From positions 868,001 through 932,000 of the forward strand of contig CP120458.1 of NCBI GenBank assembly GCA_034226945.1: a stretch of DNA of 64,000 bases, in the 5' to 3' direction. Position 1 is the first letter of the stretch. Every line of letters begins with the position of its first letter. Positions 1-64,000 of the stretch are shown in pieces. Origin of the DNA: Picochlorum sp. SENEW3 (lineage: Eukaryota). Below the pieces are notes generated by a model. It had not been told where the DNA came from. It did not search any database and saw only the letters and a list, made by a program, of their open reading frames with translations. The position numbers and the translations under genes were made by a program.

Positions 1-304
1 ACCTGCAGAGGCTTCCAGCGTCCTGGCAACCTGACGCGGCAGCGTCCTGCATCCCAGCACCTCTGACAAGGCAAGTGTGTGGTCTTGCCCGGCGATATTC
101 TTCATACCTGATAAATTCTATGAAATCGTACACAATGTTTTCAAGATGAACAATAAAATACGGTTCTTGCTTGAACCACTGAAGCTCCAGACACAACGAA
201 CGCTTTCTCCACCGCTTCCGAGTAGATCGGAACAAGACAATGCAAAAAAATACACTCGTATAAAAGTAAATAATTTTTTTATTTTCCAGTCTTACATGCC
301 CGGT

Positions 305-417
305 GGTGACGCATAGTGAAAGATGAGCACAATCCTCAAATTCGGATTGAGGGGCTCGATTCTCTTGAACGAGCCTTTACTCATCCCCACTACCATCACC
401 TCGTTTAGGCCAAGGTG
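305..417 (-). ncRNA. Unassigned structured RNA candidate (long stem plus three-way junction)
   Basis: On the minus strand, GGTGATG-GTAGTGGGGATGAGTA pairs with TGCTCATCTTTCACTAT-G-CGTCACC (G.U pairs favour this strand). The stem encloses hairpins GGCTCG/CGAGCC (353-375) and CCTCAA/TTGAGG (334-352). Confidence 0.45.
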
Positions 418-539
418 TTATAATTGATTGATTGCAAACAATTGACTCAAGCCATTCGTTCTCAGTGATGAAAGGGAAGAAGTGGAATCCACACACGACG
501 AGGCAAGCCTGGAAGTGTGCTTTGGAGGCACTGGGAAGA

Positions 540-725
540 TTTTGCCACCTCCTGTATCACAGCAGCCGCCAACCTCCCATCATCCCATTCAGAGACACTA
601 TACTGCAGCATTTCAGCCACCATGGCCGGCGTATGCTCATACTGATTCAACAAGTCAACCATGGCTGCCGACACTGCATCCAGCTGCTGGTATCGCAGCC
701 CAGTCAGCCCCAAAATCTGCCCAGC
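540..725 (-). pseudogene. Internal fragment resembling condensin subunit CAP-D2 (Cnd1/NCAPD2)
   Basis: AGQILGLTGLRYQQLDAVSAAMVDLLNQYEHTPAMVAEMLQYSVSEWDDGRLAAAVIQEVAK resembles the CAP-D2 N-terminal HEAT region. There is an in-frame stop just upstream (726-728), and similarity is lost after EVAK. Confidence 0.6.
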
Positions 726-1111
726 TCAGATCGCTAGAGGCCATTGGAAAGACACTTCCTCTCGCAGGGCTACGTGGGTACACGACAGAACAGGTTGTCC
801 GCTTGTGTGAAACATTAGCCGACTGTGATGCCGAAGTTCGTGATGTACCTGTTTGGGTCCTGAAAGCAGCCCGCAACTTTTTGAGATCCTTCCAATGGCC
901 AGGAGATGCTGCTGATAGACTGGCCTTTGCTGACTTGCTTTCCGCTGGCGAGGACTTTACTGCAGATATGACAGAAACCTACAGAGTCCTCGGAATGGAT
1001 GAGAGTTCTGTCTCATCGTTAGAGGACTACTTGCAGGAATACTTCACCAGAATTTTGAAAAAGCTCAAGGAGGTGGGAGCCTCATCAAAACAGACAAACT
1101 TTTATGTATAA
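725..1111 (+). pseudogene. HCF244: C-terminal fragment of HCF244/Ycf39 (atypical SDR, PSII assembly)
   Basis: LRSLEAIGKTLPLAG...FQWPGDAADRLAF...LEDYLQEYFTRILKKLKEVGASSKQTNFYV matches the HCF244 C-terminus. The N-terminal Rossmann part is absent; residues 1-81 of ORF 482..1111 are unrelated. Confidence 0.8.
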
Positions 1112-1192
1112 CATGTGGATTGATTGATTGATTAATTAACAAACTAGTTCGTATGCGATTCGCAATCGAAAATTAGAGACCTCCATTCCATT

Positions 1193-1660
1193 TCACAGCA
1201 GATGGTAGTCTGCATCACGAGGCATGTTGACATCAGGAATGGGAACAGTACTGTCAGTCTTTGGAACATGCCAACCCTCCTTCTCGAGTTTTTGCCGAAA
1301 CAGAGTTGGATACTTCCTCTCTTCTTCTGTCCTAGTATCTTCTATTCGCACAGGAGTGCCTGTCAACAACAGCGGCTCTCTGAAATTCTCATTCAACCAT
1401 GGTGTCGGTTCAAGCCTGTAATCAATAATCCTGCGCAATGCATCAGCCCCCATACTCGACGTGATCTCATACCGAATATCCTGGCACATACGAGCACATT
1501 TGTAACCCTTCACGGTACTCAAATCAATGTATTTTGTTTCCTGTCCAGATGCAATATGACGGAGCCAGAGATTGACGTCTGCAACACCAACAACATCTGC
1601 AACTCTCTCCTCAATCGCTCGAGACAATCTGAGCAACGTCGCTTGAGCATCTGGGGCTCT
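1193..1660 (-). pseudogene. Hypothetical protein fragment, apparently 5'-truncated or frameshifted
   Basis: 147-aa protein-like ORF opening at TTG with in-frame stops upstream; only ~100 bp separate it from the RRF stop. Confidence 0.35.
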
Positions 1661-1757
1661 TTAACACTCCTGCTACCATGGCTGAATAGCTTCTTCCAAG
1701 ATAAGGGAAAGTGCCTGGGCCATGAAAACTAACATGTATACATCGTACTTATTATTA

Positions 1758-2225
1758 CTATACTTTGGTCAGCTCATCAGATTTAGCCTTCGTCAACGCA
1801 TCAATCTGCTTGACGTAATCATCCGTGAGTTTCTGCACAATATCTTCCAAATTCTTCCTGCCATCCTCACCGATATCACCATCCTTTTCCAGTTTCTCAA
1901 TTGACTTCATGGCATCGCGTCTAATATTCCTCACGGCCACCTTTCCCTCCTCTCCCATCCTACTTGTCACTTTTGTCATCTCTTTACGGCGTTCAGCAGT
2001 GAGTGGAGGCACCTGGAGGCGAATGACCTTTCCATCATTGTTGGGGGTGAGATCCAGATCAGACCCCTGGATTGCCCTCTCGATGTCTGGAATGGCACTA
2101 ATATCGTATGGTTGAATGACAAGCAAAGAGGCCTCTGGTGTTGTCACATTGGCAATCTGCTGCAATGGGGTTGGTGCCCCATAGTACTCGACAACAATAC
2201 GATCCAGCATGGAAGGACTTGCCCT
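1758..2225 (-). pseudogene. frr: Ribosome recycling factor (plastid type), 5'-truncated
   Basis: RASPSMLDRIVVEYYGAPTPL...PNNDGKVIRL.VPPLTAERRKEM...KVAVRNIRRDAMK is the RRF signature. The N-terminal helix (..FNTIRTG) and a transit peptide are not found upstream. Confidence 0.85.
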
Positions 2226-2400
2226 GTTCAAAAGACGTCTGAGACGGTGCGAGAGGTGCGTTTCGGGGCGTGTCGCCCGTTGGTATTGAACTTCAAACTC
2301 TTGTGGAGTATTTTGACATTCCCCTACAAGTAAATTTTATATTGAAGGCAAATCAGTGCACGAATGCACTGTGATTGCACGACATACATGTATTTGTTTC
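2226..2400 (-). ncRNA. Putative Fanzor omegaRNA scaffold / element right end
   Basis: Lies directly 3' of the Fanzor-like stop. Hairpins: CAGTGCA-TTCG-TGCACTG (2354-2371), CTTGT.GGGG../..CTCCACAAG (2300-2330, extended by CTTCAA/TTGAAG) and GGGCG-ACA-CGCCC (2266-2278). The tract ends ...GACGTCTTTTGAAC at the RRF junction. Confidence 0.55.
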
Positions 2401-2589
2401 TTATTTCTTCATAGTTCTTGAGAATGTTCTAGGGCGATCCTCATACAGTGTCTTCCAGAGTAGCAAATTGAACATGTTGATTCCAGCATTCGTGTCCCTG
2501 TTCCAGGTTGTTCCAACACATGTGATGTTTCTGCAGCACTTCAACCTGAAAACACACCTATCCTTCATCTGATACATGAAATCTGTGTA
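2401..2589 (-). mobile_element. C-terminal remnant of a Fanzor/TnpB-family RNA-guided nuclease
   Basis: Manual translation: YTDFMYQMKDRCVFRLKCCRNITCVGTTWNRDTNAGINMFNLLLWKTLYEDRPRTFSRTMKK*. It shows zinc-finger Cys residues, the RuvC-III motif WNRDxNAxxNM and a terminal RPxxFxR. Only 58 aa from the first Met, so it is absent from the ORF track. Confidence 0.8.
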
Positions 2590-3334
2590 TCAATACACAG
2601 ATTTCCTCCTCCACAGTGAACGCAGCGTCTTCATCACCTGCTCGGACGATCCATCGCTCACTATGTAACCTACTCATCATCAACATGCATGTATGTTGCT
2701 CTCGAATGATCATGATCCATCTCGTCGGTATACGTATCGTATTCCGTGGCTACCTAGTCCCTGTGGAGGTACCAAGGCACGTACCCTCTTTTTCCATACA
2801 CATATGCCATTTTCCCAGATTTTTTACACAATATGCTAGTATAAGATTGCAATCGAGCCCCTAAACACACCGTTCGGCGTGCCTGGCGAGGCATCCCACA
2901 CGTGGAGGAAGCACAAGTAAAAATGGAACGATGGCTTATTGTACTCTGCATCATGGCAATCAAAACGACTGTGATTGCATAAATGTGGCCTCTCGGTGGC
3001 GTCATCCGACTCCATTGGTCGAATACCACAGATGACTTGTGGTCAGGAGAGCGATGTCATATCTCCGGTCGGCTGAATCCAAGGACCGGTCATCGAACAT
3101 GTTCTGTACAGAGCATCCCAAGCTGCCATATGGCCTGCATTGGACGACGGTACTCAAGTCAGAGTCGTCATGTGTATTCATGCGCTCACATGCGGGCATC
3201 GAACTCATTGTTAATGCTACATATACTGTTATTATTCTGAATTTGCGGGGTCACCCAAAAGCTATTTGTGTCCGTGTATACGGCACCCGTGCAGAGTCTC
3301 GTCTCGGAACGTGAACGAGGGTAGTGTGACGAGA

Positions 3335-4113
3335 ATGCTTGCGCTACTTGTAACACGTGCATTGCTGCCGAATGCTCGGGGTTTAGAGTGTTCTCCTACC
3401 CCGGAGGAGGTATGTGACATGTGCTTGCGTGTGTTGTACGGTAGGATGGGGTTTAGAAGTGGATATTGGGGATGCAGGAGGAACAGATGAACTCGGTTTT
3501 CGATGCTCTCTACGAGCATCTTCCTCGGAGACAGAGAGGATTTATTGAAGAACATACTAGTATGGGATTTGCAGGCTTCTTAGGTGTTTCATATGCGTTG
3601 AGCATGAAGATTAGCATTAAAGAGGATGAGCACCTCATGGTGCTTTTGTATGGGAATGTTGAGAGTAATTATAGTGGCATGGATAATGCGGATTATCTTT
3701 TGGAAGAGTACAAGGACGCCTGTGATACACAGCATGTTTCTGGTTTCATGTTGGATACGGAAACAATTATTCAAAACGTGACGGGTGATTACTTTGCATT
3801 GATTCATGACAGGGTGTCTGATAAGTTGATCATAATCAGAGGAGGGGCATCTTCGGATCTATCGATGAATCATTTATACTGGGGTACACATCGGGATACC
3901 AAAAATATCGTATTTGCCGATGATCAGGATCTCGTGTCGCGTCTCTGTGACCAGGTGCATGTGTTCCCCTTGCAGCACATGTGTGTCTTTTCCCCGGGCG
4001 AAGAATTGAAACAAGCATTGTTGGTCAAAAAGGCGGCATCGAAAAAGAAGATTAAATCAGGTCTTTTAAAAGTAGAAAGTGCGAACAATTGTATTGGTCT
4101 TTCACATCATTAG
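3335..4113 (+). CDS. Wali7/aluminium-induced/DUF3700-like Ntn-hydrolase-fold protein
   Basis: Exon 3335-3409, intron 3410-3456 (GT..AG), exon to 4113. Motifs GDYFALIHD..., LYWG....IVFADD......C....FP and C-terminal KVESAN. Confidence 0.6.
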
Positions 4114-4127
4114 ATAGATACATGGAG

Positions 4128-5660
4128 TTATTTTTGTAAAGATGAAGCAGCTTGTATTCCTGCAAGCCTCCCGCTGCACCATGCAAATAGGAAATTGAAT
4201 CCACCAATTCTACCGTGAATGTCACATAATTCTCCACAGATGAATAAATTCGGCATGATTGTGGACTCCATTGTCGTACAATCCAGTTCTGAGAGTGGCA
4301 CACCACCACCAGTAACCTCTGCCTTTGGATATCCCTCATCACCGGTGACCTGCAGAGGGTATTCTGTCACGTTTGTCAGAAGTTTGATACGCTCTTCTTT
4401 TTTCAATTCTGCAATGATTCTATCATCTGGTATACCAGATTCTTTGCATAAAGCCTTGCAAAGGCGAAGGGGTATGTTTGACCGACGTAGTAGTGAGGTC
4501 ACATGTGATTTTCCTGTCAAGCCAAACTGCCCTGGGTCTGACAATGCATCCTGTAACCTTGAAGAGGTCAGCTCTAGATCCCATGCCACGCGGAAATCGG
4601 GAAGGTTCCTTTGACCTCTGGAGGCTGCCATGGTGTACATGTGTGAAAGATCCAGAACTGATGGACCAGAAAATCCCCTGTGAGTGAAAAGAAACCCATG
4701 TCGTTTTGAATGCAAGGCCTTGATATTTTTCTTCTTCTTCTTTTTATTGGTAGTCGTCGTGCTTTTTTGTGCATTGTCTACTACCGCATCACCCAGAGTG
4801 GGTTTCACAGATAGATCCACTGATGTCAGTGAAACACCAGAGAGCTCTTCAGATGCCGGCAGAATACCTTTCAGTGGCGTCAATGCAGGATATGTACTGG
4901 ATACAGTATGTCCTAAGCTTTCTAAAATAGCATACCCCGTTCCAGTAGTTCCCAGATTGGGAAACGACTTGCCACCTGTTGCCATGATGACCCGCGAATG
5001 GGATACAGTGTCATTCGAACCGGAAAATCGACATAGCCACATGCAAGACACTTCATCCCAGGTGATCGACTCGAGATCATGGGAATATTGCAGCGTGACA
5101 TTGTTTGTATCCAAACAGCTTTGCAAGAGCCGATCTCTCACCTCTGCCCCTGAATTTGAAACAGGAAACACCTTGTTTGTTTCCTTCTCCACAGTCATCT
5201 CTATCCCTATCTCATTCTCCAACCAATGTCTACATTCTTCTAGGCTCCACTGCCCAAATATTGATCGTACACATCCGGGCTTTGCATCACAGAAGAAATC
5301 TTCCTCCAAGACAACATTCCCTGGCAAAATGTTACATCGAGTCCCTCCACTGATCTGAATCTTTTTACCGCTCTCATTCGTCTTCTCATACAAACAAACA
5401 CGAGCCCCTTGTGAAGCCGAGAAATACGCTGCTGTCAGTCCAGCGGCACCAGCCCCGAAAATGCCCACATCCTGGTGTTGTGTTGTTGCACTCACCCTGC
5501 CAGTGTGACCCCTTCTCCATGCAGATGGCCATCGATGGCATGACCGCAGATGTCGATACCTGCTACTAGGACAGCACAAGGCAGCCCTAATCGATTCAGA
5601 TGCTCTCTCAACCCCGAGGCAACGTTGGTCGTGGCATGTTGTTACAGCAGCATGCCCCAT
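4128..5660 (-). CDS. HI0933/YhiN-family flavoprotein (FAD/NAD(P) oxidoreductase)
   Basis: GAGAAGL, GKKIQISGGTRCN, ATGGKSFP..GTTGTGY, FTHRGFSGP, AEVTGGGV, GRIGGFNF. Confidence 0.92.
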   Translation of the reverse strand: MGHAAVTTCHDQRCLGVERASESIRAALCCPSSRYRHLRSCHRWPSAWRRGHTGRVSATTQHQDVGIFGAGAAGLTAAYFSASQGARVCLYEKTNESGKKIQISGGTRCNILPGNVVLEEDFFCDAKPGCVRSIFGQWSLEECRHWLENEIGIEMTVEKETNKVFPVSNSGAEVRDRLLQSCLDTNNVTLQYSHDLESITWDEVSCMWLCRFSGSNDTVSHSRVIMATGGKSFPNLGTTGTGYAILESLGHTVSSTYPALTPLKGILPASEELSGVSLTSVDLSVKPTLGDAVVDNAQKSTTTTNKKKKKKNIKALHSKRHGFLFTHRGFSGPSVLDLSHMYTMAASRGQRNLPDFRVAWDLELTSSRLQDALSDPGQFGLTGKSHVTSLLRRSNIPLRLCKALCKESGIPDDRIIAELKKEERIKLLTNVTEYPLQVTGDEGYPKAEVTGGGVPLSELDCTTMESTIMPNLFICGELCDIHGRIGGFNFLFAWCSGRLAGIQAASSLQK

Positions 5661-5949
5661 GAACTACGAATTCAATTGAACCAAATGGCGTTCATAGCAC
5701 GCTCCAAGCACTGCAAAGAAACCAATATTGTCTATCAAGGATCTCAGCTTGACACATTGCCACCTAATCAATCCCTGTGCTTGGAAATTCCGACAGGCAT
5801 GCTCCATTTTTCAAAGTACGGTCCGATACAAGCGTTGATGGGACACCTTCCATATACTTGGAGATCCCTTAATACCTCAGGGATATTTCACACGAGCTCC
5901 CCAACGTTGGATCCATAGTATATTTTTGTAAACATATACATGTCTCTCA

Positions 5950-8900
5950 ATGGAGGGGCAAGGTGATTGTCTTTTAACGGCCTCACTGTCCGTTGCGTAC
6001 AACGACTTGTCGGATGTCTGGGGTGATTTAAAAGATGTACGAGTTCATCTTTCGATAGTATGCTATTTGGATGACATGTATCACAATTGAACAATTACTG
6101 CAGGATCTGGACGCTGTGCTGCCTCTTGATCAAGTATTGCTGAAAAATAAAGTAGGAAATAGTACTCGAGTGAAACATGTGCCAGTCAGGTAGGGTGCTC
6201 TCACTCGTATGGTTGATTTCTTTGAATTTTCATACATATAATGTCTATATTTTGATTTCAGGGTACTATCAGCTTCATCACGGGCGATGCATGAGTTGGA
6301 GCAGCATAAAAAGTCGTCCATGGCGTGGTTCAGACTTCCCTTTGCAGAGCTCGTCTGCTTTTCATGCGAGGATTATGACGAATACAAGAGGAATTTCAGA
6401 CTACAGTTGAGGGCAATGGTTGATCAGGAGACCAGGCTTCCAACTGATCCGATTCCAATTTTTGTCTATGTCCAGCCAAAAACTGTACAAGACCCAAAAG
6501 GACCATTGCGTGTGATGGATGCTGCGACGAAAGAGTTGAGCGATCGAGCTTCTTCGTTTCAATCAGTTATTCATATGGTCGCAGGTGATACATCGGGGCG
6601 TGCTGCATTGTCGACATCGCTGAAAGAGGCTCTATTCTTGAGCATAGAGGCTCGGCGTGCAGCCTATCACAATGAGGCAAGTAGAATCATCTTGCGATTG
6701 ATTCGCGATATTACGTCTCCAGTGAAATCTGATATCACATTTTCAGATCTTTACTTGGTGAAGGATTCGTCTGCTGCGATGTTGGAAGCGGCTGGGTTGT
6801 ATCAAGATGCAGTGACAGAGTACACTGAGATGGAAGCAATGATTGAAGAAACGTTTGCCCGAGTGTTGAGTGAGAATCCCACGGAAGAGAAGGATGCATA
6901 TGCATATTTAGTGTGTAGTGATATTAACTTGCCGGAAGCTTCGCAGCTGTGGCAGAATTGGTTTGTGAATAGATCAATTGTATCAACTGCTCCTCGTGGT
7001 GTCAAGCCTGTGACAAAAGAAGGACGGGCTTTTATTGACCTTGTGGTTTTGCCGGCGATTAAAGCCAATGTGATTCGTAATTTGGTCAAAGATGTGAAGA
7101 TTGTGGCCGCTTTGAAGACATATGTGCAGTTTGTTGAGAGGCATAGGGATTTGCTCCAACGATTTGAAGATGTCAAGAGATGTCCCTCAAATGTCGCATC
7201 TTCTTGGACATTCTCAGCCTGTATTGGAATGGCAGTGCTTGTATGCTCTCCTTCTGTCAGAGAATGTGGTCGGGTCTTTTGGTCAAAGTCAATGGAGGAA
7301 GTGGAGATTCTGTCAAGGGGGTCGGAGGATGAGATGTTGACACTCAATATGGCCATGGTAAAGGCTCTGAGGAAGGAGGAGAGAGATACAAGTGCCCAAC
7401 TATTGGGTAAGATTTTGATTATTGCTCGAGAGAGTTTGAAGGCTATTGGGAACTCGGATGGGTTTAGTGCTCCAGAAATGACTGCATCGGTTGAAGAGCT
7501 CTCAAGGCAGTTGGACAAGGGCTTTGATGGCTCACCCATGTCAACGCCGCTGCCAACGGTGCAAACTCCATCGCTGATAAAGACTCCAACAGATTCCATC
7601 CGTATGACTCCTCAGAATAGTTTGGGTCCTAATGATATCCGACTGATGCACTTTGAAGAGAGCATGCATTTGACTCATGAGCACACAATATCCATGGACA
7701 ATATCGACTTGTCGTCCCAACTTGCAAATGTATCTGTCACTGATGTGCCGTCTGAACAAGGGAATAAACCAATACAATCAGAGATATCTCTTCATACTCG
7801 TGATATCAGTGACAGTGGATCCGGTGCATCAATGTCTCCGAGAGTAAAGCATGACTCGGACAAGGCCCTGTTTCAACAAGGTCAACAAGGTGATGCAAGG
7901 CCCAACCTATCTCTTTCTCTTTTACGGCTAGAGAAGGAAATACAAAAGCTTAAAAAGTTATCGTGCTTGTACATCTCGACCGACGAGTCAGCACAGTTGC
8001 AGGAAACATCATGGAAGCCTCAGTATTGGAGGCTCCAGGTGTGTCTGTCTAGTGCTCATGCGTTTCAAAATATGTGGAAGGCAATCACGGTTGCATGCAA
8101 AGAATTTTTCGATGTATGTGGGTGGGAAAGAAATTCGTGCCTTTTCAAACTAGAGCTCGCCGATATTGCATATTTGGAAGGAAATGTCGGGGCTGCCATG
8201 GAAATTTACACATTCATTGTTGCTGATTTGTTGCACTTGAAATGGCACACATTGTTAGTATCAATTTTGCAGCGCCTTGCACTTTGTCAAGTGAAGGAGA
8301 AATGCACAGGAGTGATTTGGTCTTGTTATTTGCTGATGAAAGCATGCAGGGAGTTGTCCGCAACCACTCAAGAGCTCCAAAAATACTCACAGATGTTTGC
8401 ATCATCAACATGTCTTGGCGAACCCGTTCTGCCCCAGCCTTGGATAGCAAATTTACCATCGTCTTGCATGATTATGAACCCCTTATTATCTGTCAGAGGC
8501 TGCACTGGTGTGTTCATGTACGACCTCTCCAGGAGGAAAGCCTCAAATGGCTGCATAAAAGCTCACGTTGGCGACTCCGTGGAGATTGCGGTAAGGTGCA
8601 CAAACAATCTCGGGATGCCCTTTTCTCTGGACAAGGTGAAAATATGCTTGACAAGACTTCAGGAAATGAGTGGTACGTTTTCGTCTTCTTTTGAAAGACA
8701 AGAATTCTAGATTGACAACAGTCTATTCACTTGTTGCCCTGCAGAGATTTCAGAGATGCCAGACAGATCGGTAGCGAGTCCATCACTCGACACGCCTGTA
8801 CTGTTAGGACACACAAGCCCGCTTGTTTCTCCAGCAAGCCCTTATCATGACTCTTGGCGCCCAAACGTAGTTTCTCATTGGCGTGATATTGATGAAATAG

Positions 8901-10603
8901 AGGGAGAATGTACAGATGCATCCCCAGTACAGGTGAAAACAACTGAGACTACAATGCACTTCCTTGTGAACCCCATTAAATCTGGACTGTACAAACTAAG
9001 TTATATTTGTGGATTTTGGAATGAAGCTTTCATAGAAATTCAAAGTGAAGACCTAGAGAGGCAGGACGGGCAGACCATCATGTTGAAGGTCGACCCACCA
9101 GTGCCAAGGATGCATGTCAAGGCTGCAACGTTGGGCAATCCATCTCTGATATCTGGAGAAGAGCAATGGCTAGGGATAGAAATCGAACTAGAAAGGGATT
9201 CAGTGTCGCACGTGACCGTGAATATCGATTGGCCATCCCGCGATATGAAAGTGATTAAGGGTCCAAGAATTGGTGTGCACGATAGCAACGGAACCACTAC
9301 TCTCTTGCCATCTCAATTTCTGTTTTACCCCAAGCTGCACTCTGTGTTGGTACAGAACTTGTCTGGACTTGATGAAAAGCGTGTTATCGCTCCAGAGACG
9401 GGTGATGACATTTTATCAACCTCAGGACCGGCCTCGTTGTATGCTGTGGATTTTGCCAACGAGTCTGTCCATGCCCTACTATGGTGGCGAGTCTCCGTTG
9501 GCCACCTCGAGGTTCCCATAGAGGATGTTCGTATTTCTTCATACCGCGTTCGAAAAGATAATTCGTCCAAGAACCTACACCAGGACATTGATACAAAGAG
9601 AACTCTGTCGACGATTGACTTGCCTGTATCACTACTGTATTTTGACCAATGCAGTAGAGTCGCGGCTGCATCCGCAAAAATTACGATCGACCAGCCGTTT
9701 CAAATACAGACGGAGGCACGAGAGCTGGACAAAGGAATATTCTTGGTGTCCCTAAAGATCAGTTCTGCTACGGAACGAGAAGTGCAGATTGATTCTGTAG
9801 AGATTGACTGCCAAAAGGGATTTTCGATCAGCAAAAACATGTTGCAAGAATCTTGCAGCTTGCCACTTCTCTTGGATCCGCTCGGATCATGCCATGCATC
9901 ATTCATATTGCATCTAGATGCATCTCTTTTAGACAACAGAGCAGTGGCTCAGGCGATGGTATATAGAACAGGGAAACTGCTTCCATCTGCAGTAATAATT
10001 GCATATTCACCAGTGACTCCAGTGGAAACTGATAGAAACATCGCCATGGCAAGCCATTCACCTCGAGAGCAGCGCGTAGAGCATTCATTTGCAACAGTAT
10101 ACTCTGTCTTCGACCAAACCATGGGACCAGCTCACAAGGACATGGAAATGATGCAACAGGAGGCTGCAGCCCACCACGACGACAGCCATCCTACACCCAA
10201 GTGCAACCATATCCACAGGTTTGCTCTGCAGCTGTCATCCATCGACACAGATTCATACAATGTTTTCGTCTCTGTCAGGATGCTGGGTCCATTTTCGGCA
10301 ACCATTGGGTGTCCAGTGACTCTTTGCTGGCAATTAGAACGAGTGGGTACCTGTGAACGTAAAGCATTGTCACAGATATCCTATGAGATTCATGCAGACA
10401 GCCACACATGGTCTAGCACTAGCAAAGACCAAGGAAGAGTGTTACTCGGGCTGACACATGGTTCTATCGCAACGATCGAGGCACAATGGACACCCACGTC
10501 CCTAGGCACACTAGAGGTCCCTCTCCTCAGGTTGCATGATGTGTACTATGAAGAAGTTCGAGAGACTGGTGTCAAGAAAAACTACGTCATAGTTCGTTCC
10601 TAA
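5950..10603 (+). CDS. TRS130: TRAPPII subunit TRS130/TRAPPC10 (multi-exon)
   Basis: Small 5' exons (MEGQG...AYNDLSDVW; LPLDQVLLKNK), then WFRLPFAELVCFSCEDYDEYK and LYLVKDSSAAMLEAAGLYQDAVTEY. C-terminal Ig-like domain ends PTSLGTLEVPLLRL. ORFs 6287..8710 and 8756..10603 are joined by an intron. Confidence 0.8.
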
Positions 10604-10651
10604 TATTAATCAAATTGATTCATTTACATGTATATTGTGTCGCAAACAGTA

Positions 10652-12357
10652 TCAAATACCTTCTGGAGGCAATAAATCATATGCACGAGCCAGAGCTGCA
10701 GATCCCTTTCTAGCTGGATGCCCGTCTGGCACTTTGACAGCAGTCACGGGGAATGCAAAATCAAACAGATTTTTCTGTTGCTCAGTACGCCCCGTACATA
10801 TCTTATCTATCTTGTGCATTTCGCTCAAGGAGCACGTGCAATTGAATCCACATATAAAGTACTTGATATCATACTCTAAAAATCCCCATTGGAACCAACC
10901 CTTGTCCAATGCCCGCCATTCGGAACCACCAAACATCATATTTCGCCCTTGTTCCTCACTCATCGGTGTCGTCACAATATCAATAGGCCATACTCTATAC
11001 TCTGGATCACCTGTGGCGGGCAACTTTTCCACAGTCTTGTGATGAAACACCATGTGTCCCTTTGGGTGGAGTTGGACATTCCCTAAAGTTCGATATCTCG
11101 GCTTATTATCCGGGACACCGTGTTTTGCAAAATCTACCATTCCAAACAATGGCCCAATAGGTACTTGATAATAATCACGAATCTTTCCAGCAAGAGCAAA
11201 TGCCACCCTGAACGTATCCTTATCACCCAACGTCCCAGGCACATGATAGGTAATATTATGATGCATATTCAACAACAACAATATCTCCAGAACATCCCAA
11301 TGTCTCTCCCTATTAAATAATAACTGACCCGCCTCCGCCTGATTCGCTACTACCCCCTCTGAATTCAAACCATCAACATCCCACTCGCCATCCTCCTCAT
11401 CATAATACTTGCCCACACGCTCTCTCCACTCCTCAATATCCCCATCCTTGTACCACGGACTATCCTTGGCAATATCGAAAAACTCATACAACTCTGTCTT
11501 CCCCTTCCACACATCCGGCCAAAACACACTCCCATGATCAACATACTGAGGCAACCGAAACAACTTGTATGGATCGTCAAGAGGAAACGAATCCACATCC
11601 ACAAACACAATCTCCTTAAAAGGCGCCGCCCTCAACGCCAATATCTTCACCATGTACCCATCCTCACGACTCCGTGGCCCAGGATGCCCATCAAACACCT
11701 CGAGATGATACTCCGGATATGGAAACTGAGACATGTCTATAAACTGAACCTTGTTAATATGCTGCTTGATAAACATCTCGCTCTCTTCACTCACTTCCCC
11801 ATAATGACACAAAGCTATAGGTAAAATCGACTCTGTCACATTTCGAAGCACAAACATGGACGCAAATGCATTCGTCAACTGCTCCTGAGTCCCAGCAGAC
11901 ATGACCACCCCACGAGGAGCCAACTGAGACAACTCCTCCTCCCACAATGTCCTCAATCTCTCACTATTCTTGATCATTCTTAATAAAAGATTCTTTCTTT
12001 TCATCAAAAGCTTGGTACTCGTGTCCGAATCCTCAGATCGCTCCCACCGCATGTCCTCCAACTGGTGCCACTCCGTATCATTCGGGCTCGATCGGAATTC
12101 AACCGGCTCATAGACATATTTTCGAGGTTCTTTATACAATGACTGAACATGTAACGTGTTGCTTGTAACAAGTGACCAGTCTGCAAGGTGATACAAATAT
12201 ATATACAAATACAAATAAGAACAACATTCCTCGCAGCAATACCAGACAGATACGTACAAATGATGCAAATAAGAAGTAAAACAGAGCTAATCTTCACACC
12301 AGATCGAATGCATGCGATCGATCCATCCTCTCGTCGTCGTTTCATGCTGACGTCCAT
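10652..12357 (-). CDS. GT71 (MNN2-like) alpha-mannosyltransferase, type II membrane
   Basis: KILALRAAPFKEIVFVDVD, GSVFWPDVW, EAGQLL, GDKDTFRVAF; N-terminal TM segment in a 5' exon; start approximate. Confidence 0.8.
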
Positions 12358-12553
12358 GTCACTACTGACGCACAACAAGGATGTATGCTTCAAATCTGGG
12401 ATATCATTGCTGATAAAATGAAATAAAGTTACACATATATATATATACTGTAGTATTCGTTCATCCAACCTGCTATGACCGATTCATGACCATGGTCATG
12501 AATCGACCCTCAACAACGTTAACGTTCCTCCTCTATAGCTATAGAGAGACAGA

Positions 12554-13615
12554 TCATGATGACGCATCGGTATACCACGCGTTCTCTGGTCGAGTCAAGA
12601 GTCGTGCTGGGCGAATGAACACATCATCATCATCATTCTTCATCTGATCTTGAAGCAAACATGGTGGAATATCGTCGCTACCAATCCCAACAATAGTACT
12701 GCCACTGCCAGTCATGAAGACGGCATCAAAGGTGCCCTCTCGGATCAAGTCTTCTTTCAGCTGCTTCAACTCAGGAAGACAGTCGAACGCGGGTTGCTCC
12801 AAATCATTCACCACATATTGTGGCAGTACCTTTGAATCATTGCACAGTCCTCGGAGGATATCCTTTGGATCCTCTGTGCTCCGCCTGTCCAGGTCGAGGG
12901 CTTTGAATATGGTTGGGGTGGAGAGACCAATGGGGGGTTTGACCAAGAGCAAGGGCGTCTCTAGATCAATCGGTGGATCGATGTTCTCTACGATTTCACC
13001 CCGCCCAGTACAGTACGCTGCTCCTTGGCTGAAAAAGACTGAAATATCCGATCCGATATCCCCGGACCATTCCAAGAGCTGTGCTGTGGATGCTGGGGTC
13101 CCACACAGCTGGTTGGCAGCCCACAGCATGGTGGCAGCGTTGCCGCTGCCACCTCCCATTCCTGCGCCGTGGGGTACATTCTTCTCTAAATGAACTTTAA
13201 AGAATACAGATGCCAAGCCAGTCTTGTCACGGAACAGATTGGCAGCCTTGATGACGAGATTCGAATCATCCAGTGGCACATCATCCCAGTTGCAGGTGAG
13301 TTGATCCTGTGTCGCTCCTTCTGGAAGAATCGATACATCCATATAGTCTCCTAGATTGATCACATGGAACAATGAAGCTAGATCATGGAATCCATCCTCT
13401 CGTCTCCTCATGATTCTCAGGAATATATTGATTTTCGCTGGTGAGAAGAGACGAGTGCTCTGGTCTTTCACCCCTCCGCTACCGAGTGCTTGTACTCTAT
13501 GATGCACTGCCGTATGTCTATATTGTCTCCTAGTACATGCAAAGAATGCCCTGCATTGCTGCGATCGACTGTCCCTCCATGCGCTCGGTGTCCCTCGAAG
13601 AACAGAGACGGACAT
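12554..13615 (-). CDS. ispE: 4-diphosphocytidyl-2-C-methyl-D-erythritol kinase (MEP pathway)
   Basis: SPAKINIFL, GFHDLASLF, PHGAGMGGGSGNAA, IGSDI, MTGSGST; plastid transit peptide. Confidence 0.96.
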   Translation of the reverse strand: MSVSVLRGTPSAWRDSRSQQCRAFFACTRRQYRHTAVHHRVQALGSGGVKDQSTRLFSPAKINIFLRIMRRREDGFHDLASLFHVINLGDYMDVSILPEGATQDQLTCNWDDVPLDDSNLVIKAANLFRDKTGLASVFFKVHLEKNVPHGAGMGGGSGNAATMLWAANQLCGTPASTAQLLEWSGDIGSDISVFFSQGAAYCTGRGEIVENIDPPIDLETPLLLVKPPIGLSTPTIFKALDLDRRSTEDPKDILRGLCNDSKVLPQYVVNDLEQPAFDCLPELKQLKEDLIREGTFDAVFMTGSGSTIVGIGSDDIPPCLLQDQMKNDDDDVFIRPARLLTRPENAWYTDASS

Positions 13616-13688
13616 TCTTCTTTGATATTATCAACAGATATGCTCTATTCCTTATATATGTATCTTACATTCAATGTATTCGTTTTTC

Positions 13689-14438
13689 TTATGCATCGTT
13701 GAAGGCATCGAATGGGATGAATAGCGCATCAGATGTCGATGGGACATCCAAATCAAGAGATTGGTCATACCCAATTCCATCAAGACAATCCAATGGTAGG
13801 TTTTCTGTGGATGAGGATGGTCTTTGGAGGCTGTCAAGAATGATTGGTGATGGAGCATCCAAGAAGAGTGCATGGCACGGTGGTGGTGGTGGTGGAAGGT
13901 GGAGGTGTGTTTTTTGTGTCCTGGGAGCAGCAGTTGCAGCAGGAGAGTTGGTTGTGGAGTGAAATGTCTGCATGACATGTATCAATATCGCATACTATAT
14001 GATTGATAGATATACATAGGTATACTTGATGTGTGTGTATGCATACCTGCAGACTGGTTCTCATCGTTTCTCTTGCCATGTTGATCTCCTCCATTGTCAT
14101 GCTCTGGGCCATGGTTTGTGTCATGCGTGTCATATCGTCGCGATTCCTGCACCGTCATTGGAAAAGATATATATCATATTACTGATGATGTGATATATGT
14201 GAATAGAATACTACTGATATATACCGTACATGGATCGTTGCAAGCCGTGGCCATGGATGAGGTTGCGAAAGTCCTTGACATGAAAATAGGTCAGTGTCTG
14301 TTCCCGGCCCATCATCGACTGCGTTTCCTCTGACGCTGACGGAACTCCCACCGTATTATCAGTATATTTCTCTGTGGCATCCTCTACTAGAAACTCATGG
14401 TTCAAGAGGATATCTGCAAAGATGTGGTCTGCGTCCAT
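13689..14438 (-). CDS. Hypothetical low-complexity multi-exon protein
   Basis: Short coding-like segments separated by AT-rich intron-like gaps; exon structure uncertain. Confidence 0.3.
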
Positions 14439-14980
14439 TTGATCATGGGCAGATCAGAGTGTGTAGTCAACGCAGTTATCGTTTCTCTTCTCTTCTTCTT
14501 TCGTTTTTTTCTTTTTTTCTCTCTCTGTATATTTTTTGTTTCTATAATATTGTTGTGCAACAAGAAGGAATCTTTTATGGCACATGTATGATGGAACGTG
14601 TGTCCATGGCGATTTGGGTCGGTGTTTGACCACATGATCATGAGCGGGTTGACCACATGAGTCCATGATATCGATATCTAAAAAACTTAATTACAGAGAG
14701 ACAGGTGACTCCTGTGCATGTCTCTCTGTATACCTGCTATTCTTTAGGGATACATAAATCAAAAGCACCAGCAAATACCATTGTAGCAGTAGTAATAATA
14801 CAAAAAAACATCACAGCTTGTTCGTACAGCAACATTGGCAAGGTAGGTCACGTCTCGTGTCGGAGATCTCGTCGAAACATTGGACTCCATAAACCCTTCA
14901 CCTCTTTACAGTATACCCGTGATTCTCATGTCATATATCACACATTATACATATTTTGTAGGATTGGAACGGAAACCAGG

Positions 14981-15493
14981 ATGAATTCAGCCCTCAATGC
15001 CCAACGCCGTGTGCCGACCGTGTCGGCACGTCCCCAGCGTGCAGCTGTCAAGGTGACAGCCATGAAACAGCCTTCCACGCAGCGTGTCAAGGGGGCATTT
15101 GCGAAAGAGCATCAAAGTCCCATTGATTCCGTGGTGATGTACATCAGTGAGGCATTCAGCCAAATCTTCCGTACCACCGAGTCCCAGGTGCCTTGGTCCG
15201 GGACATCCTTCAGCGGTCGCATCCTTCATCACGAGAATGCTGGTATCAGAAATCGAAGCATGAATCCGTACCAAAAGAAGAATGTGGTGGCACAGGCTAT
15301 CCCTGTTCAGGTGGATGAGCAGGCCAATGGAGGTGCCACAAATTTTGTGGTGGATTCAATTGGAAGAATCATGGGGGGCCGCGTGGATGAGAGCTCCGGC
15401 GAGCCTAAAAAGTTTTACTCTACCGGATACACTGGAAAGAAATACGGGTCCAGACGAGTCAAGAGGGAAGTGGACCGTGTTTGGAGATATTGA
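14981..15493 (+). CDS. Plastid-targeted hypothetical protein with a duplicated short module
   Basis: Transit-peptide-like start MNSALNAQRRVPTVSARPQRAAVKVTAM; two related segments YISEAFSQIF..SFSG and FVVDSIGRIM..GYTG. Confidence 0.65.
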   Translation: MNSALNAQRRVPTVSARPQRAAVKVTAMKQPSTQRVKGAFAKEHQSPIDSVVMYISEAFSQIFRTTESQVPWSGTSFSGRILHHENAGIRNRSMNPYQKKNVVAQAIPVQVDEQANGGATNFVVDSIGRIMGGRVDESSGEPKKFYSTGYTGKKYGSRRVKREVDRVWRY

Positions 15494-15535
15494 TTGAACT
15501 TTTGTACATTTCCATGTTTGGATAGATTCGTATTG

Positions 15536-16021
15536 TTATTGTTCAATTTTTGAGTCATCTGGCCTGAGCTTTTCCTTTAGAAACTCTTCAATCTGTTCCT
15601 TCTTCCAGTTCATAATGTGCATTTTTTCTGGGGTGCCTTGAGAGGCATCATCCCTCAACAAGAGTGCTGGCACGCTGCTCGGTTTCTTCACGACTTTCAG
15701 CCCCTTGAAATCTGATGCCTTTTCTTTGATGAAATCTAGTATATCTGGGTGATTATGTGCGACTATTGGGCAATATTCCAGCACAGCAGAAGTATAAAAG
15801 CCCCTGTTGTCCTTGTCATCAGGTGAGCAACATTCAAAGCATTCCTGAATCAATTGCGTATTATCGCTCACAAAAGTCTCTAATTCTCTACAATCGCTGC
15901 ATGCTAATCGTAATTCGTCGAATCCTTTGTCTGCACAGCTGCTACCGGCGGTATCTGAACGAATCAACCCACACAGCAGCAACGGGAGGAGGAGGAATGG
16001 GGCCACAGAGTGCATTCCCAT
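15536..16021 (-). CDS. Sep15/SELENOF-like protein without selenocysteine
   Basis: Signal peptide, GF...LACSDC...ECFECC domain, AVLEYC, C-terminal NWKKEQIEEFLKEKL. Confidence 0.85.
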   Translation of the reverse strand: MGMHSVAPFLLLPLLLCGLIRSDTAGSSCADKGFDELRLACSDCRELETFVSDNTQLIQECFECCSPDDKDNRGFYTSAVLEYCPIVAHNHPDILDFIKEKASDFKGLKVVKKPSSVPALLLRDDASQGTPEKMHIMNWKKEQIEEFLKEKLRPDDSKIEQ

Positions 16022-16211
16022 GCCTTTGTGTATCTATTTAATTATTGTTTTCTGTAATACGGATAGGTGCTGTCGATCCATCGTGATGAATGATTGATTC
16101 AGAGTTTTTATTTATATGTATCTATTTAAGGATTCTTCACCCTGATCCTGTGAATGCACATGACGGTTTGGATCAAGCACACAACAGCTATCGCGATTTG
16201 GTATTGACAAA

Positions 16212-17156
16212 ATGGTACCATTATGGTCTTCATCCATGTGTAGAAACGGGAGGCTGAGCCCAGTCTTGTGCCATGCATCCTCCTCAGCTTCTTCTTCTTC
16301 TTCATGTGTGTCTTCGATTCGACGGGTTGATGCGTATTACAATAACAAAAAAATAGTGGATGGCAGAGCTGGTCCGGTGGATATTGTAAAGGAGGCTGTA
16401 GTATGTCTTCGTTCCTCGGATATCCAGGGTATGGAGTCTCTGATACTCTCTGAGGATGCTTCTGATTCCTCTCTTTGTAGAAGATCTGATCGTATACGTA
16501 TTGGTGAGGATGGAGGGGTGCTTGTATCACTCAAGACTGTGTTTGATGTGGGTTCTCGCCGGCTTTTGCCCTTCAACTTGTTGAGAAGGAGCCAGGTGTT
16601 GAGTGTGCTATCATTGGATAGAGATACGTGTCAGGTTCGGACAAAGATATCCTCCAAATATGGCGAAGAAGGGATTCTCGTGTGGAATGTGGAGCGTTAT
16701 GGAAACACATGGCGGATTGTGCACGTGTCACGAGAGGACACTGGTGAATGCCTTCCAACAACACTGCATCCTGTTCATAGCCCAGAGTCTGTGATACGAG
16801 CGTATTTAGATTGGATGAAGAAGAAAGATTATGTACAGGCGCATCAATTGTGCGAAGGAATTCCTTTTGCCTCCATGATGATGGGGCCAGTCCAGTCACC
16901 TGGTGTTGCATTGTCATTTCTTGAGCCAGAGCAGAGGGCTTTGCTCGACTCGTTTTTTGATGAATATGAATCGTATAGGTGTATTGTTGATCAGAAAGAG
17001 TATGTATTTGGGGACGCTGTGTTGATAGATGAGCAGTGCATGATGCAAGAGGTGGTTGTACGAGACAGAGAGGGAGCATGGTGGCATGCTGCTTTTGAAT
17101 TATCTATAAAACAGCATCATGGGTGTTGGTCAATAGATGATATACGTATGCATTGA
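16212..17156 (+). CDS. Hypothetical protein, probably organelle-targeted
   Basis: 314-aa ORF with Ser-rich N-terminus. Confidence 0.6.
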   Translation: MVPLWSSSMCRNGRLSPVLCHASSSASSSSSCVSSIRRVDAYYNNKKIVDGRAGPVDIVKEAVVCLRSSDIQGMESLILSEDASDSSLCRRSDRIRIGEDGGVLVSLKTVFDVGSRRLLPFNLLRRSQVLSVLSLDRDTCQVRTKISSKYGEEGILVWNVERYGNTWRIVHVSREDTGECLPTTLHPVHSPESVIRAYLDWMKKKDYVQAHQLCEGIPFASMMMGPVQSPGVALSFLEPEQRALLDSFFDEYESYRCIVDQKEYVFGDAVLIDEQCMMQEVVVRDREGAWWHAAFELSIKQHHGCWSIDDIRMH

Positions 17157-17185
17157 TCAGAATTACACGAATGAATATAAAGTTT

Positions 17186-18792
17186 TTATACGAGACCGGT
17201 TCCAAGGTCCATTTTTCCCATCGAGTTGGACAGCCCATCTGCTGAACGGAGAGGTTCAATCTGCAATAAATATGACATTAGTAGTTTTCTTATGTATGAG
17301 TATATATATGAATAGAACACGTACAAAATCTGCTTGTTCACATGCTGCATATTCGCTTGAGACTGCCCCAACAACTTCACGGGCATCCTCAAATTCCTCT
17401 GGATCAAACACTTCATTTCCCTTGTCATCTATTCTGTGGAACAGTGGATATCCCTGGTAATTGTGCACAAGTGCTTTCTTCTTGTACATCTTGTCAAACT
17501 GAGATAATGTGCGATTGAACAAGTGTCTAATGGATGTGTGGTTGGCGAGCATGAGTCCAGACACACGGTGAGATGACTTGACATATGGAGAGGAGCGCGA
17601 TAATGCAACCTGAATGGACGCTGGGCCCCATTCAATGAAGGACGCAAGTTTTCTCTCTCGAATTCTCATCAAACTTTGATGAAGCTGACTTGGATCCACA
17701 TCACCCTGAATAATGTTCAAAATAGAAATGTATCGGGACCGCTCCTGGTCCTTCTCACGCGCATGAGGAGACACCATGAGATTCTTTGGTTGAAGGAGGC
17801 GACGCATCACATCCAAAACGGTTGTCTTTCTCACTATAGAAGTATGTGATGATTCAGCAGCATCCAACGTCAACGGCGTGTATCCTGCCATCAAGAAATG
17901 GCATTGTGGTACTGGAATCAGAGACGCCAACAGGCCCATCAAGTCATTATTCATATACCCAGGATATCGCAACGTCGCCGTCGATGCCGCCATAACTGTT
18001 GCTACAAGCGTATTCGTCTGATCTATTTTCAAATTGTCAATACGAAGCTGCTCCGTGGCGATGCGATTCAACGCAGTATTGTCCAACACCACAACAGCAT
18101 CCGCATTCAGTGTCAACCTTTTCAATGCCAGGACAGAATTGTATGGATGCACCACCACATCTGACTCCGACTGATTCGGAAACACAGAATACGTCTGAAT
18201 CAACTTCTTAGGATACCGATCGTTCAACGCCTCTAGAATAAAAGATCCCATTCCAGAGCCTGTCCCTCCAGCAATAGAATGTGCCAACGTAAACCCTTCC
18301 AAACTATCAGAATACCCAGCCTCTCTATCAATCATATCCAGAATATCCTCCAAAACACTTTCACCTTGGTGATACCCACTCCCCCAGTTATTACCAGCCC
18401 CTCCACCATCCTTGGACACAAAGATGTTTTCTGGATTGAACAAACTCTTAATCTCTGAGTTCTGAATCTGATTGATCACTCGAGGCTCCAGATCGAACAA
18501 ACACGCACGAGGTATATATCTCTCATCATCAGCCTGATAGAAAAACACATCTTTTCTGTCATTGATGGACGTACTAGCAAAATCTTGGAGAATGCCATCA
18601 TTGTTGATCCCGTGCTCAGTGCATAGCTTTTTCCAAAACTCTGATCCAATCTGCGAAATTATGTAACATAAAGATTCATATTCTGTTGATGACACAGATG
18701 CTGCCCTTTCGTCTCAAACAAATGTCGTTTAAACAAATACCAACCTGATTTCCGCACTGTCCGACCTGAAGCGTGATAATCTCCCTTGGCAT
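17186..18792 (-). CDS. TUBG: Gamma-tubulin
   Basis: Exon 1 [16 protein letters not shown] (ATG 18792); [39 protein letters not shown]; a probable last intron leads to a stop at 17186. Confidence 0.97.
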
Positions 18793-19109
18793 GTTCCTTT
18801 ATTTACTTGTCATGTATATGTAGACGCTTAATCTGGTTTATGGACCAGATCTTTGGTAGGGGGTTGCGCGTGACAAGAAAAGCGACGGTTCACGACGGAT
18901 AGACAGAAATACGTTTCTATTCGATTCCAGACGTTGATGGAACTGTGTTGTAAACCACAAATGTTGTATCTTACACTGATCCGAGTCAGAGGATGATGCT
19001 TCTTGTTTTTTTTCTTCTTCAGCAACCGCATAAAACGCATAGTTTAATCTTGTTAAACCGTCAAGGCGCAGCGTTGATGGGTCTCAGAGTCTGATCATTC
19101 ATGCTCATG

Positions 19110-20706
19110 CTAGGAGGCTTGTGCCTGACTGACGAGCCTTTCTCGCACCCGCTTTTGCTTTTCCTCCATCTCGGTCGATAATGTATGTGCAGCTCGAGGC
19201 ATGCTATCCCATTCCGCCGCTACTCTCTGCTTTACGCTGTCAAAATCAGGCCATATATGCTGTATTGGTTTCCTGTCATAGACCACATGAAGCAAGTTGT
19301 CCTGTGGGTTGACAGAAGATGCTGGGAAGACGGTGGGGACACCATCGACGAGAGTAACAGCTACTTCTCCTGGGAGACTAGTCTTTGATGTATCGCTGAC
19401 GGGGAACTTCATCACATCCACAGAGTTTCCATCTGCATAGGTGATGTGACAGAGCTTGACAGCCATACTCAATGTATCTCTGTTGACCCTTTGCAACAGG
19501 CCTCCACCCATACCAAATGCAATATTTTGGGCGCTGTATCCCTCTGCAAGCGCATAGCGTAGGATGTCTGCAATGACTTGAGTGCTGACACCATCTCCTT
19601 GGATGACACCGACGCCTTGTGTCACTTTGTATCCCTTGTTATTCAGGGTGACACCAAAAGTTTTTTCAGCAGCTTTCAGAGCAGCTAGAACAGAGTCTTT
19701 TGGATCTCCAGAATCAGGTCGTAACACCCAGTATCCACCAGATTCAATCATTTGGGCAGAAACTGCTGGGACAACAGTGTCGAGTGCTTTTTGATAGTTA
19801 TATGAATCCATGACGGTTGCAAAGAGACCAGTGCCAAACTTTTGAATCATATTTTCAATCGCCTCTCGCTCCGTCGGCCATGCCGTCATCACGCTGTGCT
19901 CTGTGGCTGGTATGCTCATGCCCACTGGTTTTCCTGAATTCAGTGCAAACTGGGCATAGTATGCAGCTGACAGTGTATCCGTTCCGTCAAAATTTAATAA
20001 ATGTGATACACCACCAAGAACACTTTGCTCCATGCACGTGCATCCACGGAAACCAAAGTCGTGCAGTCTGGATGCAAGAAGAGGAGAGTCTCTTCCCTCG
20101 TCAACCGACACCTCAAAAGCATCCGCAATGATATCCTTTGCTCGACGAGATAATGTCGCAACTGTGACTGGATACCATGTTTGTACCAGAAGAGTCTCTA
20201 AAAACGTACAAAGAGGCGCATACTCGCCCTCTGCCGTGATCTGAAACACTGGAACATGGGGTGCAATGACCATGCCCTCTGGCAATGCTTGCACCTTGAC
20301 AGGCATATATCCATCATTTTCCTCGATAAATTTCAAGAAGAGATCCCTTGGATACGGGAATGACGAATGCATGGGAGCCATATGGCCCGAATAAAACACG
20401 TCAGCCTTGTCCACATCCTCTCTGGTCCATTTCCGTTCCACATAGTGCTCTATAATATATCGAATGCCATACCATATCATTCTCGTGTCCTTTTCATCCC
20501 CATCGACTCCTTGTCTAAATTCTCCATACTGCGCACGAGGTGGGAACACGCATGAGTATCACATCATATCAGAACACGAGTTGAGAGGACAAGAGTCAAG
20601 ACACACGTACAGCAACCATTTTGGTGGCATCTGGATACTGAACAAAGTGAGATGCTTTATAGGAATCGGTCAGAACCGATATTGGGATATAATCATGCAC
20701 ATTCAT
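19110..20706 (-). CDS. NAMPT: Nicotinamide phosphoribosyltransferase
   Basis: Exon 1 ..LTDSYKASHFVQYP; LHDFGFRG, SIPATEHS, RPDSGDP, GMGGGLLQRVNRDT. Confidence 0.9.
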
Positions 20707-21089
20707 AGTGTTGGAACAGGTTGCCCAGGTTACTAGAATGACGCATAGAGGGAGAACAACTTGGTACAGGTATTATTCTCTGGTTGACTGCTGCCCTGCC
20801 CAGAATTCAACCTCCAATCACACGACGCGAGATGTTCTTGTTCAACGTTCAATCTCAATCGACCAACCCAAGGGACAAGAATATAGTGACTGTATGCACC
20901 AATAATCAAAATATAAGAAAGCAAGGGTATGACAGCAGGAAGATGACGCTACGCCAGTGTGCCACCGGCCCTGGTGTCAAAACTATCGAATTATGGAGAA
21001 ATTTAATATCGACACTGACCATCGATCTGATACAACAATGTGGTACGCGTATAGCAATTTTATTACTCAATTGTAAATTCAATGGCCGA

Positions 21090-22236
21090 ATGATGTGTCG
21101 GTTTCGTGTTTTGGCAGCTGCAGGCCTTGTAGCACTAGTGGCACTGGGTTTTGGGGGTCGGTTTTTTAGTCAGAATACCCAGGTGATTCATGTCCATGGC
21201 GACATTCATGTCAGTGGATCTGATAGGAAACATGAATCAAAAGAGTGGAAGACATATCGCCCTCTGATTGGAATATTATCCCAAGGGGGGTCTCCAGCAC
21301 CAGAGGGGTCATCATATATTGCATCCTCATATGTGAAATTTGTCGAATCAGCGGGCGCTCGAGCTGTTCCAATTTTTCATGATATGAGTCATGCTGAGGT
21401 ATGTATGGTTTAGGACATGTATTCTCATGTGCTGATGGCTTGCTGAGTTTAGTTTTTTTTTTTAATGATGGTGTGTGCAGATGAAGCGTCGTTTCAAGGC
21501 AGTGAATGGGATTTTGATTCCAGGGGGAGGGCAGGATTTGTCCCCCGGTCACCCTTTTTATGATGCTGTGAAATATTTATTCGATTTGACCATTGAAGAA
21601 AATGATAAAGGTGTCTTGTTCCCTATGCATGGGACATGCCTTGGTTTTGAAGCTATCGCAATTGCTGCTACTGGCAATACGTCCATATTGGGTCGATTTG
21701 ACGCGGAGGATTACGCGCAGCCCTTATATCCAACAGAGCATGCAGAAGATAGTAGATTTTTCAAGGCTCTACCTCCACGAGTCGTGGCCAATTTGTATGC
21801 CAAGCCATATGCCATGCAAAACCATATGAATGGCATTGCTTTTAGCGCATTTGCTGAGAATCCTCGATTGGATGACTTTTTCCAAGTATTGACACTCAGC
21901 ATTGATAGGCAGAAGAAAGTGTATGTGTCTACGATGGAGGCCAAGGACTATCCAATTTCAGCAACACAGTGGCACCCAGAGAAGAATGCATTTGAATGGA
22001 CTCGAGATGAAGATATTCCACATCACCCTGATGCCATCGAAGTGACGCAGGAGGTTGCAAATAGTTTCGTTGATCTTGCTAGGATGAACTCGCATGCACC
22101 TCGATTCAGGGATGAGGAAGAGGAATTGCTGATATATAATTACAGCAAGGATATTGTGTACAGTGGCAAACACCTTCGACCTGGGGAGGAGGTGAACTTC
22201 GACCAAATCTACGTCTTTCCTGACGCTTCACCGTAA
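21090..22236 (+). CDS. GGH: Gamma-glutamyl hydrolase (peptidase C26)
   Basis: [23 protein letters not shown], intron ~21399-21480, [25 protein letters not shown]. Confidence 0.93.
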
Positions 22237-22256
22237 CTTACATGAATATGTATTCA

Positions 22257-22732
22257 TTATTCCTTTTTATTTCTCTTGTCTGGCTCTGTTCCCCGCAACA
22301 GTGTCTCCATGTCTATGCTTGATAGGATTTCTTGAATTTTCTGCTGCTCTACATATTTCAATTCCCTATCGGCTGCAGCTTGTGCGCTATCTAATTTATC
22401 CTCAGCATTCTTACGTAAATTTTCGGAATTCTCCTTCACCTCTTGCATCTGCGTCACAGTCTTTCGCAGAGCTTGAAGCACATGCTCCTCTGCTGCCTCC
22501 TGTTCTGCCTGTTGCAGTTCTTTCACTTTTCTAAGGATTTCTTGATTCTCCAGAATCCTCTTCTTCGCCAAAGCAATCTCTTTATTCCCAAAAGACTGAT
22601 ACGTTTGTATCAACTGCAGCCAAAGAGCAGTATAAGGCAAATACAGTCAGTATAAAGCATAGTGGTGAGGGAGAGTATTTCAAAACCACAACTGGCTCTG
22701 CGTACCTGTCTAATGGTCCTGAATAGCCCCAT
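22257..22732 (-). CDS. Small coiled-coil hypothetical protein (2 exons)
   Basis: Exon MGLFRTIRQ followed by GTACG donor, then a Glu/Gln/Lys-rich ORF. Confidence 0.55.
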
Positions 22733-22930
22733 GTGAGGTACGTATCGTTTAACAGTGAAAATATAGTGTCATTTTAAATGTAATATCGACATTCGTGGCC
22801 AAATGCAGTCATCAAGCTTCTGCTGGATGCCCTGCGTTTCCTTGAATAAATCAAAAAAGGAAACTCTCCTCCTTTTTGGAATGACAATTTGCACCCATGC
22901 ACACTGTTTGATACAAATATAAAAACAAGA

Positions 22931-23872
22931 ATGCCTGTATCAGTCAATGTGGTAGGAATCGGTCACATGATTCTGAGTACTCGTCGAGTCTTCGGATCCA
23001 CACCACCAACAGCAAGAAGAAGACTGCTACGAGCCACACAAAGGGCACATGTCTCTCATCCGGGCGATCAGGTTGCAGCATTCCATCGAAGGAAGATTGT
23101 GACTGCGGCTCCATTTATAGTGCCAATGCTGCTGGCCGGTGGTAGGTCAATGGCTAGTACTGTCTCATCCTACCCAGAAAAAGCAGAGGATGTTTTGGTC
23201 AATCCAAAGTTTCCGGAAGCATGGCCCTACGGTCCCGAGGCCTTTCAGCGCTATGACGAGTCTCCAGATTCCCAGTTCTATGGCGAGCCTCGTTTTGTGA
23301 CTCATATTGACGACATGGCCATCAAAGCATTGACTGAGTTTTATGAAACATCCTTTCCAAAATCTGGGACGCCTGGTACTGCATTGCTAGACATGTGCTC
23401 TTCTTGGATCAGTCATTATCCAAAAGGATATAAGGCGGATAGAATTTCTGGTGCTGGTATGAATGAAGAAGAGTTGAAGAGGAATAGTGCACTGACAGAT
23501 TATGTGGTGCAGGATTTGAATGAGAATCCATTACTTCCATATGAAGACAACACGTTTGACGTTGTGACAAATGCCGTGTCGATTGATTATATGAATAAAC
23601 CTTTGGAAGTGATGAAAGAAGTACATAGAGTGTTGAAACCAGGGGGTCTGGCAATCATGTCTTTTTCAAACAGATGCTTCCCAACAAAAGCTGTAGCTGT
23701 GTGGACGAGCACTGGAGATTTGGATCATATTTGGATTGTGGGGTCGTATTTCCACTATGCTGGTGGATTTGAACCGCCTATGGCAAAAGAAATCACCAAA
23801 AAGGGTCTCTTGGGGAGAACAGGGGATCCCATGTATGTTGTTTGTTCCAGGAAACAAAACGTTGACTTATGA
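22931..23872 (+). CDS. Class I SAM-dependent methyltransferase (plastid/cyanobacterial type)
   Basis: FYGEPRFVTHIDD, LDMCSSWISH, VLKPGG, FSNRCFPTKA. Confidence 0.9.
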   Translation: MPVSVNVVGIGHMILSTRRVFGSTPPTARRRLLRATQRAHVSHPGDQVAAFHRRKIVTAAPFIVPMLLAGGRSMASTVSSYPEKAEDVLVNPKFPEAWPYGPEAFQRYDESPDSQFYGEPRFVTHIDDMAIKALTEFYETSFPKSGTPGTALLDMCSSWISHYPKGYKADRISGAGMNEEELKRNSALTDYVVQDLNENPLLPYEDNTFDVVTNAVSIDYMNKPLEVMKEVHRVLKPGGLAIMSFSNRCFPTKAVAVWTSTGDLDHIWIVGSYFHYAGGFEPPMAKEITKKGLLGRTGDPMYVVCSRKQNVDL

Positions 23873-24009
23873 AAAGGAAAATAAAAGTATGGGTTTACAT
23901 CAATAACAATATATGATGATCTCCTGCACATTCATTCATCAGTAACCTTGAAATATATATGGTGTTGAATGCGCTCAAAAAGTAAGTATACACTAAACAA
24001 AAAAGGATT

Positions 24010-27000
24010 CTACTGCTCCTCTTTAAGAACTGCAGACACGCGCTGCAAGTTTCCGGCAACACGCTCAACTTCTCCAATTTGTTCATTGAGTTTTCTTTTA
24101 TCTTCCTCATCAATGTAATCTCCCACATCTTCTGTAGCCTTTCTGATATCTGCAATTGTGTTTTCTGGAAGAGGTGTGGGTGATGGTCTGTCCAGAGGGC
24201 TGATTGATGTTCTTGCAGTTGCAAGGGTCTGAGAAACTCTTGCAAGTGATGGTGGGGCCTTTCCTGACATTTTCTTGGACACAAGTCTTTCGATTCCTGA
24301 GATGGCAGAATCAATCTTTCTTCCGAGCAACTTCTTCTCCACCCTTCCCGTTGCTTCTGGGCCAATATCAGCATCAGAAGGCTTGGCTGCAGATCTGACA
24401 TTCACAAGAGCTGCAGTCCTTGCCTGGAAGATATCAAACTTGAGCAAGAACCAATACAAGATCACCTTCATCAAATCTTGTACGAAGAAGAAGACAATAC
24501 AGTAAATCCATACCCACAGCGGCCACAAATTATACTCCTCAAATGGAGAGTTGTCATCATGGACATTGAGACCTTGCACCTGAACACCGTCAATCTGACC
24601 CTTTGGCCACAAACATCCCAAGATTGTCGAGATACCAAGTGCAAGCGTTGCAGCAGCAAAGAGAATCAGTCCTGGTCTATGACTCCAGAAGCCTCCTGGA
24701 CTAGTTCTGGCAGCAAACAATGTCAAGAAATCTGAGAGCGATACCTTGAGATAAATCAATGTGACAATCTGGCCATAGGCTGGAACTGGAAGTCCCCATT
24801 CTTCAAACAATGATCCGCAGCTTGGAGAGTCCAATGCTGCCCATAACATGAGCAGGGATGTTCCCATGGACACAAAGCCCAAGACTGCTGATGCTGTGAA
24901 CAAAACTCTGAGGTTCCACTTTTCTGGTCTGGGAGATGGGTTTGCTCTGTCATATCCAACAGAAATGAGGGTACCATCGTTCAACACGGTAATCAGAAGA
25001 AGCAAGATGACTGGAAGCTGGAAGAAGGCTGGGCATTTCACCTCGTAGTCACATGTCTCAACATAATTGTCAACACACTCGCTGTATCCATCCTCATTGA
25101 ACCTCACAGTGTTAGTCACACCATTCCTGCATATATTAATATATCCAGTCTTGATATCGTGCGTCTCTCCATCTGTTGATGTATAGGTATTGATTTCATT
25201 GAAGCAGTAGTACTTGTCTGGTGGGAATGCAAAGACTGTAATGAAGAAGAAGATGAGGAGCTGCAATGTAGCAGCAATACGGTAGTTGATAAAGTTCTGC
25301 ACTCTCTGGAAAATGCATCTGGCCACAAAGATGGCATGAATCAGAACGGAAAGTCCTGGCTCTGTGAGAACAATATCAGCTGCTGCCCTTGCTGCATCAG
25401 TCGCACCAGACACTGCAATTCCAACATCAGCTCTCTTTAATGCTGGAGCATCATTCACACCATCACCAGTCATACCAACAGCAAATCCTTGCTGCCTTAA
25501 TGCTTCAACAATAAGGTATTTGTGCTCTGGGAACACCTGTGCAAATCCATCTGCTTCAAGAATGAACTTTCCATACTTTTCCTTCAAATCAGCAGGTGCT
25601 TTGCCATTCTCATCAAGCTCTGGCAAACCTGCTGCATCAGGGATATTGGTTCCCAAACCAAGAATTCTACTCATTTCCTTGGCAATCAGAACCTGATCAC
25701 CAGTGACCATCTTCACATCCACGCCAGCCTCCAAGGCAGCATCAATGGTTGCCTTTGTATCTGGTCTTGGTGGGTCCAGGAAGGTCAACACACCAAGAAT
25801 GGCCCATTCAGACATGTTTGCATCCGTTGTGATGGCCACAGAAAGGCATCGAATTCCCTTTGCCCCCTGAATCTGCACCTCTGCTCTCACTCTCTCGCGA
25901 ATAGTCTCATCCGTTGTCAATGCTGCCACAATCTGTGGCGCACCCTTGGTCACCTTGAAGGTCTTTCCATCAGGTCCCTTGATTGTCGATTCTGTTCTCT
26001 TCAAAATAGGATCAAATGGCATATGATCAAGCATTTCATAGCTTTCCAAAGCACCCAAGTCAGCAACCCCCAACACCATTGTATCCAATGCATCCTTGGC
26101 AGGCTCCTTCCACTTGGCAGCAAGTGCAGCGTACTGCACAACAGACTTCATATCCTTTGCATATTCAGAATATGTTGGGCAATGCTCTTGGATCATCATT
26201 GTATTCAATGTCAATGTTCCAGTCTTGTCTGAGCACAACATATTCATTCCAGCCATCTCCTCAATCGAAGCAAGGCGAGTCACAATGGCACCGTGCTTGG
26301 AGAGCTGGCGAGATCCCAATGCAAGAGTTGTCGTACAAACAATCTCAATGGCAATAGGAATGGAAGCGACAAGCAACACCACTGCGAAAGAAAGAGCCTT
26401 GGTAAATGGCTCACCCTCTGCCACTGTCAAGTAGATGAGGGCAGTAATACAGAGTGTCAAAGACATGATAATCAACACGGCCATGATCTTCAAAAGCAAT
26501 TTTTGAAGAGATCCAAGATCATCATCACCAGAAAGCAACATGGCAGTTTTACCGAAAAAGGTATTCTTTCCAGTAAACTCCACTGTTCCCTCCACCTCAC
26601 CTCTGGTGATTGTACTTCCCATCTTTGGTTGAGATCCCCTCACCATTGTGACAGGAAGAGATTCACCGGTCAAAGCAGATTGATCGACTTCAATACGTCC
26701 CTCATTGACAATACAGTCAGCTGGCACGGCAGCTCCAGCACAGAGAAGCACCAAATCACCAGGCACAATCTGTGTTGCATCCATCTCCTGCCACTTTCCA
26801 TTACGCTTCGCAGTTGCCTTGGGCTTCAAAGAAGCCTTCAACGCAGCTACAGCGTCAGCAGCCTTGATTGTTTCATACCATCCCAAGGTGGCATTCAAGA
26901 ACTGGATGCCCAACAGGATGATGGCATCAATCCAGTTGGTTCCAGGACTTCCCTCTTGCACTTGGTTAGCAATGGTAATACCCACTTCGACAAAAATAGC

Positions 27001-27451
27001 AATCCAAATCATAATAGGCATTGGTGCCACAAGCAACTTGAGGTAGATCACCAGCTTGGATGTCTTCTTCTCCACAAGTTCGTTTGGTCCATACTCGGCC
27101 AACAACTTTGCAGCCTCTGCATGCATATGCGATTTCATTGTTAGGCGCATGTGGGTGCCACCAAAATCATTTTGAATACTTTAAAATAATTGCATCACGC
27201 ATGCATTCCAATTAACGCCACTAACACAAGCAAGCCTGCGAATCTGTGCGCAACGACGCACCGTCGTCCGTGAGCCCTGTGGAGGCCTCAAAGTCCTCTA
27301 GCTTATCCTCGTGTGACAATGATTTTTTGACATCATCTTGAGGATTGTGGCCAGTTAATTTGTCCTTCTCCTGGCGAGCAAACTCAGCCAAGTCCTCCCC
27401 AACTTCCTTGAGGTCTTCGCCGACCTTTTTCAGATCGTCCTTTTTTCCCAT
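24010..27451 (-). CDS. Plasma-membrane P3A H+-ATPase
   Basis: DQSALTGES, CSDKTGTLT, KGAP, DPPRPDT, MTGDGVNDAPALK; 5' exon MGKKDDLKK... at 27451. Confidence 0.96.
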
Positions 27452-27822
27452 CTGAATGCACTTCGATAGGGAAAAATATAGGTGATACGTCCCTCAGAAC
27501 CAAATAATTCTGAAGATTTCTGCGCGTGGCCTTGTGATGGAATGGGTCATGCATGCAATCCATCTTACCCTACCTGGATAAAATGGGTACAGATGATCCG
27601 ATCAAGTGCCTCAACTGACCGAGTACAGTGCATGGAAAGGATACGAAAGCCCTGGGATGTGCCCACCACAAATAGGGTAAGGTATTTTTCGTTACCTTTA
27701 AGGTGTAATACATGTAATACATGATTCACATCAACATATACATCTCTTTGATTGACATCTTTCAGAAGGCACCAAGAAACGTGGTGGTACTGTACGTGTC
27801 TGGCGAAAGAGACATGCTACAG

Positions 27823-28710
27823 TCATGAGTCCCTCATCACACTGCCATCGTTCAATATAAGAACCCTTTCCGGATCCACACCGGACGAAAATCGCTCCAA
27901 TGACGCACTCATTCTGGCTGGATTAATGGAGACTTTCTCAACTCGGTTGACAATTCTATTCAATTCTCCATACAGCGGCTGGAATTCATGTGGAGGAGGG
28001 ACCTTGTCTCCCTCTAGAATATCCTTGGCAGAAGCAGTCCCATACAGCACTGTGTTCTTCTCCGTGTCTACTGCCATACTACCCTTCATAAAAGAAACGC
28101 CAAAAATAGGTCCATGTACCAAACTCGTGCTCACCATATCGATACCCTCGCCAAAAGGAATGGTGAGCACATCTGTCTTCTCACTCATTCCCGACCCACA
28201 CGACGAGGCAAATTCAATCCCGTGGAGAGGACGAGACCCGTCACCTGCTAAAAACGATTGCTCAAATTCCATCGTCGTGCATACAGAGAAGACAGACCGT
28301 GTCTCCTTGCCAAACATGAGCCCAGCCCCTTTGAACTGAAATTTGACAAACAGGGGTGCACTCCATCTCGTTAGGGATTCGTGAGGCGATGGTAATCTGC
28401 ATGCACATGTATCATGGATTGTCACACATATAGATCTTCAAGTGAATCAGAGAATGCAATAATGACAGTACCTTTTAAGGAGAATCCCTTGTCCTTGCAT
28501 AGTTCCATACAGGCAACTCGTTGTCTTGACAGAGTACACCAGGACAGTCTTTGCCATTTCAATTATCCAGGGTTTCAAAGGACTTTCATCAAAGGATGGC
28601 CTCCCTGATGTCTCTATATTGCCCTGCTGCACAATGTGACGAATTATATCTTCTGCTTGCTGACATTCGTGAGCAAACTGTCTATGCACGGCATCATTTA
28701 CATTCGACAT
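27823..28710 (-). CDS. SYLF/Ysc84-domain lipid-binding protein (multi-exon)
   Basis: WSAP...GAGLMFG, GPIFGVSF.GS......N..LYG....DILEG.V.PP....LY. Confidence 0.7.
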
Positions 28711-29045
28711 GGTTCATTCAGTGATTAGTTTTCATCTAGTACTATTTTTGATACATAATGGCGTGGCTGAGGAGATGCAGATGTTGTCCCAATATCTACC
28801 CTTGTAGAAGATCCGCCACGTGGCGGTCGAGATTTTTTTTTAATTCCGACACTTGCCTTCATGCGATTGGGTCGATTTGAAGTCACAATCATCACCATCG
28901 TGAGAGAGCCCCAATCATTATACATACGTGGTGCATTGCTCTCGCCATTGGCGCAACGCAAAGCAACAGCAGAGAAGGAGAGCAAGCCTTGTTCAGTGCA
29001 ACAAGGGCAGAGCAGCAGCCCAAACAAACCCAAAAGAATACCGTC

Positions 29046-29597
29046 ATGTATATTTCATACAGCGCTCTACTTCCAGCAGTAGCAGGATATTTATTCACAT
29101 TTTATAATACGAAAAAAACGGATGAACGGAAGGCTCAGATTGATAGGATTAATGAACAGGTTAAAGATTTGTACGGTCCTCTGCTTGCCTGCATTTCTGC
29201 CAGTAAGACGAGTTATGACGCCATGATACGCCAACATAGCCCAGACGGGACGGTATCTAGCTTTGTTCGTGCTATTCAACAGAATCCAAAGGGGGAACAG
29301 GGGCATGCGTACAGGCATTGGATCAAGACTGTGTTGATGCCATTGAACCAAAAGGCTGCTGATGTCATCATCAACAATTTAAATCTGTTAGAGTCTGCGA
29401 CCATACCGGCGAGTATGCTGCAGTTTGTAGCGCATGTTTCTTCGTTGAAAGTTGTGATTCAGCAATGGGACCAAGGGTACTTGGGGGAGCGGTCTCAGAT
29501 TCCATATCCAGATGATTTGATGGAGCTTGTGTCTGCTGATTTCAAGCGGATCAAGAAGAAGCAGCAAGATCTATTGGGTATGAGCTCCAAGTTGTAG
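29046..29597 (+). CDS. Hypothetical protein with N-terminal membrane anchor
   Basis: GYLFTFYN..RKAQIDRINEQVKDLYGPL, FVAHV, YP motifs; intronless. Confidence 0.7.
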   Translation: MYISYSALLPAVAGYLFTFYNTKKTDERKAQIDRINEQVKDLYGPLLACISASKTSYDAMIRQHSPDGTVSSFVRAIQQNPKGEQGHAYRHWIKTVLMPLNQKAADVIINNLNLLESATIPASMLQFVAHVSSLKVVIQQWDQGYLGERSQIPYPDDLMELVSADFKRIKKKQQDLLGMSSKL

Positions 29598-29648
29598 ATA
29601 CAATATACATACGAATGTAGTATTACAATAAAATTGTAGATGGATGGA

Positions 29649-30283
29649 TTATGCCTCGAGGGCTTTGATCACAAACTGGACGTGCTTTTCTGGATCAAAT
29701 TGATTGTTGAAGACTCCCTTGACAGTGCCATCCTTGCCGATGACGTACGTCTCGCGTCCTGGTAAGAGTCCAAAAAGATCCTTTGGTACTCCAAACTTCT
29801 CACGGACGCTTCCATCTTCATCGGAAAGGAGTGTGTATGACAGGCCTAATGAGGAGCAGAAGTTGGAATGGCTTTCTGGATCATCACTTGAAATACCATA
29901 TACTTTGGCAATTTTTCCGATCTGGGCATAGGCATCTTCAAACGCCTTTGCCTCACGAGTGCATCCTGGAGTATTATCTTTTGGATAAAAGAAAACGACG
30001 GTTGGCTTTGCACCAATGAGTCCACCATACTCTACTTTCACAGTCTTTCCATTCTGCATGCAGGGACATAAGCCGTGTGATGTATTGATCCAGATGATAT
30101 CCATGTCTAAATACAGATCATATGTTCAAGAATCCATACCTGATTCTTCAATGAGAATGCTGGTGCCTTGTCGCCAACCTTGAGAGAGGCTTGTGGACTG
30201 ACTGTCCTCCTGACAGGTCTTGCGCTCGAGGAAATTGCCACCTTTGATGGCACATTGGCACGCATTCCAGTCAATTTCATCAT
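29649..30283 (-). CDS. PRXQ: Peroxiredoxin Q/BCP, plastid
   Basis: LKVGDKAPAFSLKNQ, then an intron, then FFYPKDNTPGCT and GLLPGRETYVI. Confidence 0.9.
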
Positions 30284-30574
30284 TTTTATGAGATTGTAGA
30301 GTAATAATGAAAACTGAGTGGGATCGGTTGGCGCATCGTCGTTTGTGATTCTGTGGCTCTCAGATTGGTGCAACCAGGGCGCCCAGAGAGCACTGAGAAC
30401 AATCCGGCACACGCCAGGATTCTTTTCGAATGAAATTGATCCAGTGTGCATTGCATACATAATTTATTATTATCCCATCAGTCATGTTGATTTAACGATA
30501 GAATACGCGTTCTTGTATTGTTGGGCTCTGGAGTTTCGAAATCATTCTGCAAGACAAATCTCACGGACTACCCA

Positions 30575-31687
30575 ATGATACGATTGTGTGGTCTCAGTAG
30601 CAGTAGTAGTCATCGTTTATACCAAACGGGGATACGCCATGTTGGTCGCGTAGAGAATGGCTTTGTCAATGTTGTTGCCAAGTCAGGAGCAAGTTCTTCT
30701 TCTTCTTCCTCCTCTACATTGTCTGACCTCATCGGCACGGTGTCTGATCCAGAGCATCGTGTTCTGAATATTGAGCGATCTATTCAAAGCTCAGAGGATA
30801 TCGTGGGTATTTTGACACGGTGTTCTGTGTCAGATATTTTGACAGTTGTTGACAGTGCTGGAGGGAGTGAGGAAAAGGAAGGAAGACCCTTTTCTTTTCA
30901 TCGTGATGGTGATAGTGTGTTGGGCAATGATAAGATTCCTAGATATTGGAGGGGTTCTTTTGAATCAGTTCCATCCTACATGGGGCAGTACGATGTTATT
31001 ATTTGCAACATGGGGAACAGTGCAGAGACCCTTCGGGATGATTTGCTTAAAAGTAGCCTTGTGACTCGCCCAGGAGGATCTATAATTTTATGGAGTAATG
31101 ATGTGTCCGAAAGCTTTTCACGGGACATGCTTGAGAAGGTTGTGCATGATTTGTGTATTGATGTTGTGGATGTTGGCTGCTCCTCTGGTTCTGTTGCACA
31201 TCTGAGAGTGCCCAAGAACTATGCGTTTGCCAGGGGCCCAGTGTATATGAAGGGTGAAATTGTGCAAGGATATGGGAGAGGAAGTAAAGAGTTGGGAGTT
31301 CCAACAGCGAATTTGGCCGTCCCTGATGTCGAGGAGCAGATTGCAGGGCTGCCACTGGGGGTGTATTTTGGTTGGGCTCAGCTCTTGGACTCGGACAATG
31401 GCGTGTATAAAATGGTGATGAATATAGGAAAGAGGCCAACATTTGTCAAAGATAATTCGCCAGATAGCAGTGTAGAGGCTCATGTGATGCATTCGTATGA
31501 CCATGACTTTTATGGGGAGACCATGAAGGTTGTTCTCCTCGGGTATCTGAGACCAGAGATTCCATTTTCAGGACTGCAGGAACTCTTAAATAGAATACAT
31601 GCGGATATTGGTATATCAAGAACTCAATTAGATAGCGAAAAATGGAGTGAGTTCGCGAATGATGAGTTTTTTAACGGCCAAGGTTAA
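30575..31687 (+). CDS. RFK: Riboflavin kinase with a non-HAD N-terminal domain
   Basis: GYGRGSKELGVPTAN, GVYFGWA, MNIGKRPTF, EAH, GYLRPE. Confidence 0.88.
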   Translation: MIRLCGLSSSSSHRLYQTGIRHVGRVENGFVNVVAKSGASSSSSSSSTLSDLIGTVSDPEHRVLNIERSIQSSEDIVGILTRCSVSDILTVVDSAGGSEEKEGRPFSFHRDGDSVLGNDKIPRYWRGSFESVPSYMGQYDVIICNMGNSAETLRDDLLKSSLVTRPGGSIILWSNDVSESFSRDMLEKVVHDLCIDVVDVGCSSGSVAHLRVPKNYAFARGPVYMKGEIVQGYGRGSKELGVPTANLAVPDVEEQIAGLPLGVYFGWAQLLDSDNGVYKMVMNIGKRPTFVKDNSPDSSVEAHVMHSYDHDFYGETMKVVLLGYLRPEIPFSGLQELLNRIHADIGISRTQLDSEKWSEFANDEFFNGQG

Positions 31688-31865
31688 AGAGGTTGATTCC
31701 CTGCTGTATTGATGCATGGCATGTCTTGGACCGGCCAATAGACTTGGGATGTACCATGGCACTCTTCCCATGGGCATCTCTATTATTGAATAGATATGCG
31801 GACCTTCATACGTTCACATTCTACTAGACGCAAAACATAATCTTTCCAAACGAGAACCCAATAGA

Positions 31866-32438
31866 ATGAAGAAATTCAAAAAGACAAACTCAGTATGCAC
31901 TGCCATGGTTATTGGTGTGGTTGTGACCGGTGCAGATGGCTCCAGGACATTGTCTCAGCGCCTCAAAGCTCCATGTGCTGTCACAGGGACATATTATCCA
32001 TTTAGAACATGTCGAATTAGTGAGAATGATGCCGAGTGTGGAAAAGGCTTCAATGCCTTTGCCACCATGGAAGAGTGCTGCAACATCTCTTTTGGTGATG
32101 AGGGGTGCACCAATTTGGACGACATGGCACGGTGCTGGGTTCCTGGAGAGTATTTCCCAGAAACATCATGTGTACTGAGCTCCAATCCGGAAGAGTGCAA
32201 AGTTGATTGGGGACATTGGAAGACATGGAAAGAGTGCTGTGAGCCAGGCTCTGGAGCATTTGATGGTGGGTGCTCAGCACCAAAGCCCTGCTTTGTAGCC
32301 AAGGACTACTATCCAGAAAAGACATGTGGTTCCGTGACAGACCAAGATATATGTTTACGTGGATGGGGAACATTCAAAGACTACGAATCATGCTGTGAAC
32401 CAGGTGCTGCTTTCGACACTGGCTGCGGTACAGCATGA
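31866..32438 (+). CDS. Secreted Cys-rich protein with three ~52-aa repeats
   Basis: Hydrophobic leader; three copies of C-x5-(Y/F)P-x3-C..C..(W/F)G.....CC...F..GC. Confidence 0.75.
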   Translation: MKKFKKTNSVCTAMVIGVVVTGADGSRTLSQRLKAPCAVTGTYYPFRTCRISENDAECGKGFNAFATMEECCNISFGDEGCTNLDDMARCWVPGEYFPETSCVLSSNPEECKVDWGHWKTWKECCEPGSGAFDGGCSAPKPCFVAKDYYPEKTCGSVTDQDICLRGWGTFKDYESCCEPGAAFDTGCGTA

Positions 32439-32476
32439 TTACCTACTGTTGTTTTCCAAGTATTATTACCATAGTA

Positions 32477-34139
32477 TTATGTATGATTAATGTAACTCTG
32501 CACAGATAGCCGTATGTTCTGCTTGATATCACTACCACATGTAGCAAACATGTCACTAGACTCGACTGCATTGATCACCAAATCTCCAAATTGATGCCCA
32601 AGGTTTTCCAAGGAAATGGCAAGCTCCATCTTCACCACATCAAGAACCGAATCAACTCTCCTGTACGAGTATATCTCTTCACCCGACGCACGCCACCGCA
32701 GACTGCGCGTCCCATGTCTACCGGCAGCTATCCACTGCCCTAGGTGTTTAAGCTCCAGATTCAAACGTGCAATCCAGTACACAATATCCCCAAGCCGTGG
32801 CTCACTAAGTTGCAAAATTCCATACGTATCTTCTTTCACAGACACATATGCCATATCACTAAGGAAACGAACGGAAAGCACAAGAGACTGATGATACCCT
32901 GCAAGCTGCAACAAGCAGTGCATGGCTTCATTCATCACAGCAGAGGGTTTGATGTTTCCCGTCGGTATCGTGTTCCATTTCGCCCCATGCCTATCTTTGA
33001 CAGTATTCTTTGATACCTCGTGCACCTTTTCAATCTCAGAAATCATACCACCCAAAATATCACTGCAGAGAGACGCCAATCTCTTCCATGATACCCCTGA
33101 ATCATCAGCAAATATATCCCGTCTCCTCCATGCCACCTTCTCTTCATCACTTGGAATCAATGACAGATCATATAAGGATATCATGCGCATCATATCTCCT
33201 TTATTCCCATTCAAGCAGTCCTGGAGAGCAGTCATGGCATCTTTGGAGTCATAATCCCTCACTCGAAAGCGCTCAGTCAGCACCACATCTACAATCAAAT
33301 CTCCCAATGACCACAGCACTATGAGAAGCGTCGCTAATAATATATTTAAGAATGAACTATAAATACCGATGGCCCCAGGTGCTCCCAGCACGACTCTGCA
33401 GCCCAAACTGTGCCCCACTGCAGCAACAACTCCTACTGGGATGCCTCTCTGCACAACCCCATCACACCCGTCCCTCCATCGATACCATCTATGTTTGATC
33501 TCGCTGGGAAACACAATCACATCTCGAGACCAAAAGATCAAATGAGTATGATACAACACAGTACAGAAGAATCCCAAGACACTGACATGTAAGCCACCCA
33601 GCCGTGTCCCAAACAAAATCCCTGCACATACACCACATCGTCATCACCACGACCCTTGGCAGGAGATTTAATCACCACAACCTACCACTGATAACCTCTA
33701 AACCAACCACCCCAGAAATATATCGAAGCATCAGGCAGCATGCCTGCACCAGGCACCCCTCAACCGTCGACAAACGCCCCCCCAGCTTCATCAGAGTAGC
33801 TGCAACTATCTGAGGCATATACTGTTCATATGAATTAAAAGTTACTATATGATCATGAATCTGTAGTGAGAATGCGTACGCAAGCGTTTCGAGACCCATG
33901 GATGCCTGGAGAACGCCAACCATCAACCACCACGACCACGACTGCAATCCGATGCCAACTCTAAGAAACGGCACTATAAATGACACTATCCCTTTTAACA
34001 AGCAAATAGAGAACATCAATCCCCATATTGCTATGATACAGCAAGCAAATGCTCCCAACAGTCTCCATCGAAGTACTCTGTTGTCAAAGTACTGAGACGC
34101 ACTCTCCCACGCCTTTGCCATCCCCTTTTCCACCCTCAT
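32477..34139 (-). CDS. NDC1: Nucleoporin NDC1-like transmembrane protein
   Basis: Multi-TM N-terminus; LYDL...RRRDIF; SVKEDTYGILQ; intron near 33630-33680. Confidence 0.7.
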
Positions 34140-34908
34140 ATTCTAGTACATAGTATTTACTAGTATTCAATATGCCGAGGCTGAGCGATATTTGTTGACT
34201 AAAAAAGAGGGAACGATCCAATGCATCTTATTCTAGGAACAAGACATGACTAGCTTGTATTTCTTCTTCTTTATCAGGGAAGGAGGTACAGCAGGAGGTG
34301 GTTCCATCAGCCTGAAACATATATATACAGCCATGATACAAACCCATGATTTTGGTGAGAGTACATACCAGAAGGCGCATCTCCATGGCACCCGAAACCG
34401 TCCTTGCTCCTCTTTGTTTGTATGAGAGATGACAAGCAATCATGGCATCAAACAGATGGATGGACATTGTTATCCCAGCCGGCATCCATGTTCTTAACAG
34501 AAATACTTTATTAAATGTATGCGTTATATGTATGTATATTATCTAGATCGTATGCATACGATCTAGTATGGTCCGACTCCATGCAGCCCTGTTGTCTTTT
34601 GTTGTGCAAGGCATGATTGCATGCTTCATCCAAAGGGTTTCTGTAGATACTCATAGAGATGCATCGTTATCCTATAGTAATTCCACGATCACAATCGTTC
34701 GATTCAGCCCGACGTTGTTTGACCAAGGTTGACGTCAGGGTTGACCCTGCTCTGACCTTTGATGGGAATCCGAAGGCGCGTGACCGAAACCAAGTACTGG
34801 GTACCCATGGTCAACAGCGCTGTCGACATGGTCAACGGTTCATTGATATCAGTCAATAAATTTTAAAAAAAGTTTGATTTTATTTGATCTTTAAAGAGTA
34901 AAAGAGGA

Positions 34909-46122: not shown

Positions 46123-46674
46123 ATGGGTGGAAAATTCAGCTGGTTCAAGGTCGACGTGTACGTCTCATGGACCCTGTGTCGACATTTTGATACAGGATCG
46201 TCTTCATTTGAGTACTAGTAATATTGTACATTGTATATTTGTCAAAATAGCGCAGCAACCCTATTCCTCTTGGCGTTCAATGCGTTGGGAGGAACGCAAC
46301 TTCGGATTCACCCTTTTTTTTTACGATGGGGTGGTGCACGATGGACTGAAAAACTGACATCTACACTTTTAATTAAACATACAGGTTGCCAGTCGTGGCT
46401 GCTGTCGCAGCAGGGTGCACTGCTGCTGTGTACTCTATTGCAAGAAACTTGTACACCAACCCAGATGTTCAGTACGTGTATTATGTTGTATGAATAGAAA
46501 CCATCATGTCAAGTCAACTATATTATTATTGATTTCATGTGCAGTCTTACGTACGATACTCGTGGGGACCCCGTTCCTGAGAATGATAAAATTTCCAAGC
46601 GTGCAGAGGGATACTCATCATCATTCTACCGAGGAGTTCAGTCCAAAAAGGAGAATACAAAGATTTTTGGTTGA
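46123..46674 (+). CDS. B12D/NDUFA4(COXFA4)-like protein, 3 exons, 83 aa; not in ORF track
   Basis: Exons 46123-46157, 46385-46471 and 46545-46674 (GTACGT..CAG introns, in frame) give MGGKFSWFKVDVLPVVAAVAAGCTAAVYSIARNLYTNPDVHLTYDTR...AEGYSSSFYRG... Confidence 0.82.
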
Positions 46675-46746
46675 TTTGTAGATGATTTATTTGAATACAG
46701 TGCTCTTTATGTAATATCAAAATGTACGAGATATCCTGCTATCATG

Positions 46747-48129
46747 TCACTGCTTTGGGGCCTGCAAGTTCTCGAGTCCCTTGGTGACCTTGCAGTACTC
46801 TATAATGTCGCCCACCTGCATATCTTTGAGCAAATCAGCACCTTCTGTGATGTATCCAAACACAGCATATCTTCCGTCAAGCAGGTTGGATCCAGTAGGG
46901 GTTAATTCCGACTCCTTCAAGAGGAAGAAGATTTGAGATGATGCAGAGTTTGTTTCAAACTCTGATCGCGCCATGGCAAGGGTACCAAAGGCGTTGAATG
47001 GAAGGACTGGCTGCTCATTGAATCGACCATTGTCTTCCAATGTTTCTTCATACACTGGGGTAGAATCTCCTTGCACCATGACTTCGAATGGGATGCGTCT
47101 AACTGTTCCATTCTCTTCAAACCCTTCACCATCTGCTGGCTTTCCAGTCTGCACGACGAAACCATCGGCGCGCTGAATCTCCATGCCATCATAGAAACCC
47201 CGTCTCGCAAGATCTATAAAGTCTCCTGCACTGACTGGTGCATTGTATCCGTCCACAACAATTTGCATCACCCCTCCTGTTGCATTATCTTCTCTCAGAT
47301 CCTTAAACTTGATCTTCATTTCCAGAGACGCCCGTCCCTTGAGCTGTGGAAGATTTGAATATTCGGATGGCACTTCGAAAGGGAAACCCTTGACCATGGC
47401 CTGTTCAATATCGCCAACATAGCCCAACACCTCTTGCTGCTTGATTGGGACTTCCTGCTTGTCCTCAGCTTCAACCAATGCCTTGAACTCTTTCAATCCA
47501 TTACGAAGCTTCTCAATAGCTTCGTCTCCTTGTTTCACGGAATCAGGTGCAAAACTAGCACGAATATTCTTTTCCTCTTTATCCAGCATGCTTGCTGCAT
47601 ACTTGACCCGCTTGCCCACAGTCCCAAGAGACTTGCTTCCTGGAATCCTCAAATCCTCACTGATCTGTTCCAACTCTTTCTGAATCTTTCTGATTGGTTT
47701 ATTTTCAATTGGCAATGCATACCGCAACAGTGCGTTCGCATTCTTCACTGGATCCGCTGCCAACATGCCAGCCTGAGCCTCCTGTGGCAAGGCAATCCCA
47801 GTTGATGTCACAACAGTTGCAGCAGCCAATGCAGACACGGCCATTTTCTTCACAGCCTCATGCCATGTCTCGGTTTCAACCTTTGATTCTTGTGCATGCG
47901 CCGTCCCCTGCACATTCCACAAAGATGATGATGGTACCAAAGTGAGTTTCCTCTCCTCTTCCTGATATGAATACGAGAGTGCAGTCTCGTGATGCGCATC
48001 GCCATCGCATACCTTGTTCGCTGACATACTACGGAATCTGTTGACTGGCATTGGCCGCATTCCGAGAGGATCGGCCTTTGTCGTGATGGACGAATGTCGT
48101 CGGGAAATTGCGACTGACTGCAACGCCAT
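46747..48129 (-). CDS. CYP38: Thylakoid lumen cyclophilin CYP38/TLP40
   Basis: Bipartite transit peptide ending AQA, ALLRYALPI, VDGYNAPVSAGDF, LPFNAFGTLAMAR, LDGRYAVFGY. Confidence 0.95.
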   Translation of the reverse strand: MALQSVAISRRHSSITTKADPLGMRPMPVNRFRSMSANKVCDGDAHHETALSYSYQEEERKLTLVPSSSLWNVQGTAHAQESKVETETWHEAVKKMAVSALAAATVVTSTGIALPQEAQAGMLAADPVKNANALLRYALPIENKPIRKIQKELEQISEDLRIPGSKSLGTVGKRVKYAASMLDKEEKNIRASFAPDSVKQGDEAIEKLRNGLKEFKALVEAEDKQEVPIKQQEVLGYVGDIEQAMVKGFPFEVPSEYSNLPQLKGRASLEMKIKFKDLREDNATGGVMQIVVDGYNAPVSAGDFIDLARRGFYDGMEIQRADGFVVQTGKPADGEGFEENGTVRRIPFEVMVQGDSTPVYEETLEDNGRFNEQPVLPFNAFGTLAMARSEFETNSASSQIFFLLKESELTPTGSNLLDGRYAVFGYITEGADLLKDMQVGDIIEYCKVTKGLENLQAPKQ

Positions 48130-48839
48130 TGGTACTGATCGTCGATAAATATGTCAGAAAATTGGATATGTAATTTAAATATGGAATATCGGAGGGGGTG
48201 TAGTAGCCATGGAAATGTGAGGATGAAATCTATCTCTTGTGGTAGCTCCGGATCTGCGGATGATTTTTTATGTATCTCAATTAAGGAAGGGTGTCGAGTT
48301 TTTGGTGTACTGAGACAGTACATTTCATATGATTTGGTTCTTATGGGATCATAAGAGGGTAGATATGCATGGTGCTGGCCCTTGAGGCGAAGAGAATGAT
48401 CCATGTCACATCATGCAGCTACATACAGTCGTCATGTCCAAGAGCAAGAGGCTGACACAGCATACACGTCATGACTGCTGCCATGTGTCACGTTCTGCCG
48501 TGTGTCATGTCATGAATCCACGAGTAGAATGAATAGGAATGTCCATATATGTACTATGAATGTCAATGAATACAGAGATGCAGAAACCTCTCTCTCCCTG
48601 AGAAAGACCAGAGAGTCTTTGGACCAGCCCTCAGGGCTGGTCCATGCTGTGTCATTTCATGGCAGCTTCCTCGTCCCCTCCAAGACTTTTGAAGCTTCTA
48701 CATGGTCAAAAGTTGATTCCGTCATGATATCTATAGTGATTCCAAGGGTCAAGTTACTTTTAATTCCATCTTCTACTTTTATTGCACAGCTTCTGAGTGT
48801 CGTCTTGTCATTCTGGTCCATAATTGTTGGTGACTAACC

Positions 48840-49835
48840 ATGTCTGTGATTGTATGCAAGTTCATTTGTGTGTTGGCCTTGTGCCTGATGTTGTCTCCTG
48901 TGCACGCGGAGGATATGGCTGGTATCATCTCAGAAGTCAACACGACTCTGTCGCCTAATGATACGGTTGCTGCGCCTATGGCTGATGGTCCTCCCACAAG
49001 GCCACGGGATAGCCTGCAGCCCACCCCACCATCTGAGATCGTGGTTGAGGTCAACAGCACCTCAAATGCAAGCACTACGGCTACATTGAGTGGAAGACCA
49101 AGACAACGTGTCGTCGGACTCACAGCACCCGTGGAGACTCCAACGATCGTGGAAGGTGCCAATGAACCCTCTGGAACCAATGCACGCCAACAAGTTTGCA
49201 CTGCGATTACTTGGTTCTCCAGCAAATACGGAACATGCTATCCCTTGAGCGGCAAATGTTGGCAGTACGATAACACGGATGCAGAAACATGTACCAACGG
49301 ACTTGACTTAATGAATTGCAAGTGGGATCCCTATACCAAATACTGCGATCCAGTATGTGGTCCCTATGAGTGGTATTCCAGCAACTATGGTGTATGCTAC
49401 GACAAGAACGGCAAATGTAACCAATACGATTCCACAGATTCGTATACGTGTACTACTGGGAAGGACAATCTCGATTGCAAGTGGGATCCCTATAAAGGTT
49501 GGTGTGATCCAGAGTGCAAGTGGTATGAATTTTCCTCGAGCAAATATGGAAAATGCTTCGACAAGAATGGTAAATGTTGGCAGTACGACAACACGGATGC
49601 AAAAACATGTACCAACAGCAAGGACAACCTCAAGTGTCAGTGGGATCCTTACACCAAATACTGCGATCCAGTATGTGGTCCCTTTCAGTGGTATTCCAGC
49701 ACCTATGGTGTATGCTACGACAAGAATGGCAAGTGTACCCAATATGATGGCACAGATTCGTACACGTGTACTACTGGAAATGATAACCTCGTGTGTCAGT
49801 GGAATTCCAGCAAAAAGTGGTGTGACCCAATATAG
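48840..49835 (+). CDS. Secreted Cys-rich repeat protein, paralog 1 (4 x 53 aa)
   Basis: Signal peptide, Pro/Thr linker, four 6-Cys repeats. Confidence 0.85.
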   Translation: MSVIVCKFICVLALCLMLSPVHAEDMAGIISEVNTTLSPNDTVAAPMADGPPTRPRDSLQPTPPSEIVVEVNSTSNASTTATLSGRPRQRVVGLTAPVETPTIVEGANEPSGTNARQQVCTAITWFSSKYGTCYPLSGKCWQYDNTDAETCTNGLDLMNCKWDPYTKYCDPVCGPYEWYSSNYGVCYDKNGKCNQYDSTDSYTCTTGKDNLDCKWDPYKGWCDPECKWYEFSSSKYGKCFDKNGKCWQYDNTDAKTCTNSKDNLKCQWDPYTKYCDPVCGPFQWYSSTYGVCYDKNGKCTQYDGTDSYTCTTGNDNLVCQWNSSKKWCDPI

Positions 49836-50278
49836 GTGGTTCTCTCACTGAAGCGGTACAACATGTTTTGACACATTCCTGTCCCTTCTTCCAAGCCGCC
49901 ACGATACAGATACCTATGAATGCTTTTGAACTTATTTCCATCGATCTTTGTTGATTCAGTGCATATGTGGCTGTTTAATGCGAGGCTAATTGGATGGCCA
50001 CGCGGTCATAAGTCACGCCAGATTTATTGTATGTTATGCTGTTTTTTCTTTTGTTTTGATGTCTTGGTAGTTTCCATTTTGGCTGTAATAAAGTCGTGGC
50101 GATTGATACGGATGCCTCTAGTCTAATAATGTCGGTGGAATGTCACCATAATACACAAACCACATGGAATATCCCCAGCCCAGTGTGTTCCGTGGTATAG
50201 TTCCCTATTGTATGCTACGACGTCACCACATGCAACCATGCGTACAGATGCGATGGTCTACGGCAGTATTGTGACGAA

Positions 50279-50560
50279 ATGCAAAAATGCCATCCGAGAC
50301 TGCACCTCAGTCCAAGGAGTCCTAATGGGGGCTGCGACTGTGCAGTACTGCCGGCAGGGGTTTGCCACCAGGCGCCAAGGCCCAAGCAGGCAGAAGGAGA
50401 TGGTATGGTAGCCATACCATCCATGGAGTCTGCACCGATGATGGAAGTTAGCCAGAATGAGACCTCTGGCATCACGGCAAGTCAATATTGCCCAACAACT
50501 TCTTGGTACTCTAGCAAGTACGGCAAGTGCTATCCCAGGAGCGGAAAGTGCTGGGGGTAG
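50279..50560 (+). pseudogene. Truncated paralog of the Cys-rich repeat family
   Basis: ..NETSG..CPTTSWYSSKYGKCYPRSGKCWG* stops partway through the first repeat; no signal peptide seen. Confidence 0.65.
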
Positions 50561-50940
50561 CTTTGTTTGGTTGAACAACTTGGGGTACTTGGCCAACGAG
50601 ACGATCATGGGATATCTTCAGCATGAAGAGGGCCATTTCATTCACGTGAATCTATTGCGATGATATAATTGTATCATCGCATACTGCCGCTTGTCCTCAT
50701 TCTCAAGAATCTGATGCATCCGTTGACCATGGTCAACGCCATGGAAGCTGTCTCGTCCCCTCCAAGACTGATGAAGGTTCATAAAGTCAACGGTAGATCC
50801 GGAGATGATCCTTCTCGCCACGGCAAGAGGCACCGTATATGGATTCTTATTTTCTATTATATTCTTCATACTATTGAAATTTTGAATGCATAATTGATAT
50901 TTGCGTCTACATTTTGGCATTTCGCATGGCAGGGCTCACA

Positions 50941-51750
50941 ATGAAGCCCGTTGTTGTATTTGCTACGTGCCTCGCCTTGATTTTGTGCAATGTTCAGGCA
51001 GAGAATGCGGCACTATTGTCTGGTATCATCGAGGAAGTCAATGTGACGGCGTTGTCGAACGACACTGTCGCTCCGGCTTTTACTTCTGGTCTTCCTTCTA
51101 GGCCACGAGGCAGTTTGCCGTCTAGAGCAAGTATCAGGGCGAGGCAAGCAGCAGAGAAAGGAAAGACTGCTCCAGATGAAGTACAGATCTCTTCTGAGAA
51201 TGTTTTAATCGAGAATGATAACTTTCAACCGACCAGGACTGTGGAAGACATTGCGGCACCAAGAGCAATCTGCCCAGGTGATGACTGGTACTCGGACATC
51301 CATGATAAATGCTATGACAAATTCGGTTATTGCCCTCAATATGACTACACCGATCCTTCCACCTGTATCAATGCAAACGACGATATGCTTTGCCAGTGGA
51401 ATACCTTTTATGAGGTTTGTGATAATGTCTGTGCTTTAAATGAATGGTACTCTCAAACATATGCTCTCTGCTATGACAAATCTGCGAGCTGTTGGCAGTA
51501 CGATGGCACTGATGCTAAAACGTGTATGAATAAATCTGATAAGATGGTATGCACGTGGAATGAACAGAGTCAGCTGTGCGATGCTGTGTGTTCAGCGAAT
51601 GAATGGTACTCGAGCACATATGGCAAATGCTATGACAAAAATGGTGGCTGTGACCAGTACCACGGAACAGATGCCTTTACGTGTACTAATCCATCGGACA
51701 ACATTATATGTTCTTGGGATTCGAGCACCATGTGGTGTGATCCTCTGTAG
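50941..51750 (+). CDS. Secreted Cys-rich repeat protein, paralog 2 (3 x 53 aa)
   Basis: Signal peptide, GIIEEVN..LSNDTVA, RPRGSL, three repeats. Confidence 0.85.
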   Translation: MKPVVVFATCLALILCNVQAENAALLSGIIEEVNVTALSNDTVAPAFTSGLPSRPRGSLPSRASIRARQAAEKGKTAPDEVQISSENVLIENDNFQPTRTVEDIAAPRAICPGDDWYSDIHDKCYDKFGYCPQYDYTDPSTCINANDDMLCQWNTFYEVCDNVCALNEWYSQTYALCYDKSASCWQYDGTDAKTCMNKSDKMVCTWNEQSQLCDAVCSANEWYSSTYGKCYDKNGGCDQYHGTDAFTCTNPSDNIICSWDSSTMWCDPL

Positions 51751-52324
51751 AGTGCCATTGTACTGTCTACATGTTTTAGCAGCCAGTGTAATGTATGCAC
51801 CTGCCGCTGTACCCTCTATCTGGTTGAAGTCACAATTCATTGACATCCTATTCCTTTGTACATACATACTAATGATATGACTTGCAAAATTTTTGTAATC
51901 AACAACTCTCACAAGTACGGGCCAATTGGATGGCACGAAATCATCCTATGTTTTTCTTTGATTTGACCCTGTACTTAAACGTCTTGCTCCCAGGGATCGG
52001 TAGCGGTGTGATTGCAAAATATCTTTTAAAAAACCAGACCAGGCTATGCTGCAAGCAATAGCGCGCTCTGGATGAATGTCGCTTGCGCTGTCGTGGAGCC
52101 CGGATATAGGCCCATGTGATGTCTGGGGTCCAAGGAAGGTGCTCGGTCCCAATTCCCCAGTTCCAAGACTGTTGAAGCTGCCTGGCAGCTTCTGCAACGT
52201 TCGGGTCAACGATAGATTCTGATGTAATAAGAGCTCTCATGGGTCGAGGTGCGATTGAATCATTTAAAATACAAGTTTGTACGTTGGTGTTGAACTCGAT
52301 CAATCTTGAGCAAATCAGGTTATC

Positions 52325-53197
52325 ATGTTTATGTCGACATTGAAATCAGTCTGTCTCGTTGCTGTTGTTGTTGGTGTTGCCTGCCTTGGGGTGGTCCACG
52401 CTAGCAGTGAGGCGTTGACCTCCGACATCGTGGCTGAGGTTGCTCCTATTGGAAGTGACAACCAGCCAATACCACCGACACCAACTCCTGACCCACTCTC
52501 AAGGCCGCGAGGCAGCTTGAAGTCCCAAGCACACCTTGAGAAGAGAGCTGTGGGAAGGAATGAGGACAAAGCCCAGCCAGCACGGAGACCCCCCAAACCC
52601 ATCGAATCAGCAGAAATTGTGCTCGAGGAGAGCAATATCGCGCTGATGAACGCCACTACAGTGGATGGCAATACAGTATTGAATGAAACCTCTTCAGACA
52701 GTGAACGACAAGGATCATGCTCTCTGGGGTACTGGTACTCCAGCTTTTACGGGCAATGCTTTGACAAAAATGGAAATTGCTTGCAGTATGACGACACAGA
52801 TGCAAGTACCTGCACAAATGGGAATGACAACATTCTGTGCGAGTGGGATTCCAGTAATCTCTGGTGCAATCCACAGTGCTCCTCAGGCCAATGGCTCTCC
52901 ACCTTGTATGGACGATGCTTTGATAAAAATGGCAATTGCTTCCAGTATGACGACACAGATGCAAGCACCTGTACAAATGGGTATGACAACATTCAGTGCG
53001 AGTGGGATTCCAGTAATCTCTGGTGCAATCCACAGTGCTCCTCAGGCCAATGGCTCTCCACCTTGTATGGACAATGCTTTGATAAAAATGGCAATTGCTT
53101 CCAGTATGACGGCACAGATGCAAGCACCTGCACAAATGGGAATGACAACATTCTGTGCCAGTGGGATTCCAGTAATCTCTGGTGCGATCCAGTGTAG
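52325..53197 (+). CDS. Secreted Cys-rich repeat protein, paralog 3 (3 x 53 aa)
   Basis: Signal peptide, RPRGSL, three near-identical 159-bp repeats. Confidence 0.85.
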   Translation: MFMSTLKSVCLVAVVVGVACLGVVHASSEALTSDIVAEVAPIGSDNQPIPPTPTPDPLSRPRGSLKSQAHLEKRAVGRNEDKAQPARRPPKPIESAEIVLEESNIALMNATTVDGNTVLNETSSDSERQGSCSLGYWYSSFYGQCFDKNGNCLQYDDTDASTCTNGNDNILCEWDSSNLWCNPQCSSGQWLSTLYGRCFDKNGNCFQYDDTDASTCTNGYDNIQCEWDSSNLWCNPQCSSGQWLSTLYGQCFDKNGNCFQYDGTDASTCTNGNDNILCQWDSSNLWCDPV

Positions 53198-53671
53198 AGT
53201 ATTTTCTCACTGAATTGGTACTCCTTGTAAGACCACGCTCTCTCTCGCTTCGGGAGAAGCCACAATACAGTTATACAAGACTGATTTGTTCATACCCATC
53301 CATGATTCTTGATTGTGTTGATCTGTTGATAAGTTGGCATATATGCCATGTTTTGGTTTGTCTGTAATCATAGCGATGTAGCAGGAGAGAGATGGGTACT
53401 GGATGCTCACCTAGAGTCTTGAGCATCTCTCTCTGCATTCTCTTGGCCCTGTCATCCTTGTCCAGCCCCGCAAAAATAGAAATCAAGAGAATCTGACGCA
53501 AGATAGGTTGCCCCATCATGAATACAGTGACATCTAGACTATGTTCTAGAATGAGATTCTTGCATAAAAAAGTCTTCATCCAACAGACCGTATGTCCCAT
53601 TGCGATTACCTGGCACTCCACCCCCATTCCAGTGCCAATTTCAATTCAATTTTCCCTCTCAAATAGTCATC

Positions 53672-54280
53672 ATGTTATTTCCTAGTGCACATTGTCGTGT
53701 GGCAACAGAGTTGAGGGTCGTATCGTGTGGTTCTCACTCTACACTTGCAAAGCAGACAACCTTTCAGACACGTAGAAGCAGATCAAGCCCTTTCTTTGGC
53801 ATTAAATACAGCATTAAAAATAATGTACCAAGGATACAACACGTGTATGCTTCTGCCCCAGACGAGGAAGGAGACTCTCCTACCACCGCAGGAGATGGAA
53901 CCAGTCTCAAGTCGGATAGAGATCTCGCTGAAGAAGAAGCTGAACGCCTTCGTGCTGCTGAAAAGTTCATGGTTATCGGAACTGGAGAGGCAGAATGTAA
54001 AGGATGTGGATATACGTACAAGCCAGGGAATGGCGACCCAGAATATCCAATAGCGAAAGGAACAAAGTTCAACGATTTGCCAGACGATTGGAATTGCCCA
54101 GTCTGTGGTGCAGAGAAGAAAATGTTTGTGTCGACACAGAAGGAAATTGCCGGTTTCGCGGAGAACCAAGGATACGGGTTGGGGACTAACAGTATGACTG
54201 GTGAACAGAAGAGTCTGCTGATTTTTGGGTCCCTGGCCGCATTTTTCGTCTTATTTTTGCTCGGATATGCGATGAACTAA
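53672..54280 (+). CDS. RBD1: Thylakoid rubredoxin RBD1/RubA
   Basis: [40 protein letters not shown] and a C-terminal TM. Confidence 0.93.
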
Positions 54281-54343
54281 TTCTATGTAAAATCAAGCCA
54301 CAGCGGATGCTTTTTTTTTTGTAAGAGTGATGATCAATTTTCC

Positions 54344-55649
54344 TCATAAAAGATCTGCAAAAAAATTAGACACAGGTTCCTTCTGTGACTCCTTCTTGGG
54401 GATTTTGTGTGCCCCTTTGTTACGGCGTCCCTCATCAGCTGTGCGTTTACCTTTTCCTCTCGCACCATCATCAGAATCATCCGAGTCGGAATCACTGCGC
54501 TCTTCTTCTTCTTCTTTATCGACTTTATTGTCATCATCTTCTTCTTCTTCATCATCCAGCAGCAATCCAGTGTTCCACAGCTTGAGTGAACTATCATGGG
54601 ATATACTTGCCAGACACATTGCATCACCCTTCAACGCAATTTTTTCTATATCAAAGTCAGAGTGCTCCCCCAGGACACCCAGCATTTTATTTGGCTGAAT
54701 ACTCAGAACCCGAATCAGCCCATCACTGCTGCCCGTCAACACAGTCTCCTCATCAAATGCAACCATCCCTGTCACAGAATCCGGATGACCAGGGAACCGA
54801 TCACTGCAATCATTCCAATACCCCCAGCTATAAATATTCAAAACACCACTTGTCGTCCCGCACACCACCTTGCGGCCCTGCCGAATCACACACACTGACA
54901 AGAGTTCATCATCAGCATCATCCTCTGATCGATGTCGCACTTTGAATACGTTCCGGTCAATCATACAAAGCGTCCCATCCCCACTCACAGTCAATAGAGC
55001 ATCGTCATGCGCCACCATATCCGAGACGTAATCCGTATGAGGCTCCAATGATGCCACAGCCTTGTCACCACCAGCTCTCATATCCCACACCTTGACACAT
55101 CCTTCATCATCACCCGTCCACAACATTCCATCAACACTCAAACATCGATGAATACACGAATCGTGAGCATGCGATATTGTACGAATAACCTTTCCCTCGC
55201 TCCCTAGGTCAGTCACTCGGATCCCATGATCAGCAGAATACGCAGCACAAATCACATCCCCTCCCTGAGCAAACGCAATGCCTCGACACGAATCTACATT
55301 AACAGAGCAGCGGTCCTTTGATGCTTCCGAAGAACGGAGTGATGTACTTACTAGTGACGAAAACGAATCCTTCTCGTCACCATATCTGTAGACCTGCAGT
55401 GACCCATCAATGGTACCACATGCAACTATTCGTTCCTCATTACTCGGGTGAAATACGACATCCTACGAGAGAGAGATATACATTGAGAGTCCTATTGAGT
55501 AAGAAACAACACCCTGTTCTATGAACAGACATGGTGACTGAAAGTATCATGTTCGAATTTTCAACATTCCACAATGACATTGACACATGCAGCATGCCTA
55601 CCGTTGGAATGGACCCTACATCCACTGTATGCGTCAGAGCACCTTCCAT
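54344..55649 (-). CDS. WDR55: WD40 protein WDR55/JIP5
   Basis: DVVFHP..ACGTIDG, TGDDEGCVKVWD, H.DYVSDM, SGDGTL, DRFPGHP, SDGLIR, acidic tail ending FFADL. Confidence 0.85.
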
Positions 55650-55980
55650 GGATCTCAATTTTGGCCAGAAAATATCTAGATAAAAAAAAGTCTTGGTTAT
55701 TGATTCGACAGGGGAACATCATCCATGGCCATATGTAATATTTTATTTATGAAATCCGACCATGCCAATGGATTCTCATGAGATTTGATAGCGAGCTTCT
55801 GCTATCGAGATATATATTATTGTAATTGGACGCTGGCAGCTTCGATATGCGTGATGATAGCGTGTGCCTGAAGGAACAGCGATTGATCGATCGACTCATA
55901 GTCGTTCTGAAAGATTTTCATGATTTTTGTTAGCTACCAAACTATTTGTTTCATTTCCTACAAGACAGTGATATAGATCG

Positions 55981-58900
55981 ATGGACAGAATGAATGGAAC
56001 TCCTCCACGCAAGGTCTCGTTTTCTCCAAGGTTTTCGTTGGTGGACGAGGAGGAGGAGGGGGGCTATACCAAGACTGGTGAAGATGTCAGAGCAGGGTTG
56101 GTGACGCAGCCATATAGTCATCAAGGTGGCACGTATCGTCACTCATTTAATGTAGATATAGAAGATAATGGGGATGATGTGCTGCTCGATTGGGAACAGT
56201 ATTCCAGAACTACGCCTCGGTGGAGGCTTTTTGGAAAGGAAATTGGGTGCTTGTCGCCACCAGACTGGTGGTATCATTTAACAAAAGGGCAAAGGCGGTT
56301 GCTGTTTTTGTTTTTTATTGGTGCTACGTCATTTACGTTGATATTATTGGTGATGATGGCGTTGGCATCGTTGCATTTTGGTGGTGGGCCATATGTGCCC
56401 CATCCTGATATTGCGTGTGAATGGAATGAATGGCGTTTGCCGGATTGGGTGAAGCCGGCGGCGTATAGTTTGGATTTTGAAGTGAATATGGAAGAGCCTT
56501 GGACGGTAGAGGCATCTGTGTATATCGATTTGGATGTGTTGCATTCGACTCGGTGTGTTGTGCTTCATGCCGCAGACATGTCTGTTGTAGAAGCTCGATT
56601 GGGAGGGGATGACGGTTTGGTGGCGATGAACAAGACGTATGACGAATCTTTAGAGCAGTTGACGTTACGGTGGGATGATGCAATTTCTGTTGGGGAGCAG
56701 CGGTTGTATATGACGTTTACATATCCGTTGCGGGAGGGTATGGCTGGTTTTTATAAAAGCACGTACATGGATGATGGGAAGGAAGAGACGCTTGCGGCGA
56801 CGCAATTTGAAGCGAATTCTGCGAGAATGGCGTTCCCATGTTTTGATGAGCCTCATCTGAAAGCACCATTCACGGTTGAAGTTGTGACGAGCAAGGATTA
56901 TACTGTTTTATCGAATATGCCAGCGAAAAAGGTTCACCACCATGACACACAGGAAGAGGGGCTGCAGGCGTGGCATTTTGAGACATCTCCGCCAATGTCG
57001 ACGTATCTGCTTGCTATTATTATCGGTAAGATGGAATCGGTCACGAGGGAGATTGAAGCACCTGCAGAAGGAGTGTGGCTGCCACAGCTGGAAGATCAGG
57101 ATGGCAAGGTGTCAGAGATGAAGGAGAAGCGTGTCGTTCAGGTTTGGGGAATTCCTAGCCAGATACAGCATCTTGAATATGCAGCAGATGCAGCATCTCG
57201 GATTGTCCCAGTGTATGAGAATGCGTTAAACGTTGCGTATGCATTGCCAAAGCTTGATTTGGTAGCGATACCTGATTTTGCTGCTGGTGCCATGGAGAAT
57301 TGGGGGCTGATTACGTACAGGCAGTCTGCGTTGCTGGTCAGTCCTACCTCTTCTTTGGCTGATACTCGATATGTGACGCTTGTTGTTGCGCATGAACTTG
57401 CACATCAGGTAGGTTTTCTTTGCCTTTTTTTTTCAATCATTGTTGATGGATGCTGCAAAGGGTAGGTGTGATTGATGCAGTGGTTTGGTAATCTCGTGAC
57501 CATGTCTTGGTGGAATGAATTGTGGCTGAATGAAGGTTTTGCAAGCTATTTTGAGTACTTGGGATCGGAGGCTGTCCATGGAAACATGTCGTTTTTGGAT
57601 GGTTTTTACTTTGAAAATCTGCCAAAAGCATTGGATTATGATGGGAAGAATGTGTCACATGCCTTGTCGATGGGCAATGAGCTGGTCGATTCCTCTGGAG
57701 CAATCGAAGGTGTTTTTGATGCAATAGAGTATCAAAAGGGTGCCTCGGTTCTGCGTATGCTGCGAGCATGGATGAACAAGGGCTCCACAAGGGATGACTG
57801 GGAGTCGCAGCCATCAGAGGATGATCCATTCTTGAAGGGCATTAACGAGTACCTGCGGAAGCACAGTTTCCTTAATTCAACAGGAGTGTCGTTATGGGAA
57901 AGTTTTGATACCTCTACAGAGTTGGATTTGCTGCCGTTGATGAATGAGTGGACATTTAGAGATGGATATCCTTTGGTAACAGTGTCACTGGATGGGAAGG
58001 GGAACATCAAAGCCAAGCAGGAGAAATTTTCCGTGTCAGAAGAGATGTCTTGTGATACAGAAAATCTATGGTGGATACCAATATCCTTTGTGAGCAGTGA
58101 TTCAACCACCCAGATAAAGTGGGGTGAACTGAATGCTTGTCAGTCTTTAAGGCCTCTGATGACGCTGCCGAAGAATGGCTGGGTCAAGATCAATGCTGGT
58201 CAATACGGATATTATAGAGTGAATTACTCACCTCAGCTTTGGAGTCAACTTCACGATGCTGTACAGCAGTTTGACTCAAATGGGTTTCCTTTGCTTGGCG
58301 GTGTTGACGTTGCCGGCCTGGTAGAGGATAGTTTCCATGTGGCTGGTCATGGGATCACTATGGAAGTATTCTTAAAGTTTCTCCAGGCCTTGCATCGTAG
58401 ACCTGTAGATGAAGCCGGACCCTGGATGTCAGCTTTGCCATATATCCGAAGGATTGACAATTTGGTTTCATGTCAGAAAGATTGGTCAAACTTTGTCAGT
58501 AGCAGCATTTTAGAACCTTTCATTGAAAATGGAACCCTCAGTGGAAATTTGGGTGAAAACCTCGTAGATTTCTTCACATTTTCTGGGACCACAGAGATTG
58601 ATGGAGTCTCCAATCCGGCTGAACTACAAATGTTGAGACCTGCAATTATTGACATTGCGGGATATTTTGGCACCCAGTCAATTGTGGATGAGGCCAAATC
58701 ACTATTCAAGGATGTCGCAAAAGGAAAATCGCCTGGCTTGCACCCAGATTTGCGAAGTTCGTTGTATAACACGATAGCAAAAGTGAATAAGAAGAATGAC
58801 ATGAGCACAATGGTTTCTATGTTGAAGGCAGCAGAGAATGCAGATGAATCTGAGCGCATCATTCGGGCCTTGGGTATATTTGACCATGGACACGACAGCT

Positions 58901-59268
58901 TGAAGTTATCCTTGGATCCGGCAGTAAAAGCACAAGATATGGGTATTTTGATGGACTCGATTTCATTCCATGGGGGTAACAAAGCTGCTGTGAGACTCAT
59001 TGAATGGATGCAGGGGAATATTGGACCTCTCTACGAGAAACTAGGACAAGATACAGTTGCAGGGCGAAAGCTTGGCCAGATAATCGAGCGCGCAGCAGCT
59101 CATATTAAAGATACGGAAACTATGAGTGTGCTTCGGGCGATTCAGGACGAGTCCTCGGACATTCTGGAGGATGTGCGGTACATTGATAGGGCTATTGAAA
59201 GCATCCGTTCAAATGCGAAATGGGTTGCAGACCACAGTGACTTCGTATGTGACTGGATATCTGAATAA
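55981..59268 (+). CDS. M1 aminopeptidase, type II membrane
   Basis: TM anchor, TQFE...AR.AFPCFDEP, GAMENWG, HELAHQ and WFG joined across intron ~57409-57480, LWLNEGFA, ERAP1-C-like tail. Confidence 0.95.
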
Positions 59269-59324
59269 TAACTATACATTTTATACATATCACTTGGTAC
59301 ATTTAATGTAATCATATCACGTTA

Positions 59325-61496
59325 TCACTGTGAGATTCCCGACTTTTTCCATGAGTCCACAAAACTTTTCAATCTGTTTCCAAAATGGTTAAGCCCATCT
59401 TCCTTTTCTGCAACTTGCTCTTCGTCATCTGCAACTTCGTCCAATGGATGTGCTGAGACGCTGTTTTCCGTTTCAGAAGGACTAGCATTATTTTCCTGAG
59501 GAGTCTGTGGAGCACTCAATGCCGATGTGACAGGGCTTTTCTCTTCATCCCTTTCAGAAGGTTGGGTTCGTCGCAAAAGCCTTGAGAAAATGTTTGCTTT
59601 GACATGCGGATCGGAGTCAATTGCTGGATTTTTCATGCCGACAATCTCATTTTGGAGCTCAAACACATCGTTTTGAGACATATCTAGGGCATGAGATAGT
59701 TTCGCCGAGAGCTCCACGTACTGGACTTTCTCGTGGACTGCTTGAGACAGCAGGTCAAGACAAGATTGGTACGCCGTCTGAGCAATATCCCTCTCTTCCT
59801 TCGCAGACCCAAGATATTCATTATACACATGCAAAGACTTTACGAGACAATTTCTTTCTGTCAATAGACGTTGTACTCGTCTGTCCTCCGTGTCAACATT
59901 TTCTGAAACACATCGAGGACTTGTAACCTCCTCAACAATTTTCAACAGAGTCTTGTACTGATGTTCATCTAAATTCGACTCATCCGCAACGATGCACAAT
60001 TCCTCTGCAGATAATAATTTACTCTCATCATCTAGCTCAATCTTGAGCTCGGCTGCAGACATTAGAGGAGAAAGTGCCATTGCTGATAAACCTGGCTTGC
60101 TCATCCTGTCTCTGACACTGGACTCTGGTATCATCATGCTCTCCTTATGCGGCGTATCCTTTTTCAATTCTTCTATAGTGGCCAAAAGATTTTTGTTCTC
60201 CTGATAGATCTCGTCATAATTTTCATCTGCAGTTCGAATAACCTCCTCCAATGCAAACACCCGAGCTTTGGCCCTCTCCAACTCCTTTAAAAGACTCTTG
60301 TGTTCATCACGTCCCAAGACAACGACTCTACCTCGTTGCCCACTTTCTTTCCCCAAACTCTTTTCTAAAAGGTCAATTCTTTTCTCCAGGACCTTGCAGT
60401 GTTTGCAAGGCTTGCTCTGGCCAACATCTATCACATTTTGCTGCACAATATTCTTGATTTTCGAGGCCCCATAAATGTATTTCAACGTATTTGCAGTCCT
60501 CCCAGACGATTTAAACGGACTAATGCATCCAATAAATATCGCACTCCATCCATCACAGTCAGTTCCACCGCCCAAAACAGACCTTAAATCATACGTCAGC
60601 CTGGAAAGCCTATAATTCACACTTTTTCCAGTTTGGCTGACATCATTAATGACAGTTTGTAATGCACTAAGACCAACATTAATGCCAGATCCCTGCTTAT
60701 GCTGTTGAGATCCAGTGACTGCTGACGAAGCAGATTCAGATCCAGCAAGATCTACAAGCATAAACTTCCCAAACACCTTTTTCCCGTCTCGCATGGTTGA
60801 CAAATCAATAGTAAAGATTGCATGGGATCTTGAGCTTCGAAGATTGCCATCCGTCCTGTCAGTATTTCGCAGCATCGACCCATGCCGCAGATGATCATAA
60901 AGTGCATCCGATGATTGAACAGCGTGTTGTTGCTTTGAACCGCACGCAAAGCTCAATTTTCTTCTCAAAAACCCATCCAAGAGATCAAACACTTGCTCCT
61001 TCCCAAGAGACTCCTTGTATATTTCAATCATGCTGCATTCCACAACCAAATCCACCAAATTCAATTCTTTCTCCAATTCAAAAATTCGTCTCGACACATA
61101 TGCTCCAATAGACCCCTCCCATGCCCGCTCTGTAGCAATATTTTGGGTGGTACCACACAAATAACTCTTGCCAGACCCAGTTTCTCCAAACGCAATCACT
61201 GCTGCAGACTCTCCCTTTACTAAACATCCACGAAGGAGTGGCTCAATCTGTTCTGTACATAAATCATCGATTGGCTTCCCACCAAAACCGTACACAGCAT
61301 TCGCAAAACTGTACAGCCGCTCCTGCTCCTGCTTCTTTCCGGAAGCCTCCACTCGAATATCAAAAATTTCCTCTCCACCATCTCCATCTCTTCTCTCAAC
61401 GCATATACAATCCAAAGAATCAAATGTGTTCCTATGATAGCTCTCAGGAGGTCTAATGACCACTACAGGCTTGACGTAACGCTCTTCTTTTCCCAT
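59325..61496 (-). CDS. Kinesin-like protein (N-terminal motor, coiled coil)
   Basis: GETGSGKS, SSRSHAIF, LVDLAGSE, YRLSRLT. Confidence 0.9.
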   Translation of the reverse strand: MGKEERYVKPVVVIRPPESYHRNTFDSLDCICVERRDGDGGEEIFDIRVEASGKKQEQERLYSFANAVYGFGGKPIDDLCTEQIEPLLRGCLVKGESAAVIAFGETGSGKSYLCGTTQNIATERAWEGSIGAYVSRRIFELEKELNLVDLVVECSMIEIYKESLGKEQVFDLLDGFLRRKLSFACGSKQQHAVQSSDALYDHLRHGSMLRNTDRTDGNLRSSRSHAIFTIDLSTMRDGKKVFGKFMLVDLAGSESASSAVTGSQQHKQGSGINVGLSALQTVINDVSQTGKSVNYRLSRLTYDLRSVLGGGTDCDGWSAIFIGCISPFKSSGRTANTLKYIYGASKIKNIVQQNVIDVGQSKPCKHCKVLEKRIDLLEKSLGKESGQRGRVVVLGRDEHKSLLKELERAKARVFALEEVIRTADENYDEIYQENKNLLATIEELKKDTPHKESMMIPESSVRDRMSKPGLSAMALSPLMSAAELKIELDDESKLLSAEELCIVADESNLDEHQYKTLLKIVEEVTSPRCVSENVDTEDRRVQRLLTERNCLVKSLHVYNEYLGSAKEERDIAQTAYQSCLDLLSQAVHEKVQYVELSAKLSHALDMSQNDVFELQNEIVGMKNPAIDSDPHVKANIFSRLLRRTQPSERDEEKSPVTSALSAPQTPQENNASPSETENSVSAHPLDEVADDEEQVAEKEDGLNHFGNRLKSFVDSWKKSGISQ

Positions 61497-61792
61497 TGTG
61501 CTTGCAAGCAGCCAATTCGTGTGTACCAGATAGCAATCGCTAGAGCCGTCAAGTACTCCGGAGCAACATGATAATCAAATTCTTATGTATATAATTGATG
61601 TTAAATTCAATGAGCTCGCCATTTGATGAACCAGGAAGGGAGATGCTTTTTGAATCGCATTCGCCGGTAAAAAGAACATCGATCGATGCCTCGGCGAGGC
61701 AGCAACGAGTCGAACAATTGCATCAGTGCCATCTGGTGATACAATGCAATGCCACACCACAAATTTCTGGCACATTTTAAGTATAGATTATT

Positions 61793-62908
61793 ATGGTTCA
61801 TCCAAAAGGGCTTGAAATATTGTCCAGGTTTGTTGGGTTGGCACAGCACCGCACAAGCTTGTGCGGGCAGAAAGGTGTCTCCAACCTAGCGTATGGCTTT
61901 GGATGGTCTGCTGTCGCAAACCAACCGTGTGATAGATTGTTCACGTACGTTTTTGTATTTATAAGCCATCTTGGCGTGATATATGGAGCCTGAGAGGATG
62001 AATTCATGCCATCCATTGCAATGCTGGCAACAGAGCTTGACTTGACTATCCTTTTTGTGGGGTTTATGCGCAGGTCGAAGGCCAATGGCTCCAGCGATGT
62101 CGATAATAAGAGCAGTGAGGACATTGTGCATGAAAAAAATCAAAACAAGCCTGCAAAAGAAAGCGGCAAGCCTGGGAATGATGATGAGGGTTTTGTGCCC
62201 AAAGTTGTGGTGTTTGGTGGCAGTGGTTTTGTTGGGAGCAAGGTTTGTCAGCAGGCAATCGATATGGGTTTGGATGTCGTCAGTGTGAGTAGATCAGGGA
62301 GACCAGGGTTTTTGAGTGGTAGTGCATGGGCTGATACTGTGAACTGGGTGCGCAGTGATGGTACAAAAAGCGATGGGGTATGGAAAGAGGTGCTGCATGG
62401 ATCAGCTGGCGTTGTGAGTACGATTGGAGCGTTTGGTTCGAATGAATTCATGTACAAAATGTGTGGAGAGGTTAATATGAATATTATGGAAGCTGCCAAG
62501 GATGCGGGCGTGCCCCGATTCTCGTTTATTTCTGTTCATGATTACAGTTTTCCTGGTGGTTGGCAAGCACAAAACTTCCTTTTAAGGGGATATTTTCAAG
62601 GCAAGAGGGATGCAGAGGCTCGATTAGCAAAGCTGTATCCAGATTCAGGTGTCGCGCTACGGCCGGGTATGATTTATGGAACACGTCATGCTGGGAATAT
62701 GACAATTCCTCTTGGATTGGTAGGTGTTCCTCTTGCAGCTGCATTGAAAGTTCTTCCTTCGAAAAGCTTGGCTGGTATGCCAATCATAGGAGCTGTTTTT
62801 GTGCCACCTGTTAGCGTTGATGCGGTCTCAAAAGCCGCTGTTACTGCTGTTGTGGATCCACAGGTGCCAGGAGGAATCATGGATGTTTGGGACATCCAAA
62901 AATACTAG
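61793..62908 (+). CDS. Atypical SDR/epimerase-family NAD(P)-binding protein (COQ11-like)
   Basis: Probable 5' exon from 61793; VFGGSGFVG, SVSRSG, GYFQGKRDAE, LRPGMIYG, PPVSVDAV. Confidence 0.85.
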
Positions 62909-63129
62909 ATCCAATGTGCAATGTGTGTAGGCAACGACGAGCGAGAAGCAAGATGAAGAATCCGACACTCATCCTGATTGCATTACATGTATACCATTGT
63001 TCTATTTGATGTTTTTGCATTATTAAATCTATCAATCTGAAACAACGTATAAAATATAAAAAGACAGAAATTTTAGCATGGCATTTGGTTTGTAATTGTA
63101 TATGTACCAACTGTGTCTAGGACGAGCAC

Positions 63130-64000
63130 TCAAAGTTGAAGTGCAGCATCAATGTAGCCACCCAAGATGGAAGCCAGTGTGGCAGAAGACCTCTCTTGTG
63201 TCCAAGCGTCTACGTCATTTACAAGACGCATCAATACCCTCGCACGTTTGCATGTTGAAGGACATGGAAACCCTTCTTGCAGAGCATCCAACACCTCAAG
63301 GATGCTGTCAGCCACCTCATACTGCTCATATGACCTTCCATTTGCTTCATTCATCGTTGGAAGGTGAACCAGAGCAGCAGTCTGGACAAGAGCAAGAATA
63401 GCATTGCCATTATCTTTTGTGCTTAGACAGTGAGATGGATGGTATGAGTCATATTGCCATGTGTAATTTGAAATACTCCTCAAAGCACCCGAGGGGCATA
63501 TCTCCTTGGTCCTCAATACTTTATGCAAAAGACTCCTGTATGCCATCAGGTCCTGTCGAAGCATGGGTCGCTTCAGATACTCCCAGGTAGATGGAGCAAC
63601 AAGCCATTCATTCAGCTCTGCAGTGGTGCTTAGGCAGGGAATGATTTCAGCTGCCATAGACTCCTGCACATCATCTTCAACGCATGCATCCTGTGCACTC
63701 AGCAGAGATGCTACATCAGCATCTCTATTTTCTACGTAAGAATGCTGATCAGTACTTGCCATTGACCTTGCTGATGCAACAGAGTTGACTCTGGAATGGG
63801 AAAAGCTCATGTTTGATGAGGAGTCAAAGATGGAGGAGCGATACGAATACGGGTTCGACCCTCTCCCCAATTTGAATGACAGCCCTCGAACCATGCCAGA
63901 GACTGATGATGCCCTGCTCAACACAGATGCCTTGATGCGGGAAGAGAGATGGGCTCCATGTGCTTCCTTCTTCTTCTTCTTGTCTTCTGCACGATGCCTC
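63130..64000 (-). CDS. 3' part of a hypothetical protein that starts beyond the window
   Basis: Open frame of at least 264 aa running toward the window edge; no family recognised. Confidence 0.6.
   Translation of the reverse strand, partial: RHRAEDKKKKKEAHGAHLSSRIKASVLSRASSVSGMVRGLSFKLGRGSNPYSYRSSIFDSSSNMSFSHSRVNSVASARSMASTDQHSYVENRDADVASLLSAQDACVEDDVQESMAAEIIPCLSTTAELNEWLVAPSTWEYLKRPMLRQDLMAYRSLLHKVLRTKEICPSGALRSISNYTWQYDSYHPSHCLSTKDNGNAILALVQTAALVHLPTMNEANGRSYEQYEVADSILEVLDALQEGFPCPSTCKRARVLMRLVNDVDAWTQERSSATLASILGGYIDAALQL

Follow-up and report, generated by a model that had tools for sequence, protein, structure and literature searches.

Positions 2325-2577 on the minus strand of the 64-kb stretch of Picochlorum DNA analysed here (the window) very probably represent the dead, 5'-truncated 3' terminus of a transposable element belonging to a Picochlorum Fanzor1 family. 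The relic comprises the last 58 of ~1010 codons of the nuclease ORF (its last 6%), the stop codon and 76 nt leading to the element's right end. Since it lacks the RuvC-I Asp, the RuvC-II Glu, the first Cys pair and the whole REC/WED region, it cannot be a nuclease. It is an ordinary relic, a dead transposon end with no working nuclease.

Detection of the Fanzor tail

On retranslation of the minus strand, the peptide and coordinates given in the preliminary description were reproduced identically: a stop-to-stop frame of 62 aa at 2401-2589 on the minus strand (YTDFMYQMKDRCVFRLKCCRNITCVGTTWNRDTNAGINMFNLLLWKTLYEDRPRTFSRTMKK; TAA at 2403-2401). In a phmmer search of 5.8 billion proteins, the best match of this frame was a 1014-aa protein, P0001 (E 2.9e-25), and its last 58 residues were 83-89% identical to the C-termini of Picochlorum proteins of 987-1014 aa (E 2.9e-25 to 1.7e-18). 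Residues 957-1014 of P0001 aligned to the window at 86% identity by tblastn (E 5e-26). A full-length profile of five relatives matched the frame with E 7e-30 at positions 932-989 of 989, and the next-best window frame reached E 0.23 (1856 frames of at least 20 aa). The match is far beyond chance.

Homology covers residues 5-62 of the frame, that is, the last 58 codons of a Fanzor1-family ORF at 2404-2577 on the minus strand, as located by tblastn with P0001 and by the profile match. These codons are followed by the ORF's TAA stop codon (2401-2403, minus strand), which aligns with the stop codon of a metagenome locus, L002. The first 4 residues of the frame and the stop codon preceding them are non-homologous to the Fanzor relatives. 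The 58-codon tail retains the second zinc-finger Cys pair (CC..C, residues 18, 19 and 24 of the frame), the RuvC-III NRD, located 6 residues past the last Cys, and a C-terminal helix with RPxxFSR. A near-invariant Arg has been replaced by Gly (CVRTTW to CVGTTW).

A search of the peptide against domain profiles, which the preliminary description had proposed as a check, stayed sub-threshold: Pfam returned the Cas12f1-like TNB domain (PF07282) at E 0.09 and 13.4 bits, below the gathering cutoff of 26.3. The five full-length relatives also scored under this cutoff (14.1-23.4 bits), and the PF07282 matches fell on the right stretch and in the right register (profile positions 19-60 or 38-60 of 60). 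The cutoff is one model's threshold and no defining biological feature. NCBIfam gave no match for the peptide and 5 neighbouring frames (0 of 6). The fragment's membership among Fanzors, as a matter of sequence comparison, is established only transitively, via its full-length relatives.

In the 64 kb, the family profile was matched by 1 of the 1856 frames, at positions 932-989 only, and a tblastn search of the window with the five relatives gave no further Fanzor match. With only these profile positions present, the relic is therefore 5'-truncated. That the tail could instead be the terminal exon of an intact Fanzor gene split by introns, its other exons being upstream in the window, is scarcely credible. 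Fanzor1 genes of Chlamydomonas are indeed multi-exon, with 5-10 exons according to the excerpted text of PMC3627910, and an acceptor-like word, TTTTCAG, is found at ~2553. We rejected this word as an intron acceptor, as the homology from 2577 to 2404 runs unbroken across it. In transcripts and contigs, moreover, each full-length relative is encoded by one uninterrupted frame, no other profile position was matched in the 64 kb, and the upstream DNA consists of exons of the chloroplast ribosome-recycling factor (RRF) gene, with an in-frame stop preceding the homology.

Full-length relatives form a Picochlorum Fanzor1 family

Relatives of 913-1014 aa share the fragment's C-terminal sequence, among them a complete transcript ORF of 1014 aa in P. 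oklahomense. In P0001, RuvC-I reads GIDMG (D755); the stretch VDEHRSSMNCSGC contributes E946, S949-S950, C953 and C956; CC..C corresponds to C970/971 and C976; and NRD includes R983-D984. The relatives carry the Fanzor/TnpB motif D-X(125,275)-[TS][TS]-X-X-C4-X(5,50)-RD, given in excerpts of Bao and Jurka 2013 (PMC3627910), as checked on P0001, where 193 residues separate D755 from S949-S950-M-N-C953 and these columns are invariant in the five-relative alignment. Their C4 zinc finger (C953, C956, C970/C971 and C976) is inserted between RuvC-II and RuvC-III. All 16 aligned sequences have W981, R983 and D984, and the same alignment shows RPxxFxR to be conserved within this clade.

Searches against solved structures pointed in the same direction. 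When the five-relative profile was searched against the PDB, three matches reached E<=1, and the only significant one was Guillardia theta Fanzor1 (9cer, E 6.1e-5), in an alignment that takes in RuvC-II and RuvC-III as well as the zinc finger. Behind it, profile matches stood at E 0.26. For the fold test we used an AlphaFold model of the relative P0001, not of the window fragment, with a moderate mean pLDDT of 63 and a pTM of 0.47. Foldseek found six PDB matches at E<=0.001, all of them Fanzor1, and ranks 1-7 were occupied by PpFz, SpuFz and GtFz (E 4e-5 to 2.4e-3, probability 0.97-1.00), with CasPhi, Cas12f, Fanzor2 (rank 12) and TnpB (rank 48) behind them. TM-scores to the Fanzor structures were low (0.15-0.26), because only ~300 C-terminal residues superpose. 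Among the 18 BFVD matches at E<=0.001, most were giant-virus proteins, with nudivirus and granulovirus proteins at ranks 14 and 16, and the best was a Tetraselmis virus 1 'transposase' (1.5e-9). Neighbours in the Atlas bear PF07282. The motif in the relatives, the profile match to GtFz1 and the Fanzor1 folds at ranks 1-7 bear out the original suggestion that the fragment is a remnant of a TnpB/Fanzor element.

Database entries of the relatives are labelled 'hypothetical protein' and have no precomputed Pfam domain, and a full-text literature search yielded, among the matches inspected, no paper reporting a Fanzor in Picochlorum. The Picochlorum proteins of ~1000 aa are an unannotated, multi-copy, previously undescribed Fanzor1 family. 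Internally deleted forms also occur (P0002, P0193, P0006 and P0192). Contigs with full-length copies are mostly 3.2-5.8 kb long for a 3-kb ORF, and P0003, P0152 and P0160 are encoded on contigs of ~1 Mb. In contigs of the window's own organism, loose ends at 2556 and 2569 (contig set X3) lead upstream into the part of other copies that encodes the zinc finger.

The preliminary description had also expected that full-length copies may exist elsewhere in the genome or its viruses. Full-length Picochlorum relatives agree with this expectation; its viral part found no counterpart, with no copy on a viral contig. A scan with the full-length alignment gave 71 pattern matches in metagenome contigs and 123 in viral contigs, none of them confirmed, and a degenerate DNA pattern for WNRDTNA...LLLWK found no viral loci and two metagenome loci, L001 and L002. 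Both begin within the ORF and therefore display no left end.

Like the solved Fanzor1 examples (Guillardia theta GtFz1, 9cer; Spizellomyces punctatus SpuFz1, 8gkh; Parasitella parasitica PpFz, 9cf1), the relatives have the D...[ST][ST]xxC4...RD motif and, as modelled, a split RuvC fold into which a zinc finger is inserted. They further resemble Fanzor1 in their long helical N-terminal half and in being multi-copy in the genome. Unlike the solved chains of 600-730 residues, they are ~1000 aa long, and they are <20% identical to any solved Fanzor. The window itself holds 58 codons only, compared with a full-length Fanzor1.

The right end and a candidate omega-RNA region

The element was mapped here by its right end alone. 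By blastn, window 2325-2570 is 86.6% identical to L001 327-99, and window 2325-2533 is 88.5% identical to L002 200-1. These three independent copies diverge directly past CTTGTA (window 2325), a boundary that places the element's right end at 2325. The segment from the stop codon to this end, as defined by blastn against L001 and L002, occupies 76 nt at 2325-2400 on the minus strand and ends in TTTACTTGTA. Eight further nt, GGGGAATG (2317-2324, minus strand), separate this shared end from the next patch and may be either junction filler or the right end's last bases. The latter is conceivable because a GAAT(G/A) word occurs 3-8 nt past CTTGTA in all three copies.

We regard 2325-2400 as a candidate omega-RNA region. 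According to the excerpts of Saito et al. 2023 (PMC10432273), the omega-RNA of Spizellomyces Fanzor1 corresponds to the ~80 nt that separate the stop codon from the right inverted repeat, and working guides also come from 'ghost' loci that have no ORF. Those loci resemble the relic in having no ORF and a stop-to-right-end segment of ~75-80 nt. They differ, as the same excerpts describe, in being whole elements of small size, with 134 copies and both inverted repeats in place, whereas the Picochlorum relic is a single truncated piece that has no left end. It is unlikely that the relic is such a guide locus, in which the stop-to-right-end segment would serve as omega-RNA scaffold and the native flank as guide, and which would be transcribed, load Fanzor proteins made elsewhere and direct them to a matching locus. 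The stop-to-right-end segment has a suitable length (76-84 nt), is 86-88% identical in three copies and contains, in the window, a hairpin at 2354-2371, a perfect stem of 7 bp closed by a TTCG loop, which the MFE and centroid structures share; this hairpin is, however, imperfect in L001 and L002. The single sequence folds no better than its shuffled versions (z +0.74; 151 of 200 were equally or more stable), covariation was seen in 0 of the 47 predicted pairs (in 3 copies only), Rfam gave no match at E<=1 and the non-coding part is conserved no better than the coding part. A guide function would accord better with two other observations, namely that a further copy of the flank (2316 and downward), which looks unoccupied, lies elsewhere in the genome and begins exactly at 2316, and that full-length ORFs are expressed in the congener P. 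oklahomense.

A composite block interrupts the RRF gene

The relic is part of a haplotype-specific block of 378 nt (2226-2603, minus strand) that is replaced in a second haplotype or strain by 142 different letters. Along the minus strand, from its 5' side, the block consists of a 26-nt palindromic filler, the Fanzor tail, the 8 nt described above and a 91-nt copy of another locus. The filler (2578-2603, minus strand), on the 5' side of the relic, forms a palindrome together with flank bases 2604-2605, with 13-nt arms at 2593-2605 and 2578-2590 and a 2-nt loop; 26 of the 28 bases of 2578-2605 pair in the inverted self-match. The block's left junction is filler, not an element end. At the other side, the patch at 2226-2316 (minus strand) was copied from another genomic locus, where the other copy spans 2220-2316 and has different flanks. 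This second copy appears in X1, X6 and X8, where contigs depart from the window sequence before 2220 and behind 2316. Its source locus is known from 30-letter loose ends only, and at 2270-2272 it differs from the window by a single substitution and an insertion of 1 nt. No second copy of the patch was found in the window, L001 or L002. The 6 nt at 2220-2225 (AGGGCA, minus strand) are common to the patch's other copy and the RRF exon and constitute a junction microhomology. By eye, no target-site duplication was seen around the block.

That the relic lies within, and disrupts, the gene for the chloroplast RRF had gone unseen in the preliminary description. The first RRF exon, encoding the transit-peptide region (MQSTISHRS...GKRG; 2785-2951, minus strand), was recognized by tblastn with residues 1-76 of P0033 and from P. 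renovo models, and its 3' end probably lies at a GTACGT donor. A 'TCASSTCG' word at ~2900, considered as a degenerate first half of the zinc finger, was rejected, as it belongs to the transit-peptide region of this exon. The following exon (2603-2668, minus strand) encodes ...LHSERWIVRAGDEDAAFTVEEE (tblastn, P0059 residues 10-31, 95% identity) and appears to have lost its last 4 nt and its donor site in the window haplotype. The main exon, from RASPSMLD to the stop codon (1758-2225, minus strand; Pfam PF01765, E 1.2e-61), is 96-98% identical to Picochlorum RRFs and is present without its first 63 nt, which encode MEKMEKSLDSVKRNFGTVRTG.

The missing stretch is conserved. All 11 aligned RRF homologues have MEKMEKSLDSVK(R/S)NF..VRTG before RASPSMLD, one gene model breaking off inside it; the window is without this VRTG stretch, and residues 32-52 of P0059 have no window counterpart in tblastn. 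The 30 letters of the loose end behind 2225, translated from the minus strand, give KRNFGTVRTG and keep the reading frame of RASPSMLD. A complete RRF domain (PF01765) with the N-terminal helix ...KRNFGTVRTGRA... was not found, the Pfam match beginning at profile position 11. The window RRF allele is interrupted, and because the block replaces an exon end, an intron and 21 codons, it is most likely null. The RRF exon downstream of the block is intact, with no stop codons and at 96-98% identity, and the allele may therefore be very young or keep some use.

Two other readings, a domesticated micro-ORF encoding a small zinc-binding peptide of 58 aa and a new RRF intron formed by the block, we consider barely tenable. 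An ATG opens the homologous part (MYQMKD...), the frame is intact and its orientation is the same as that of RRF. However, the block occurs in one haplotype only, a near-invariant Arg of the peptide is replaced, half a zinc finger is unable to bind zinc alone, and removal of the block would still leave RRF minus 21 conserved residues.

Two allelic forms of the locus

Contigs from sequencing runs revealed both forms of the locus. A contig of X8 joins 2225 to 2604 via the 142 other letters and skips 2226-2603. In X1, the window form is present as a contig spanning 2196-2657 across both junctions with 0 differences at a depth of 60.5, and the other form is visible as loose ends at 2225 and 2604 (the alternative diverging at 2604/2603). 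An X3 contig covers 2454-2632. The shared flank in X1 has a depth of 122.8 versus 60.5 for the window form, about half, as expected for one of two haplotypes, and the organism appears to be a diploid heterozygote for the block.

The 142-nt form would carry an RRF intron and the 21 conserved RRF codons. It would consist of a 4-nt exon end, an intron of ~75 nt and 63 nt of the next exon, a split deduced from protein alignments, with 30+30 letters of this form visible. The same sample holds an intact RRF allele, as does a related strain.

It is very improbable that the block is not truly inside RRF and reflects an artefact of assembly or haplotype merging. The element is repeated in the genome, and the metagenome contigs L001 and L002 break inside it. 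The data of the four sequencing runs compared are contigs of unknown library type, and X1-X4 may be the assembly's own reads; as they possibly stem from the window's own assembly sample, they provide no independent proof of the window form. Against an artefact stand the X1 contig that bridges both junctions without a difference, the X3 contig and the halved depth of the window form.

Origin and significance of the insertion

Comparable systems are described from other green algae. CRe-1, CRe-2 and CRe-3 of Chlamydomonas reinhardtii are Fanzor1-carrying non-autonomous Helitron2 elements, as described in excerpts of Bao and Jurka 2013 (PMC3627910), and so, like the Picochlorum family, occur in a green alga. 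According to these excerpts, CRe copies are often 5'-truncated with intact 3' ends or have internal deletions, comparable to the window relic and to the internally deleted Picochlorum forms, and some have extra non-element DNA at their junctions. The Picochlorum element differs in its 3' hairpin located 29 nt from the end, in its terminus ...CTTGTA, and in its intron-less ORF, in contrast to the multi-exon CRe genes of the same source. A Fanzor element of another trebouxiophyte is also similar by description: its host likewise has a small diploid genome, its insertions are polymorphic between haplotypes, and the Picochlorum element, too, seems to carry little besides the Fanzor ORF.

How the block arose can be suggested from its structure. 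It may well have formed, at a likelihood that we judge evenly balanced, when microhomology-mediated repair of a break used a Fanzor element and a second locus as templates. A possible but more doubtful alternative is that an abortive, 5'-truncated ('one-ended') insertion read through into the donor's 3' flank; one-ended, 5'-truncated insertion is described for the Fanzor1-carrying CRe elements of Chlamydomonas in excerpts of PMC3627910. There is also a slim chance that the block is a by-product of Fanzor biology and not inert junk: it would combine the element's right end with its native guide/target flank, pasted into RRF at break repair, and still be a ghost omega-RNA locus. An unoccupied version of this flank is present elsewhere in the genome and starts at the base directly following the putative right end. 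If so, the locus would guide the expressed full-length protein of Picochlorum to cleave the site with the unoccupied flank, and the block would preserve, in a diploid alga, traces of natural Fanzor-driven homing and of faulty repair.

Whichever process formed it, the 5'-truncated, 3'-intact shape of the relic is typical of green-algal Fanzor1 carriers, and its junctions have the anatomy of a compact complex insertion-deletion, in which a palindromic filler occurs together with another templated patch and with microhomology of 6 nt. RRF is an essential plastid translation factor. An insertion that is found in one haplotype only and hits one RRF allele suggests recent action of the family or of the repair that copied it, and the block illustrates the shelter that diploidy gives to such hits. 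The alga Picochlorum grows fast, tolerates salt and heat and is employed in biotechnology, and a native RNA-guided nuclease, if active, may be of practical interest in it.

Full-length relatives of the minus-strand peptide

The minus-strand frame in question runs from stop to stop at 2401–2589, encodes 62 amino acids and is closed by a TAA at 2403–2401, so that the coordinates and reading in the preliminary description were reproduced. The window has a G+C content of 45.6% and zero N, and no further copy of the peptide or its DNA was found within its 64 kb. The peptide had been read as the end of a TnpB/Fanzor nuclease. Compared alone with Pfam, it aligned to the Cas12f1-like TNB domain (PF07282) in the correct register, residues 17–39 corresponding to profile positions 38–60 of 60, but scored below the cutoff (13.4 versus 26.3 bits, E 0.09), and an NCBIfam search with the peptide gave no match.

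A search for longer proteins yielded five scored candidates, all of which matched the peptide at 72–89% identity and did so at their C-terminal end: P0001 (1014 aa, E 2.9e-25), P0003 (1012 aa), P0004 (987 aa), P0005 (913 aa) and P0002, a 201-aa transcript ORF from a Picochlorum (MMETSP1161). Scanned exhaustively with HMMER, 1.84 billion representatives gave 12 proteins at E ≤ 0.001, of which at least two (P0008 and P0009) resemble low-complexity chance matches. The remaining matches, among them P0007 (985 aa), P0013 (591 aa) and P0016 (628 aa), share the terminal pattern ...C..C...WNRD.NA.iN....RP..F.R. Cluster look-ups added a complete 1014-aa ORF from the Picochlorum oklahomense transcriptome (P0141), two "hypothetical proteins" of Picochlorum sp. 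SENEW3 (P0006 and P0193) and many more full-length copies on contigs of 3.2–5.8 kb and ~1 Mb. The expectation that full-length copies exist elsewhere was therefore borne out by proteins of 987–1014 aa with a matching C-terminal end. An internally deleted form, missing the ~90 residues that hold RuvC-II, also recurs (P0002, P0193, P0006 and P0192); since it is seen in both the P. oklahomense transcriptome and the SENEW3 genome, this form is possibly a still-transcribed, non-autonomous derivative.

The relatives resemble Fanzor1

Four motifs of P0001 are invariant in five full-length sequences: GIDMG with D755; VDEHRSSMNCSGC with E946, S949–S950, C953 and C956; CCRNNTC with C970/971 and C976; and WNRD with R983–D984. 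The Asp precedes the Ser-Ser pair by 193 residues and the last Cys precedes Arg-Asp by 6, spacings which agree with the TnpB/Fanzor defining motif D-X(125,275)-[TS]-[TS]-X-X-[C4 zinc finger]-X(5,50)-RD given by Bao and Jurka (PMC3627910). Searched alone against the PDB, P0001 had Guillardia theta Fanzor1 as its top match (E 0.017). This match improved to E 6.1e-5 with a profile of the five full-length relatives, the next matches lying at E 0.26, and the alignment spanned RuvC-II, the zinc finger and RuvC-III. The PF07282 cutoff was reached by none of the five relatives scanned against Pfam (14.1–23.4 bits).

Structure prediction pointed in the same direction. The AlphaFold2 model of P0001, built from a 16-sequence alignment, had a mean pLDDT of 63 and a pTM of 0.47, with residues 720–1010 mostly at 70–90. 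Foldseek placed Parasitella, Spizellomyces and Guillardia Fanzor1 at ranks 1–7 of its PDB matches (E 4e-5 to 2.4e-3), followed by CasPhi and Cas12f, with mimivirus Fanzor2 at rank 12 and ISDra2 TnpB at rank 48; the TM-scores were low (0.15–0.26) because superposition was limited to the ~300 C-terminal residues. Among predicted viral structures there were 18 matches at E ≤ 0.001, mostly giant-virus proteins, the best being a Tetraselmis virus 1 "transposase" (1.5e-9), with a nudivirus and a granulovirus at ranks 14 and 16. Language-model neighbours, taken as leads only, came from eukaryotes (Chlorophyta, Mucoromycota) and Nucleocytoviricota, in clusters with PF07282 in 20–62% of members. Based on the motif and its spacings, the PDB profile match and the fold matches of the model, we conclude that the ~1000-aa proteins are predicted Fanzor1-type nucleases; the motif, profile and fold of these relatives likewise support the reading of the window peptide as a TnpB/Fanzor remnant. 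At its N-terminus P0001 has a basic cluster, KKRKR, which is a possible nuclear localisation signal.

The window retains the tail and right end of the element

With the five relatives as tblastn queries, residues 957–1014 of P0001 corresponded to 2577–2404, and no other match was found in the window, the next (E 0.021) being unrelated. The unfiltered five-sequence profile matched one of 1856 stop-to-stop frames of ≥20 aa, over positions 932–989 of 989 (E 7e-30; runner-up E 0.23). Judged by its sequence, the fragment cannot be a nuclease, since it has neither RuvC-I nor RuvC-II, nor the first Cys pair or any of the N-terminal part, and since an almost invariant Arg is replaced by Gly (CVRTTW to CVGTTW). 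The window holds 6% of a dead gene copy, whose activity is not demonstrable. Other Fanzor copies of organism A extend further upstream than the window copy: loose ends at 2556 and 2569 in the public contig set X3, when read on the minus strand, encode the zinc-finger region (...CSCCMEGMKAG and ...PMNCSGCMEG).

The WNRDTNA...LLLWK motif, run as a degenerate DNA pattern on metagenome and viral contigs, matched two metagenome contigs, L001 (86.6% identity to 2325–2570) and L002 (88.5% to 2325–2533), and zero viral contigs; copies in viruses, as had been suggested, did not appear by this pattern. Decay takes various forms among the other family copies; the one in L001 (1–330), for instance, has lost its stop codon region (10 nt), so that its frame stays open. 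All three sequences lose similarity directly past ...TTTACTTGTA at 2325, beyond which L001 and L002 are unrelated to each other and to the window and contain long open frames. We thus place the right end of the repeat at 2325, 76 nt past the stop codon, by comparison of these sequences. Because a GAAT(G/A) word lies 3–8 nt beyond this boundary in all three copies compared, the true element end could instead be 2317. Within the 76 nt, 29 nt before the right end, lies a TTCG-looped hairpin (2354–2371, minus strand). Two window-specific base changes make its 7-bp stem perfect, and in L001 and L002 the stem is imperfect. The hairpin may be a transposon-end structure or part of an omega-RNA.

In Spizellomyces the omega-RNA is the ~80-nt stretch from the stop codon to the right inverted repeat, and working guides come from "ghost" loci that have no ORF (PMC10432273). 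The relic keeps an analogous 76–84 nt and might by analogy be a putative ghost omega-RNA locus. The fold of this segment was no better than that of shuffled sequences (z +0.74), covariation was seen in 0 of 47 predicted pairs across three copies, and Rfam gave no match to the segment. We regard such a role as unlikely.

The relic interrupts one allele of a plastid gene

On the same strand as the relic, the frame 1758–2336 encodes chloroplast ribosome recycling factor (RRF; PF01765, E 1.2e-61), the match beginning only at profile position 11; its closest relatives are Picochlorum RRFs, at up to 98% identity (SENEW3). Taken with the Fanzor matches, these relatives assign the window to Picochlorum. 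Each of the 11 homologues aligned has ...MEKMEKSLDSVK(R/S)NF..VRTG|RASPSMLD..., one gene model breaking off inside, and the window has unrelated sequence before RASPSMLD in place of the conserved stretch. By tblastn, residues 10–31 of P. renovo RRF (P0059) map to 2668–2603 and residues 53–190 to 2228–1761, both on the minus strand, and residues 32–52 have no counterpart within the window. Coming from upstream, the RRF frame is closed by a stop at 2558; downstream, it does not open until past another stop, at 2337–2339.

Public contigs aligned over 1500–4300 revealed a second form. In X8 (organism B), a 716-nt contig omits the 378 nt of 2226–2603 and joins 2225 to 2604 via 142 other letters. 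X1 (organism A) carries both forms: a window-form contig (2196–2657, 0 differences) at depth 60.5, loose ends at 2225 and 2604 for the other form, and a flanking contig common to both (1683–2225) at depth 122.8. This depth ratio suggests that the window form is one of two haplotypes, in contigs (X1–X4) that may be from the assembly's own sample. The X1 contig 1683–2225, which lies over the RRF exon, differs from the window at 1755, 1785, 1792 and 1841, probably through single-base haplotype differences collapsed in public contigs, and the block contig is identical.

Translated on the minus strand, the 30 letters behind 2225 give KRNFGTVRTG in phase with RASPSMLD, precisely the stretch that RRF is missing, and the 30 before 2604 finish ...VEEE-T, followed by the donor-like word GTGCGT. 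From these 30-letter ends and the protein alignment, the 142 nt would comprise 4 nt of exon, a ~75-nt intron and 63 nt of exon. The window haplotype thus lacks 21 conserved codons, along with the deduced intron and its donor site; given this loss and the frame stops, its RRF allele is most likely null. In the RRF alignment, the public models P0033, P0080 and P0021 (SENEW3 and relatives) either retain introns or omit 26–35 conserved residues, as if mis-spliced; P0019 and P0059 of P. renovo seem nearer the true exon structure.

The surroundings showed further features. Clustered small indels and substitutions in X1 and X8 at 3099–3133 (1, 3, 4 and 1 nt missing; 1 nt inserted) mark another place, upstream of RRF, where haplotypes or strains differ by many indels. 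Some 500 nt from RRF, a divergently oriented 218-aa open frame (MQEEQM..., 3457–4113, plus strand) weakly matches Pfam DUF3700, "aluminium induced protein" (E 2e-5, 24.6 bits, cutoff 27). Uninterrupted frames of 511 aa (4128–5663, minus) and 822 aa (6242–8710, plus) are consistent with a compact, intron-poor nuclear genome.

Origin of the block

Read along the minus strand, the block consists of a 26-nt filler (2603–2578), palindromic when flanking 2604–2605 is included (13-nt arms, 2-nt loop); the Fanzor tail (2577–2325); GGGGAATG (2324–2317); and a patch copied from another locus (2316–2226). Contigs in X1, X6 and X8 match 2220–2316 with one substitution and one 1-nt insertion, then continue into different flanks on both sides; the six bases 2225–2220, common to that locus and RRF, are the junction microhomology. 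A break in RRF could have been repaired by microhomology-mediated, templated synthesis that would have copied the Fanzor element first and the second locus next, with snap-back yielding the palindrome. This repair is favoured by the net 142-nt deletion, the use of two or more templates, the palindromic filler and the 6-nt microhomology, and we give it an even chance. Alternatively, an abortive 5'-truncated insertion could have read through past the right end into donor flank; transcribed, internally deleted family derivatives without the RuvC-II stretch exist in Picochlorum (P0002, P0193, P0006 and P0192), and we consider this route somewhat less likely. Under either route the product is a relic.

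Green-algal Fanzor1 is known from Chlamydomonas, Volvox and Chlorella vulgaris (PMC3627910, Table 1) and from Chloropicon. No report of Fanzor in Picochlorum was found by full-text literature search, and supplementary tables of the Fanzor census papers may list it. The relic itself is ordinary. Of interest are a haplotype-specific disruption in an essential plastid gene, with a tidy complex-indel junction, and an expressed but unannotated Fanzor1 family with multiple copies in an alga of biotechnological use.
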